Below, one piece after another: positions 1 through 64,000 of a stretch of 64,000 bases of DNA; position 1 is the first letter of the stretch, and each line of letters begins with the position of its first letter. The position numbers were made by a program, and so were the translations under genes. This stretch comes from an uncultured Candidatus Rokubacteria bacterium (GTDB lineage Bacteria; Methylomirabilota; Methylomirabilia; Rokubacteriales; CSP1-6). The notes below the pieces were generated by a model. That model saw only the letters and a list, made by a program, of their open reading frames with translations. It ran no database searches and was not told the DNA's origin. Location of the stretch: contig CAVYTA010000006.1 of NCBI GenBank assembly GCA_963771355.1, positions 1,248,001-1,312,000 on the forward strand, in the 5' to 3' direction.

Positions 1-504
1 CGCCCGCGTGAGCCCGATGACCCCGTGCTTGCTCGCCGCGTAGGCGGAGACGTAGCCGAAGCCCCCCATGCGCCCGTAGATGGAGGAGATGGTGACGATG
101 CGCCCTTCCCTCTGGCGCATCATGTGCGGGAGCGCGGATCGGATGGCGCGGTAGGTGCCGTTGAGGTTGACGTCGATGACCCGCGTCCAGTCCGGCTCCG
201 GCTGCTCGGCGAGGAGCCCGCCCCCGGCGATCCCGGCGCAGGTCACGAGCACGTCGAGCGAGCCCAGCTCCGCCACCGCGCGCGCCGCCATGGCATCCAT
301 GTCCGCGAGCCGCGTCACGTCGGCGCCGAGCGCCAGCGCGCGGGCTCCGAGGGCCGCGGCCTCGCGCGCCACCGCCTGCACCTCCGGCTCGACGTTGGAG
401 GCCACGAGGAGCGCGGCGCCCTCGCGGGCGAGCGCCAGCGCGATGGCGCGGCCGATGCCGGTGCCGCCGCCGGTGACCACCGCGACCTTTCCCTTCAAGC
501 GCAT
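1..504 (-). CDS. SDR family oxidoreductase (partial; runs off window start)
   Basis: Manual translation from ATG at 504: MRLKGKVAVVTGGGTGIGRAIALALAREGA (TGxxxGIG) and YAASK catalytic motif near the window edge. Not in the ORF track. Confidence 0.9.
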   Translation of the reverse strand, partial: MRLKGKVAVVTGGGTGIGRAIALALAREGAALLVASNVEPEVQAVAREAAALGARALALGADVTRLADMDAMAARAVAELGSLDVLVTCAGIAGGGLLAEQPEPDWTRVIDVNLNGTYRAIRSALPHMMRQREGRIVTISSIYGRMGGFGYVSAYAASKHGVIGLTRA

Positions 505-552
505 TGGGGGCCCGTCAGGCGCATTCGGGAGCCACCGGCGCGCGGGGCCCGC

Positions 553-1329
553 TCAGACGAAGCGGCAGGAGACGGAGCCGAGCCGGGTGAAGGAAGCGCG
601 CACCGACTCGCCCTTCTCGGGGCGGAGGATCTTGGAGATGGACCCGGTGAGCACCACGTCACCGGCGGCGAGCCCGCGCCCCATGCGCCCGAGCGTGTTG
701 GCGAGCCAGGCGAGCGAGGTGAGCGGGTTGCCAAGCACCTCCGCCGCCGTATTGGTCGCCACCACCTGGCCGTTCTGCTCGAAGACCACCCCTTCCAGCG
801 CGAGATCGAGCGCCGCCACCGGCGTGAGCGGCCGGCCGAGCACGATGGCGTTGGCGAAGACCCCGTCCGCCACCACGTCCGCCCCGCTCGCCTTGCCCGA
901 GCAGCGGAAGTCGATCAGCTCGAAGGACGGCATGGCGCCCTCGACGGCGAGCAGCGCGGACACCGGCGTCACGCCGGGCCCGGCCAGGTCGCGCTTGAGG
1001 AGAAAGGCCACCTCCACCTCGACCCCCAGCGACGCGAACCGGCTGATGGGGATGGAGTCGCCGCCGGAGTACACGCCCGAGCCCAGCATGAACCCCAGCA
1101 CGGGCTCAGTCACGCCGTACTGTCCCTGGATCGCCGCGTTGGTGAAGCCGGCCTTCCAGCCGATGACCCGCTCGCCGCGGAGCACCAGCGCCTGCTCCAG
1201 GGCGCGCTGCACCCCGTAGGCTTCCCCCAGGGAAAGGTCCGGATACTTCTCGGTCAGCGGGGTCACGGCGCGGTGGCCGTCCCGGCTCTGGAGGAGATGA
1301 TCCACGGCGGCGTCGAGGGCGATGGGCAT
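553..1329 (-). CDS. 2-keto-4-pentenoate hydratase / FAH family protein
   Basis: Motifs GWKAGFT, EVEVAFLL, ELID, ADG, GNP, GDVVLTGS. Confidence 0.85.
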   Translation of the reverse strand: MPIALDAAVDHLLQSRDGHRAVTPLTEKYPDLSLGEAYGVQRALEQALVLRGERVIGWKAGFTNAAIQGQYGVTEPVLGFMLGSGVYSGGDSIPISRFASLGVEVEVAFLLKRDLAGPGVTPVSALLAVEGAMPSFELIDFRCSGKASGADVVADGVFANAIVLGRPLTPVAALDLALEGVVFEQNGQVVATNTAAEVLGNPLTSLAWLANTLGRMGRGLAAGDVVLTGSISKILRPEKGESVRASFTRLGSVSCRFV

Positions 1330-1340
1330 GCGGTGACTCC

Positions 1341-1685
1341 TTACCTTCTCTTTGGCTTCTTTTTCAGTCGCTTGGCTGGCTTCGCCTTCGACCGGGCCTT
1401 AGGCTTGGGCCGCGGCCGTGCGGCGCCGGCGCGGGCGGCGAGATGCGCGGCGTTCCGGGCTCCCACCGAGCCCGGGGGCACCGCCCCCGAGCGAATGGTC
1501 CGTATCCAGCCCGCGAGCTCGACCGCGAGCTCCGGATAGCAAGCCGCCCGATAGGCCTCGAGGGCGAGGAGCGCCGCGGGATCCTTCCAGGGCTTGAGGA
1601 CGAAGGGCGCCTCCGGATCCGTGGGATCGAAGGGCCCCTCGGTGCCCATCGGCATCACGATGTATCGTCGGGTCAGCTCCGCCAT
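1341..1685 (-). CDS. hypothetical protein with Lys-rich C-terminal tail
   Basis: ATG with upstream GGAGG; ordered core FVLKPWKDPAALLALEAY and a basic tail. Confidence 0.7.
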   Translation of the reverse strand: MAELTRRYIVMPMGTEGPFDPTDPEAPFVLKPWKDPAALLALEAYRAACYPELAVELAGWIRTIRSGAVPPGSVGARNAAHLAARAGAARPRPKPKARSKAKPAKRLKKKPKRR

Positions 1686-1775
1686 GGCAGGCGCCTCCGC
1701 TGTCGGCTGGGTCGAGACATGCCCCGGCAGAGTACGACAGCCGCGCGCGGCTGCGCAACGGGAGCCGAAGAAGGG

Positions 1776-1961
1776 CTAGGCGGCGCTCCGCTTCCGCTTC
1801 TTGGGAATGCGCGCGCCCGCCTGGCGCGCCTCGCTCAGCGCGATGGCCACGGCCTGCTTGCGCTTGCGGACCTTGGCTCCGGACGAGGAGCGGAGGCCCC
1901 CCTGCTTGTACTCCCGCATGACCTTGCTGACTTTGCGCTGCCCTTTGGACTTGGCCTTCAT
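1776..1961 (-). CDS. DUF6496-like small basic protein (61 aa)
   Basis: MKAKSKGQRKVSKVMREYKQGGLRSSSGAKVRKRKQAVAIALSEARQAGARIPKK; GGGAGGG SD before ATG at 1961. Confidence 0.8.
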   Translation of the reverse strand: MKAKSKGQRKVSKVMREYKQGGLRSSSGAKVRKRKQAVAIALSEARQAGARIPKKRKRSAA

Positions 1962-2038
1962 CGCGTGTCCCTCCCCGCCGCCGGAGACCGGGGCGCGCTC
2001 CTGCCCCCGGTCCCCGGCACGTGATGATGGTGTGTCGG

Positions 2039-2119
2039 TTACTTGCAATTCTTCTCGTGCTCGCGCATCTCCCGCTCCGAGGAGAAGCTCTTGCCGCACT
2101 TGCCGCACTTCATGTCCAT
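2039..2119 (-). CDS. 26-aa single zinc-finger microprotein (CxxC-x12-HxxxC)
   Basis: MDMKCGKCGKSFSSEREMREHEKNCK*; AGGAGGTG SD at 2130-2137; lies between ku and the DUF6496 gene. Confidence 0.75.
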   Translation of the reverse strand: MDMKCGKCGKSFSSEREMREHEKNCK

Positions 2120-2149
2120 GGCTCGCTCACACCTCCTCTCAGGCGCGCC

Positions 2150-2974
2150 TCAGGCGCGCCGCCTGGCCGCGACGCGAGGCCGTCTCGGCGGCGCGGCCGC
2201 CTTCTTCTTCGCCAGGCTCTGCTGGAGGGCCTCCATGAGGTCGATGACCTTGCCCTTGGGCGCTCGCGGCGCCGCGAGGGCCACCACCTTGCCCTTCGCC
2301 TTCCGCCTGACCACGTCGAGCACCCGCGCGCGATATTCGTCCTTGTACTTTTCGGGCCGGAACTGATCCTCCGAGAGCTCCTCCACCAGCCGGACCGCGA
2401 GCTTTCGCTCGGACTCTTTGGGCTTGACCGCCGGTCCCACGTCGATCTCGCGCGCGGTGCGGATCTCGTCGTGGTGGTAGAGCGTGTGCAGCACGAGGCC
2501 GGGGCCGCCCGGTCGGATCAGCACCAGGCTTTCCTTCCCACGCAGGACGAACCGCGCGATGCCCACCCGCTTCACCTGTCGTAGGGCGTCGGCGAGCAGG
2601 TGATACGGCTTGGCGCCTCCCTTGTCGGGACCCACGTAGTACGCCTCGTCCAGGTGCACCGGGTCCACCGATTCCAGGGGGACGAACTCCGCGATGTCGA
2701 TCTCCCGGGAGGCCTCCGCCTCCAGCGCCTCGAGCTCCTCCGCGGTCATCTTCACGTGGCGGCCGCGCTCGATCTCGAACCCCTTCACGAGCTGGTCACG
2801 CTCCACCACCTCCTCGCAGTGCGGGCACCACGCCTGGTACTTGATGCGGTGGCCGCACTTGGCGTGAAGCAGGTGAAAGGAGACGTGCCGCGAGACCGCG
2901 GCGGGGTAGAGCCGGATGGGGATGGACACCAGCCCGAACGAGATGGTCGCGGAGGCCAGCGGACGTGGCGGCAT
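2150..2974 (-). CDS. ku: Ku protein (prokaryotic non-homologous end joining)
   Basis: ISFGLVSIPIRLYPA N-terminus, VIDLMEALQQSL motif, basic C-terminal tail; start refined to ATG at 2974 with GGGAGGG SD. Confidence 0.95.
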   Translation of the reverse strand: MPPRPLASATISFGLVSIPIRLYPAAVSRHVSFHLLHAKCGHRIKYQAWCPHCEEVVERDQLVKGFEIERGRHVKMTAEELEALEAEASREIDIAEFVPLESVDPVHLDEAYYVGPDKGGAKPYHLLADALRQVKRVGIARFVLRGKESLVLIRPGGPGLVLHTLYHHDEIRTAREIDVGPAVKPKESERKLAVRLVEELSEDQFRPEKYKDEYRARVLDVVRRKAKGKVVALAAPRAPKGKVIDLMEALQQSLAKKKAAAPPRRPRVAARRRA

Positions 2975-3002
2975 TGAATAGCCCTCCCGCAGATGGGGAA
3001 AG

Positions 3003-3018
3003 AGCAATGCCCATGCCA
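3003..3018 (-). promoter_or_regulatory. sigma54 (-24/-12) promoter of ku
   Basis: Minus strand TGGCATGGGCATTGCT = GG-N10-GC, 28 nt upstream of the ku ATG. Confidence 0.75.
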
Positions 3019-3113
3019 GGGAAAAAAGCTGCGGAGTTTCGAGCCTTATCGAGCGGGGGCGCTACAGTGGGGACCGCGCCTGCCCGGTAGCGAGAACCCG
3101 ACCGGGGCTTTCC

Positions 3114-3650
3114 TTACCCGCCGGCCGGGTGCGTATGGCCGTAGGGCACGTCGAGGACATAGATGATCTTGCCCAGGGCGATGAACTCGGCGATGGCCCA
3201 GGACAGCTCCAGCGTCTCGTCATCGCTGAACTGGCCCCGGAGGTCCGCCCAGAGAGCGTCATCCACCTTGTGATGATCCTCGTACATGCGGTCCGCGTAG
3301 CGGAGCGCTACCTTCTCGCGCTCGGTGAACGGCCCGCGCTCGTAGTCGCCCAGCGCGGTCACCAGCTCCTCGGTGATCCCTTCACGCCTGCCCGAGGCGT
3401 AGCGGGTGGTCATTCAGTAGTGGCAGGTATTGCGCTGGGCCAGCCGCAGCCGGACCAGCTCCTTGGTGCGGTGCTCCACCAGCCCCAGCCGCACCAGCGG
3501 CGAGTAGAAGCGGACGAAGCGCTTCAGCGCCTCCGGCAGCCGCCCAAAGGTGCGGATGAAGTTGGGATCGCCCCCGTCCGCCGTCCACTTGGCCAGCATG
3601 TCGCGGAGCTCGGGATCGAGTCCGTCCTCGGGCATCATGGGCATCCGCAC
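3114..3650 (-). CDS. AhpD/carboxymuconolactone decarboxylase family protein, probable selenoprotein (CHYU)
   Basis: ORFs 3414-3650 and 3114-3413 are in the same frame, joined by one TGA at 3414-3416 at the second-Cys position of the AhpD CxxC motif (KELVRLRLAQRNTCHY*MTTR). Confidence 0.85.
3384..3400 (-). promoter_or_regulatory. putative bacterial SECIS hairpin
   Basis: mRNA ACGCCU-CGGGC-AGGCGU, a 6-bp stem starting 13 nt after the UGA, with a G-rich loop. Confidence 0.55.
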
Positions 3651-3673
3651 GGCGGTTTCTCCCGGCGCGGCCG

Positions 3674-4768
3674 CTAACCGCGCAGCTTGAGCACGTTACA
3701 GGTGGCCACCGAGCGCTGGAAGCCCTTGAGGGTCAGGTCACCGACGTCCTCCACCTCGATCTCCCCCTCGAGCTGCGCGGCCACGCGCCGCGAGGCCAGG
3801 ATCTGGCCGGGCTTGGCCTCGCCACAGAGCCGCGCGGCGAGATTGGTGACCGTCCCGATGGCGCCGTAGTCGAGCCGTCCCTCGAAGCCGATGGCGCCGA
3901 TGGTGGCATAGCCCTGGGCGATGCCGACCCCCAGGTCGAGCTCGAAGCCCTGCTTGCGCCACTTCCCCATCAGCTCGCTCACCCGGGTGCGCATGGCCAC
4001 CGCCATGCGCACCGCGCGGGCGGCGGCATCGGGCACCAGCACCGGGTCGTTGAAGAACACCATCATGCCGTCGCCGGTGAAGCGCTCGAGCGTCCCTTCA
4101 TGCTCGAGGATGAGGCGGCCCATCTCGGCGTGGTACTCCCGCAGCACCCCCATGACCTCCTCGGGCTCGGCGGTCTCCGCGAAGGCGGTGAAGCCGCGGA
4201 GGTCCAGGAACACCACCGCGATCTCGCGCCGGTGCGTCTTGAGGGGATCGTCCGCCCCGCCGGCCAGGATGGCTTCGGCCAGGGCCGGCGAGAAGAAGCG
4301 CTTGAGCCGGCCCAGGCGCTCGAGCTGCGTCACCTGCTCGGTCACCCGCTGCTCGAGCTCGCGGTTCAATCCCGCGAGGGCATCGTCGAGCTCCTTGATC
4401 CGCAGGAGCGAGCGCACCCGGGCCAGCAGCTCGGGCTGATTCACCGGCTTGCTGAGGAAGTCGTCCGCCCCGACCTCGATGCCCTTCACCCGCTCGTGCA
4501 CCGCGTCCAGCGAGGTCACCATCACCACGGGAAGCCGCGCCGTCTCCGGATTCGCGCGGAGGCGCGCGCACACCTCGTAGCCGCTCATCTCGGGCATCAT
4601 CACGTCGAGGAGCACCAGATCCGGACGCTCGGTGGCGATCCGATCGAGCGCCTCCGGGCCCGAGGCCGCCGTGGTCACCGTGAAGCCCTTGACGCGCAGG
4701 AGGTCGGCGAGGAGCTTGACGTTGAGCGGCGTGTCGTCCACCACCAGGATGCGGGCGCCGTCACTCAT
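3674..4768 (-). CDS. response regulator receiver fused to class III adenylate/guanylate cyclase
   Basis: REC (VVDD, LLDVMMP, SKP) plus cyclase motifs FLDLRGFT, FTGDG, YGAIGTVTNLAARL. Confidence 0.92.
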   Translation of the reverse strand: MSDGARILVVDDTPLNVKLLADLLRVKGFTVTTAASGPEALDRIATERPDLVLLDVMMPEMSGYEVCARLRANPETARLPVVMVTSLDAVHERVKGIEVGADDFLSKPVNQPELLARVRSLLRIKELDDALAGLNRELEQRVTEQVTQLERLGRLKRFFSPALAEAILAGGADDPLKTHRREIAVVFLDLRGFTAFAETAEPEEVMGVLREYHAEMGRLILEHEGTLERFTGDGMMVFFNDPVLVPDAAARAVRMAVAMRTRVSELMGKWRKQGFELDLGVGIAQGYATIGAIGFEGRLDYGAIGTVTNLAARLCGEAKPGQILASRRVAAQLEGEIEVEDVGDLTLKGFQRSVATCNVLKLRG

Positions 4769-5141
4769 GGGCTGGGGCTCCCCGCCGGCGTGTCCAGCAT
4801 GCGCCGTACGGCGGCGACGAACTCCTTCACGCTGATGGGCTTGGACTGGTAGCCGTCGAAGCCCGCGGCGAGGATCTTCTGGCGGTCGTGGGTCATCGCG
4901 GAGGCGGTGACCGCCATCACGGGAATGGCGCGCGTGGCGGGCTGGGCCCGCAGCTGGATCAGCGCCTCGATCCCGCTGATACCGGGGAGCTGGATGTCCA
5001 TGAGGATGAGGGCGGGCGGAGTCTCCAGCGCCAGGCGTACGCCCTCCTCGCCCGTCACCGCCTCGAGGACGCGGTAGCCGTGGTACTGGAGCAGGTCGCG
5101 CTCGAGCTTCCGATTCTTCTCGTTGTCCTCCACGATGAGGA

Positions 5142-5157
<16 letters not shown>
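4765..5157 (-). CDS. single-domain response regulator (DivK-like)
   Basis: IVEDNEKN, LMDIQLP, VTASAM, SKP. Confidence 0.92.
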
Positions 5158-7535
<2,378 letters not shown>

Positions 7536-7611
7536 GGACCCACAATAGCAGATGGGGCATGGTCCACGCAGCATCGGGCGACGCGTCCTGGTAAGATTGC
7601 AGGAGGCCCCC

Positions 7612-8838
7612 ATGGCGCGCCATCTCTGCATCGTCGCCCGGGACAACTCGCCGCTCTACGGCTTCCTCACCATTGCGTTCAGCGAGCGGCCGGCCGGCAC
7701 CGATATGCTCGACGTGGTGCTCGACCGGCGGCGGGCAGAGGCGAGCCGGGAGCGCGACCGTCAGGCTCTGTCCCCGGCTTCCGCCCCCCCCTCCGCCTAC
7801 ACGGACCGGCGCCGGCACGCCGGGGTTGCCGAGGCCCTGCAGACGCGCGGCTATGCCATCGTCGCCGGCCCCGGTGCCGAGCCCCGCGCGAGCGACGAGG
7901 CGTTCATCGAGCGCGCCGTGGGCATCCTCGCCGACGTGGAGCGCCGCGGGCCCCTGGCGCTCCGATTCCACCAGCAACGGCGGGCGGTGGGCCGCGCCAT
8001 CGTGGGCGCGTCCATCGGCGCGGTGATCGTGTTCGCCATCATCTGGGTGCTGACGACGCTCCCGACGGTCGGCGGCCTCGCGCGCATCACGGATGATCTG
8101 AGTCGCTGGACCGATGCCGGCGTGAGTCGCCTCGGGGAGTCGTGGACGGCCCTGCGCCGCGTGTTCGTTCCCACCCCGATCGTCCGCGAGTCCGACGGGG
8201 CCCGGGCGCGCTCCCCCGAGCCGGCAATCGCCCCGGCGCCCGCTCCGGCGACCTCGATGGTCGAGCCCCCGCGCGCGTCGCCCCCGGCGCCGACAGAGCC
8301 GGAGCGCGCGGCACCTGCATTGCCCCCCGCCCCCCTGCGCCCGGCCCTCGAATCGCCCCGCGCGGTCGAGCGTCCACCGGTATCCGCGCGTCCCGCGCCC
8401 CGGACCCCGGCGGCGGAGACGGCCCGTTCCGCGCCCCGCGCGCCCTCGGCCCCCGAGGCACCGTCGCGCGATGGCCGGTCCCGCGAGGTGACCTCCCGCG
8501 AGCCGGCGCTGCTCGAGTCGTCGGAGCTCGGGGACAGCCGCTCCTCCCTGACCGCCTTCAGCGGCCTGCCGCGCGTGGAGCTGTCCCGCCAGCCGTCGGG
8601 CGCCGGCACCGTCTACACCGTGCGCCTGGCCGATCGCGGGGGGCGCCCGGTGCCGGGTGCGGAGGTCTGGATGCGGGGCCAGACGGGAGACGGGGAGGGG
8701 CGCGAGACGCGGCTCGACGCGGTGGATCCGCCCGGGACCTACCGCAGCAGCCCGCTGCCCCCGGGCACGCTCTCACCCCAGCTCACCGTGCGCGTGTACT
8801 TCAGCAATATGCGCGTCGAGGTCCCGGTCGAGCCCTGA
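7612..8838 (+). CDS. hypothetical membrane protein with Pro-rich linker and C-terminal beta-rich domain
   Basis: AGGAGG SD before ATG at 7612; N-terminal domain, one TM helix, Pro/Ala-rich linker, C-terminal YTVRLADRGGRPVPGAEV. Confidence 0.7.
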   Translation: MARHLCIVARDNSPLYGFLTIAFSERPAGTDMLDVVLDRRRAEASRERDRQALSPASAPPSAYTDRRRHAGVAEALQTRGYAIVAGPGAEPRASDEAFIERAVGILADVERRGPLALRFHQQRRAVGRAIVGASIGAVIVFAIIWVLTTLPTVGGLARITDDLSRWTDAGVSRLGESWTALRRVFVPTPIVRESDGARARSPEPAIAPAPAPATSMVEPPRASPPAPTEPERAAPALPPAPLRPALESPRAVERPPVSARPAPRTPAAETARSAPRAPSAPEAPSRDGRSREVTSREPALLESSELGDSRSSLTAFSGLPRVELSRQPSGAGTVYTVRLADRGGRPVPGAEVWMRGQTGDGEGRETRLDAVDPPGTYRSSPLPPGTLSPQLTVRVYFSNMRVEVPVEP

Positions 8839-8863
8839 AGCGGACGGGGCGCGCGCCGACCGG

Positions 8864-9385
8864 CTAGGTGGCGGAGTAGTCGCGCGCCAGGGGCGGTCGC
8901 ACCTCGTCCCCGCTGAAGAGCACCGTCGCGATCACTTCCACGCTGGCGCCCCCGCCCAGCCCCTGGCAGCCGATGGCGGCGCGCGTGGGCTTGCCGCGCT
9001 CGCCATAGAGCTCCACGAGCAGATCGGCGGCGCCGTTGATCACGCGCGGCTGGTCGTTGAAGCCCGGCGCGGAGTTCACGAAGCCCAGCAGGTGGACGAA
9101 CTGCTCCACGCGGTCGAGGTCTCCCAGGGCGTGCTTGATGACGCCCAGCGTGGTCAGCGCCGCGTAGCGCGCTGCCTCGTAGCCCTGGGCGATCTCGAGG
9201 TCCTTGCCCACCACCCCGGGAAGATACCCACGGCCGTCGCGCACCGGCGTGGTCCCGCAGAGATAGAGCAGCCCCTTCACGGGGAAGTGCGAGATGTAGT
9301 GCGCGCCCGACGCGTTCACGCGCCAGAGCTCCTCCAGGTTGGGCACCGCCAGCCCGAGCCGCTTCAGGTTCTCTTCGACGCGCAT
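8864..9385 (-). CDS. RidA/YjgF family protein
   Basis: GFVNSAPGFNDQPRVINGAADLLVELYGERGKPTRAAIG, VEV. Confidence 0.88.
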   Translation of the reverse strand: MRVEENLKRLGLAVPNLEELWRVNASGAHYISHFPVKGLLYLCGTTPVRDGRGYLPGVVGKDLEIAQGYEAARYAALTTLGVIKHALGDLDRVEQFVHLLGFVNSAPGFNDQPRVINGAADLLVELYGERGKPTRAAIGCQGLGGGASVEVIATVLFSGDEVRPPLARDYSAT

Positions 9386-9396
9386 GGACTCTCTCC

Positions 9397-10497
9397 TCAG
9401 GCGAGGCCGTAGAGCTCGGCCACATTGTCGTGGACGAGCAAGTTGCGCTCCACGGGGGTGAGGTGACTGGCGTGCTTGGCGAGCAGCTCCTGCGACCGCG
9501 GCCAGGTCGAGTCGCTGTGGGGGAAGTCGTTCGCCCAGAGCAGCCGGCGGATATTGCAGAGGTCCTTGACCTGGAAGGCCACCCAGTCGTCCTGGAACGT
9601 GGTGTAGACGTTCTCGCGGAAGTACTCGCTCGGCATGCGGGTCAAGGTGCCCGCGGGGAGCCAGTAGCGGTGGCGCTCATACGCGTGGTCCATCCGGTAC
9701 ATGTAGTGCGGCACCCAGCCTGCGTCCGCCTCCACGCACACCACGCGCAGCCGCGGATGCCGCTCGAACACGCCACCCAGAACGAAGGTGCCCAGGATGT
9801 CCTGGCACCCGCGGATGATGGCGAGGAACCCGTTGAGCTTGGGACCGCGCGTGAGCCGGCCCAGGGCGTCGTCCCGGCTGGTGAGGATGTGGAAGGACAG
9901 CGGCAGACCCAGGTCCACCGCCGCCTCGTAGAAGGGGGCGTACACGGGATCGTCGTAGTCCGCCACCGCCGGATTGCCGGGCAGCATGACGCCGCGCAGC
10001 CCGAGCGCCTTGATGCGCCGTAGATCGGCGATGCCGTCCTCCACCGAGCGCATCGCGGTCTGGCCCACGCCGATGAGCCGGTCGGGGTGCGCGCCGCAGA
10101 ACTCCGCGATCCAGAGGTTGTAGGCATCGAAGCAGGCCTGCTTGTAGTCGAAGTCGGGATGGTTGCAGATCATCATGCCCACGGTGGGATAGATGACTTC
10201 CGCGGAGACGCCATCGAGATCCTGGTCCGCCAGGCGCGCCTCCGGATCCCAGCCGCCCCGGTGCAGATCCTCGAAGCGCACGCCCCACATGGTCAGCTCG
10301 CTGGCGTCCTTGCCCGCCGCGGCAATGAGCCCCATGGGGATGGACTTGGGCATGCCGTCCACCACGAAGACATCGCCCCGCTGGGCATCGTGGACCAGGT
10401 GCGGCGCCCGGTCGCGGAAGCGCCGGTCGATGCGGTCCACGTAGGTGCCGGGGGGCTCGGTCACGTGCGAGTCGGCGGAGATGACGGGCTTCAGCAT
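9397..10497 (-). CDS. amidohydrolase_2 family protein
   Basis: MLKPVISADSH, SFH, EADAGW, WANDFPHSDSTWP; start refined to ATG at 10497. Confidence 0.9.
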   Translation of the reverse strand: MLKPVISADSHVTEPPGTYVDRIDRRFRDRAPHLVHDAQRGDVFVVDGMPKSIPMGLIAAAGKDASELTMWGVRFEDLHRGGWDPEARLADQDLDGVSAEVIYPTVGMMICNHPDFDYKQACFDAYNLWIAEFCGAHPDRLIGVGQTAMRSVEDGIADLRRIKALGLRGVMLPGNPAVADYDDPVYAPFYEAAVDLGLPLSFHILTSRDDALGRLTRGPKLNGFLAIIRGCQDILGTFVLGGVFERHPRLRVVCVEADAGWVPHYMYRMDHAYERHRYWLPAGTLTRMPSEYFRENVYTTFQDDWVAFQVKDLCNIRRLLWANDFPHSDSTWPRSQELLAKHASHLTPVERNLLVHDNVAELYGLA

Positions 10498-10508
10498 CGG
10501 CGGTCCTC

Positions 10509-11459
10509 CTAGACGCCTGCGGTGTCGCGGATCAGCCCGCCGAAGCGCTCCATGCGCTCGAGGCTTTCGGGAAGACTGTCGCTCCGGAAGTCGAAGATCA
10601 GCTCGCTCACGCCGAGGCGCGCGTAGGTGGCGACGTCGTCCGCGATCTGAGCATGGCTGCCCGAGAACGGGCGCCGCTCCGCTCCCGCCGCGTCGAGCGC
10701 CTGGGTGACGTCGTACACCGGCGCCTTGTAGGAGATGGTGAGCGCGCGGGGATCGCGTCCCTCCTTCTCGGTGAGCCGGAAGAGCTCGTCCAGCGACGCG
10801 CGCAGCTCGGCGGGCCGGAGCGGCACGGCGGGATTGGCGCCCACCGGATGCCATCCGTCACCGTGGCGCGCCACCCGGCGGAGCGCGGCGGGGCTGTGGC
10901 CGCCCACCCAGATGGGCGGGTGCGGCTTCTGCACCGGCGCGGGCAGACAGCGGATGGACTCGAAGCGGTAGAACTCGCCCTCGAACGAGGCGGGCGACTG
11001 CGTCCAGAGCGTCTTGAAGATGCGCAGGTACTCGTCGCTCACCGCCCCGCGCCGGTCGAAATCCGGCGCGCCCAGCGCCCGGAACTCCTCGCGCATCCAG
11101 CCCACTCCCACGCCGACGGTGACGCGCCCATTGGAGAGCACGTCGATGGTGGCGAGGGTCTTCGCCGTCACCACCGGGTTGCGATGCGGCAGGATCATGA
11201 CGCTCGAGACCAGGCGCAGCCGGCGCGTCTTGCCCGCGATGAAGGCCATGAGGGCGAGCTGCTCGAGCGCGTCGCCGCCGCCGGGAAAGGCTCCCGTCAC
11301 CGTATACGGGTACTTTGACGTGATCGTCACCGGGAAGACGACATGGTCCGCGATCATCACCGAGGCGAAGCCCAGCGCTTCCCCGCGCGCCACCAGCGTC
11401 TCGAGCGCCTCCGGCGCGGCCGTCGGACCGCGGGTGGGTAGATAAAAGCCGTAGCGCAT
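10509..11459 (-). CDS. LLM class (F420-dependent) oxidoreductase
   Basis: ADHVVFP, ATIDVLSNGR, GVGVGWMREEF, PPIWVGG. Confidence 0.9.
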   Translation of the reverse strand: MRYGFYLPTRGPTAAPEALETLVARGEALGFASVMIADHVVFPVTITSKYPYTVTGAFPGGGDALEQLALMAFIAGKTRRLRLVSSVMILPHRNPVVTAKTLATIDVLSNGRVTVGVGVGWMREEFRALGAPDFDRRGAVSDEYLRIFKTLWTQSPASFEGEFYRFESIRCLPAPVQKPHPPIWVGGHSPAALRRVARHGDGWHPVGANPAVPLRPAELRASLDELFRLTEKEGRDPRALTISYKAPVYDVTQALDAAGAERRPFSGSHAQIADDVATYARLGVSELIFDFRSDSLPESLERMERFGGLIRDTAGV

Positions 11460-11589
11460 GGCGAGCTCGCCTCCCTCTTCGTCGTGAGCGGCGCGGAGAT
11501 GCTAGCATACCTGCGCCGCGGGCGACCAGCCCGCGCGGGGGCGACGCGCACGAGCGGACGATCGAGCACACAATGAGAGGGAGGCGACG

Positions 11590-12372
11590 ATGGCGGGGTC
11601 CCGGCTGGCCGGAAAGGTCGCGATCGTGACGGGCGCGGGCTCGCGCGCGGAGGGCATCGGCAATGGCCGGGCCGCTGCCGTGCTCTTCGCCCGCGAGGGC
11701 GCGCGCGTGCTCTGCGCGGACCGGAGCGGAGCGGCCGCGGAGGCCACGCGCGCCATGATCGCGTCCGAGGGCGGCCAGGCGGCCGTGCTGGAGGTGGACG
11801 TCACGCGGACCGAGGACTGCCGGGCCATGGTGGAGGAGACCCTGCGCCGCTGGGGGCGCCTCGACGTGCTCGACAACAACGTGGGCATCGGCGGCCGCGC
11901 CACCGTGGTGGAGGTGGACGAGGCGGACTGGGATCACCTCATGCGGGTGAACGTGACCAGCATGATGCTCACGTGCAAGCACGCCATTCCCGCCATGGCC
12001 CGCAGCGGCGGCGGCTCCATCATCAACATCTCGTCCATCTCGGCCCTGCGGCCGCGGGGCCTCACCCCCTACACCGTCTCCAAGGGCGCGGTCATCGCGC
12101 TCACCCGCGCCATGGCCATCGACCACGCCGCCCAGGGGGTCCGGGTCAACTGCATCGCCCCCGGGCCCGTCTACACTCCCATGGTCTTCGGGGACGGCAT
12201 GTCCGCCGAGCTGCGAGAGCGCCGGCGCCAGGCCTCTCCGCTGGGGATCGAGGGGACGGGCTGGGACATCGGGAATGCGGCCCTCTTCCTGGCCTCGGAC
12301 GAGGCCCGCTACATCACCGGCGTGGTGCTGCCCGTCGACGGCGGCGTCACGCTGACGAGCGCCTCGCGCTAG
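11590..12372 (+). CDS. SDR family oxidoreductase
   Basis: TGAGSRAEGIGNG, NNVG, YTVSK. Confidence 0.92.
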   Translation: MAGSRLAGKVAIVTGAGSRAEGIGNGRAAAVLFAREGARVLCADRSGAAAEATRAMIASEGGQAAVLEVDVTRTEDCRAMVEETLRRWGRLDVLDNNVGIGGRATVVEVDEADWDHLMRVNVTSMMLTCKHAIPAMARSGGGSIINISSISALRPRGLTPYTVSKGAVIALTRAMAIDHAAQGVRVNCIAPGPVYTPMVFGDGMSAELRERRRQASPLGIEGTGWDIGNAALFLASDEARYITGVVLPVDGGVTLTSASR

Positions 12373-12396
12373 CGCGCTCGCGGCGACGCGTCGCGA

Positions 12397-13173
12397 TCAG
12401 ACGAAGACGGCCGGCGCCTGCGGGGTGGCCGCCCACTGCGCGGGGTCGTGGCCGAAGAAGACGCGCGCGCCCTGCGCGTCGCGCAGCTGGCGCAGCGAGC
12501 CGAGCGAGCGGGACATCTCGGCGGTGTCCCAGACGATGGTCGGCAGGATGTCGCGATCCATGTTCTCCTGCGTGTAGCAGGCGTCGGCGGTGAGCGCCAC
12601 CGTGGCGCCCTTGCCCAGGCGCAGCACCAGGGACTGATGCCCCGGGGTATGGCCGAAGGTGGGAACCAGGAGCACGCTCCCGTCCCCGAACACGTCGTGC
12701 TCCCCCTCCACCGTCCGGTAGGACACGGGCACGTTCCAGTCCAGCTCGCTCGGCTTGTAGCGGCCGGTGGCCAGAACCTCGGGCGACCGTGCCGCGTCCA
12801 GCTCGGCCTTCTGGACGAGGACCGTGGCGTGCGGGAAGAGCGCATTCCCACCGCAGTGGTCGAAGTGCAGGTGCGAGTTCGCCACCAGGGTGATGTCGGC
12901 GGGCGTCAGCCCCACCCGGGCGAGCCCGCTCGCCACGTCGTCGCCGGGCCTCGAGCGGATCCCGAGCCGCTTGGCGCGCTCAGGCCCCAGGCGGCCCACG
13001 GGGTCGGTGATGGAGGCGGGATGGACCCCCGTGTCGAAGAGGAAGCGCCCCTTCGGGTGGACGATGAGGAAGCACGGCACCGGCACTGTCCAGCGTTGCA
13101 CCGGCCCGTCGGGGATCATCTCGTGGCGTCCGAGATCGATGTAGCCGCCGCAGAGCGTGTAGACGGTGAGCAT
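12397..13173 (-). CDS. N-acyl homoserine lactonase-like metallo-beta-lactamase fold hydrolase
   Basis: SHLHFDHCGG, GHTPGHQ, ADACY, GHD. Confidence 0.88.
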   Translation of the reverse strand: MLTVYTLCGGYIDLGRHEMIPDGPVQRWTVPVPCFLIVHPKGRFLFDTGVHPASITDPVGRLGPERAKRLGIRSRPGDDVASGLARVGLTPADITLVANSHLHFDHCGGNALFPHATVLVQKAELDAARSPEVLATGRYKPSELDWNVPVSYRTVEGEHDVFGDGSVLLVPTFGHTPGHQSLVLRLGKGATVALTADACYTQENMDRDILPTIVWDTAEMSRSLGSLRQLRDAQGARVFFGHDPAQWAATPQAPAVFV

Positions 13174-13183
13174 GGCGGCCGCG

Positions 13184-14146
13184 CTACTGTAGCTCGGGAA
13201 TGACCCAGAGGGGCCGCCCGCCGCCGGCCACGCGCTGGATATTGTCGAAGCCGTTGCGGAAGCGCGAGACCCAGTTCTCCCAGGTCGGCCCCGCGCTGTG
13301 CGGGGTGAAGGTGACGGTGGGCAGCCCGAAGAGCGGATGGTCCTTCGCCGGCGGCTCCTCCACCAGCACGTCGAGCCCCGCCCCCGCCAGTCGCCCCGAT
13401 TCCAGCGCCTTCTGCAGCGCGGGCTCGTCCACCACCGGGCCCCGGCAGGTATTGATGAGCACCGCGCCCGGCTTCATCAGCCCGAGCTCGCGCGCGCCGA
13501 TCAGGTGCCGCGTGCGATCGTCGAGCGGCACGTGGAGGCTCACGACATCGGACCCGCGCAGCAGCTCGTCCAGGAGGACGAAGCGTACGCCCAGCGCGTC
13601 CTCCTCGTGCTCGGTGAGGCGCCGCACGTCGTAGTAGACGACGCGCGCATCGAAGGCGGCCACCCGGCGCGCCACCTTCTTGCCGATATTGCCGAGCCCC
13701 ACGATGCCGAACGTGCGCCCCGACAGCTCGTGCACCCGCGCCTCGGCGAGGTCGGTGGCCCGCCAGCGGCCCGCCACCACGTCGATGTGCAGCCGCACCA
13801 GCCGCTTCAGCACGGCCAGGGTCAGCATCAGCGTGTGCTCGGCCACCGCGGTGGCATTGGCCCCGCCGTTGTTGGACACGGGCACCGCGGCCTTGCGGGC
13901 CGCCTCCACGTCCACGTGGTCATAGCCCGCGCTGAGGAGCTGCACCAGCTGGAGCTTGGGGGCGGCGCGGAAGAACTCCCCGCCCATTCGCCGCGCCAGC
14001 CCGAGGTAGAAGTCCGCGTCCGCCGCGGCGGCATAGAACTCCGGGGTGCCCGGCTCGGCGATCACCAGCTCGAACCCGGCCGGGGTCATCGAGCGGGCGA
14101 TCTCGAGGATCACGTCGGACTGGCGGGGCGCGAAGAGGATCTTCAC
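13184..14146 (-). CDS. D-isomer specific 2-hydroxyacid dehydrogenase
   Basis: AVAEH, GIVGLGNIG, INTCRG, LDV..EP, TPHSAG; start GTG at 14146. Confidence 0.9.
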   Translation of the reverse strand: MKILFAPRQSDVILEIARSMTPAGFELVIAEPGTPEFYAAAADADFYLGLARRMGGEFFRAAPKLQLVQLLSAGYDHVDVEAARKAAVPVSNNGGANATAVAEHTLMLTLAVLKRLVRLHIDVVAGRWRATDLAEARVHELSGRTFGIVGLGNIGKKVARRVAAFDARVVYYDVRRLTEHEEDALGVRFVLLDELLRGSDVVSLHVPLDDRTRHLIGARELGLMKPGAVLINTCRGPVVDEPALQKALESGRLAGAGLDVLVEEPPAKDHPLFGLPTVTFTPHSAGPTWENWVSRFRNGFDNIQRVAGGGRPLWVIPELQ

Positions 14147-14484
14147 TGCTGCGCCAGCGGCACGGTGGCGGTCACGCAGGGCTGGGCGCCGTGCACCCGC
14201 GTGGTATGCCCCTTGCCCGTGGTGTCCTCGACCAGCCGCGCGTCTCCGGCGCCGAACACCTGCTTCGTCCCGTCCCCCAGACCGATCTCGAGCTGGCCCG
14301 ACAGGATGATGACGAACTGCCGGCGCGGCGCCGGATGCCAGTCGATGAAATGCCCCACCGGATCGGTGCGGAAGGAGATTCGCGTGGTGGCGAGGCCCGT
14401 GGTCCAGTCGGGCGTCTTCGCCAGATCGATGGTTTCGAAATGCGACTGCCCGTCGGACCCGGTGTAGAGACGAAACGTTCCCAT
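14143..14484 (-). CDS. cupin-like protein
   Basis: MGTFRLYTGSDGQSHFE, WHPAPRRQFVIILSG, EDTTGKGH. Confidence 0.8.
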   Translation of the reverse strand: MGTFRLYTGSDGQSHFETIDLAKTPDWTTGLATTRISFRTDPVGHFIDWHPAPRRQFVIILSGQLEIGLGDGTKQVFGAGDARLVEDTTGKGHTTRVHGAQPCVTATVPLAQQ

Positions 14485-14540
14485 GGCGTCCTCCCCGGGG
14501 GATGCTAGCACAGCCCGCCCGCCGCCTAGCCACCCCCCGC

Positions 14541-15668
14541 CTATTCACCCATGGCCAGCGCCGCGCGCGAGATCGGGACCGCGCCGCCCCCGCGCTGGAG
14601 CCAGTCGGACTCCCGGAAGGCCTCGCTGATCCGCTCCAGCGGGAACACGTGCGAGATCACGCGCTCGAAGGGGAAGCGGCCCCGCGTGCGCTCGAGAAAG
14701 GCCAGCGCCTCCCCCAGGGCCCACGGCGAGTAGTTGGACACGCCGACCAGCCGCACTCCGCCGCGCACGAGCGCGGTGGCGTCGTACGAGAAGACATTGC
14801 CCGGCGAGATGCTGCCGACTTCCAGATAGGTGCCCCCGCCGCGCAGCATGCGCAGGCCCTCCGGCACCACCTGCGGATAGCCGACGAAGTCCGCCACCAC
14901 GTCGGCACCGAAGCCGCCGGTGAGGTCCATCACCGCCTGGATGCGCCGCTCCGGCGTGTCGAGCTCCCGCAGCGAGAGCGTGTGATCCGCGCCGAAGTCC
15001 CGCGCGAGCGCCAGCCGCTCCGGGACGCCGTCGACCACCAGTACCTGGTCCGCCCCCATGTCGCGGGCCACCGCCACCGCGTTGATGCCGAGCCCGCCCG
15101 CCCCCTGCACCACCACCGTGTGGCCGAAGCGGAGCCCGGCGCGCTTGAACCCGTAGATGACCTGGGCGAGCGCGCAGTTGGCCGGCGTCGCCATCACGTC
15201 CGGGATCTCCTCCGGCAGCCGGAAGATGAAGTGGCCGGGACGGAGGTAGTAGTAGTCGCCGTAGGCATTGTTGAAGTAGGGCGGGGTGCCCGCCACGCGA
15301 TTGGCCCGACCCTTCCGCGGGCAGGCGCCCATCTCGTCCTGGAGGCAGACGGGACAGCGCCCGCAGGGAAAGAAGTAGCAGTACGTCACGCGATCGCCCT
15401 CGCGCAGCGGCGCGCCCAGCGAGTCCGTGGTCACTCCCGCCCCCAGCCGCTCCACCCGCCCGCACATCTCGTGGCCGAAGGTGAGGTCCTTCGGCGTCTC
15501 GCCGTAGAGTCCCTTCATCTCGCCGCGCCAGATGTGCAGATCCGAGCCGCAGATGCCGGCATGGGTGAGCCGCACCAGCACCGCGCCCGGCTCCGGGTCC
15601 GGCACCGGGTACTCGCGCAGGTCGAAGTCGCCGCCGTACTTCTGGAGCACCGCCACGCGTCCCTTCAT
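14541..15668 (-). CDS. zinc-dependent alcohol dehydrogenase (MDR family)
   Basis: GICGSDLH, GHE, CGRCPVC..C, GAGGLG. Confidence 0.92.
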   Translation of the reverse strand: MKGRVAVLQKYGGDFDLREYPVPDPEPGAVLVRLTHAGICGSDLHIWRGEMKGLYGETPKDLTFGHEMCGRVERLGAGVTTDSLGAPLREGDRVTYCYFFPCGRCPVCLQDEMGACPRKGRANRVAGTPPYFNNAYGDYYYLRPGHFIFRLPEEIPDVMATPANCALAQVIYGFKRAGLRFGHTVVVQGAGGLGINAVAVARDMGADQVLVVDGVPERLALARDFGADHTLSLRELDTPERRIQAVMDLTGGFGADVVADFVGYPQVVPEGLRMLRGGGTYLEVGSISPGNVFSYDATALVRGGVRLVGVSNYSPWALGEALAFLERTRGRFPFERVISHVFPLERISEAFRESDWLQRGGGAVPISRAALAMGE

Positions 15669-15695
15669 CTCCGTCTCCTTGTCCTGGACTCTGCG

Positions 15696-16706
15696 TCAGA
15701 GGATCTTCGCCATGACTTGCTCGGCGAAGAGCGTGAAGATGTGCTCGCGCGCCGCGAAGCCCTCGCCGGGCACCTGCGGCAGCAGGATGATGCGCCCGAT
15801 CTCCGGCACCGTCATCACCCGCCGCACCCCCTCGCGCACCTCGTCCGGATTGCCGGCGAGCGCCATCAGGTCCACCAAGTGGTCGGGCACGAGCTCGCGG
15901 TGCCGCGAGGCGGCGGTGGCGTGCTGGAAGGCGTCGTATTCCCGCCGCAGCCGCTCCACCGCCGGCCGGTCCTCCTCGCGGAACGGTACCGGCAGCGGAT
16001 GGCGCAGCGCGGAGGCCACGCGCCCGCGCGCGTGGTCGCGTGCCACCGTGCGGTCGGAGCCGATCGACATCGGCGCCCAGATGGCGAGGTCGAGATCGGC
16101 CAGCGTCTTGCCCGCCTCGCGCGCCCCCTGGGCCACGAAGCCGAGGCCCGCCCGCAGGATGTCGGGATCCACGCTGGAGTACATGATGACGCCGTCGCCC
16201 ACCCGGCCCGCGGCGGCGAGCATGCGGGGGCCCGAGCCGGCCGCGTAGACCGGAATGTCGCGCGGACGCTCGAGCCACGCCAGCCGCGCATCGGTGCCCC
16301 GCTCGAGGCGGATCGACTCGCCCTTCGTGAGGCGACGGAGCGACGTGGCCATGGACTCGAGCGTCGCCGTGCGCGCGGTCTCGGCGAGGGTGAGCCCCAT
16401 GGTCTGGGCCGCGCTTCCGCCGGTCCCCACGCCGACCACGGTACGGCCCGGGATCAGCTCGTCCAGGCTCGCGATGGCGCTGGCGGTCACGGAGATGTGC
16501 CGCGTGTGCGGGACGGTGATGCCGGGCCCGAGCCGGACGCGCGAGGTGCCGAGCGCGCACGCGGTGAGGGTGACCCAGAGCTCGCGGCACACGAGGTGGG
16601 TGTCGGTGATCCACACCGTGTCATAGCCGAGCGACTCGGCAAGCTGCGCCTGCTTCACGATGGTGGCCACCGGCTGGCTGCCGAGAATCCCCACGTCGAA
16701 CTTCAT
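15696..16706 (-). CDS. LLM class flavin-dependent oxidoreductase (Mer-like)
   Basis: AESLGYDTVWITD, GPGITVPHTRH, PVYAAGSGPRML. Confidence 0.88.
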   Translation of the reverse strand: MKFDVGILGSQPVATIVKQAQLAESLGYDTVWITDTHLVCRELWVTLTACALGTSRVRLGPGITVPHTRHISVTASAIASLDELIPGRTVVGVGTGGSAAQTMGLTLAETARTATLESMATSLRRLTKGESIRLERGTDARLAWLERPRDIPVYAAGSGPRMLAAAGRVGDGVIMYSSVDPDILRAGLGFVAQGAREAGKTLADLDLAIWAPMSIGSDRTVARDHARGRVASALRHPLPVPFREEDRPAVERLRREYDAFQHATAASRHRELVPDHLVDLMALAGNPDEVREGVRRVMTVPEIGRIILLPQVPGEGFAAREHIFTLFAEQVMAKIL

Positions 16707-16723
16707 GCTAGCCTGGACCCTCC

Positions 16724-17758
16724 ATGTCGCCCGTCGTCGTCCTCCTCAGCCCGACCCCTCTCGACTCGCCGCGCGGAAACGCCGTCACCGTAGCACGGAT
16801 CGCCCGCGGCCTGCGGGCCCGCGGCGTGGAGGCGCACGTGTGGCACGCGCCCGACGCCGCGGCTGCCGCCGCGCTCGAGTCGGAGGCGGCTCGAATGCGC
16901 CCGGCCCTGGTGCACGCCTTCCACGCCCGGCACGCCGGACCGCTCGGACGGACGCTGGCGGCGGCCGCGGGCGCCCCGCTGGTGATCACGCTCACCGGCA
17001 CGGACGTCAGCGAGGATCTCCGGCATCCCGCGCACGGGCCCGTGGTCCGCGAGACGCTGCGCGCCGCCGCGGGCGTGACCGCGTTCCACACGAGCGTGGT
17101 GGGCGCGCTGGGCGCCGACGGGCCCGCGCTGGGGGACCGGCTCGCCGTGGTGCCGCAGAGCGTGAGCTTCGAGCCGTCGGGCGCAGCCACCCCGCCGCCG
17201 ATCTCCGGCGATCCGTGCCTCCTCTTCCCGGCCGGGATCCGCGCCGTGAAGCGGCCCGGACTGCCGCTGTCCGCGCTGGAGGGACTCGCGCGGCGCCGGC
17301 CGGCCGCGCGGCTCTGGTACGCCGGCCCCGTGCTCGAGCCGGCGGAGCACGCGCGGCTCGTCGCCGGCCTCGCCGGTCGTCCCTGGGCGCGCCAGCTCGG
17401 CGCGGTACCCCACGCCGCGATGCCGGCGCTGCTCGCCACGGCGGACATCGTGCTCAACTGCTCGCGCTCCGAGGGCGGCATGGCCAATGCCGTGCTCGAG
17501 GCGCTCGCCCTCGGTCGTGCCGTGCTCGCCTCGGACATCCCGGGCAACCGCTCCCTCATCGAGCCCGGCGTCACGGGCCTCCTCTTCCACGGGGAGACGG
17601 AGCTGGCGGAGGGCGCCGAGCGGCTCGCCGCCGATCCCGCGCTCCGGAGCCGCCTCGGCGAGGCGGGACGCCGGCTGGTGGCGGAGCGCTTCACGCCCGC
17701 CGTCGAGGCCGAGGGGTATCTGGCGATCTACGCGCGGGTCTGGGCCGATGGGCGCTGA
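16724..17758 (+). CDS. GT4/GT-B glycosyltransferase, SenB/GLT1D1-like
   Basis: RGNAVTVARI, HAFHARHAG, ITLTGTDV, GIRAVKRP, SRSEGGMANAVLEA, SDIPGN. Confidence 0.85.
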   Translation: MSPVVVLLSPTPLDSPRGNAVTVARIARGLRARGVEAHVWHAPDAAAAAALESEAARMRPALVHAFHARHAGPLGRTLAAAAGAPLVITLTGTDVSEDLRHPAHGPVVRETLRAAAGVTAFHTSVVGALGADGPALGDRLAVVPQSVSFEPSGAATPPPISGDPCLLFPAGIRAVKRPGLPLSALEGLARRRPAARLWYAGPVLEPAEHARLVAGLAGRPWARQLGAVPHAAMPALLATADIVLNCSRSEGGMANAVLEALALGRAVLASDIPGNRSLIEPGVTGLLFHGETELAEGAERLAADPALRSRLGEAGRRLVAERFTPAVEAEGYLAIYARVWADGR

Positions 17759-18458
17759 GGCGCGCGACGACGGACGGCTCCTCTTCCTCTACGGCGGCTG
17801 CACCTTCCAGCTCGACGCCGGGGTGCAGGCGCCCAAGGCGGGCTCGCTCCTCTTCTGCCGCCATCTCGGCGCCCGCGCCGGCGAGCGCGTGCTCGAGCTC
17901 GGCTCGGGCGCGGGACTGGCCGCCGTGCTGGCCGCACGTGCGGGTGCGCATGTCGTCGCCACCGACATCCGCCCGGAGGCGGTGGCCTGCACGCGCGACA
18001 ATGCCGCCCGCAACGGCGTGCGCGTGGACGCGCGCGAGGGCGACGGCTTCGCGCCGGTGCGGGGGATGCGCTTCGACCTCATCGCGACGAGCCCGCCCCA
18101 GATGCCGACCCCGCCCGGCTTCGAGCGCGACGACGCCGAGGCCGCCGCCGACAACGGCGGGCCCGACGGCTGGGCGCTGCTCGAGCGGGTGATCCTCGAG
18201 TGCCCCGCGTATCTCACCCCCGGGGGGCGGCTCGTGTTCACGCTCTTCGACTTCCTCGGCATCGAGCGCGCGCGGCACCGCCTGCGCGCGGCCGGGCTCG
18301 AGCCCGCGGTGCTCGCGCGCGAGGCGCAGCCCTTTCCCCGCCTCGGCCACGAGCGGCTCGACTATCTGCGCGGCCTCGACGTGGAGGGCACCATTCCCCG
18401 TGACGCGCGTCCCCGCACCGTCGAGCGCTACGTCCTCGAGGGGCGCCGGCCGGCATGA
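17748..18458 (+). CDS. class I SAM-dependent methyltransferase (HemK-like)
   Basis: VLELGSGAG, ATDI, SPPQMP (NPPY-like), GGPDG; ATG at 17748 overlaps the end of the GT. Confidence 0.85.
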   Translation: MGAEARDDGRLLFLYGGCTFQLDAGVQAPKAGSLLFCRHLGARAGERVLELGSGAGLAAVLAARAGAHVVATDIRPEAVACTRDNAARNGVRVDAREGDGFAPVRGMRFDLIATSPPQMPTPPGFERDDAEAAADNGGPDGWALLERVILECPAYLTPGGRLVFTLFDFLGIERARHRLRAAGLEPAVLAREAQPFPRLGHERLDYLRGLDVEGTIPRDARPRTVERYVLEGRRPA

Positions 18459-19393
18459 CGGCGCGTGCCTTCCTCGGCATCGACGTGGGCGGCACCACCA
18501 CCTCGGCGGGACTGGTGACGGCTCAGGGCCGCGTCGTGGCCGGCCGCCGCCGCCCCACCCATGGACCGGCCGGCGGCGACGCGGTGCCGCGACTCCTCGC
18601 GCTGGCCACGGAGGTCGCGGGGCTGGCGCGGCCGCGCGGGTACCGGCTCGCCGGCGTCGGCGCGGGCGTGCCCGGCATCGTCGACGGCGCCACCGGCGTC
18701 GTCGGCGGCGAGGCGCACAATGTGCCCGAGCTCGGCGGCGTGCCGCTGGCGCGCCTCCTCACCCGCGCGCTCGGCGTGCCCGCCGCGGTGGACAATGACG
18801 TGAACGCCCTCGCGCTCGGCGAGTGGATGTGGGGGGCGGGGCGCGGCGCGCGCTCCCTCGTGCTGCTCGCGCTCGGGACGGGGGTGGGCGGCGGCATCGT
18901 GCTCGACGGGCGGCTCTACCGCGGGGCCGCCGGCTTCGGCGGCGAGCTGGGCCATGTCCCGGTGGAGCTCCACGGCCGGCCCTGCGTGTGCGGGGCGCGG
19001 GGCTGCCTCAAGGCCTACGTCGCCGGGCCCGATCTCTCCGCGGAGGCCTCGCGGCGGCTCGGCCGCCCCGTGGATGCGGCGGAGCTCTTCCGCCTGGCCG
19101 CGGGCGGCGACGCGACGGCGGCGGCCGTCGTCGACCAGGCGCTGGAGGCGCTCGCCGCCGGCCTCACCATCATCGTCAACGGGCTCAATCCGGAGCGGCT
19201 GCTGCTGGCCGGCGGCATCGCCCGCGCGCTCGCCCCTCGCGCCGCCGAGCTCCGCGCGCGGCTCGCCCGCCGTGCGTATGCCGGCGCGCTCGCCACCACC
19301 TCCCTCCGCTTTCTCGGCCTCGACAAGCGCACCACGGTGCGGGGCGGCGCCGCGCTGGCGCGCCAGGCGGCAATCGCGCGCGCTCACGCCTGA
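18455..19393 (+). CDS. ROK family sugar kinase
   Basis: GIDVGGT, DNDVNALALGE, GTGVGGG, GELGH, CVCGARGCL; ATGA overlap. Confidence 0.92.
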   Translation: MTARAFLGIDVGGTTTSAGLVTAQGRVVAGRRRPTHGPAGGDAVPRLLALATEVAGLARPRGYRLAGVGAGVPGIVDGATGVVGGEAHNVPELGGVPLARLLTRALGVPAAVDNDVNALALGEWMWGAGRGARSLVLLALGTGVGGGIVLDGRLYRGAAGFGGELGHVPVELHGRPCVCGARGCLKAYVAGPDLSAEASRRLGRPVDAAELFRLAAGGDATAAAVVDQALEALAAGLTIIVNGLNPERLLLAGGIARALAPRAAELRARLARRAYAGALATTSLRFLGLDKRTTVRGGAALARQAAIARAHA

Positions 19394-19454
19394 CCGCGCG
19401 CTTGCGCGCCGGCGCCGCCTTGTGCGAGCATCCCGTCCAACGGGAGGAAGCTCC

Positions 19455-20300
19455 ATGGGCCAGATTGTGTTTGCCGGCGCGATGTCGCATGTCCTCGACC
19501 CCGACTACTACGACCGCGCCTGTGGAGCGGCCGGCCGCCAGAAGGTCACGGAGTGCATGGCGGAGATCGCGCGCATGGGCGAGCGCCTCACCGCGGCGCA
19601 ACCGGATGCTCTCATCGTGGTGGCCGACGACCATCTCAACGCCTTCTCGTTCAACGCGGTGCCGGCCATCTGCGTGCGCATCGGGCGAGACGTGCAGCGC
19701 ATGGTGCAGGACCACGCCGAAGCCTTCGACAAGGTGCTCGACCACATGCCGGAGCGGTATCCGCTCCACGAGGGCCTCGCCAACGAGATCCTGGAGCGGG
19801 GGATGGCGGCCGACTTCGACCTTGCGTTGTCGTGGGAGGCGCCGGTGGACCATGCCTTCCTGAGCCCGGTCAATACCATGCACGGCACCCGCCCCATCCC
19901 GCCCCTGGTGCCCATCTGGGTGAACTCCTTCGTCGCGCCCCAGCCCACCGCGCGGCGCTGCTTCGCGTTCGGGCGGCACATCGCAAAGGTCGTCGCCGCC
20001 GCGCCCTGGCGGGTGGGCATCATCGCCACCGGCGGGCTCTCGCATTTCCCGGAGCTGTCGCTGCCGCGCGTGGGCGAGACCGACACCGTGTTCGACCGGC
20101 GGCTCATCCACTGGATGGAGGCGGGCGAGCACGAGCCGCTGCAGGCGCTCACCGCGGACGAGCTGCACAAGGCCGGGGAGCACGAGTTCCTCAACTGGAT
20201 GGTCCTGCTCGGCGCCGTCTCCCCTGCCCGCGCCGCCGTGCGCTACTTCGGCGAGCTGCCGCGCATCAACCTCGCCGCGGTGGAGTGGAGCCTCGCGTGA
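19455..20300 (+). CDS. LigB-like extradiol ring-cleavage dioxygenase, catalytic subunit
   Basis: AMSH, ADDH, VDHAF, TGGLSH, HEFLNW; GGAGG SD. Confidence 0.85.
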   Translation: MGQIVFAGAMSHVLDPDYYDRACGAAGRQKVTECMAEIARMGERLTAAQPDALIVVADDHLNAFSFNAVPAICVRIGRDVQRMVQDHAEAFDKVLDHMPERYPLHEGLANEILERGMAADFDLALSWEAPVDHAFLSPVNTMHGTRPIPPLVPIWVNSFVAPQPTARRCFAFGRHIAKVVAAAPWRVGIIATGGLSHFPELSLPRVGETDTVFDRRLIHWMEAGEHEPLQALTADELHKAGEHEFLNWMVLLGAVSPARAAVRYFGELPRINLAAVEWSLA

Positions 20301-20512
20301 GCCGCTACGCGGTCAATAGCCTGCTCTACCGCCTGAAGAAGGACCCGGAGTACCGGGCGCGCTTCCTGGCGGACGCTCCTTCCGCGCTCGCCGGGCTGGA
20401 CCTCACCGAGGCCGAGCGCGCCGCCTTCGTCGCGCGTGACATGCGGCGGATCAACGAGCTGGGTGGGTATCTCCATCTCGTCATGTCCGTGCCCGGCCTC
20501 GCCGCTCACTGA
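20297..20512 (+). CDS. LigA-like dioxygenase small subunit
   Basis: VSRYAVNSLLYRLKKDPEYRARFLAD..LDLTEAERAAF; GTGA overlap with the LigB-like gene. Confidence 0.75.
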   Translation: MSRYAVNSLLYRLKKDPEYRARFLADAPSALAGLDLTEAERAAFVARDMRRINELGGYLHLVMSVPGLAAH

Positions 20513-20651
20513 CTGACTGCCCAGCCCGCTGTGCAACGGGCGGTCACCCCGTGTGCCACATTGCGTAAATCGCAGGCGTTTTTCCGTCAACTGTGGCGGC
20601 TCGAGTACCCGATATCGTTGAAATATCGGATGTCACGCATCGCGTCAGCAC

Positions 20652-20667
20652 TGGCACGGATCTGGCT
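20652..20667 (+). promoter_or_regulatory. sigma54-type promoter
   Basis: TGGCACGGATCTGGCT (GG-N10-GC), preceded by inverted repeats at 20555-20597 and 20609-20629. Confidence 0.6.
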
Positions 20668-20693
20668 TCTCCTGAGGGGCAAAGGAGATTGCC

Positions 20694-20918
20694 ATGATCG
20701 GAATCGAGACGGTGGGGCTCTTGCTGATGGGCGGGATGTACGCGGGGCTGGTGGTATCTCAGATCTCGGGGGCCGGCCCCCGGCCGGCGTCCAGCGATCC
20801 GGCCGAGAGCGCGCCGCTGCCCGCGCGCAGCCCGGTGGTGGGCGGCGACTTCGTGGACCCGACGGAGACCGACCGCCGGATGCAGGTCGAGCAGGCGCGC
20901 TGGCGGCTGCTCTGCTAG
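20694..20918 (+). CDS. small hypothetical membrane/secreted protein (74 aa)
   Basis: AAAGGAG SD; hydrophobic N-terminus. Confidence 0.6.
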   Translation: MIGIETVGLLLMGGMYAGLVVSQISGAGPRPASSDPAESAPLPARSPVVGGDFVDPTETDRRMQVEQARWRLLC

Positions 20919-20919
20919 C

Positions 20920-22710
20920 TCAGCCCAGGAAGTAGCGGCGCGGATCGAAGAGGCGGATCAGCCCCAGCTCCTCATCCGTGGGCGCCGCGAAGCGGCGGAG
21001 TCGCGGCGCCACCTGCAGATCCCACCCGCAGGCGGCGCGCGCGGCCTGCGCCGCTTCAGCCTCCGGCGCCGTCCCCAGGATTCCCGTCAGGCGGAGCTCC
21101 CCGTGCTCCCCGTCCTTCTCGTAGACCCCGAGCTGGGACACCACCGTGCGCACGGTGCGGCCGGGCGCGGTGATGTAGGGCACCTTGTCCACGAAGCGTC
21201 GCGCCGACTGCTCGAGGCAAACCACCACCTCGCGCGCGGACGAGGTGATGTCGTTGGCTCCGCCCGAGCCGGTGACATAGGTCACCCCGGGGATGATGGT
21301 CGAGTTGATATTGCCGTGCTTGTCGATCTGCCCCGCCGCCAGCGAGCCCAGGCACTGGTTGTGGCGGCCGCCCATGAAGATCCCCATCACGTGGAGGATG
21401 TCGGTGAGCATCTTGCAGGAGGGGAAGTTGCGGAAGGAGAAGACGAAGGGCTCGGCCGGCCGCGGGAGATACCCGACCATGCCGGTCTCCGCCATGATCT
21501 CGATGTCCACGCCGGCGCGCTTCAGCTCGTAGCCGGCCAGCCAGGCGGCCAGGTTCGAGTTCCCCACGCCGGCGAGAAAGGTCCGGTAACCGCGCGCGCG
21601 CACTTTCTCCGCGAGCATCCGGGCGGCGGCGGTGACGGCCAGCTCGGCCCCGGTGGGCGCCGGGCCCCCGCTCGAGCGTGGGACCGGGAGCCGGCTCGCG
21701 AGCGACTCCAGCTCGGACACCCAGGCGTCGGTGTGGGCGCGGCCCTTGGTCTCCATGATCTTGGCGTAGCCCACCTTGGCGAGATACGCGGCGTGATCCG
21801 GCAGGTCGAGCATCCACTCCCGGATCCAGGCGTCCGCGGTCTCGGGCTTCCGGAAGGCCTGGCGGCACTCCAGGATCCAGTCGATGTCCTCCGCGTAGCT
21901 CTCGAGCTCGGGCACGTTCATGCCCCACATGCCGCCCGGGTGGTTGCCATGCGGCGTCTCCACCACCGCCTGCACGTACTGGGCGGGGAGGCGAACGAGA
22001 TTCGCGTGGCGGCGGATGAAGTCGGTGGAGACGATCTTCTCCACCGTGACGATGGCGCCGCGGCGCGCGGCCATGGCGCCGTAGAGATTCTCGTTGAGGG
22101 GCGGCGCGGCGATGAGATTGCCCGAGCGATCGGCGGCCCAGGCATGGATGAGGGCCATGTCGGGCACCAGGGCGCGGACGAAGGCCACGCGGCCCTCGGT
22201 GCCGAAGGGATCGTCGGCGACGATGAGGTCGCCGGCGCGCGCGTTGTCCTCCTCCATCGAGGAGCCCAGCAGCGAGCGCGTGGGCAGGAACGGCACGCCC
22301 ATGGCGCCGGCAAGGAGCCGCAGCGGGAAGGTCAGCATGGACCAGTTGGAGACGTCGAGCCGTCCGTCCAGCACCGCGCGCGAGATGAGCGGCTGCGGCG
22401 TGGGGAACGGATAACCTTCGCCCATGAAGGTGGTGATCACGCGGCGGACGAGGCCGCCGTGGATGAGCGCCGTCCAGGGGGAGCCGAGGCCGACGGTGGC
22501 GACGGTGAAGTTCGGTCGCCGGCCCCACCACTGACGGACCAGCTCGCGAATGAGCGGGTTGGCGCGGCCATGCGCGGCGCCGAGATAAAGGGTGTCGCCG
22601 GCGCGCACGTGCCGCCCGACCGCCTCGGCCAAAGTGGTGAGCTTGTCCGGCCCCTCGTGGGGGGGCACGTCGAGGCGGCGTGCGATCAGCTCTTGATAGT
22701 GGGAGTCCAT
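20920..22710 (-). CDS. fused alpha/beta family I CoA-transferase (glutaconate CoA-transferase-like)
   Basis: DKLTTLAEAV, AGAMGVPFLPTRSLLGS, MAETG, GQIDKHGNINST, GSGGAND. Confidence 0.88.
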   Translation of the reverse strand: MDSHYQELIARRLDVPPHEGPDKLTTLAEAVGRHVRAGDTLYLGAAHGRANPLIRELVRQWWGRRPNFTVATVGLGSPWTALIHGGLVRRVITTFMGEGYPFPTPQPLISRAVLDGRLDVSNWSMLTFPLRLLAGAMGVPFLPTRSLLGSSMEEDNARAGDLIVADDPFGTEGRVAFVRALVPDMALIHAWAADRSGNLIAAPPLNENLYGAMAARRGAIVTVEKIVSTDFIRRHANLVRLPAQYVQAVVETPHGNHPGGMWGMNVPELESYAEDIDWILECRQAFRKPETADAWIREWMLDLPDHAAYLAKVGYAKIMETKGRAHTDAWVSELESLASRLPVPRSSGGPAPTGAELAVTAAARMLAEKVRARGYRTFLAGVGNSNLAAWLAGYELKRAGVDIEIMAETGMVGYLPRPAEPFVFSFRNFPSCKMLTDILHVMGIFMGGRHNQCLGSLAAGQIDKHGNINSTIIPGVTYVTGSGGANDITSSAREVVVCLEQSARRFVDKVPYITAPGRTVRTVVSQLGVYEKDGEHGELRLTGILGTAPEAEAAQAARAACGWDLQVAPRLRRFAAPTDEELGLIRLFDPRRYFLG

Positions 22711-23063
22711 ATCCTCCTCTTGACGCGCGAGGGGACCCAGCGGGCCAGGCGCTTCGCCACGGCGGCGGTGGCGTCCAGTGACGCCGGATCGCCCGGCCAG
22801 TATTTCAGGACGATCGACCGGTCGAGCACGTTCAGGAGCCCGTCCAGCACCACCGCCACCAGGAGGGCGTCGTCGAGATAGCCGACGATGGGGAGGAAGT
22901 CGGGGATGAGATCGATGGGGCTGGCCAGGTACACCGCCACCGCCGTCAGCGCAATCTTCGCGGCGCGGGGTACCGCGCGGTCGGCGAGGAGGCCGGTCAG
23001 CATTCGCGCAAGCCGGGGCAGCAGGAGCACCAGTTGCTGGATCGCGCGGAACGGCCCGTTCAC
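22686..23063 (-). CDS. YkvA/DUF1232 family membrane protein
   Basis: YLASPIDLIPDFLPIVGYLDD. Confidence 0.9.
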   Translation of the reverse strand: MNGPFRAIQQLVLLLPRLARMLTGLLADRAVPRAAKIALTAVAVYLASPIDLIPDFLPIVGYLDDALLVAVVLDGLLNVLDRSIVLKYWPGDPASLDATAAVAKRLARWVPSRVKRRIWTPTIKS

Positions 23064-23067
23064 GACG

Positions 23068-25062
23068 CTACTCGAGGCTCTCCGCGACGAGCTCGGCGAT
23101 GTCCTTCACCTGCAGGCGCTCCTCCGCCCCCACGACTTTTCGCCCCAGGTCCACCATTGCGAGGCAGAAGGGGCAGGCGCTCGCGACCACGTCCGGCGCG
23201 ACGGACAGCGCCTCCTCCACTCGGATGACGTTGACGCGCTTCTTGGCCGGCGTCTCCATCCACATCTGCCCGCCCCCGCCCCCGCAGCAGAGCCCGCGCT
23301 CGCGGTTGCGCGGCATCTCGATGAGCTTGAGGCCCGGCACGTAGATCGCGGTCTCGCGGGGCGCATCGAAGATCCCGTTGTACCGGCCCAGATAGCAGGA
23401 GTCGTGAAAGGCCACCGTCTTGTCCAGCGGCTTGGTGGGCGTGATGCGGCCCTCGCGAAGCAGCTCGCGGATGACCACCGAGTGGTGGAGCACCTCGAAG
23501 CTCCCGTCGAACTGCGGGTACTCGTTCTTGATGGTGTTGAAGCAGTGCGGGCAGTGGGTGATGACCTTCTCGAACGCGTACTGCTTGATGTGGCCGACGT
23601 TCTCCTCGGTCACCATCTGGTAGAGGTACTCGTTGCCCAGCCGCCGGGCCACCTCCCCGTGGCAGCGCTCCTCGGCCATGACCCCGAAGGACACCCCCGC
23701 CCGCTTGAGGATCTTGACCACCGACCGCGCGATGGCCTGGTTGCGGCGGTCGTAGGAGGCCGAGCAGCCCACCCAGTAGAGGAACTCCACCGGCTTGCCC
23801 GGCTCCAGCACGGGGACGTCCAGCCCCTCCGTCCACGCGAGCCGCTCGGTGGGCGCGAGGCCCCAGGGATTGCCCGCCCGCTCGATGTTCTGAAGGGTCA
23901 TGGGCGCGGTGGACGGGAGCGTGCCCTCCGAGAGCGTGAGGAAGCGCCGGAGGTCGATGATGGTGTCCACGATGTCGATGTGGGCGGGGCACTCCTCCAC
24001 GCACGCCATGCAGGTGGTGCAGGCCCAGAGCTCGTCGGCCTGGATGACGTCGCCGTGCAGGGGCCGGGTGTCGCCGTCCAGCATGTAGCGCTTCAGCTTG
24101 ACGATGACCGCCTTGGGGTTCAGCGCGCTGCCGGACAGATAGGCGGGGCACGCGTCCTGGCAGCGGCCGCACTCCACGCAGGCGTCGAAGTCCAGCCGCC
24201 GCTTCCAGGAGAACTCCTCGAACTTGGAGATGCCGAGGCTCTCCGCCTCCTCGATGTTCTCGATCTTGGCGATGGCGCCGCGGGGGCCCAGCTTGGAGAA
24301 GAAGATGTTCAGAGGGGTGGTGATCAGGTGCATGAAGTACGAGTGCGGGACCAGCGCGATGAAAGCGAGCGCCACCACCGCGTGGAAGAGCCAGACTCCC
24401 AGGTAGAGGCTGCGTAACGCGCCCTCCCCGAGCCCCACCCCCAGGAACATCTGCCCCAGCGCGTAGCCCACCGGGGACCACGGCGCCCACCACGGCTTCA
24501 CCACCGCCAGCCGGCACGCCTCCATCACGAACCCGGTGGCGTTGATCACGAACAGAATGAGAAGCGCGTAGGCGAACTGGGGGGCGGGATCCACCCGCGC
24601 CGGCCGCTTGATGAAGCGGCGGTAGCACGCCATGCCGAGCCCCACCACGAAGAAGAGGCCGAACATGTCCAGCACCAGCTCGTAGAAGAGGTAGAAGTTC
24701 CCCTTGAGCAGCTTCACCCCCAGGAGCGGGAGTGTGATGTCGTAGTCGATGGTCGCCAGCACCGTGCCCATGAACAGCGCCAGGAAGCCCCAGAACACGG
24801 TGGCGTGCATGATGCCGGGGTAGGCCTGCGAGAGGACGCGAACCTGGAGGAGGCCGTAGGTGATGACCAGCCCCACCCGGGTGGGCAGGTGATCCCAGCG
24901 CATCTCGTAGCGGCCGCCCATCCAGATGCGCGCGCGCCGGCTCAGTCCCCACGCGAAGGCGGCCACCGCCAGCGCGCCGCCGATGTAGAGCGCGATCTGC
25001 GCCCACGACGGGACATTCCAGAACGTGTCGCGAAAGGGCAGGTCACCGTAGAGGGGGTTCAT
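23068..25062 (-). CDS. FadF/HdrD-like membrane Fe-S oxidoreductase (TM region, two 4Fe-4S motifs, CCG domains)
   Basis: CVECGRCQDACP, CTTCMACVEECP, CPHC, HDSCYLGR, CCGGGG; start ATG at 25062. Confidence 0.88.
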   Translation of the reverse strand: MNPLYGDLPFRDTFWNVPSWAQIALYIGGALAVAAFAWGLSRRARIWMGGRYEMRWDHLPTRVGLVITYGLLQVRVLSQAYPGIMHATVFWGFLALFMGTVLATIDYDITLPLLGVKLLKGNFYLFYELVLDMFGLFFVVGLGMACYRRFIKRPARVDPAPQFAYALLILFVINATGFVMEACRLAVVKPWWAPWSPVGYALGQMFLGVGLGEGALRSLYLGVWLFHAVVALAFIALVPHSYFMHLITTPLNIFFSKLGPRGAIAKIENIEEAESLGISKFEEFSWKRRLDFDACVECGRCQDACPAYLSGSALNPKAVIVKLKRYMLDGDTRPLHGDVIQADELWACTTCMACVEECPAHIDIVDTIIDLRRFLTLSEGTLPSTAPMTLQNIERAGNPWGLAPTERLAWTEGLDVPVLEPGKPVEFLYWVGCSASYDRRNQAIARSVVKILKRAGVSFGVMAEERCHGEVARRLGNEYLYQMVTEENVGHIKQYAFEKVITHCPHCFNTIKNEYPQFDGSFEVLHHSVVIRELLREGRITPTKPLDKTVAFHDSCYLGRYNGIFDAPRETAIYVPGLKLIEMPRNRERGLCCGGGGGQMWMETPAKKRVNVIRVEEALSVAPDVVASACPFCLAMVDLGRKVVGAEERLQVKDIAELVAESLE

Positions 25063-25071
25063 GGCCCGAAC

Positions 25072-25100
25072 AGAATCCGTTGGGTCTTCCGAGTTGTCAA
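25072..25100 (-). promoter_or_regulatory. sigma70-type promoter
   Basis: TTGACA-17 nt-GATTCT just upstream of ATG at 25062. Confidence 0.5.
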
Positions 25101-25182
25101 GAGTTTGACCGCGACGACCGCACTCGCCACAGATGACTCCGACGACGTCGTGGAAGATGAATCGGTCAGGACCGCGACCGCA

Positions 25183-25216
25183 TCCGCGACGCTTACAAGA
25201 CCGCCGGCGTCGCGGA
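25183..25216. terminator. stem-loop downstream of ABC substrate-binding gene
   Basis: TCCGCGACGC/GCGTCGCGGA 10-bp inverted repeat; no U-tract. Confidence 0.35.
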
Positions 25217-25241
25217 AGGACTCTGGGAGGCGGCGTCGAAG

Positions 25242-26252
25242 CTACTGGACCACGTGGTCGGCGCGGGCGGTGATGGCTTGCGGGATCGTCAACCCCAGGC
25301 TGGCGGCGACCTTGAGGTTGACCACCAGCTCGAGGTGGGTCGGCTGCTCGGCGGGCAGCGTAGCCGGCTTGGCGCCCTTGAGGATCCGATCCACGAAGAA
25401 GGCCACGCGCCGGCTGAGCCCGATGAGGCTCGGACCGTAGGACGCAAGCCCGCCCCTGTCCACGTACTCGCGCAGCTCGTAGATCGCCGGTATCCGGTGC
25501 TTCACGGCCAGCTCGACTATCTGCCGCGATGTGGTCCATGTCAGCGGGTCGGTCACCACCGTGAGCCCCTCGACCCGCTCTTGGGTCATGGCGGTGAACG
25601 CAGGCGGGATCTCGGACTCCGACCGCACAGGGAGCGACAGGAGTGTCACACTCAGCTGCCGCGCCGTCGCGTCGGTCTCCCGGAAGCCGAGGATGCCCGC
25701 CGGATTGGCCGGGTTCCACAGCACGGCCACGCGAGTGGCGCGCGGCACGATTTGCTTGAGCATCTCCAGCCGCTTGCCGGAGAGCTCGGTTGACAGGGCG
25801 CCGATCCCGGTGATGTTGCCTCCGGGCCGGGCCAGGCTGGAGATGAAGCCAAGCCCGACCGCGTCACCCACGGCCATCATGACGATCGGAATGGTGCTCG
25901 TCGCCCGTCGAGCGGCTTCGACGGCGGGATCGGCAACCGCGACGATGACATCCACCTTCAGCCGGGCCAAGTCTTCGGCGCTGGCCGTGAGTGCGGCGCG
26001 GCGTTCCGGCTGGGTCGTCGCCGTCAGGGGCGCGAATCGATACTCGACTTTGATGTTTTTGCCCTCGACCCAGCCCAGCTCGCCCATCGCCTCGCGACCC
26101 GCATTGAGATAGGGCATGGCGAAGGCGATCGGCCCGCCCCACAGCACGCCGACGCTCGGCATCCGTCCGGCCGCGGGCTGAGCCGGCGCGGGCGGGGCGA
26201 GCGTGAGGAGCGCCGCCAGCGTCACGACTACCCGGAGCCACGTCGATCTCAT
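25242..26252 (-). CDS. orphan ABC transporter substrate-binding protein
   Basis: Signal peptide, SLARPGGNITG, KRLEMLKQIVP, GGLASYGP, ILKGAKPATLPAEQPT. Confidence 0.9.
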   Translation of the reverse strand: MRSTWLRVVVTLAALLTLAPPAPAQPAAGRMPSVGVLWGGPIAFAMPYLNAGREAMGELGWVEGKNIKVEYRFAPLTATTQPERRAALTASAEDLARLKVDVIVAVADPAVEAARRATSTIPIVMMAVGDAVGLGFISSLARPGGNITGIGALSTELSGKRLEMLKQIVPRATRVAVLWNPANPAGILGFRETDATARQLSVTLLSLPVRSESEIPPAFTAMTQERVEGLTVVTDPLTWTTSRQIVELAVKHRIPAIYELREYVDRGGLASYGPSLIGLSRRVAFFVDRILKGAKPATLPAEQPTHLELVVNLKVAASLGLTIPQAITARADHVVQ

Positions 26253-26308
26253 CGGGGATCCTCCGCGAGGACAACCGGTTCCTTATACCACATCCTTCGT
26301 GGGGAGGC

Positions 26309-26341
26309 GGGAGGGCGCTCCCAGGGAAGAAGCGCCCTCCC
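26309..26341. terminator. GC-rich hairpin after cytochrome c' gene
   Basis: GGGAGGGCGCT/AGCGCCCTCCC 11-bp inverted repeat. Confidence 0.5.
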
Positions 26342-26362
26342 ACCGTGACGCGACGGCGAGCG

Positions 26363-26839
26363 CTAGCTCTTGATTTCCGGTCCGCGGAACGCGTTGTGAC
26401 AGGCCCCGCAGGACGTGCGGCCCATCTCGGTCACGGCGGCCTGCGTGGCCGCCTGGTCCTTGCCCCGCGCGATGCCCCTGACCTTCTTCGCCTGGTCCTC
26501 CAGACTCTTGGCGTAGCCATCGAACTCCGCCCGCTTCTGCCAGATCTCCGGCTTCGCCCGCGACTTCGGCGAGGTCGAGCCCGGCGGGAAGAGCGCGGGG
26601 ATCTGCTTGGCAGTGCTCGCGAGCACTTCCGCATCGGCCGCGACGGCCTCGACATTGCCGGCCCGCAGCTTGGCCGTGATGTCGGTCATGGCCTGCCCCT
26701 GACGCTTCATGAGCGCCTGTCGGTCGGCGATGACGTCGCCGGAGCCCGCCATCTTCTTGTCGCCGCTGGCGCAGCCGGCGATGAGACCCGCGGCCAGACT
26801 TCCCACGACCAGGGTCACGGTGATTGCCCGTCGCTTCAT
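26363..26839 (-). CDS. cytochrome c' (class II), probable lipoprotein
   Basis: Lipobox LIAGC, DRQALMK, SRAKPEIW, C-terminal CGACH; AGGAGG SD. Confidence 0.9.
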   Translation of the reverse strand: MKRRAITVTLVVGSLAAGLIAGCASGDKKMAGSGDVIADRQALMKRQGQAMTDITAKLRAGNVEAVAADAEVLASTAKQIPALFPPGSTSPKSRAKPEIWQKRAEFDGYAKSLEDQAKKVRGIARGKDQAATQAAVTEMGRTSCGACHNAFRGPEIKS

Positions 26840-26875
26840 ATCGCCTCCTTGGCTAGAGGGCACTGCACGCCGCCG

Positions 26876-27760
26876 CTACTTCCCGATCTTGTTGTGGACC
26901 GGCGGGATGGACTTGAGGTAGTGGGCGATGGCGAGACGATCCGCCTTCGTGAGGTCCTTGTATCCGGCGGTGGTCCCGTGGATCACCTCGGCCATCAGAC
27001 CCGACGCGACGTCGCCGTCGGCCTTGTTCCCGGTGCCGAGATAGTCGGCGATCTGATCCACCGTCCAGGTGAGCCCGGTGGTCTTGTCGGGCGTGATGTT
27101 CGGGACCTCGGAGTCCTCGGGTCCCTTGGGGTTGCCGGCCAGGAAGCGCGAGTTGTCGGTGGCCATGGTCATGGTCCGGGGAGTATGACACTCCCCGCAG
27201 TGCGACACCGCCCGCACGAGATACTCGCCGCGCGCGACGCCGCCGGTGGGCGCGGTGGGCGGCGGCGTCTCCTTCGGCGCGAAGGCGGCCAGCCAGGCGG
27301 GCAGGAACACCGACTCGAACATCGGCACCGTGATCTGCTTCGGCTGGTTCGGCCGGTTGACCGGAGGCAGGCTGCGGAGATAGGCGGTCACGGCCTTGAG
27401 GTCGCCCTCGGCCATGCCGTTGAACACGGTATACGGATGCACGGGCAGGAGCCGCTCGCCGTTGGGGCGGCGTCCCAGGCGGATGGCGGTGATGATCTGC
27501 TCATCCGTCCAGGAGCCGATGCCCGTCTTGGGATCGGGAGTGATATTGCTGGAGAAGACGGTCCCGAAGGGCCCGTCGTACTTGCGGCCGCCCGCGTTGA
27601 CGGGCTGCTTGGGCACGGTGTGACAGCCGCACCCACCGGTGGCCCCGAAGACATACTTCCCCCGGGCCAGCTCCGCGGCGCTGGGAGCCTGGGCGGCCGC
27701 CGGGGCGACCCCGGCCAGCGCCATCCCGACCAAAGCAAGCAGACCAAGGACGTGGCCCAT
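26876..27760 (-). CDS. diheme cytochrome c (GADH subunit III-like)
   Basis: Signal peptide, GCGCHT, SSNITPDPKTGIGSW, RGEYLVRAVSHCGECHTPR; start ATG at 27760. Confidence 0.88.
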   Translation of the reverse strand: MGHVLGLLALVGMALAGVAPAAAQAPSAAELARGKYVFGATGGCGCHTVPKQPVNAGGRKYDGPFGTVFSSNITPDPKTGIGSWTDEQIITAIRLGRRPNGERLLPVHPYTVFNGMAEGDLKAVTAYLRSLPPVNRPNQPKQITVPMFESVFLPAWLAAFAPKETPPPTAPTGGVARGEYLVRAVSHCGECHTPRTMTMATDNSRFLAGNPKGPEDSEVPNITPDKTTGLTWTVDQIADYLGTGNKADGDVASGLMAEVIHGTTAGYKDLTKADRLAIAHYLKSIPPVHNKIGK

Positions 27761-27825
27761 GAACTCCCCCAGTAACTGGTGACGAGGCGCCGGAGTTCCC
27801 CTGGGGACGCGACCGAGACTGGCGA

Positions 27826-28299
27826 TCAGCCGCCTCCGTCCAGGCGGGCCTCGGCCAGGCGGGTCTCCATGACGAGCGCGTCCTCGCCGGTGTCGAAGTA
27901 GTACCCCTTCCGCCGGCCGATCACGCTGAAGCCCAGGCTCTCGTAGAGCCCCAGGGCCTCCGAGTTGGTGGGGCGCACTTCCAGGAACGCGAGCGTGACG
28001 CCGCGGCCGCGGCCGTCCTCCAGCACGCTCTGGATCAGGCTCCGGGCCAGCCCCTGGCGTCGCCGGTCGGGATGCACGGCCAGGTTGGTGATGTGGATCT
28101 CGTGACCGATCTCCCACAGGCAGAGATAGCCGAGCAACCGGCCCTCGAGACGGATGACCAGGCAGCGGGCCACCCGATTCTGCATGATCTCGTACCGGAA
28201 GGCGGCGCGCGACCACGGCGTCTTGAACGACAGGCGCTCGATGTCGAGGACCTCGTCGAGGTCCTCCAGCGCCATGGGGGCGAGCGCCAGCGCTCGCAT
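27826..28299 (-). CDS. rimI: ribosomal protein S18 alanine N-acetyltransferase
   Basis: IERLSFKTPWS, EIHITNLAVHP..RRQG, FLEVRPTN, RRKGYY..EDALVM; follows tsaB. Confidence 0.92.
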   Translation of the reverse strand: MRALALAPMALEDLDEVLDIERLSFKTPWSRAAFRYEIMQNRVARCLVIRLEGRLLGYLCLWEIGHEIHITNLAVHPDRRRQGLARSLIQSVLEDGRGRGVTLAFLEVRPTNSEALGLYESLGFSVIGRRKGYYFDTGEDALVMETRLAEARLDGGG

Positions 28300-28985
28300 C
28301 ACGCGGTTCGCCGCGCCTTGAGCTCGGCCTCGGACGGCCGCAGGTAGAGGGGCGTCACCGCCTCCGCCGCGATCCCGTGACCGGCGGCGAGCATGGCGTG
28401 CCCGAGCTGGGCCACCGTGGCCGGCGAGGGCAGCCGCCGCGCCGGCGGCGCCTCGCGCACGCCCCCGCCCATCCGCGCCAGATACGGACGGCACGCGGGC
28501 ACTCCGTCGCCCAGCACGATGACGGGCGCCACCAGCTTCGCCGCCACCGCCTCGGGCGAGAGCGCCAGATAGTCCCACTCGCGTGTCATCTCGCACTCCC
28601 GCCACCGGTAGAGCGAGCAGAAGACCTCACCCTTGCGCGCGTCGAGCAGGGGGCAGACCGGCGCGTCCGCGAAGGGCAGCGTCGCGGCCAGCGCGTCGAG
28701 CGTGGGCACCGGGGCCACCGGCAGCCCCAGCGCCAGGGCCAGGCCCTTGACGGTGGCGATGCCCACGCGGAGCCCCGTGAACGAGCCGGGGCCGATGGAA
28801 ACCGCGAGCCCCTCCAGCTCCTTTGCCGACCAGCCACAGTCGGTCAGCAGCCGGTCCACCACCACCATCAGGCGCTCGGAGTGCGTGAGCGCGATGGACA
28901 CCGTGGTCTCTCCCACGAGGCGGTCACCGTCCAGCAGCGCGGCGCCTCCCGAGAGGGTGGCCGACTCGATCGCCAGGATCTTCAT
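28299..28985 (-). CDS. tsaB: tRNA t6A biosynthesis protein TsaB
   Basis: ILAIESAT, HSERL, GPGSFTGLRVG, DARKGEV, PLYLRPSEAE. Confidence 0.95.
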   Translation of the reverse strand: MKILAIESATLSGGAALLDGDRLVGETTVSIALTHSERLMVVVDRLLTDCGWSAKELEGLAVSIGPGSFTGLRVGIATVKGLALALGLPVAPVPTLDALAATLPFADAPVCPLLDARKGEVFCSLYRWRECEMTREWDYLALSPEAVAAKLVAPVIVLGDGVPACRPYLARMGGGVREAPPARRLPSPATVAQLGHAMLAAGHGIAAEAVTPLYLRPSEAELKARRTA

Positions 28986-29017
28986 CGCCGGGCCAGTTTA
29001 CCCGCGTATCTTTCCGG

Positions 29018-29046
29018 TTGACAAGGCAGCGCCCGGATTCCATTCT
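29018..29046 (+). promoter_or_regulatory. sigma70-type promoter
   Basis: TTGACA-17 nt-CATTCT. Confidence 0.5.
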
Positions 29047-29076
29047 GACCGCCAACCCCTCTGGAAGGAGCCCTGA

Positions 29077-29763
29077 ATGACCCCGCCGCCCTCGCGCAAA
29101 GACAGCGAAACCATGGACGCGGAGGTGCGCGAGAAGATTCATCTCGAGATCCTCAAGCGCACCGGCGCCTACCACGCCAACGACCACATCCTCCTCCCGT
29201 CGGGCCAGCACACCACGGAGTACATCGAGAAGACCCTCGTCACCACCGAGCCCTCGTTCACGGAGGGGCTGGGCGCGGTGATCGCCAAGCACTTCGCCCC
29301 CTGGCCCATCGACGTGGTGGTGTCGACGGGGCCGGGCGCGCTCATCCTCTCCCACTGCGTGGCGCGCGCGCATCCCTCGCGGCCCACCGTGCTGTACGGC
29401 ACCAAGGGGGTGAGCGGCGGGAAGCGCCGCGTGACGCTCCCGGTGGAGTTCCACCGCCTCATCCAGCCGAACACCAAGGTCCTGGTGGTGGAGGACCTCG
29501 TGAGCTCGGGCGCGACGGTGCGACTGCTCACCGAGCTCGTGGAGAGCCTGGGCGGCAAGATCGTCGGGATCGGCGCCCTCTGGCGTCGGACCAAGCGCAG
29601 CGACGTCGACGGCAAGACCATCTTCAGCCTCGTGAGCCGCGACTTCCCGACGTACCCGCCGGAGAGCTGCCCCCTCTGCAAGAAGGGCATGCCGCTCAAT
29701 CGCGAGTTCGTCAAGCGACGCGACGAGCGCAAGCCGTCCACCGCCGAGGAGGACGACGAGTAG
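29077..29763 (+). CDS. pyrE: type I phosphoribosyltransferase, orotate PRTase-like
   Basis: HILLPSGQHT, VEDLVSSGAT PRPP loop, CPLC tail. Confidence 0.7.
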   Translation: MTPPPSRKDSETMDAEVREKIHLEILKRTGAYHANDHILLPSGQHTTEYIEKTLVTTEPSFTEGLGAVIAKHFAPWPIDVVVSTGPGALILSHCVARAHPSRPTVLYGTKGVSGGKRRVTLPVEFHRLIQPNTKVLVVEDLVSSGATVRLLTELVESLGGKIVGIGALWRRTKRSDVDGKTIFSLVSRDFPTYPPESCPLCKKGMPLNREFVKRRDERKPSTAEEDDE

Positions 29764-29778
29764 CCCGCTGCCGCGCCG

Positions 29779-29827
29779 CGGGGCCCACCCCCAAGATATG
29801 GGCCCCGGAGGGGCCGAGAACCCCCTC
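29779..29827 (+). terminator. double hairpin after pyrE-like gene
   Basis: CGGGGCCCA/TGGGCCCCG and GAGGGG/CCCCTC stems. Confidence 0.4.
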
Positions 29828-29843
29828 ATCCTGTATTTTCTCC

Positions 29844-29872
29844 TTGACAGCATTTTTTCACCCCCTTAGAGT
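29844..29872 (+). promoter_or_regulatory. near-consensus sigma70 promoter
   Basis: TTGACA-17 nt-TAGAGT in a locally AT-rich stretch. Confidence 0.75.
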
Positions 29873-29925
29873 CCGAACTGTCCTAACTCCGCACGACGCG
29901 CGCGGATCGGGAGGGAGGTGACACG

Positions 29926-29964
29926 ATGGCGAAGAAGAAGGCTACGAAGAAGAAGAAGAAGTAA
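29926..29964 (+). CDS. 12-aa poly-lysine micropeptide MAKKKATKKKKK
   Basis: GGAGGTG SD 5 nt before ATG, own promoter, TAA stop. Confidence 0.6.
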   Translation: MAKKKATKKKKK

Positions 29965-30185
29965 GGCGCCTACGTAGTGGCGCTCGGCCCTGTCGGCCCC
30001 ATCCCGGCAGGGCCGAACCATCTCGGCGGATGTCCTGCTCTTGCGCGTACGCGCTCCGTCTCGTCGTCGCTTTCCTCAGACCTCCGATACGCCCCGACTC
30101 GTCCGGCTCCCTTCCCGGTTGTGCTTGTGCTTAAATGCCTTCGTATGACCGACGGCGGGACCCTCCCCGCGCACATCGGCTCGAC

Positions 30186-31886
30186 GTGACGGGGACCCGG
30201 GCCCTCGTCGATCGGCTGACGGCCATCGTCGCGCGGTTCGCCGCCGAGGACGGCAACGAGAAGCTCGGCCTGCTGGACCAACTAGCGAGCTCGCCGATCA
30301 GGTCACCGGCGACTCTCGCGAGGCTCCACGAGGCGCTCTGCTTCCTGCGGGCGTACCCCGACGGCCCCGAGGTCCAGGAGCGGGTGGAGCGCGCGCTGGC
30401 GGCGTTCCCTGCGCGCGTCGCGCGGCTCAGACGGCCGGCCAGGGCGCGGCTCCACGACTCCGGGATCGCGGGCACCAGGCTCGACTACCCGTTCGGCCTT
30501 CCGATGGCGCGCTGGCTCGCGTCGCGCTTCCCGGCCGACGTCGAGGTCGCGTGGCGGCGCTTCGAGGACACCGAGCGGCTGGAGGAGCTGCTTCCCCTCC
30601 TCGTCACCCACCAGGAGAGCGAGGCGTTCAGCGAGGGCGGGCTCCACCCGCGACAGTGGCTCGCGCTGGCCAAGGGCCACCGCTGGCTGAGCGACCTGCG
30701 GACCCTCCTCGAGCTGTTCGAGCGTGCGCCCGTGCCGCTCGCCGCCCGCGACGCGCTTTTCGAGGGCCTGGCGCTGCCGATCGAGTGGCGCCTGCGCGGA
30801 ACGGCGCCGTCCCGCACGCGAGCCGTCCTGCCGGGCGGTCCGCGCTCCATGCACGGGGCGGGGTACGGCGACGGGCTCCGGCGCGGTGGCGTCGACTTCG
30901 CCCGCGAGATCACTCGGCCGCTTCCCCCTCCGCGCCCGGCCGGCCGGGCGCTGAGCCGGTCTCTGATCGATATGGCCCGGGCGTCGATGGCCACCCGGGC
31001 CCGCGAGCTGTACGCCTTCTCGCACCCCAACCCCAACGACGTGCTCGTGGCCGACCCCGGCCGCGGGCTGCGGGTGGCGCTGATCGGCCTGGCGCCGGAG
31101 TTCCGACTGCCGGTCCAGGCGTACTACGCCTTCCTGCTCCTGAAGAACGGCGTCCCCGTGAGCTATGGTGCCGGCTGGGGCATGTGGGGAAGGCTCGAAT
31201 GGGCGCTCAACGTGTTCGAGTCCTTCCGTCAGGGCGAGTCGGCGTTCGTGGCGAGCCAGATCCTGCGCGTCTACTACCACGTCTTCCGCATGCGCGCGGT
31301 GCTCGTGGACCGGTACCAGATCGGCTACGAGAACGAGGAGGCGCTCCGCACGGGTGCCTTTTACTTCTATCGCCGGCTCGGCTTCGGGCCGATCGACCCG
31401 GCGGCGCAGCGTCTGGCCGAGGAAGAGCAGGCGAAGATCGCGCACGACCGGGGATACCGCTCGCCGCCGTCAGTGCTCCGCCGGCTGGCCCAGACCGACC
31501 TGATCCTGCGACTACCGGGTTCCGCGCCCGACCGCGTGACCGCCAGCGCGCTGGCCGCCCTGGTCTCGCGCCGCATCGGACGCGAGTTCGGCGGCGACCG
31601 CCGGGCCGCCCAGCGCGCCGACCGGGCGCGGGTGGCCCGCGCCCTGGGTTCGGCTCTGCCGGCGCGCTGGGCGGCGGAAGAGCGCCGCTGGTTCGAGCGG
31701 CTGACGCCGCTGGTGGCGCTGGTGACCGACCTCGAGCGGTGGCCTCCCAGCGAACGGGCGCGGCTCATGGCCGTGATCCGCGCCAAGGGCGGCCCGAGCG
31801 AGCTCGCGTATCTCAGGAAGCTCGACCGCCACCGGCGGCTCCGGGCTGCCCTCGGCGCGCTCGTGGGCGGAGGCCGGTTGCCTTGA
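30186..31886 (+). CDS. hypothetical protein, possible C-terminal GNAT-like domain
   Basis: Long ORF with ordinary amino-acid composition; FESFRQGES and FYRRLGF motifs; start uncertain (30135 or 30186). Confidence 0.7.
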   Translation: MTGTRALVDRLTAIVARFAAEDGNEKLGLLDQLASSPIRSPATLARLHEALCFLRAYPDGPEVQERVERALAAFPARVARLRRPARARLHDSGIAGTRLDYPFGLPMARWLASRFPADVEVAWRRFEDTERLEELLPLLVTHQESEAFSEGGLHPRQWLALAKGHRWLSDLRTLLELFERAPVPLAARDALFEGLALPIEWRLRGTAPSRTRAVLPGGPRSMHGAGYGDGLRRGGVDFAREITRPLPPPRPAGRALSRSLIDMARASMATRARELYAFSHPNPNDVLVADPGRGLRVALIGLAPEFRLPVQAYYAFLLLKNGVPVSYGAGWGMWGRLEWALNVFESFRQGESAFVASQILRVYYHVFRMRAVLVDRYQIGYENEEALRTGAFYFYRRLGFGPIDPAAQRLAEEEQAKIAHDRGYRSPPSVLRRLAQTDLILRLPGSAPDRVTASALAALVSRRIGREFGGDRRAAQRADRARVARALGSALPARWAAEERRWFERLTPLVALVTDLERWPPSERARLMAVIRAKGGPSELAYLRKLDRHRRLRAALGALVGGGRLP

Positions 31887-32063
31887 CTCTCGTTCCGGGA
31901 GGCGGGTGCGGTGCCCCGTTTCGAACGACGCTGGCGAGAGGTGCGAGCGGCCAAGCGTGTCGGTCTACCCCAGCAGCCACTTACGCGCAAGGTGACGGCG
32001 GGTGCGCCTGAGGCGGATCCCGCTCGGGCCGGCGTCTGCGCCTCGGGGAGTCGGGACCGCTGC

Positions 32064-32294
32064 ATCGGCTGGGGCGTCATCCTCTACGCCGCCGGTCCCC
32101 TCACCCTCGGCCACGTGCTGTACTACAAGGGCGTGAGCGTCGTGGGCGCCGGCCGCGCCGCCATCTTCATGAACCTGATCCCCTTCCTCGTGATCGGGCT
32201 CTCCTGGTTCTTCCTGGGCGAGCGCGTGTACTGGTATCACCTCGTCGGCGCGACCGCAGCCATCGGCGGGGTGGCACTGGCCACCAGCAAATAG
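32064..32294 (+). pseudogene. C-terminal fragment of a DMT/EamA transporter
   Basis: LYYKGVSVVGAGRAAIFMNLIPF..LGERV; no upstream half or proper start. Confidence 0.65.
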
Positions 32295-32415
32295 ATCCCG
32301 CCGCGACGGGACTACCCGGCCTGGACTCCCCGCCTTCTCGCCTTCCCCGCCCTCTTCCCTACCGATTGGTTCCGGGATGGGCCGCGTGCCGCACTCGCGC
32401 GGTAGCCCCGCGCCG

Positions 32416-32431
32416 TGGCAGCGATCTTGCT
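32416..32431 (+). promoter_or_regulatory. sigma54-type promoter
   Basis: TGGCAGCGATCTTGCT (GG-N10-GC) upstream of the SRPBCC gene. Confidence 0.65.
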
Positions 32432-32490
32432 CCCCCAAGCGATGAGCGGACTACCGCGGACGCGGAGAACCGCTGAAAAGGAGAGCGACC

Positions 32491-32955
32491 ATGGCGACGA
32501 TCGAGCAATCCATCGAGGTCGAGGTGCCCGTGCGCGCCGCCTATAACCAGTGGACCCAGTTCGAGGAGTTCCCGCGCTTCATGGAAGGGGTGATCGAGGT
32601 CAAGCAGCTCGATGACACCCACCTCCTCTGGCGCGCGAATGTCGGCGGCAAGGAGAAGGTGTGGCGGGCGCGCATCACCGAGCAGAAGCCGGACGAGCGC
32701 ATCGCCTGGCGGAGCGAGGACGGCGCCCACAACGCGGGCGTGGTGACCTTCCACCGCATCTCGGACGGGAAGACGAAGATCATGCTCCAGCTCGAGTATG
32801 ACCCCGAGGGCGTGGTCGAGAAGGTCGGCGACGCGGTGGGCGTGGTGTCGGCCCGCGTGAAGGGGGACCTGCAGCGCTTCAAGGAGTTCATCGAGGCGCG
32901 CGGCCGCGAGACCGGCGGCTGGCGCGGCTCCGTGCCGGCCGGCAACCGGGCCTGA
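32491..32955 (+). CDS. SRPBCC/polyketide cyclase-dehydrase family protein
   Basis: SIEVEVPVRAAYNQWTQFEEFPRFM, DLQRFKEFIE..ETGGWRG. Confidence 0.92.
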   Translation: MATIEQSIEVEVPVRAAYNQWTQFEEFPRFMEGVIEVKQLDDTHLLWRANVGGKEKVWRARITEQKPDERIAWRSEDGAHNAGVVTFHRISDGKTKIMLQLEYDPEGVVEKVGDAVGVVSARVKGDLQRFKEFIEARGRETGGWRGSVPAGNRA

Positions 32956-33028
32956 TTCGCGGCTGACATCGTGGCGGGGCAGGTGGCCGGAAGGCCGCCT
33001 GCCCTGCTGTGCGTCTTGCTGACCTCCG

Positions 33029-34361
33029 CTAGAAGATGAAGGGCGTGGGCAGCGGCGGGCGCCCGAAGGGGCGTCCCGCCCGCACGGTGAGCACCGGCAC
33101 GAGCTTCTTGGTGCCGCTCCGCTTGTTGTTGCGCGTGTCCACGAACTCCACCGGCCCGTCCACGTAGTCGAAGATCGCCACGTCAGCGGGCGCGCCCACC
33201 TGGAGGGTGCCCAGCCCGGGGACCTTGCCAATGATGCCCGCGGGCACCACGGTGGCCTTGGCCACCACGTCCTCGAGCGGCATCCCGAGGGCGAGGAACT
33301 TCGACATGACCCAGGGGAGCGTGGGATAGCCGGGTGTGTTGATGCTCACCGAGTGGATGTCGCTGGAGATCGTGTCGGGCACCATCCCCTGCTGCATGGC
33401 GGGCTCGCAGACGGTGAAGTCGAAGCTCCCGCCGCCATGCCCCACGTCGATGACCACGCCACGTTGCTTCGCCGCTCGGGCCGCCGGAAGGAGCTGGCCG
33501 TTCTGCACCGTGTTGTTCCCTGCCCCGCTATAGGCGTGGGTGAGGACATCGCCCGGGCGCAGGAGATCGAGGAGGTCCGAGAGATTGCCCGGCGCCGAGC
33601 CGATATGGCACATGACGCGCGCCCACTTCCCCGCCATCTCGGCGGCGCGGAGGGCGCGGCGCAGGGGCTCGAGCCCGTTCTGGCCGACCACGGAGTCGGT
33701 GATGCGCACCTTGACGCCGAGCACCAGGTCGGGGTTCTCCGCCACCGCCTTGGCGGCGCCCTCCACGTTGGCGTAGTCGATATTGAGCATCTCGCCGGGG
33801 GCAAGCCCACCCGCCAGGCCGATGCTCGCAATGTGGACGAAGCCGAAGAGGCGGGTGCGCGACTGGGCCACCGCGAGGTGCTTGAAGGCGCCGAAGGTGT
33901 GCCAGCCGCAATCGCCGGCGGATACCGCGGTGGTGGTGGCGGTGATGGGCACCAGCTCGTCGGCGGGCAGCCCCAGGCCCAAGTGCGGCACGAGATGGGT
34001 ATGCAGATCCACCAGGCCGGGTGTCACGAGCTTCCCCGTCGCATCGATCCGCTGCACGCTCCGGACGGGGGCAATGCTGGGCGCGAGCCCGGCGATCTGG
34101 CCGAACCGGATGCCGACGTCCAGGCGGCCGCGGAGGCGCTGGCTGGGGTCCAGCACCTCGCCCCCCGCGATGACGAGGTCGTACTTGAGCGCGGGATCTG
34201 CGGGATTGAAGCCGCGTGGGCGCGGGGGTCATGGCCTGGGCGAGCTGCATCGGGCGTTCTCCCTTGGCGGCCTCGGCGGCGGTGCCGGCAAGCGAAGCCC
34301 CGGCGGCGGCGCCCGCAGCGGCAGAAGTGGAACGGATGAAGTCGCGGCGGGAAAGATCCAT
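33029..34361 (-). CDS. Tat-exported dihydroorotase-like amidohydrolase/deacetylase, frameshifted near 34218-34230
   Basis: N-terminal MDLSRRDFIRS (Tat signal) in one frame; KYDLVIAGG..PGLVDLHTH..GVKVR..ISSDIH in another. Confidence 0.8.
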
Positions 34362-34370
34362 GGCAACCAC

Positions 34371-34448
34371 CTCGTCGGTGAGGGGCTCGTCGGTGAGGGG
34401 CTCGTCGGTGGCAGGGCTCGCCGGTGAGGAGCCTCGTCGGTGAGAGGG
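34371..34448. repeat. five-copy tandem repeat of 15-16 bp (CTCGTCGGTGAGGGG consensus)
   Basis: Units start at 34371, 34386, 34401, 34417 and 34433. Confidence 0.85.
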
Positions 34449-34455
34449 CGAACGG

Positions 34456-34956
34456 TCAGCGCCGGGGCGCGACCTTGGCTGGCTTGGCGGGCTTGGCCTT
34501 GTCGCCTTCCTTGATGAGCCCCTTCACCTCGTCCATGAACTGCGAGATGTCCTTGAACTGGCGGTAGACGGAGGCGAAGCGCACGTAGGCGACCTGGTCG
34601 AGCTTCTGGAGATGCTCCATCACCACCTCGCCCAGCTCCTTGGAGGTGATCTCCTTCTCGGCCCGCTCGTGTAGCTTGGTCTCGATCTCGGCCACCACGT
34701 CGTCCACCGCCTGCACGCCCACCGAGCGCTTCTCGCACGCCTTGAGGATGGACCCGCGGAGCTTCTGCCGGTCGAAGGGCTCGCGCCGGTTGTCACGCTT
34801 GACCACGTGCGGGAGCACGTCCTCGATGTACTCGTAGGTCGTGTAGCGGCGGTGGCACTTGAGGCACTCGCGGCGGCGGCGGATGAACTCCCCGTCGCGC
34901 CCCACGCGGGAGTCCACCACGCGGTCTTCGGTGTGGCCGCAGAAGGGACATTTCAT
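34456..34956 (-). CDS. nrdR: transcriptional repressor NrdR
   Basis: [25 protein letters not shown] cone, [10 protein letters not shown]. Confidence 0.97.
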
Positions 34957-36206
34957 GGGCGGAGCCGCTCCGGGTAGAGGGGGAACCGCGACGTGAGCTC
35001 CTGCACCTCCGCGCGCACGGCGGCCTCGGTGGCGGCATCGCCGAGCTTGCTGAGAACGCGGTCGATGACTTCCGCGATCTGCGCCATCTCGGCCTCCTTC
35101 ATGCCACGCGTGGTGACGGCGGGGGTGCCGAGGCGGATCCCGCTCGTGACCATGGGCCCCCTGGTGTCGAAGGGAATGCCGTTCTTGTTCGTGGTGATCC
35201 AGGCACGATCGAGCGCCTCCTGCGCGTCCTTGCCGGTGACGCCCCGGGGCGTGAGGTCCACGAGGAGGAGATGGGTGTCGGTGCCGCCCGAGACCAGGCG
35301 GAAGCCGCGCGCGAGCATGGCCTCGGCCAGGGCCTTGGCGTTCTTGACGATCTGGCCCTGATAGGCGCGCCAGGCCGGCGTCTGCGCCTCGCGGAAGGCC
35401 ACCGCCTTGGCCGCGATCACGTGCATGAGCGGCCCGCCCTGGATGCCGGGCAGCACCACGCGGTCGAGGTCCTTGGCATGCGCGGCGCGGCACATCACCA
35501 TGCCGCCGCGGGGACCGCGCAGGGTCTTGTGCGTGGTGGTGGTCACGAAGTCCGCATAGGGCACCGGCGAGGGGTGCAGCCCCGCCGCCACCAGACCGGC
35601 GGGGTGCGCGATGTCGGCCATGAAGGCCGCGCCCACCTCGTCGGCGATCTCGCGGAAGGGCTTGAACTCGATGGCGCGCGGGAAGGCCGAGCCGCCGGCG
35701 ATGATGAGCTTGGGCCGGTGCTGCCGCGCGAGGTCGCGCACCTGGTCCATGTCGATGCGCTCGGTGTCCTTCCGGACCCCGTAGGGGACGATCGTGTAGA
35801 GCTTGCCCGAGAAGTTCATCGGGCTCCCCGCCGTCAGGTGGCCGCCGTGGGAGAGATTCGGGCCCAGTACGGTGTCGCCCGGCTTGAGCAGGGTGAGATA
35901 CACCGCCATGTTCGCCTGCGAGCCCGAGTGCGGCTGCACGTTGACGTGCTCGGCCCCGAAGAGCTCCTTGCCGCGGGCGATGGCCAGCTCCTCGGCGATG
36001 TCCACCATCTCGCAGCCGCCGTAGTAGCGCTTGCCCGGATAGCCCTCGGCGTACTTGTTGGTGAGGACGGAGCCCACCGCTTCCAGCACCGCTTCGGAGA
36101 CGAAGTTCTCGGAGGCGATCAGCTCGAGGTTGCGGGCCTGCCGCTCGGTCTCGCCGCGGATCGCCTTGGCGATCTCGGGGTCCACCTGCTCGAGATGGCC
36201 GGGCAT
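34953..36206 (-). CDS. glyA: serine hydroxymethyltransferase
   Basis: [36 protein letters not shown]. Confidence 0.98.
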
Positions 36207-36214
36207 GGCGCGCC

Positions 36215-36679
36215 CTAGCGGCAGCCGTCCGCGTGGAGGCGCTGCTCCAGCGCGGTGATCTTCCCCACCCGGCGCGCGTGCCGGTCGCCCGCGAAGGTGG
36301 AGTCGAGCCAGATCTGGAGGATCTCGCGCGCGAGGTCCCGGCCGGTGAGGCGCGCGCCCAGGCAGAGCACGTTCACGTCGTTGTGCTCGCGGCTCACCCG
36401 CGCGGTGAAGGTGTCGCCGCAGACCGCGGCCCGCACGCCCGGCATCTTGTTGGCGGCGATGGCCATGCCGATGCCGGTGCCGCAAACCAGCACGCCATGG
36501 TCCACCTTGCCCACCGCCACCGCCTCCGCGACCTGGGCCGCGTAGTCGGGATAGTCGACGGAGTCGGGGGCGTGCGTGCCGAAGTCGAGCACCTGATGAC
36601 CCTGGTCGATGAGCCAGGCCTTGAGCGCTTCCTTGAGCTCCCAGCCGGCGTGATCGGCGCCCAGCGCCACGGCCACCAT
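36215..36679 (-). CDS. rpiB: ribose 5-phosphate isomerase B
   Basis: GADHAG, DYPD, CGTGIG, HNDVNVL, RHARRV; ATG at 36679 preferred because the GTG at 36688 overlaps the -10 box. Confidence 0.95.
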
Positions 36680-36686
36680 GGCGGCC

Positions 36687-36716
36687 ACCTTACGCTCCGT
36701 CGGGGTGTAGTGTCAA
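36687..36716 (-). promoter_or_regulatory. sigma70 promoter (leaderless rpiB-glyA-nrdR transcript)
   Basis: TTGACA-18 nt-TAAGGT, 7 nt before ATG. Confidence 0.6.
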
Positions 36717-36723
36717 GGAGCCG

Positions 36724-38103
36724 CTAGATATGGTGTTTCCGGTCCTCTTCGGTGCCGTCGAGCACGGACTCGGGCACGAGGCGCACGAGGGCCTCGAACT
36801 CTTCGGCGAGGCCGCGGCGCCGTGCCACGAGGAAGGGGCGAAGGTCGCGCCGGGTGAGCAAGTGCACGAGGGCGCGAGTCTCGCGGGCGACGCGCGCGAG
36901 GCGTTCCTTCCAGCCCAGCGCGAGCAGTCCCGAGGGAACCAGGGCGATCAGAAAGAAGCCAAGCAGCGGCCACCCGCCCAGGCGCCACGCCAGCCAGCCC
37001 TCGGCGACCCAGCAGAGCGGGAACACCACCATCCCCAGGACGAGCTTGTAAGTAGCCTCCGCGTCGCCGTCCGGCTGCGCCAGCCGGACCAGCCAGCCGT
37101 TGATGCGGTAGGGGACCGAGTGGACCGCGAGCCCCCAGAGCGCTCCCGGGAGGCCGAGCAGGAGGGCCAGCGATTGGCGGAGCGCGTAGCGCAGGGCCGC
37201 CGCGCGCGAGGGCGGCGCGTTGAGCCGGCGCTCGCCGAGCCCGCTCCGCTGGCGCAGCGCCGCGTAGTGAGCCACCTCCCGGCGCAGCGCCTCGATCCGC
37301 TCGGGCTCGCGCGCCCGGAGCCAGCGATAGGCGCGCACCGCCCGCCGGCGCCACTCCGCGCTCGCCTCGGCGTCCGCCGCGGGGACACCCGCCTCCGCGC
37401 GCCAGATCGATTCCGCGAGGTGGAGCAGCCGGAGCGTGTCGCGGTCGCCCGCCTCGACGATGAGGGCGCCGAGCGCGTCCTCCAGCCGCTCCGTGAGGGC
37501 GCGCACTGTCGCCTCCGGCTCCGCCGCGTAGCGGGCGGGCGCCTCCCCGAGCCGCAGGGGCTCGCCGACCAGCACGTGCGCCCAGCCGCTGCGAAAGGTG
37601 CCGGGCTCGTTGAAGAGGAGCCCGACCGGTAGGACGGTGGTGTCGAGGGGGCGGCCGAGCGCCGCCTCTGCGCCGAGCAGGAGCCGCGCGGCGCCGGAGC
37701 GAAGGGGCTGGAGCGTCGGCTCGGGCTGGCTCTTGCCCTCGGGAAAGATGAGGATGGCCCCACCCTCCGCCAGCGTGCGGCCCGCCGTCTCGAACATGCG
37801 CGTGTTCTCCACCGTGGTGGTGCCGGTGTCCTGGCGCCGGACGACGGGGATGGCGCCCAGCAGGCGGAGAAAGGGCCCGATCAGCGGATTGGAGAAGAGC
37901 GGGGCCTTGACGAGCGGCCGGAGCCGGCGAGGCATGACCGCCAGGAGCAGCATGCCGTCCACCAGCGCGTTCTGGTGATTGGCGAGGACGAGCAACGGAC
38001 CGTCGGGCGGAATGCGCTCCGCGCCCACCACTTCTACCCGGCGATAGAACAATCTGAGGAGCGCGCGCGAGAGCGCCCGGACCAGCCGATACCCCAGCGG
38101 CAT
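36724..38103 (-). CDS. lysophospholipid/glycerol-3-phosphate acyltransferase family membrane protein
   Basis: NHQNALVD (HxxxxD), IFPEG, C-terminal TM helices. Confidence 0.88.
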   Translation of the reverse strand: MPLGYRLVRALSRALLRLFYRRVEVVGAERIPPDGPLLVLANHQNALVDGMLLLAVMPRRLRPLVKAPLFSNPLIGPFLRLLGAIPVVRRQDTGTTTVENTRMFETAGRTLAEGGAILIFPEGKSQPEPTLQPLRSGAARLLLGAEAALGRPLDTTVLPVGLLFNEPGTFRSGWAHVLVGEPLRLGEAPARYAAEPEATVRALTERLEDALGALIVEAGDRDTLRLLHLAESIWRAEAGVPAADAEASAEWRRRAVRAYRWLRAREPERIEALRREVAHYAALRQRSGLGERRLNAPPSRAAALRYALRQSLALLLGLPGALWGLAVHSVPYRINGWLVRLAQPDGDAEATYKLVLGMVVFPLCWVAEGWLAWRLGGWPLLGFFLIALVPSGLLALGWKERLARVARETRALVHLLTRRDLRPFLVARRRGLAEEFEALVRLVPESVLDGTEEDRKHHI

Positions 38104-38133
38104 GTCCCCGCGTCTCCCGAAGGTGTCAGACCG

Positions 38134-38217
38134 TTACCCGCTGGCCGTCGCGCGCAGGAGATGCCGGGAGCCGGTGACGGTGCCGGCGGCGCCCAGAAAG
38201 CTCAGGTCGACGCTCAC
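38134..38217 (-). pseudogene. N-terminal remnant of a beta-CASP/MBL-fold RNase
   Basis: VSVDLSFLGAAGTVTGSRHLL then stop after 27 codons; start overlaps the thiI stop. Confidence 0.6.
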
Positions 38218-39434
38218 CGGCGGCCGGCGCCCCCGCGCGCGGCGGCGGAGGGGGGTCGCATGGGGCCCGCCCCCGGGGGCGAGTCGAAGGTCTCGAGCTC
38301 GGCGCCCGTCACCCCCATCGCCACCAGGCCGGCGACGTCCAGGCGGCTCTCCACCGCGTCGATCTCCTCGCGGCTGGCGCGGGTGCCGGGGTTCTTCGGC
38401 ACGAAGAGCGTGCAGCAGTCGGCATCCGGCTCGATGGAGATCCCGAAAGTGCCGATGGCCTCGGCCTGGGCGGTGATCTCGAGCTTGTCCATGCCGATGA
38501 GCGGCCGCAGCACCGGGAGGTCGGCCACCTCGTCCACGCGGGCGAGGTTGTGCAGCGTCTGCGAGGCCACCTGCCCCACGCTCTCGCCGGTGACCAGCGC
38601 CAGCGCGCCGCTGCTCCGCCCGATGACTTCCGCGATGCGGAGCATCAGGCGCCGGTAGACCACCACGCGCAGCGGCCCCGGCACCGCCAGCACCACCGCG
38701 CGCTGGATCTCGCCGAAGGGCACCAGGTAGAGGCGGGACACGTACTGCCACGCGGTGAGCCGCTCCACCAGGGCGCGCGCCTTGCCCCGCGAGATGTCGG
38801 GCAGGTACGGCACGCTGTGGAAGTGCACGAAGGTCACGCGACAGCCCCGCTTCATCAGCCGCCACGCCGCCACCGGGGAGTCGATGCCGCCGGAGAGCAG
38901 CGCCGCCACCATGCCGCTGGAGCCCACCGGGAGGCCGCCGGGGCCCGGCCGGCGGTCGCCGTAGACGAAAGCCTGGCCCGGCAGCACCTCGACGTGGACG
39001 TTCAGCTCGGGATGCTCGAGGCTCACCCGCGCGGGATGCCGGGCGAGCACGTGGGCGCCCAGCTCGCGATTCATCTCCAGCGAGGAGAGCGGCGAGGTCT
39101 TGAAGGCCCGCCGCGCGGTGATGCGGAAGGACTCGAAGCGCCGGCCCTCGGTGGCGCGATCCACCGCCCGCTTCAGCGCGTCCATGTCGGGGGAGGTGCG
39201 CTCGGCGAGGGCGAAGTTGGCCACCCCGAACACGCGGCCGATCCGGTCGGCGATGGCGCCGGCGTCGAGATCGCCGTCGAGGCGCAGCACGATGCGGCCC
39301 GGTAGCTGCTCCACGCGCGCGGGGCCGAGGTCGCCGACGGCGCGCAAGAGATTCTCCTGGAGCCGGCGCAGGAAGACCGGCCGGTTGCCGCGCTTGAGGC
39401 TGATCTCGTGGTAGTGCACGACCACGGTGTGCAT
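38214..39434 (-). CDS. thiI: tRNA 4-thiouridine synthase ThiI
   Basis: YHEISLKRGNR, THUMP domain, LLSGGIDSPVA, GQVASQT, DCC. Confidence 0.95.
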   Translation of the reverse strand: MHTVVVHYHEISLKRGNRPVFLRRLQENLLRAVGDLGPARVEQLPGRIVLRLDGDLDAGAIADRIGRVFGVANFALAERTSPDMDALKRAVDRATEGRRFESFRITARRAFKTSPLSSLEMNRELGAHVLARHPARVSLEHPELNVHVEVLPGQAFVYGDRRPGPGGLPVGSSGMVAALLSGGIDSPVAAWRLMKRGCRVTFVHFHSVPYLPDISRGKARALVERLTAWQYVSRLYLVPFGEIQRAVVLAVPGPLRVVVYRRLMLRIAEVIGRSSGALALVTGESVGQVASQTLHNLARVDEVADLPVLRPLIGMDKLEITAQAEAIGTFGISIEPDADCCTLFVPKNPGTRASREEIDAVESRLDVAGLVAMGVTGAELETFDSPPGAGPMRPPSAAARGGAGRR

Positions 39435-39565
39435 CACGCGCTCTCGCCGGCTCGGGGGTGCTTGGGCCGGCGCCGGTATACGGTCTTGGGCACCTCGACC
39501 TTGGGGGGCTTGCGGGGCATCGGCTTGCGCACGCGCGCGTGGAGCGGCTTCTTCTTCTTCGGCAT
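39434..39565 (-). CDS. 43-aa basic microprotein with ArfA-like Y-x-R-x-x-K-H motif
   Basis: MPKKKKPLHARVRKPMPRKPPKVEVPKTVYRRRPKHPRAGESA*; fills the gap, TGATG-coupled to thiI. Confidence 0.65.
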   Translation of the reverse strand: MPKKKKPLHARVRKPMPRKPPKVEVPKTVYRRRPKHPRAGESA

Positions 39566-39572
39566 GTCCCCG

Positions 39573-40382
39573 CTAGTATAGCCCTCCGGGGAACGTGTTC
39601 ACGCCCGCGTGGCGGCCGGCCGCCTTGTACATCTTGACGCCGCCCCAGGCATGGCCCGACACGCCGTCGTGCAGCGCCCAGCTCCGGCCGCGCACGGTGA
39701 GCCCGGCCCCGGGGGCGCGGAACGGCGTGGCGCCGTCGAGGCCCCGGGTGAGGGTGCCCGTCTGCGAGAACTGCTCGTGGATGAGCTCCATGATCTCCCG
39801 GCCCATGATGTAGCCACAGCCGCGCCGCTCGTAGAGGATGGCGGAGTGGTAGAAGAGCGGGTCGATGAGATAGAGGTCCTTGCCGATGATCCCGCAGAAG
39901 GCCTCCATGCACTGGAGCACCCGGGCGAGCATCCCCAGGCCCCGGCGCACCTGGCCCGGCGCCAGCCCGTCCCGCATCGCGCGCGCCTCCTCGTCCAGGT
40001 TGCGGGACGCGGTGCCGAACAGCGTGTCCCGCCCGCCCGCGTCGCGGTCGATGCCGTAGCGAGGGGCGGCGGGGTCGTTGATCTGGACGAAGGCCAGCTC
40101 CGGCACCGACATCGCCGACATCTCCACGTCGATCAGGAGCATGGGATCGGGATCGCCCGGCGCCGCGCGCACTTCCACACGCGCCCAGGGCCGGTCCTCG
40201 GGCGCGGTGACGCGGACCAGCCGGGCGCCGTCGGGCCGGCACAGCGTGCTGGGGCTGATCTCGAGGCGGCGCTGCAGCTCGCCGGGCACCAGCCGGAGGT
40301 AGAGCGTCTCCGCCATCTCGCGGGGCAGCGCGTTGATCTCCTGGATCGACGTCAGCCCCAGCCCCGCCGCGCGCGCGTCCAT
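39573..40382 (-). CDS. hypothetical protein, possible GNAT-like fold
   Basis: LAPGQVRRGLG, PLFYHSAILYERRG; abuts the mobA stop. Confidence 0.75.
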   Translation of the reverse strand: MDARAAGLGLTSIQEINALPREMAETLYLRLVPGELQRRLEISPSTLCRPDGARLVRVTAPEDRPWARVEVRAAPGDPDPMLLIDVEMSAMSVPELAFVQINDPAAPRYGIDRDAGGRDTLFGTASRNLDEEARAMRDGLAPGQVRRGLGMLARVLQCMEAFCGIIGKDLYLIDPLFYHSAILYERRGCGYIMGREIMELIHEQFSQTGTLTRGLDGATPFRAPGAGLTVRGRSWALHDGVSGHAWGGVKMYKAAGRHAGVNTFPGGLY

Positions 40383-40982
40383 CTAGCCGGCCGCCACCAG
40401 CGCGCGGGCGCGCGCCAGCTCCTCGGGCGTGTTGACGTTCATGAACACCCGGGCGGGATCGGCCAGCCGCGCGATCTCCGCCTCCGGGATCGCGAGCACG
40501 CGCACCTCGTCGAAGAAGCCGGTGATCTTCAGCCGGCCCTCGCGCAGCCGCCGCTCCATGGGGCCGAGGCACGCCTTGGCGTAGCAGGCGTGGAGGGTCT
40601 CCCACTGCTCGCCCACGCGCGGCACCACCACGTCCGCCTCCGGCGCGCGCGCGGTCACCAGGCGGGCCACCGCCGGCGAGATGAACGGCATGTCGCAGGC
40701 CACCGTGAAGGCGACGTCGCCCGGGGCGGCGTGCAGCCCCGAGTAGATGCCGCCGAGGGAGCCGCCGTCGGGAAAGACGTCGGGGATCATGGGCAGGCCC
40801 AGGAAGTGATAGAGCTCGGGCGTATTGGTCACCAGCAGCACCGGATCGGCGACGCCGCGGAGGACGTCGAGGACGCGCTCGATGATGCGGCGGCCGCCCA
40901 GCTCGAGCAGCGCCTTGGGCGCCCCGCCCATCCGCGTGCTCTTGCCGCCCGCCTGGATGACGCCGGTGATGGCGACGGTCAC
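40383..40982 (-). CDS. mobA: molybdenum cofactor guanylyltransferase
   Basis: QAGGKSTRMG..KALL, ACDMPF, FMNVNTPEEL. Confidence 0.9.
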   Translation of the reverse strand: MTVAITGVIQAGGKSTRMGGAPKALLELGGRRIIERVLDVLRGVADPVLLVTNTPELYHFLGLPMIPDVFPDGGSLGGIYSGLHAAPGDVAFTVACDMPFISPAVARLVTARAPEADVVVPRVGEQWETLHACYAKACLGPMERRLREGRLKITGFFDEVRVLAIPEAEIARLADPARVFMNVNTPEELARARALVAAG

Positions 40983-41587
40983 AGGCGGACGGGACCCTGC
41001 CGCAGGATGCGCGGCGGCCAGACGGTGCAGTCCGCGACGGTGGACCCGGCGCCCCCCGCGGTGGGCCCCCCGTCCAGGATGACGTCCACCAGCCCGGGGA
41101 GCCGCCGCGCCACCTCGTCCGCGTCGGACGACGGGGGCTCGCCGCTGGGATTCGCGGAGGTTCCGGTCAGCGCTCGCCTCGCCGCGCGCAGCAGCGCGAG
41201 CGTCACCGGATGGCCCGGCACGCGCACGCCCACCGTGCCCGTGCCCGCGGTGATCGCCGTCGGCACCGTCGGGCCCGCCGGCAGCACGAGGGTGAGCGGC
41301 CCCGGCCAGTGCCGCGCCATGAGGGCGCGCACCTCGGTGCCGGCCGCGGCGACCAGGCTCAGCGCGCGCTCCTCGGAGTCCACGAGGACGAGCACGGGAT
41401 TGGACTCCGCCCGGCCCTTGATGCGGAACACGCGGGCCACCGCCTCGGGATCGAGGGCGTCCGCGCCCAGCCCGTAGAAGCTCTCGGTAGGAAAGGCCAC
41501 GGTGCCGCCGGCCTTGAGGACCGCCGCGGCCGCGTCGAGCCCCGGGCCGTCCGGGTGCCGCGCGTCCACGCGGTGAACGGTGGTCAC
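40979..41587 (-). CDS. tsaC: L-threonylcarbamoyladenylate synthase
   Basis: AFPTESFYGL, IKGR, WPGPLT, TSANPSG. Confidence 0.93.
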   Translation of the reverse strand: MTTVHRVDARHPDGPGLDAAAAVLKAGGTVAFPTESFYGLGADALDPEAVARVFRIKGRAESNPVLVLVDSEERALSLVAAAGTEVRALMARHWPGPLTLVLPAGPTVPTAITAGTGTVGVRVPGHPVTLALLRAARRALTGTSANPSGEPPSSDADEVARRLPGLVDVILDGGPTAGGAGSTVADCTVWPPRILRQGPVRL

Positions 41588-42855
41588 CGCTGCAGCGCCC
41601 TCCACGCGATGTCGCGGCGGTGATGCTTGCCGGTGAACTGGATGCGGTCCGCGGCCGCGTAGGCGGTGTCCACCGCGGCCCGCAGGTCGGGCCCCGTCGC
41701 GTGCACGCCCAGCACGCGGCCGCCCGCGGTGACGAGGGCGCCGTCGCGGCGCGCGGTGCCGGCGTGAAAGATCTCGACGCCGGGGAGCGCGGCCGCCGCC
41801 TCGACGCCGGTGATGGGGAGCCCCGTGTCGTAGCGGCCCGGATAGCCCCCCGAGGTGAGCACCACGCACACGGCCGCGTCGGGCTTCCAGGCGAGGGCGG
41901 CGGGCAACCCCTCGCCACGCGCCGCCGCGGCCAGGAGCGGGAGCAGGTCATCGGCCAGCCGCGGCATCACCACCTGGCACTCGGGATCGCCGAAGCGGCA
42001 GTTGAACTCGACCACGCGGGGCCCGTCAGAGCCGATCATCAGCCCGACGTAGAGGAAGCCCGTGAAGGGCGCGCCTTCCCTGGCCATGGCCGCCACCGTG
42101 GGGCGCACGATCTCGGCCATCACGCGCTCCGCCATCGCCGCGTCCAGGATGGGCGCGGGTGAGTAGGCGCCCATGCCGCCGGTATTGGGACCGCGGTCGT
42201 CGTCGAACACCGTCTTGTGGTCCTGGGCGCCGGCCAGCGGCAGGATGGCGGTCCCATCCGTGATCGCGAAGAAGGAGGCCTCCTCGCCCACCATGAACTC
42301 CTCCACCACCACGCTCGCCCCCGCCGCCCCGAAGGCCCCCGCCTCCAGACAGAGCGCCAGCGCCGCGTCCGCCTCCGGGAGCGTCCGGCAGATGCTCACG
42401 CCCTTGCCCGCGGCGAGCCCATCGGCCTTCACCACCAGCGGCACCCCCAGCTCGCGGCACCAGGCGCGCGCCGGCGCGAGGTCGGTGAACACACGATAGC
42501 GGGCGGTGGGGATGCGGTAGCGGGCCATGAGGTCCTTGGCGAAGGCCTTGCTGCTCTCGATCCGCGCCGCCGCCTGCGAGGGACCGAACACCGCCAGGCC
42601 GCGCGCGCGGAGCCGGTCCGCGAGGCCCAGCGAGAGCGGCAGCTCGGGTCCCACCACCGTCAAGTCCACCCGCTCGCGGAGCGCGAGATCGCATAGCGCC
42701 TCGACCCCGTCGTCCTTGATGGCGATGCAGCGGCCGTGGCGCTCGATGCCGGGGTTGCCCGGGGCGGCGATGAGCTCCGTGAGTCTGGGGCTCTGGGCGA
42801 GCTTCCAGGCCAGCGTGTGCTCGCGGCCGCCGCCGCCGACCAGCAGGACCTTCAT
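41584..42855 (-). CDS. purD: phosphoribosylamine-glycine ligase
   Basis: GGGGREH, KADGLAAGKGV, GPNTGGMGAY, EFNCRFGDPE. Confidence 0.97.
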   Translation of the reverse strand: MKVLLVGGGGREHTLAWKLAQSPRLTELIAAPGNPGIERHGRCIAIKDDGVEALCDLALRERVDLTVVGPELPLSLGLADRLRARGLAVFGPSQAAARIESSKAFAKDLMARYRIPTARYRVFTDLAPARAWCRELGVPLVVKADGLAAGKGVSICRTLPEADAALALCLEAGAFGAAGASVVVEEFMVGEEASFFAITDGTAILPLAGAQDHKTVFDDDRGPNTGGMGAYSPAPILDAAMAERVMAEIVRPTVAAMAREGAPFTGFLYVGLMIGSDGPRVVEFNCRFGDPECQVVMPRLADDLLPLLAAAARGEGLPAALAWKPDAAVCVVLTSGGYPGRYDTGLPITGVEAAAALPGVEIFHAGTARRDGALVTAGGRVLGVHATGPDLRAAVDTAYAAADRIQFTGKHHRRDIAWRALQR

Positions 42856-43817
42856 CGCTCCCGCTCGGGCTTGGCGGGCGCGCGCTCGACGGGCTCGTCC
42901 TCGTCGGGATCCGACTCGTCCAGCGCGGCCGGATCCGCGGTCTGCTCGAGGTGGGACCGCGCGATCTGGGACCAGGGGCTGCCCAGGTCCAGCTCGAGAT
43001 AGCGCCGCCAGTGGACGGCCGCGGCCTCGGCGCGTCCCACCTTGCCCAGCACGCCGGCGAGGTTGAAGTGCGCGTCGGCATAGTCCGGGTCCATCTCCAG
43101 CGCCCGCCGGTACCAGCTGACGGCGGCGGTGAAGTCGCCGAGATCTTCCTGCAGCGAGCCCAGGTTGAAGGCGGCCTGCGTGCACGTCTCGTCGGCGCCG
43201 AGCGCGGTGCGATAGCACTCCCCCGCCCGCTCGTAGTGCCCCATGCGGTGCTGGAGCAGCCCGAGGTTGTTCCACGCCGCCGCGTAGGCGGGGTCGATGG
43301 CGAGCACGCGCTCGTAGGCGTCCACCGCCGCCTCCCAGCGCTCCGGGTCGCCGTCCCACTCCGCCGCGCGCGCGAACCACACCTCGGCGGCGTCGCGGGG
43401 CGGGATGAGCGGGCGGACGCGGCCCCACGCCAGCGACTCTCGTGTCTCGCGCTCGAGCTCCAGCTCGGGAAAGTCCAGCAGCGCCTGCCCGGTACGGGCA
43501 TCGAAGCGGAGCTGCTCGTGGGCGACCACGATGCGCTGGCCTTCCACCAGGAGCCGCAGCTCGGCCAGCGGCGTCTCCGCGTTGGGCGCGAGCCGCCGGG
43601 CGCCCGCCAGCGCTTCGCGCACCCGGCGTACGCTCGCCCCCGCCTCCAGCAGCGCCGCCGCCACGCGGCACGCCACCAGCTCGCGGAACCGGTAGCCCAC
43701 GGACTCGACGCGGAGGAGGCCGAGCCGGCGGAGCTGGGCGGCGCGCTTGGGCGTGAGCCGCAGGAGCCGGGTCAGCTCCCGCAGGCTGAAGACGCGTTCC
43801 CGCTGGGGCTCGGCCAC
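42852..43817 (-). CDS. MerR-like HTH plus TPR-repeat protein
   Basis: N-terminal [19 protein letters not shown]; TPRs [20 protein letters not shown]. Confidence 0.8.
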
Positions 43818-43818
43818 G

Positions 43819-45416
<1,598 letters not shown>

Positions 45417-45420
<4 letters not shown>

Positions 45421-46049
45421 GCTCGCCCCTCCCCGAGAATTCGCACCCGCCGTCCCTCGATGTGGAGCCGTCCCTCCGCGAAGAGCCGGATCGCGTCCGG
45501 ATAGATCCGATGCTCCTCGGCGAGAATGCGCGCGGAGAGCGTCGCCTCGGTGTCGTCCGGGAGCACCGGCACCGCCGCCTGGAGCACGATGGGGCCGGTG
45601 TCGGTGCCCTCGTCCACGAAGTGCACGGTGGCACCCGCCACCGTCACCCCGTGCTCGAGCGCCTGGCGCTGCGCATGGAGCCCCGGAAAGGCGGGCAGCA
45701 GCGAGGGGTGGATGTTGAGGAGCCGGCCGCGGAAGTGCTCGACGAAGGCGGTCCCGAGGATGCGCATGTAGCCCGCCAGGCACACCAGGCCCACCTGCCG
45801 CGACTCCAGGCGCTCGATGAGGGCCTTGTCATGCGCCTCGCGGCCCGGATGCTCCCGGGGCTCCACCACGTCCGCCGCGATGCCATGCGCCCGCGCGATC
45901 TCCAGCGCCCCCGCCTCTCCCCGATCCGAGAGGAGGAGGACGATCTCCGCGGGAATGCGTCCCTCCGCGGCGGCCGCCACCATGGCCTGGAAGTTCGACC
46001 CGCGCCCCGACGCCAGCACCCCCACCCGCAGCCGCGCGCGCTCAGGCAT
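45417..46049 (-). CDS. purN: phosphoribosylglycinamide formyltransferase
   Basis: [27 protein letters not shown]. Confidence 0.97.
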
Positions 46050-47070
46050 AGCGGACTCCTCGCGGGCCGGCCTCGATCTCGCCCACCTCGAACACCGACT
46101 CGCCCGCCCCGCGCAGGAGGGCCCGCGCCCCGTCGGCGTCCTCGGCGCGCACCACCACCAGATAGCCCACGCCCATGTTGAAGGTACGCCGCATCTCGTC
46201 CTCGTCCAGATGGGCCGCCTCCTGGATCACCCGGAACACCCGCGGCAGGGGCCACCCCGCGGGCCGGATCACCGCGCGGCAGCCCTCCGGCAGCACGCGC
46301 GGCAGATTCTCGGTGATGCCGCCGCCCGTCACGTGCGCCATGGCGCGGACCGGCAGCGCGCGCAGCAGCGCGAGGATGGACTTCACGTAGATGCGCGTGG
46401 GGCTCAGGAGCTCGTCAGCCACGCTGCGCCCGGTGCCGGGAAAGGCGTCGCCGATCTCGAGGCCGAGCCGCTCGAAGACCACCCGGCGGGCGAGCGAGTA
46501 GCCGTTGCTGTGCAGCCCCGAGGAAGCCAGCCCGAGCACGCGATCGCCCGGCTTGACCTCCTCGCCGGTGACGATGCGGCTCCGCTCCACCACGCCCACC
46601 GCGAAGCCCGCCAGGTCGTACTCGCCCGGCGCGTAGAAGTCCGGCATCTCCGCGGTCTCGCCCCCCACCAGCGCGCAGCCCGCCTGGAGGCAGCCCGCCG
46701 CGATCCCGGCCACGATGGCCTCCACCCGGGCAGGCTCGACCCGATGCATCGCGAGGTAGTCGAGGAAATAGAAGGGCTCCGCGCCGTGGACCAGGAGGTC
46801 GTTGACCCCCATGGCTACCAGGTCGATCCCCACCGTGTCGTGGCGGTCGGTGAGGAAGGCCACCTTGAGCTTCGATCCCACGCCGTCGGTGGACGACACC
46901 AGCACCGGCTCGCGGTAACCCGCGGGGATGGCGCAGAAGGCCGCGAAGGACCCGATGCCGCCCAGCACCTCGGGACGCCGGGTGCGCGCGGCGAGCCCGG
47001 CGATGCGGCGGACCGCCTCGTCCCCGGCCTGGATGTCCACGCCAGCGGCCCGGTAGGTGAGCGGATCCAC
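46042..47070 (-). CDS. purM: AIR synthetase
   Basis: YRAAGVD, TDGVGSK, GGETAEMP, GLHSNGYSL, TFNMG. Confidence 0.97.
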   Translation of the reverse strand: MDPLTYRAAGVDIQAGDEAVRRIAGLAARTRRPEVLGGIGSFAAFCAIPAGYREPVLVSSTDGVGSKLKVAFLTDRHDTVGIDLVAMGVNDLLVHGAEPFYFLDYLAMHRVEPARVEAIVAGIAAGCLQAGCALVGGETAEMPDFYAPGEYDLAGFAVGVVERSRIVTGEEVKPGDRVLGLASSGLHSNGYSLARRVVFERLGLEIGDAFPGTGRSVADELLSPTRIYVKSILALLRALPVRAMAHVTGGGITENLPRVLPEGCRAVIRPAGWPLPRVFRVIQEAAHLDEDEMRRTFNMGVGYLVVVRAEDADGARALLRGAGESVFEVGEIEAGPRGVRYA

Positions 47071-47081
47071 GGTGGCGTCGC

Positions 47082-48515
47082 TCAGGAGTCGAACAGCTTG
47101 AGCTGCGAGGCGTCCGGCTGCTCGAAGCCGACCTTGTACTGGCCGGTGAAGCACGCATGGCAGAAGTGGTTCGGGTCATTGCCCGCCGCCTTCAGCATGC
47201 CCTCGAGCGAGAGGTAGCCCAGGGTATCCGCGCCGAGATAGCGCTGGATCTCCGCCACGTCGTGACTGGCGCCGATCAGCTCCTTCCGGGTCGGGGTGTC
47301 GATTCCGTAGTAGCACGGCCACTGGATGGGCGGCGAGGAGATGCGCATGTGCACCTCGCGCGCGCCCGCGGACCGGATCATCCGCACGATCTTCCGGCTG
47401 GTGGTGCCGCGAACGATGGAGTCGTCGATGACCACCACCCGCTTGCCGGCGAGCACCTCGCGGTTCGGATTGAGCTTCACCTTCACGCCGAAGTGCCGGA
47501 TGCCCTGGCTGGGCTCGATGAAGGTGCGGCCCACGTAGTGGTTGCGGACGAGGCCGCTGTCATAGGGGAGGCCGGACTCCTCCGCGTAGCCCAGCGCCGC
47601 ACCCACCCCGGAGTCGGGTACCGCGATGACGAGATCCGCCTCCACCGGGTACTCGCGGGCCAGCTGGTGGCCGAGCGCCTTGCGGACGGTGTGCACGTTG
47701 CGCCCCCACAGCATGGAGTCGGGCCGCGCGAAGTACACGTACTCGAACACGCACTGCAGCCGCTCGGCGGGCCGGAAGGGCTTGAAGCTGGTCACGCCCC
47801 GATCGTCGATGATGACCATCTCGCCGGGCTCCACGTCGCGCACGAACTCTGCCTCCATGAGGTCCAGCGCGCAGGTCTCGGAGGCGAGCACCCAGGCCTC
47901 GCCCAGCCGCCCGAGCGACAGCGGCCGGAAGCCGGCGGGATCCCGGACGCCGACCATGCGGTCGGGCGTGAGCACGAGGAGCGTGAAGGCGCCCTTGACT
48001 CGCTTGAGCGCGCGCGGCAGCTGGTCCACCAGGCTCGCCCCCTCGGCGCGGGCCAGCAGGTGGATGATCACCTCGGTGTCGGAAGTGGACTGGAACACGG
48101 CGCCGTCCCGCTCCAGGCTCTGGCGCAGCTCCTCGGCATTGACGAGGTTGCCGTTGTGTCCGATGGCCACCGGGCCATGCGCGGTCTGGGCGCTGATGGG
48201 CTGGGCGTTGCGGAGGTTCGAGGAGCCCGCGGTGGAGTAACGGACGTGGCCGATGGCGCGGTTGCCGGGCAGGCGCTTGAGACGATCACGGCTGAACACG
48301 TCGGCCACCCAGCCCATGGCCTTCTCCACGTGGAAGGCATGGCCGTCGGTGGCGGCGATGCCCGCCGACTCCTGGCCGCGGTGCTGCAGCGAGTAGAGCC
48401 CGAGATAGGTGACGTTGGCGGCTTCGGCGTGGTTCCACACGCCGAAGAGCCCGCACTCGTCGTGGAACTTGTCGTCCAGCTCGAAGCCGGGTGCGTCAGG
48501 CAACAGATCGCGCAA
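47082..48515 (-). CDS. purF: amidophosphoribosyltransferase
   Basis: Propeptide then [32 protein letters not shown]. Confidence 0.97.
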
Positions 48516-50739
48516 ACCCGCTCCTCCACTCGTGGCCGAGTCGCTCCACCGTCAGGTCCACCAGAGGGGTCTCGCCCCGGCGCACGACGAGCCGGTCGCC
48601 CCCCACCCTCCCGATCCAGCGCCACGGCACCGCGAACTCCCGCAGGAGCGCCTCGAAGGCCCGCGCCGCGGAGGCCGGCACCGACGCCACGATGCGCGAG
48701 GGCCCTTCTCCGAACAGCGCCAGGTCATCCCGGTCCCCGCCCGCGGGCAAGTCCAGCACGGCGCCGATGGGCGCCGGTCCGCTCACGCAGCACTCCGCCA
48801 CCGTCACCGCGAGCCCTCCCTCGGCACAGTCATGCGCGGACCGCACGAGGCGTCCCTCGATGGCGGCGCGGCAGGCCTCCTGCACCGCGCGCTCCACGTC
48901 GAGGTCGAGCGGAGCCAGCCGTCCCGCCACCCGCCGGTGCAGCGCCCAGAGATACTCGGAGCCGCCCAGGCTCACCGCGTCGGGCCCGATCAGGGCAATA
49001 CGGTCCCCCGCCTCCTGGAACCACTGGGTGCCGCGCGCTTCCGCGTCCTCGATCAGGCCGGCCATCCCGATCACCGGGGTGGGCAGGATCGCCTGCCCGA
49101 GAGTCTCATTGTAGAAGGAGACATTGCCGCCTACCACCGGGATCTCGAGGGCCCGGCAGGCCTCGGCGATACCTCCCACCGCTTCCTTGAACTGCCAGAG
49201 GATCTCGGGCCGCTCCGGCGAGCCGAAGTTGAGGCAGTCGGTGAGGCCCAGGGGCCGCGCACCGGACACGGCGAGGTTGCGGGCGGCCTCCGCCACCGCC
49301 ATCGCGGCGCCCCGGCGGGGATCGAGATAGACCTGGCGGGCATTGCCGTCGGTGGTGACCGCCACCGCCTTGCCGGTGCCCTTGATGCGCAGGATCCCCG
49401 CGTCGGAGCCGGGCATGACCACGGTGTTGAGCCCGACCTGGGTATCGTACTGCCGGTACACCCAGAGCTTGGACGCGATGGCGGGCGAGCCCGCGAGGGC
49501 CAGCAGCGCCCCCTCCGGCTCCGCCGCGGGCAGGGACAGCGGATCGAAGGCCTCGAGCGCGTCTTGCCAGTCCGGGCGCGCGGTGGGCTTCTCGTAGACC
49601 GGCGCCTCGTCGGCCAGCGCCTTCACCGGCACCTCCGCCACGATCTCCCCGTGCATGCGCGCGCGCAGGATCCCGTCGCCGGTGACGCGGCCGATCTCCA
49701 CCGCGTCCAGTTCCCACTTGGCGAAGACCCCGCGGATCTCCGCCTCGCGCCCGCGCGCGCAGACGAGCAGCATGCGCTCCTGCGACTCCGAGAGCATGAT
49801 CTCGTAGGGCGTCATCCCCCGCTCGCGCTGGGGCACGCGATCGAGGTCCACCTCCATCCCCGTCCCCGCGCGGGCCGGCATCTCCGAACAGGCGCAGGCC
49901 AGGCCCGCCGCCCCCATGTCCTGGATGCCCACGATGGCGCCGGTGGCCATGGCCTCGAGGCAGGCCTCGAGGAGAAGCTTCTCCGTGAAGGGATCGCCCA
50001 CCTGCACGGTGGGACGCCGCTCGGCCGCGCCCTCGTCGAAGGTGGCCGACGCCATGGTGGCGCCGTGGATGCCGTCGCGTCCCGTCTTGGCTCCGACGTA
50101 GAAGACGGGGTTGCCGACGCCTTCCGCGCGCGCCCGGAAGATCCGGTCCGTGGCCACCAGCCCGACCGCCATGGCGTTGACGAGCGGGTTGCCCGCGTAC
50201 TCGGGGGCGAAGCCGACCTCGCCGCCCAGGTTCGGCACGCCGAAGCAGTTGCCGTACCACGAGATTCCCGAGACCACGCCCTCGAGAAGGTGTCGCGCCT
50301 TGGGATCGTCCGGCGGCGCGAACCGCAGCGAGTCCAGGATGGCAATGGGCCGCGCGCCCATGGTGAAGATGTCGCGCAGGATGCCGCCCACGCCGGTGGC
50401 GGCGCCCTGGAAGGGCTCGATAAACGAGGGGTGGTTGTGGCTCTCGATCTTGAAGGTCAGCGCGAGCCCGCCTCCCAGGTCCACGATACCGGCGTTCTCG
50501 CCGGGGCCCTGCAGCACCTGCGGGCCCTGGGTGGGGAGCTCACGCAGGAAGACGCGCGAGTGCTTGTAGGCACAGTGCTCGGACCAGAGCGCGGAGAAAA
50601 GGCCCAGCTCGGTGAAGCGCGGCTCGCGACCGAGCCGGCGAATGATGCGGTCGTACTCCTCGGCGGTGAGGCCGTGGCTGAGGGCGAGCTCTTGCGTGAC
50701 CTTAGGCTCGGTGCCGGTCACCCGCTCGGCCCCGGTCAC
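48496..50739 (-). CDS. purL: FGAM synthase subunit PurL
   Basis: [37 protein letters not shown]. Confidence 0.97.
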
Positions 50740-50767
50740 CCCGTCCCCACTTCACCCCGCCTCCGTC

Positions 50768-51481
50768 CTACCGCTTGAGAAACGTCCCGTCCTCGACCAG
50801 GCTGGCGAGGAGGGAATGGAAGATGGCGAGCCCGTCGATGCCGCCCACCGCCTTCTCGGCGGCGCGCTCCGGATGGGGCATCAGACCGAGCACCGTTCCC
50901 TCTTCGTTGACGAGCCCCGCGATATTGTCGAGCGAGCCGTTGGGGTTGGCGTCCTTGGTGAGGCGCCCGTCCTCCTCGCAGTAGCGGAAAACAATCTGCG
51001 ACTTCTCACGCAAAGACCGCAGGGTGGGGCCGTCGCAGTAGTACTTTCCCTCGCCGTGCGAGATCGGCATCTTCAGGACCTGACCGGGGCGCGCGGCCCG
51101 TGTGAAGGCCGTCTCGGCGTTGTCCACGCGGACGTGCACGTACTGGCAGCGGTACTGAAGCGAGTCATTCCGCGTCAGCGCGCCCGGCAGGAGCCGGGAC
51201 TCGCACAGGATCTGGAAGCCGTTGCAGGAGCCTAGCACCAGCCCGCCCCGCGCCACGAACTCCGGTAGAGCCTCGACGACGGGGGAGCGGCCGGCCACCG
51301 CGCCGGCGCGAAGATAGTCGCCGTAGGAGAAGCCGCCCGGGAGCACCACGCAATCGTACCCGGTGAGATTCGCCTCCCGATGCCAGATGTAGCTGACGGG
51401 CTGGCGGAGTACTTCGCTGATCACATAGTGGAAGTCGCAGTCACTCCACGTGCCCGGGAAGACCACCACACCGAATCTCAT
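50768..51481 (-). CDS. purQ: FGAM synthase glutaminase subunit PurQ
   Basis: VFPG, PGGFSYGDYLR, GSCNGFQ, MPHPER. Confidence 0.97.
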   Translation of the reverse strand: MRFGVVVFPGTWSDCDFHYVISEVLRQPVSYIWHREANLTGYDCVVLPGGFSYGDYLRAGAVAGRSPVVEALPEFVARGGLVLGSCNGFQILCESRLLPGALTRNDSLQYRCQYVHVRVDNAETAFTRAARPGQVLKMPISHGEGKYYCDGPTLRSLREKSQIVFRYCEEDGRLTKDANPNGSLDNIAGLVNEEGTVLGLMPHPERAAEKAVGGIDGLAIFHSLLASLVEDGTFLKR

Positions 51482-51518
51482 GGGAGTTGGTTGCTCCTCC
51501 TTTGTTGACCGCAGGTCC

Positions 51519-51547
51519 ACTCTAACCCGTGCCTGCGCTTCTGGCAA
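51519..51547 (-). promoter_or_regulatory. internal sigma70 promoter upstream of purQ
   Basis: TTGCCA-17 nt-TAGAGT in the 95-nt purS-purQ gap. Confidence 0.65.
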
Positions 51548-51576
51548 GCGCCGACGCGCGCTTCCGGCGCGGCGGC

Positions 51577-51825
51577 TCAGTTTTCGGGGAGGATCTCGAC
51601 CGTGAAGTCCTCGGTGACGGGGTTGGCGAGGAGCCGCGCGCACATCTCCTCGATGCGGCCGCGCGCCCCGGCCGGGTCCGGCGCGTCGAGCTCCACCTCC
51701 AGCACCTTCCCCACGCGCAGGTCACGCACCTCGCCGAAGCCGAGGCCCTCGAGCGCCCGCTTCACCGAGGTCCCCTGCACGTCGAGAATGCCCGACTTGA
51801 GACGGACGAGAACGCGCGCTTTCAC
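51577..51825 (-). CDS. purS: FGAM synthase subunit PurS
   Basis: LKSGILDVQG, VGK, LLANPVTEDF. Confidence 0.95.
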   Translation of the reverse strand: MKARVLVRLKSGILDVQGTSVKRALEGLGFGEVRDLRVGKVLEVELDAPDPAGARGRIEEMCARLLANPVTEDFTVEILPEN

Positions 51826-52532
51826 TTTCCCGCCGCGAGCCTACGGTAGACTTCCTGATACGCTTCCTCCACCCCACCGAGGTCCTGGCGGAAGCGATCC
51901 TTGTCGAGCTTCTCTCGCGTCTCGGCATCCCACAGCCGGCAGGTGTCGGGGCTGATCTCGTCGCCTAGCATGAGCTTGCCGCCCGCCCGCCCGAACTCGA
52001 GCTTGAAGTCCACCAGCAGAAGCGCCTTCCGCGCCAGGTAGGGCCGCAGGACGGCATTGATCTTGAGCGCGGTGCGGCGGATCCAGGCGAGCTCCTTGGG
52101 GGTGGCCAGCTTGAGCATGCGCACGTGGTCGTCGTTGATCATCGGGTCGCCGAGGGGGTCGGACTTGAGGTAGAGCTCGACGATGGGCGGCCGCACCGGG
52201 GTGCCCTCGGCCAGACCCGTGCGCTTGGCCAGGCTCCCCGCCACCACGTTGCGGACGATGGTCTCGATCTTGATGATGTCGAGCCGCCGGCAGAGCATCT
52301 CGCGGTCCGACAGCCGGGAGACGAAGTGGGTGGGGATCCGCGCCTTGCCCAGGCGCTCGAAGAGCAGGGCGGACATGCGGTTGTTCACCACGCCCTTGCC
52401 CAGGATGGTGCCACGCTTCAAGGCATTGAAGGCAGTGGCGTCGTCCTTGAAGTACTGGATGACGAGGCCCGGCGTGTCGGTGGTGTAGACGATCTTGGCC
52501 TTGCCCTCGTAGATCTTGTCGCGCTTTTCCAT
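51822..52532 (-). CDS. purC: SAICAR synthetase
   Basis: YEGKAK, FKDDATAFN, DFKLEFG, DEISPDTCRLWD, DKDRFR. Confidence 0.97.
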   Translation of the reverse strand: MEKRDKIYEGKAKIVYTTDTPGLVIQYFKDDATAFNALKRGTILGKGVVNNRMSALLFERLGKARIPTHFVSRLSDREMLCRRLDIIKIETIVRNVVAGSLAKRTGLAEGTPVRPPIVELYLKSDPLGDPMINDDHVRMLKLATPKELAWIRRTALKINAVLRPYLARKALLLVDFKLEFGRAGGKLMLGDEISPDTCRLWDAETREKLDKDRFRQDLGGVEEAYQEVYRRLAAGK

Positions 52533-52546
52533 GGGGAGCCCCGCGG

Positions 52547-53842
52547 TCAAAGGAGATGCAGGCGGCGGTAGATGGCGTCCACGTTCCGCAGGTACCACGT
52601 GGGGTCGAAGCACTCGGCGAGCGCGGCAGAGGGCAGGCGCGCCGTCACCTCGGGGTCGGAGGCCAGGAGCTCGCGGAAGGACGTCCGCTCGCTCCACGCG
52701 CGCATGGCGTTCCGCTGGACGAGCTCGTAGGCCTGCTGGCGGGGCAGGCCGGTCTCGGTGAGGCGGAGAAGCACCCGCTGGGAGTACATGAGGCCGAAGC
52801 TCCGCTCCATGTTCTCCCGCATGCGCTCCGGGTACACGCGCAGGCCCTCGAGAATGTCCGACATCCGGTGGAGCATGTAGTCCAGCAGGATGGTGGAGTC
52901 GGGGAGGATCACCCGCTCCACCGAGGAGTGGCTGATGTCCCGCTCGTGCCAGAGGGCCACGTTCTCCAGCGCGGCCCCGGCATTGCTGCGGAGGAGGCGG
53001 GCGAGCCCGGTGACGTTCTCCGACCCCACCGGGTTGCGCTTGTGGGGCATGGCGCTACTGCCCTTCTGCCCTTCCGCGAACGGCTCCTCCGCCTCGCCGA
53101 TCTCCGTCCGCTGCAGCGAGCGGATCTCCACCGCCACCTTCTCCAGCGAAGCAGCGACGATGGCCAGGGTGGTCATGAGCTCTGCGTGCCGGTCACGCTG
53201 GACGATCTGGCTCGACACCGGCGCCGGCTCGAGCCCCAGGAGGTGGCACGCCTCCTCCTCCACGTCCGGCTCGATGTGGGCGAAGGTCCCCACCGCGCCG
53301 GAGATCTTCCCCACGCGCACCGTCTCCCGGGCGCGGCGCAACCGCTCGAGGTTGCGGCCCGCCTCCGCGTACCAGAGCGCGGCCTTGAGACCGAACGTCA
53401 TGGGCTCGGCGTGGATGCCGTGACTCCGGCCCACGCAGAGGGTGTGCCGGTGGGTGAGGGCGAGCGCACGCACGGCGGCGCGGAAGCGCTCGAGCCCCGC
53501 GAGGAGGATCTCGCACGCCTGCTGGAGCTGCAGGGCGAGCGCGGTGTCCAGCACGTCCGACGAGGTCATCCCGATGTGGACGTACCGGGAATCCGCGCCG
53601 ATGGCCTCCTCGAGGTTGGTGAGGAAGGCGATGACGTCGTGGCGGGTGGTGGCCTCGATCTCCTCTATTCGATGGGGGTCGACCTTGGCTTGGGCCTTGA
53701 TCCGATTGAGCGCGTCGCCGGGAATGACGCCCCGGCGCCCGTAGACCTCGCAGACGGCCAGCTCCACCCGGAGCCAGTTATCGTACTTGGCCTCCTGGCT
53801 CCAGATCCGGGCCATCTCCGGACGTGAGTAGCGCTCGATCAT
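52547..53842 (-). CDS. purB: adenylosuccinate lyase
   Basis: MIERY, RHDV, GRSHGIHAEP, GSSAMPHKRNP. Confidence 0.97.
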   Translation of the reverse strand: MIERYSRPEMARIWSQEAKYDNWLRVELAVCEVYGRRGVIPGDALNRIKAQAKVDPHRIEEIEATTRHDVIAFLTNLEEAIGADSRYVHIGMTSSDVLDTALALQLQQACEILLAGLERFRAAVRALALTHRHTLCVGRSHGIHAEPMTFGLKAALWYAEAGRNLERLRRARETVRVGKISGAVGTFAHIEPDVEEEACHLLGLEPAPVSSQIVQRDRHAELMTTLAIVAASLEKVAVEIRSLQRTEIGEAEEPFAEGQKGSSAMPHKRNPVGSENVTGLARLLRSNAGAALENVALWHERDISHSSVERVILPDSTILLDYMLHRMSDILEGLRVYPERMRENMERSFGLMYSQRVLLRLTETGLPRQQAYELVQRNAMRAWSERTSFRELLASDPEVTARLPSAALAECFDPTWYLRNVDAIYRRLHLL

Positions 53843-53844
53843 GG

Positions 53845-55109
53845 CTAGCCGCGGAGGGTATCGCGGGGCAAGTTGCGCTTGTCGACCGGGCCCAGCGTCA
53901 CGAGGGCGAGCTGCTCCTCGTCCAGCACGCGGTGGAGCAGCGCCTCCACGTCGTCGGGACGGACGGCGTCGAAGGCGGCGAGCATCTCGTCGAGGGTGAG
54001 GAAGGACCCGAAGCGCATCTCCTGCTTCGCCAGCCGGTTCATACGGCTGGAGGTCGACTCCAGCGACAGCATGAGGTTGCCCTTGAGGTGATCCTTGGCC
54101 CGCCGGAGCTCCTCGAGGCTGACGCCGTCCTTCTTGAGCCCGCGCGTCTCCTTCAGCACCGCCTTGAGCACCTTGCCGAAATTCGCCGGCTCGGTGCCCG
54201 CGTACACGTAGAGGACCCCGGTGTCGCGGTAGCCCTGGGTGCCGGAGTGCACGGAGTACACCAGCGCCTGCCGCTCGCGAATTTCCTGGAACAGGCGGGA
54301 CGACATGCTCCCGCCGATGATGTCATTGAGGAGGTACAGCGCGTAACGCTCGGGGGCGATGTCGGCAATGCCGGGAAAGCCCAGCACCATGTGCACCTGC
54401 TCCAGCGGCTTGGCCACCATGTGGATTCCCGGGCGGAGGGTGGGCGGCGCGCCCTCCCGGGGCGTGGTGGGGCGCCCGAAGCCCTCGAAGCTCGAGGCGA
54501 AGAGCTGGTACACCTGCTCGTGCTCGACGTGACCGGCCACCGCCACCGTGATGCGTCCCGGCACGTACTCCTCCTCGAAATGCCGGAGAATGGTGGCCCG
54601 GTCGAACGCCTTCACCCGCTCCCATTGGCCGAGGATGGGGCGGCCGAGCGGATGCCCGGCCCACACCTGCTCCGCGAAGAGATCGTGGATGAGGTCGTCG
54701 GGGGTATCCTCCACCATCTTGATCTCCTGGAGGACCACCGCCTTCTCCTTCTCGATATCCTCCGCCGAGAAGAGCGGCCGCATGAGGATGTCGCTGAGGA
54801 GATCCACCGCCAGGGGAAGGTGCTCGTCGAGCACCCCCACGTAGAAGCACGTGTGCTCCTTCGCGGTGAAGGCATCCATGTGCCCGCCCACCGAGTCGAT
54901 GGCGCGGGCGATCGTCTCCGCGGAGCGGGTGGCGGTCCCCTTGAAGACGAGATGCTCGATGAGGTGGGACATCCCCCCGCGCTCTTCGGGCTCCACGCGG
55001 GAGCCCGTGTCCACCCACACTCCCACCGCCACCGAGCGGACATGCGGCATCGCCTCGGTGACGAGGCGGATGCCGTTGGGGAGAACGGCCTTGCGGTAGC
55101 CCTCCGGCA

Positions 55110-55110
<1 letters not shown>
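53845..55110 (-). CDS. M16 family zinc metallopeptidase
   Basis: HLIEH (HxxEH), GGSMSSRLFQEIRE. Confidence 0.93.
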
Positions 55111-57239
<2,129 letters not shown>

Positions 57240-57333
57240 ATGCGTACTGAACCTCCCGCTGAACGTGTCGCGGTCAGATGGTGGGCCCGGCGCCGCCGGG
57301 TTTGGTGGGGAAGAACACGATCTGGGACCGCGA

Positions 57334-57603
57334 TCACTTGCGGATCCCGAGCTTTTCGGCCAATGTCCGGTAGCGTTCCGCGTCCTTCTTGCGCAGGTAC
57401 TCGAGCAGCCCACGGCGCTTGCCGATGAGCATGAGGAGACCCCGCCGGGAATGATGGTCCTTCAGGTGGGTCTTGAAGTGGTCGGTGAGGCCGGTGATCC
57501 GCTCCGACAGTAGCGCGATCTGAACTTCCGGCGACCCCGTGTCCCCATCGTGCGTCTTGTACTGCTCGATGAGGCTCTTCTTCTTCTCGACGGACAGACG
57601 CAT
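57334..57603 (-). CDS. rpsO: 30S ribosomal protein S15
   Basis: [21 protein letters not shown]. Confidence 0.98.
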
Positions 57604-57718
57604 GACTCACTCCTTCCGGGGGATCCCCCCCCAATCGCCCAGCCCCCAGAGATCTTGCTGCGTCTCCATCGAGGCGGGTTCCAGGGAAATTTCGAGAAAA
57701 TCGGCTGTAGCGGCTTGT

Positions 57719-57747
57719 ACGGTAACACGGCGCGGTGCCGCTGTAAA
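57719..57747 (-). promoter_or_regulatory. putative rpsO promoter with about 110-nt leader
   Basis: TTTACA-17 nt-TACCGT. Confidence 0.4.
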
Positions 57748-57756
57748 GCCTCGGAA

Positions 57757-58707
57757 TCACTCCTCGAGCGGAAGACGCGGGACGGCGGCGCGGGCGGTCT
57801 CGATGTCGGCCATGACCTGACGCTTGAGGGCGTCCACGTCCGGAAACTTCTGCTCGCCCCGGACCCGATCGTAGAACTGCAGGGTCAGGGTCCGGTCATA
57901 GAGGTCGCCCGAGAAATCCAGCAGGAAGGCCTCCACCCAGTACTGGTGCTCGGCGAAGGTGGGGCGGTAGCCGACATTGACCACGGCCCCCGCCGTGCCG
58001 TCCCCGCCCTCGCCGGACCAGCGCGCCCGCGCCACATAGACGCCGGGGGCCAGGATGAGCGGCCGATCGGGCCGCAGGTTGGCGGTGGGGAAGCCGAGCG
58101 TCCGGCCCCGCCCCGCCCCGCGCAGCACCGGCCCGCTGACCGAGTAGGGGTGGCCCAGGAAGAGTCGCGCGCGGGCGGGGTCGCCGTCACGCAGAGCCTC
58201 GCGGATGGTGCTCGAGGACACGGTCTGCCCGTCCACCTGGAGCGGCGGCAGCACATGCGCGGCGAAGCCGTGACGAGCGCCCAGGGTCTGCAGCAGCGCC
58301 GCGGTGCCGCGGGCGTCGCGCCCGAAGGTGTGGTTGTAGCCCACTACCACCTCGCGGGCGTGGAGCGTCCGCACCAGTACCTCCGTCACGAAGGCCTCGG
58401 CCTCGATGCGCGAGAACTCCAGCGTGAACGGGATGACGAGGGTGGCGTCGAGTCCCGCGCGCGCCATCCGGGCGAGGTTGTCCTCGGTGGTGGCGATGGG
58501 CACCGGCGCCCGGTCGGGATGCAGCACCACCGCCGGGTGCGGCTCGTAGGTGCAGGCGAGCGCCGCGACCCCGAGCGCGCGGGCGCGCTCCACGGTGGTA
58601 CGGAGGATCTTGGCGTGAGCCAGATGAATCCCGTCGAAGGCGCCGAGCGCCGTCACCGACGGAGCGAGCTCAGCGGGGAAGGACGGGAGTCCGCGGAGGA
58701 TCCGCAT
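57757..58707 (-). CDS. ribF: bifunctional riboflavin kinase / FAD synthetase
   Basis: GAFDGIHLAH, VSSSTIR, GRTLGFPTAN, NVGYRPT. Confidence 0.96.
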   Translation of the reverse strand: MRILRGLPSFPAELAPSVTALGAFDGIHLAHAKILRTTVERARALGVAALACTYEPHPAVVLHPDRAPVPIATTEDNLARMARAGLDATLVIPFTLEFSRIEAEAFVTEVLVRTLHAREVVVGYNHTFGRDARGTAALLQTLGARHGFAAHVLPPLQVDGQTVSSSTIREALRDGDPARARLFLGHPYSVSGPVLRGAGRGRTLGFPTANLRPDRPLILAPGVYVARARWSGEGGDGTAGAVVNVGYRPTFAEHQYWVEAFLLDFSGDLYDRTLTLQFYDRVRGEQKFPDVDALKRQVMADIETARAAVPRLPLEE

Positions 58708-59599
58708 GGAGGATTCGCTCGGGTCGCACGTGCCCCGCCTGGGCGGCGCCCACGCCGAGCAGCGCCCCGTCGTCACCATAGACGCGCGCGAGCCCGGAGA
58801 GGGTGGGCGGGGCCGGCACCGCCTGGCCGTGGAGGAAGGCGCGCGTGTGCGGCGCGTCGAGGGTCAGCGCGGGCAGCTCGGCCAGCGCGGAGCCCAGCGG
58901 CTGCAGCGCGGGCCAGAGCCCGGCGCCGTCCCGCGCGTCGCGAAGCGTGGCCCAGGGCACCGCCTCCTCCAGTCGATACGGCCCCACGCGCGAGCGCACG
59001 AGGTGCGCGAGCACCGCGCCCGCTCCGAGGACCTCGCCGAGGTCGGCCGCGAGCGTGCGCACGTAGGTGCCCTTCCCGCACCGCACCCGAATCGTCAGCT
59101 CCGGGAGCGCCAGGTCCTCGAGCGTGATGGCGTGGACCACCACGCGACGGGGCTGCCGCTCCACCTCCGCGCCTTCGCGCGCCAGCTCGTAGAGCCGGCG
59201 GCCCTCGTGATGGAGCGCGGAGTACATGGGCGGGATCTGGTCGATCTCCCCCACGAAGCGCGCCAGCGCGGCGGTGACGGTCGCGGTGTCGAGCGGCGGC
59301 ACCGGGCGAGTGGTCAGGACCTTGCCCGACGCATCCTGGGTATCGGTTGTCAGTCCCAGGCGGACCCGCGCCACGTACTCCTTGTCGAGCGCGGCGAGAT
59401 ACGGCGTGAGCTTGGTCCCCTCGCCCACCAGGATGGGCAGGAGGCCGGTGGCGTCGGGATCGAGGGTGCCTCCGTGGCCGACCTTGGGCGCGCGGAGGAG
59501 ACGGCGAACGTGCGCGACCACCTGAAAGGACGTGACGCCGGGCCCCTTCTCGACGGCGAGAACGCCCGAGCGCGGCGCCCCCGGGCGCGCGGCGGTCAC
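58670..59599 (-). CDS. truB: tRNA pseudouridine(55) synthase
   Basis: KVGHGGTLDPDATG, PPMYSA, KGTYVRTL. Confidence 0.96.
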   Translation of the reverse strand: MTAARPGAPRSGVLAVEKGPGVTSFQVVAHVRRLLRAPKVGHGGTLDPDATGLLPILVGEGTKLTPYLAALDKEYVARVRLGLTTDTQDASGKVLTTRPVPPLDTATVTAALARFVGEIDQIPPMYSALHHEGRRLYELAREGAEVERQPRRVVVHAITLEDLALPELTIRVRCGKGTYVRTLAADLGEVLGAGAVLAHLVRSRVGPYRLEEAVPWATLRDARDGAGLWPALQPLGSALAELPALTLDAPHTRAFLHGQAVPAPPTLSGLARVYGDDGALLGVGAAQAGHVRPERILHADPPRTPVLPR

Positions 59600-60582
59600 C
59601 GGGCGGGCGCGGCGAGGGCCTCGCGAACGGCCGCGAGGACGGTGGCGGTGGCCTCGTCGAGCGTGCCGCGCACGGTGCAACCCGCCGCGTTCTCGTGGCC
59701 GCCCCCACCGAAGCGACCCGCGATGCGGTTCACCGCCACCTCGCCCTTGCCGCGGAGGCTCACTTTCACCATCCCGGGCGCCTCTTCCCGCAGCAGCACC
59801 GCCACCTTCACTCCGCCGATGGAGCGCGGATAGGTGACCACGTCCTCGGCGGCCATGAACTCCTCGGAGACCAGCCCGCGGGGCACCGCCAGCCAGGCCA
59901 CCGCGCCGTTGTCGCCCAGCTGGATGCGGCGGAGCAGCTCGCCCAGCTCGTTGAGCGCGCGCGGGGCGCGGCGCTGGTAGAGCCACTCGGTGACGAGCGC
60001 GGGCTCCGCGCCCGCCTGAGTCAGGTCGGCGGCGATGCGGAACGTGCGCGCGGTGGTGTTGGAGTAGCGGAAGGAGCCGGTGTCGGTGTGGATGGCGGTA
60101 TAGAGATTCAGGGCCACCGCGGGCGTGAGCGACAGGCCCAGCCGTCTCAGGAGCTCCCAGATCATCTCGCCGGTGGCGGCCGCGGTCGGATCGATCCAGT
60201 CCACCGTCCCGTAGCGCCGGTTGTCCGGATGGTGATCGATGTTCAGCACCTGGCCGGCGGCATCGCGCGCGCCCTCGAGCAGCCCCTCGGTGCGCCCGTG
60301 GTTGGGGCAGTCGGTGAGGATCACGACCGGGAACGTTTGCGGCGCCTTCGGCCACACCTCCCAGCGGTCCGCGCCGGGGAGGAATCCCAGCACGTCGGGC
60401 ACCGGATGCGGCCCCGCGAAGCGGACGCGCCATCCCTTGTCTTCGAGGGCCAGCCCCAGGCCCAGCAGGGTGCCGAGCACGTCGCCGTCCGGGTGGACGT
60501 GACCCAGGAGGAGGGCTTCGCCGGGCGGTCGCCCGAGCACGTCGAGCAGCGCCGCGGGGGGCGTGGTGGAGAACTCGCCCAC
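59596..60582 (-). CDS. nrnA: DHH family oligoribonuclease / pAp phosphatase
   Basis: HVHPDGD, IDHH, TDTGSFRY, GGGGHENAAG. Confidence 0.9.
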   Translation of the reverse strand: MGEFSTTPPAALLDVLGRPPGEALLLGHVHPDGDVLGTLLGLGLALEDKGWRVRFAGPHPVPDVLGFLPGADRWEVWPKAPQTFPVVILTDCPNHGRTEGLLEGARDAAGQVLNIDHHPDNRRYGTVDWIDPTAAATGEMIWELLRRLGLSLTPAVALNLYTAIHTDTGSFRYSNTTARTFRIAADLTQAGAEPALVTEWLYQRRAPRALNELGELLRRIQLGDNGAVAWLAVPRGLVSEEFMAAEDVVTYPRSIGGVKVAVLLREEAPGMVKVSLRGKGEVAVNRIAGRFGGGGHENAAGCTVRGTLDEATATVLAAVREALAAPAR

Positions 60583-60587
60583 GGGGC

Positions 60588-60956
60588 TCAGTCCTCGTCG
60601 TCGGGCGGAGCGTCCGGCGGGCGGAGCCCGGACAGGAGCGCCGACATCCGGGCCGCGTGCTCCATGGAGCGGTCGGGACGGAAGAAGAGCTGGGGCGTCA
60701 CGCGGAGATCGAGGTTCTTCCGGAGCCAGCTCCAGATGAAGCCGCGCGCGCTCTCGAGCGCCTTGAAGGAGGACACCCACTTCTCCTCGGGCCCGAGCAC
60801 GGACACGTAGACCTTGGCCTGACGCAGATCGGGGGTGGCGTCCACCTCGGTGATGGTGACGAAGCCCAGACGGGGGTCCTTGAGCTCCCGCTGGACGAGC
60901 CGGGAGATCTCTTCCTTCATCAGCTGGTTGACCCGTTCGAGCCGTTTCGCCTGCAT
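60588..60956 (-). CDS. rbfA: ribosome-binding factor A
   Basis: KDPRLGFVTIT..DLRQAKVYVS, RVTPQLFF. Confidence 0.96.
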   Translation of the reverse strand: MQAKRLERVNQLMKEEISRLVQRELKDPRLGFVTITEVDATPDLRQAKVYVSVLGPEEKWVSSFKALESARGFIWSWLRKNLDLRVTPQLFFRPDRSMEHAARMSALLSGLRPPDAPPDDED

Positions 60957-60969
60957 CGGTCGCGTGCCC

Positions 60970-61260
60970 TCAGAGTACTTCCACGTGGATGTCGGTGACG
61001 TAACCGTCGAGATTGTCCTCGATGAAGTCGAGGGCCTTGGAGATCACCTCGTTGGCGTGGCGCGAGTCGCCCGACACGCAGGCCAGCGCGAGGGTGGCCC
61101 GTTGCCACAGGTCCTGGTGGTCGACCTCCGCCACCGAGATCTCGAAACGGTGGCGGAGCTTCTCCTTGAGCCCTTTCAGCACGTGCCGCTTGCCCTTGAG
61201 CGACCCGACGTCGGGCAGGTGCAGCTCGACCGTCCCCACCGCCACCCGGGCCCCCGACAT
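60970..61260 (-). CDS. DUF503 (YlxP) family protein
   Basis: SLKGKR, FEISVAEVDHQDLWQ; located between infB and rbfA. Confidence 0.92.
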   Translation of the reverse strand: MSGARVAVGTVELHLPDVGSLKGKRHVLKGLKEKLRHRFEISVAEVDHQDLWQRATLALACVSGDSRHANEVISKALDFIEDNLDGYVTDIHVEVL

Positions 61261-61263
61261 CGC

Positions 61264-63856
61264 CTAGAGCGTCCGCGCCACCTCTTCGGTGGTGAACGCC
61301 TCGATGGTGTCGTTGGTCGCCACACCCTTGACACCATCCACGCCGATGCCGCACTCGAGACCCTGCAGCACCTCGCGGACGTCGTCCTTGAAGCGCTTCA
61401 GCGAGCTGATGGTCCCCTCGCCGAGCAGCGTCTCGCCCCGCTTCACCCGCACCCGGGCCCCGCGGACCATCTTGCCCTCGGTGACCGCGCTGCCGAAGAT
61501 CAGGCCGAGCTTCGAGATGGGGAAGACCTGGCGCACCTGGGCGCGGCCGAGAATCGTCTCGCGAATCTCGGGAGCGAGCATGCCCGACAAGGCCGCCCGG
61601 ACGTCGTTGATCACGTCGTAGATGACGCTGTAGCTCCGCACGTCCACCCCGTCGGACTGGGCCTGGCTGGCGGCCTTCGCGTCGGCCTTGACGTTGAAGC
61701 CGAGCACGATGGCGTTGGAGGCGGACGCGAGCATGACGTCGGACTCGTTGACCGCGCCCACCGAGCCGTGGATGACCTTGAGCTTGACCTCATCGGTGGA
61801 CAGGCGCTCGAGCGACTCGGTGAGGGCCTCCACCGAGCCTTGCACGTCGGCCTTGAGGATGAGGCGCAGCTCCTTGACCTCGCCCGACTCGATCTGCTTG
61901 TGCAGCTCCTCGAGGGTGATGCGGGCGGAGCCCTTGCCCTTCAGCTTCTCGCGGTCCGCGCGCACGGTGGCGATCTGCCGCGCCTTGCGCTCGTCGGCGA
62001 CGACCAAGAGGGTGTCGCCCGCCTGCGGGACGCCGGAGAGACCCAGGATCTCGACGGGATCCGCGGGGCCCGCCTGCTGCGTCTTCTTGCCGCGATCGCT
62101 GAACATCGCGCGCACGCGGCCCGACTGCGAGCCCACCACCACCGCGTCACCCTCCTTGAGGGTACCCGACTGGATGAGGGCAGTGGCCACGGGACCGCGC
62201 CCGCGGTCCAGCCGGCCTTCCACGATGACCCCGCGCGCAGCGCGGCTCGGATTGGCCTTGAGCTCGAGGATCTCCGACTGCAGCGCGGTCATCTCGAGGA
62301 GCTGCGCGATGCCGTCGCCCCGCTTGGCCGAGGTGTGGACGAAGATCGTCTGCCCGCCCCAGTCCTCGGGCACGAGTCCGTGATTGGACAGCTCGCGCTT
62401 CACCCGATCCGGTTCCGCGCCGGGCTTGTCGATCTTGTTCACCGCCACGATGATGGGGACCTCGGCGGCCTTGGCATGGTTCACCGCCTCCACCGTCTGC
62501 GGCATCACGCCGTCGTCGGCCGCCACCACCAGGATGACGATGTCGGTGGCCTTGGCTCCGCGCGCCCGCATGGCGGTGAACGCCTCGTGACCCGGCGTGT
62601 CGAGGAAGGTCACCTTGCCGTGGCTGGTCTCGACCTGGTAGGCGCCGATGTGCTGCGTGATGCCGCCCGCCTCCTTCTCCGCCACCCGGGTCTTCCGGAT
62701 GGCGTCGAGGAGCGAGGTCTTGCCGTGGTCGACGTGGCCCATGACGGTGACCACCGGGGGCCGGGACCTGAGCTGTGACGGATCGGTCTCTTCCTCCTCG
62801 AGCACGTCGCCCTCGAGCGAGCGGACCTCCACGTCGAAGCTGAACTTGTCGGCCACCAGCTTGGCCGCGGTGGGATCGAGCACCTCGTTCAAGGTCGCCA
62901 TCACGCCCAGCTCGAGCAGCGCCTTGATCACCTCGCCTGACTTCCGGCGCATCGCCGCGGCCAGCTCGCCCACCGTCACCGACTCGGGCAGCTTGATCAG
63001 CTCGCGCTTCACCTCGACCGGCGGCTCGGGCGGCGGCGGCAGCGGGCGCGTCTCCCCGGGGGCGGCCGGCGCGGCCGCGGGCGGCGCGACGGCGGCGGGC
63101 GCGGCGACGGCCGGCGGAACCGGACGCGCGGGCGGGACCACCACCGGGCGCGGCGGCGAGGGCGGCACGATGCGCGGCGGCGCCGTCATGGGCCCGCGCG
63201 AGGATGGGGGCGCGCCGGGACGCGTCACGCCGGGGGCGGCCGGTGCAGTCGGGACGCCCGGAACCCCAGGGACCCCCGCAGGTCGGCGGGGCGCCATTGG
63301 CGGCGCGGACGGAGCCGGCGGGGCGGCGGCGCGGACGAACGGGTGTCGCCGGCGCGGGCCGGATGGGCTCGACGCGGGACGGCTCGATGCGCGGCGGCTC
63401 GACCTTGGGCGGTTCGATCACCGGCGGCATGGGTACCGGAGACGCGGGCGACACCGCGGCGGGCTCGGCAGGAACCGGGGCGGCCGGCGCGGGACGGAAG
63501 AGGGTGGCGGCGGGCTTCACCAGCTCGACCACTGGCGCGGGCTCCGGCTCGAACTTCGACGCCTTGCCCGGCGCCCCCTTCGCGGCGATCTTGCGCGCAG
63601 GCTTGACCTGCTCCTCGGCGGGCGCCTCGCCCTCCACGGGCGCGGCCTTGGGCTTGGGCACGCGCTTGGGCTTGGCCTCGGGGGCCAGCTCCCGGCCGCG
63701 ACCGAGCTTGGTGCGGAGCTCGTTCGCGGTGGCCACGTCGAGCGGAGTCATGGCGCGCTTGCCCTTGTGGCCCATGCTGTCCAGCGCCAGCAGCAGGTCC
63801 TTGCTGGTGACGCCCAGCTCCTTCGCGAGGTCAATGACCTTCAACCGTCCCGCCAA
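61264..63856 (-). CDS. infB: translation initiation factor IF-2, frameshifted near 63300-63345
   Basis: N-terminal [15 protein letters not shown] (TTG at 63856) is in a different frame from [17 protein letters not shown]. Confidence 0.93.
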
Positions 63857-64000
63857 AGCGTCTCTCCTTTACCCGAGTTCCAGGCCGCCAGCATCGCTTC
63901 TGCGCTCTCCGCCGGCGGCTCCGTCGGCCGCCGGAACGCGTGGTCGAGCCGCCCCTTCCGGAGCGCGCCCACCAGGCACTCGAGGGCCGGACACGCATAG
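63841..64000 (-). CDS. YlxR/DUF448 family protein (partial, 3' end)
   Basis: Manual translation YACPALECLVGALRKGRLDHAFRR..; located just upstream of infB. Confidence 0.75.
   Translation of the reverse strand, partial: YACPALECLVGALRKGRLDHAFRRPTEPPAESAEAMLAAWNSGKGETLWRDG

What the first reader, a model, noticed from the sequence alone, without database searches (positions are those of the whole stretch)
29844..30134. Dedicated promoter driving a 12-aa poly-lysine micropeptide followed by structured RNA
Seen: TTGACA-17-TAGAGT promoter, GGAGGTG SD, then ATG GCG AAG AAG AAG GCT ACG AAG AAG AAG AAG AAG TAA (MAKKKATKKKKK, 8 Lys, all AAG). Hairpins follow at 29966-29983 and 29984-30016, then a pyrimidine-rich tract. 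Such strong expression signals for a 12-mer are unusual. Inference, three options: a stand-alone polycationic nucleic-acid or ribosome-binding peptide; a Lys-tRNA-sensing leader controlling the downstream gene; or a RiPP-like substrate for the downstream GNAT-like protein.
Basis: partly seen in the sequence, partly recalled or inferred. Interest (0 to 1): 0.7.

Follow-up and report, generated by a model that had tools for sequence, protein, structure and literature searches.

The report
Polylysine micropeptide with partner acetyltransferase
Nearly all Rokubacteria genomes examined keep a tiny gene for a roughly 12-residue, mostly-lysine peptide, and an acetyltransferase-like gene stays beside it and tracks a threonine in it, so this is likely a minimal DNA-packing peptide that is probably modified by its own enzyme.

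Summary
Confirmed: promoter, Shine-Dalgarno (SD), MAKKKATKKKKK (29926-29964) and two hairpins form a ~150-nt stand-alone unit. An SD-led poly-Lys ORF is in 94 of 97 Rokubacteriales genomes, mostly at two loci, with coding-type variation; look-alikes occur patchily in other bacteria and archaea. This scan found such genes before on other DNA. The all-AAG codons match genome usage (95%); the 'pyrimidine tract' is eamA/rpmB pseudogene debris; downstream genes vary, so a Lys-sensing leader is unlikely. New here: the downstream 566-aa protein has a predicted GNAT domain, occurs in 46 of 97 genomes, lies within 7.3 kb of a peptide gene in 42 of 46 in several arrangements, and co-varies with a central Thr in the short peptide (40 both, 46 neither, 11 discordant; about 7 of 10 independent tree pairs agree, 0-1 oppose, p~0.016). 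Best reading: an H1-tail-like polycation (+8) that likely binds and condenses DNA in these small cells, with the GNAT as a likely dedicated acylating 'writer'. Translation, binding and modification are untested; GNAT homologs outside Rokubacteria have no peptide neighbour (0 of 17).

The parts
29844..29872 (+). sigma-70-type promoter TTGACA-17-TAGAGT
   Evidence: TTGACA-17/18-TAnnnT in 24 of 24 orthologous loci examined (loci were found by DNA similarity that included this region)
29878..29925 (+). 5' UTR; start inferred near 29878-29880; SD GGAGGTGA at 29914-29921, 5 nt before ATG
   Evidence: sequence; RNA-library contigs begin at 29876, 29880, 29883 in three studies (weak hint); GGTGA invariant in 19 of 19 aligned
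29926..29964 (+). 12-codon ORF MAKKKATKKKKK (poly-Lys micropeptide, Thr-bearing form; +8)
29966..29983 (+). hairpin 1 (5 bp, variable loop)
29984..30016 (+). hairpin 2 (13 bp), likely terminator or 3' protector without U-tract
   Evidence: 12-bp stem in 24 of 24 orthologs, 10 of 12 pairs invariant so no covariation support; RNA-library contigs end at 30024 and 30026 in two studies
30018..30024 (+). CCATCTC tail that can pair with the SD
   Evidence: minimum-energy fold; predicted pairing over 0.5 in only 10 of 24 orthologs, inconclusive
30027..30078 (+). decayed 5' end of an eamA transporter gene (approximate ends)
   Evidence: two-step match: window to G002 89% over 54 nt, G002 to the eamA start of G003 84% over 58 nt
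30103..30189 (-). internally deleted rpmB (bL28) pseudogene; the 'pyrimidine tract'
   Evidence: tblastn E 8e-7; fuller copies at the same place in G002 and L211
30186..31886 (+). 566-aa protein with a central GNAT-fold domain (about residues 252-450) in a helical scaffold; candidate peptide acyltransferase
   Evidence: AlphaFold pLDDT 96; domain model: 67 Foldseek hits at E<=1e-3, all listed rows GNATs; VIA Z 8-9.8; no Pfam or NCBIfam hit
31880..31971 (+). remnant of the GNAT-coaD junction found in other Rokubacteria
   Evidence: 70% over 98 nt to L215, E 4e-6
32063..32333 (+). 3' remnant of the eamA gene split by the insertion
   Evidence: 91% over 269 nt to G003; Pfam EamA E 1e-14

Best explanation
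This is a stand-alone mini-gene, conserved across Rokubacteriales, whose likely product is an unstructured +8 peptide that probably binds and helps condense DNA like a free histone-H1 tail or an encoded polyamine, and whose Thr-bearing form is likely acylated by the neighbouring GNAT-fold protein. Shown: promoter, SD, ORF and hairpins; near-universal multi-copy conservation; selection for Lys codons; GNAT fold (from a predicted model); repeated linkage of the GNAT gene to peptide genes; co-variation with Thr. Inferred: translation at high level; removal of Met; sequence-nonspecific binding to nucleic acid; DNA rather than RNA or polyphosphate as the main ligand; acyl transfer to Lys next to the Ala-Thr-Lys motif (or to Thr itself) that lowers charge and loosens packing. 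My odds: translated gene 0.93; polyanion binder 0.8; mainly DNA packing 0.5; GNAT acts on the peptide 0.55.
For: Gene: 94 of 97 genomes; in 49 distinct ORF sequences from 53 loci, 384 AAG and 19 AAA but 0 AAC/AAT/CAG/GAG and 2 AGG; starts ATG 33/GTG 15/TTG 1, stops TAA 26/TAG 23. Non-specific binder: 2-3 copies per genome, length 10-23 aa in Rokubacteria, about 34 aa in Ca. Binatus, Lys count free to vary; nearest named Atlas cluster of the 34-aa form carries Pfam HC2 in 20% of members, score 0.81, a lead only. Context: Rokubacteria cells 0.3-0.4 um with large genomes, proposed to need 'extensive DNA packaging' (PMC5712423, section 11); synthetic epsilon-oligolysines K3-K10 condense plasmid DNA (PMC2790876 abstract and section 24). 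Enzyme: GNAT fold, top hits SpeG, GCN5/PCAF, Rv0998; gene within 7.3 kb of a peptide gene in 42 of 46 genomes (coordinates, compared by hand), in at least six arrangements at both peptide loci; 36 of 36 metagenome loci with 3.5 kb on both sides, 58 of 80 in all, 50 of those 58 with ATK. Thr: 40 both, 6 enzyme only, 5 Thr only, 46 neither; tree test about 7 same, 0-1 opposite of 10 pairs, median p 0.016. Three 'enzyme only' genomes have the Thr at position 3 (MATK/MATR); two 'Thr only' genomes hold enzyme fragments. In G023 and G080 the Thr peptide is at the locus away from the enzyme, so it is not only physical hitch-hiking. In this genome the rpmB, coaD and eamA pieces around the GNAT gene have decayed while it is intact. 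Precedent: the GNAT Eis acetylates Lys-rich HupB (PMC11229371, passages).
Against: No proteomic, Ribo-seq, binding or enzyme data. RNA evidence is contigs only: 4 of 8 runs laid cover the unit, and two contigs (X4, X7) cross the promoter. 51 of 97 genomes have no match to the enzyme, so it is dispensable. Homologs in 15 of 151 genomes of another phylum and one Eisenbacteria MAG have no poly-Lys ORF within about 5 kb (0 of 17 loci), so the family's general substrate may be something else. The longer 22-23-aa paralogs carry KATK/KATR in five enzyme-less genomes; counting them weakens the test (median p 0.03, range 0.016-0.375). The Thr trait was widened after seeing the MATK forms. G034, G035, G073 have Thr and no enzyme; G021 has the enzyme and no Thr peptide found. 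The enzyme is in two pieces in G002 and G006 (sequencing error or decay). The putative CoA loop FRQGESA has a conserved Glu351 (92%) where GNATs usually have Gly (recalled). The genome already has spermidine-synthase and five HU/IHF matches.
Confidence: 0.42

Rival explanations
1. The peptide is a real polycation gene (DNA, RNA or polyphosphate binder), but the GNAT is only a neighbour: it sits in an old relA-rpmB-recG gene block, and Thr is a neutral lineage marker or the GNAT acts on another neighbour such as bL28 or the AbiEi-like regulator.
For: Most arrangements are shuffles around one locus; the copy here came with rpmB and coaD debris; 0 of 17 outside homologs are linked; only about 10 independent pairs; Thr also in enzyme-less long paralogs.
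Against: Two separate placements at the other peptide locus (this genome; genus g35 without rpmB); Thr in trans in G023, G080, G216; Thr at position 3 beside a divergent enzyme subgroup; within-genus contrasts agree.
Confidence: 0.3
2. The peptide is a small ribosome- or RNA-associated factor (like bS22, eL41, bTHX, or a hibernation aid) rather than a DNA packer.
For: Second locus lies downstream of relA and converges on rpmB; Patescibacteria look-alikes lie before hpf- or secA-like genes, named by eye from ORF translations; any +8 peptide binds RNA.
Against: Variable length, variable Lys count and 2-3 paralogs do not fit a fixed pocket; no PDB sequence match for the 22-aa paralog (low power); neighbours differ between phyla.
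Confidence: 0.15
3. Lys-tRNA-sensing leader peptide controlling the downstream gene.
For: A run of Lys codons directly followed by two hairpins; eamA downstream in several orthologs.
Against: Downstream gene variable, convergent nrdR in 8 of 24; tandem copies each with own SD; both hairpins fold together in most orthologs; codons ordinary.
Confidence: 0.04
4. Classic RiPP: the peptide is modified and exported as an antimicrobial polycation.
For: GNAT linkage; a lasso-peptide iterative acetyltransferase appears at rank 50 of the fold search (Z 7.8); eamA beside locus A.
Against: No leader/core split in 12 aa; no conserved protease or ABC exporter seen in the loci; core-gene distribution; acylation would remove the charge needed for killing (inference).
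Confidence: 0.05
5. The functional product is the RNA (an sRNA or the minus-strand terminator whose U-rich tail is the AAG run), and the ORF is incidental.
For: Near-invariant hairpin 2; the scan calls a minus-strand terminator at 29983-29966; possible SD-tail pairing.
Against: Start, stop and SD are kept with synonymous swaps; ORFs recur with unrelated hairpins at other loci and phyla.
Confidence: 0.04

Closest known systems
Bacterial histone-H1-like Lys/Ala-rich proteins: Chlamydia Hc1/Hc2 (Pfam HC2 PF07382), Pseudomonas AlgP (KPAA repeats; PMC11894788, passages read)
   Same: Lys/Ala composition, repeat-number variation, disorder, expected DNA or polyphosphate binding
   Different: 12 aa against 120-350 aa (sizes recalled), no folded domain, several separate mini-genes with own SD, near-universal in the order; no HMM match possible or found
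Mycobacterial HupB / Streptomyces HupS Lys-rich tail acetylated by the GNAT Eis (PMC11229371, passages read)
   Same: Lys-rich DNA-binding sequence plus a GNAT; acetylation lowers DNA affinity there
   Different: Tail is fused to an HU domain and Eis has low or unknown specificity; here the 'tail' is free and the GNAT is a different 566-aa family that is genetically linked and tracks one residue
Polyamines with SpeG/SSAT; histone tails with GCN5/PCAF
   Same: Top fold matches of the domain; same logic of charge neutralisation
   Different: 10-19% identity, atypical motif-A loop, large helical scaffold; a fold shows no substrate
Tiny basic ribosomal proteins bS22, eL41, bTHX (search listing only; properties recalled)
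   Same: Very short, basic
   Different: Those are single-copy, Arg-rich and sequence-conserved; these are multi-copy Lys runs of free length
Amino-acid-sensing attenuator leader peptides (recalled)
   Same: Short ORF with a run of one codon before hairpins
   Different: No conserved regulated gene, no competing antiterminator seen

Membership tests
Histone-H1-like bacterial proteins (Hc1/Hc2/AlgP type) | Lys/Ala-rich low-complexity basic sequence | tested here: met
   403 K and 116 A of 577 residues
Histone-H1-like bacterial proteins (Hc1/Hc2/AlgP type) | Match to the family profile | tested here: inconclusive
   12 aa is too short to scan; 20-, 22- and 34-aa relatives gave no NCBIfam hit; Atlas lead HC2 20%, score 0.81; not scanned against Pfam
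Histone-H1-like bacterial proteins (Hc1/Hc2/AlgP type) | Binds and condenses DNA, nucleoid location | not testable with these tools
   needs experiment
GNAT acyltransferases (566-aa protein) | GNAT fold | tested here: met
   on predicted models (pLDDT 96 and 91)
GNAT acyltransferases (566-aa protein) | Motif A loop (R/Q-x-x-G-x-G/A) and motif B (N..A..FY.K.GF), motifs recalled | tested here: inconclusive
   R348 invariant, N383, A391, F394, Y395, G399, F400 conserved; Glu351 replaces the usual Gly
GNAT acyltransferases (566-aa protein) | Acyl-CoA-dependent transfer | not testable with these tools
   needs assay
RiPP cluster | Precursor linked to a modifying enzyme | tested here: met
   42 of 46 genomes; 36 of 36 full-flank metagenome loci
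RiPP cluster | Leader plus core architecture | tested here: not met
   10-14-aa peptides are Lys-rich from end to end
RiPP cluster | Conserved protease or exporter | tested here: inconclusive
   none recognised among flanking ORFs; these were not all scanned against Pfam
Attenuator leader peptide | Conserved co-directional downstream gene related to the amino acid | tested here: not met
   variable, convergent nrdR in 8 of 24; rpmB convergent at the second locus
Attenuator leader peptide | Mutually exclusive terminator/antiterminator | tested here: inconclusive
   hairpins 1 and 2 co-fold in most orthologs; no systematic search for alternatives
Small ribosomal proteins bS22/eL41/bTHX | Sequence match and single conserved copy | tested here: not met
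   2-3 variable copies; no PDB or NCBIfam match for 20-34-aa relatives (low power)
Known ncRNA families | Rfam gathering score | tested here: not met
   0 matches in the window

The most novel reading that the evidence does not exclude
Rokubacteria run a minimal chromatin code: free 10-13-residue histone-tail-like peptides pack the large genome into a 0.3-0.4 um cell, and a dedicated, so far unnamed GNAT family reads an Ala-Thr-Lys motif to acylate the Thr-bearing variant and loosen packing, a writer-substrate pair that is gained and lost together; unmodified forms of the peptide recur across bacteria and DPANN archaea, in some with a poly-acidic partner peptide.
Probability: 0.3. Interest if true: 0.9.

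Novelty: new variant of a known kind. Interest (0 to 1): 0.74.

Why it matters
Genes this short fall below gene-calling limits, and all-Lys peptides vanish in tryptic proteomics (inference), so a core gene of a major soil lineage has likely gone unseen. It offers a cheap, direct test of the open question of how Rokubacteria pack large genomes into very small cells, and gives the first substrate hypothesis, down to one residue, for a large unnamed GNAT-fold family (684 clusters at 50% identity with E<=1e-30). Both partners can be made and assayed without culturing the organism.

Tried and rejected
Rfam and tRNA scans: nothing. Whole 29878-30135 fold not significant (z -1.7). Pfam, NCBIfam and PDB sequence searches do not name the 566-aa protein; no plasmid homolog; sampled homologs are 'hypothetical' or unnamed; full-length fold searches gave only weak GNAT rows and generic helical matches, the N- and C-terminal parts stay unassigned. 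Exact look-up of the 20-, 22-, 34- and 566-aa proteins: none in the collection. Phage scan: 2 hits, both starts of long proteins. Breadth outside the order is patchy with strict patterns: 6 in-frame of 81 genomes in the phylum of a Woesearchaeota MAG, 1 of 81 in the family of Comamonas granuli (42), 1 convincing of 51 in the class of a Nitrososphaera MAG (43), 6 of 51 in the class of Ca. Binatus (44), 1 in-frame of 51 in the order of an Opitutia MAG (45); each count includes the seed genome. In the rest of the phylum several families had none with the strict pattern (0 of 18, 0 of 15). 'Polyamine substitute because polyamine synthesis is missing' rejected: two spermidine-synthase matches. Hairpin 2 as a repeated element rejected: single copy. 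Covariation of hairpin 2: none to speak of. SD-tail pairing: 10 of 24. RNA runs X12, X14, X16, X18 had no contig on the unit, which proves nothing. Thr-peptide genomes outside the order (G447, G222, G540) had no enzyme match. Complex prediction not run: the peptide is below the 30-residue size the tool asks for. Literature: no paper with five exact peptide strings and none describing this; the library lacks most subscription journals, and supplements (smORF catalogues, Supplementary Table 5 of PMC5712423) were not read.

Full report
Setting. The window lies in a 5.5-Mb, 70% GC genome (G000).

The observation. Promoter (29844-29872), SD (29914-29921), ORF (29926-29964) and hairpins (29966-29983, 29984-30016) are as described. 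Two details fall away. AAG is 95% of Lys codons in this genome, so eight AAG are expected two times in three. The stretch after the hairpins folds no better than shuffles and is debris: the 5' end of eamA and a deleted rpmB copy on the other strand.

It is a conserved gene. The strict pattern is in 108 of 201 phylum genomes with no control hit; a pattern allowing GTG/TTG starts behind an SD is in 94 of 97 order genomes at least 90% complete, with one control hit. There are two main loci: A, this one, with promoter and hairpin 2 in 24 of 24 orthologs examined; and B, one to three tandem SD-led ORFs after relA, a zincin and an AbiEi-like regulator, converging on rpmB. G000 has a 22-aa and a 12-aa copy at B. 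Across 49 distinct ORF sequences the only common change in Lys codons is AAG to AAA (19, the genome's rate), with no AAC, AAT, CAG or GAG, and starts and stops swap synonymously. In-frame length changes alone would prove little in a triplet repeat; the codon pattern does. RNA-library contigs from four studies cover the unit; three begin at 29876-29883 and two end at 30024-30026, but two cross the promoter and four other runs show nothing, so this is a weak hint of a ~150-nt RNA.

Beyond the order. A scan that stopped after 9 of 64 parts of the GTDB set gave 120 loci; 69 are 8-14-aa ORFs ending in KKK, 47 outside Rokubacteria, 32 of those with an SD against 6.4% of background ATGs. They include DPANN archaea, Patescibacteria, Verrucomicrobiota, Armatimonadota and Brocadiales, often with own promoter and terminator. 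Three of the 47 are the end of a 34-aa Lys-rich ORF in Binatus-type genomes and a few are doubtful. Within those groups the strict pattern is patchy. Common descent cannot be shown for so simple a sequence. Earlier notes of this scan describe the same class on other DNA; I saw them only after these tests.

The downstream gene. At locus A it varies (eamA, convergent nrdR in 8 of 24, others), which removes the leader reading. Yet the 566-aa gene is not a bystander in the simple sense. It occurs in 46 of 97 genomes. Comparing coordinates by hand, it is within 7.3 kb of a peptide gene in 42; two more sit about 2 kb from a contig start, and two distant homologs (38-40%) are unlinked. It lies before the AbiEi-like gene, divergent from it, after recG, after coaD, convergent after eamA at locus A, or directly behind locus A as here. 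In metagenomes 58 of 80 loci, and 36 of 36 with 3.5 kb each side, have a peptide ORF within 3.1 kb; these are close, redundant relatives. Here it arrived in an rpmB-GNAT-coaD block inside eamA, and only the GNAT gene stayed intact. Its central domain has a GNAT fold with an atypical Glu in the motif-A loop.

The threonine. An SD-led KKATKKK ORF is in 45 of 97 genomes: 40 with the enzyme, 5 without; 6 have the enzyme only; 46 neither. Of the 6, three have Thr at position 3 instead, two are the unlinked distant homologs, one (G021) is unexplained. Of the 5, G016 has the enzyme's end at a contig edge and G088 a remnant; three remain. On a tree of AbiEi-like plus RecG fragments from 71 genomes (67 of the 97 plus four of the own genus; G176 and one G051 locus left out; G016 and G088 coded as enzyme-less, the split copies of G002 and G006 as present, the position-3 forms as Thr) each trait changes 14 times; of 10 independent pairs about 7 agree, 0-1 oppose, median p 0.016; counting KATK/KATR in the long paralogs gives 0.03. 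This is real but modest support. Against: 0 of 17 homolog loci from Planctomycetota-level relatives and Eisenbacteria have a peptide neighbour; short Lys-rich matches elsewhere in some of those genomes were not examined.

How it most likely works. A strong promoter and SD would give much peptide; after Met removal an 11-mer with eight Lys can only act as a disordered polycation. Epsilon-oligolysines of similar charge condense DNA (PMC2790876; abstract and section 24 read; they are not alpha-peptides), Rokubacteria cells were sized at 0.3-0.4 um with large genomes and proposed to need extensive packaging (PMC5712423; passages and section 11 read), and Lys-rich tails of HupB/HupS are controlled by acetylation, in HupB by the GNAT Eis (PMC11229371; passages read). 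AlgP shows polyphosphate is a rival ligand (PMC11894788; passages read). I therefore commit to a free H1-tail-like nucleoid peptide whose Thr form is acylated by the GNAT (0.42). The main rival keeps the peptide but drops the enzyme link (0.3).

Comparison and novelty. It works like H1-like proteins or polyamines with their acetyltransferases but is not shown to be a member of any such family; it fails the leader/core test for a RiPP and the downstream-gene test for an attenuator. My paper searches found no description; supplements were not read. The peptide class is known to this scan; a look-up for peptide plus GNAT found no note with all words, only one where an adjacent GNAT was judged unrelated. 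The linked, residue-tracking enzyme is the new part. New variant of a known kind; interest 0.74.

Noticed in passing
L051, L147, L160, L162: In 4 of 25 archaeal peptide loci an SD-led poly-Asp/Glu ORF of 15-46 aa lies within 300 nt of the poly-Lys ORF: a possible polycation/polyanion pair, like H1 with prothymosin (recalled).
   Followed up: partly
L154:2775-2837 (G000 C4:148836, minus strand): A further 20-aa Lys-rich ORF (MAKGTG...KKK) with TATAAT promoter, SD and GC hairpin; a different sequence type, no NCBIfam hit.
   Followed up: partly
window 29915-29920 with 30019-30024: SD can pair with the conserved 3' tail, closing the mRNA ends; predicted in 10 of 24 orthologs. Could allow self-repression.
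   Followed up: partly
L062, L068, L138, L173-L177: Binatus-type genomes carry a 34-36-aa Lys-rich ORF between conserved structured 5' and 3' UTRs.
   Followed up: partly
L153:3725-4768: An HTH plus AbiEi_2-like gene precedes the peptide genes at locus B in 72 of 73 loci gathered for the tree, with no partner toxin seen; possible regulator of the peptides.
   Followed up: no
L050, L071, L111, L141: Patescibacteria-type near-pure poly-Lys ORFs sit just before hpf- or secA-like genes (named by eye).
   Followed up: no
window 29077-29763: Phosphoribosyltransferase-like gene with acidic tail, upstream of locus A (Pfam PF00156); also upstream in G050.
   Followed up: no
window 27826-28985: tsaB and a rimI-like GNAT, ordinary, divergent from the PRT gene.
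   Followed up: no
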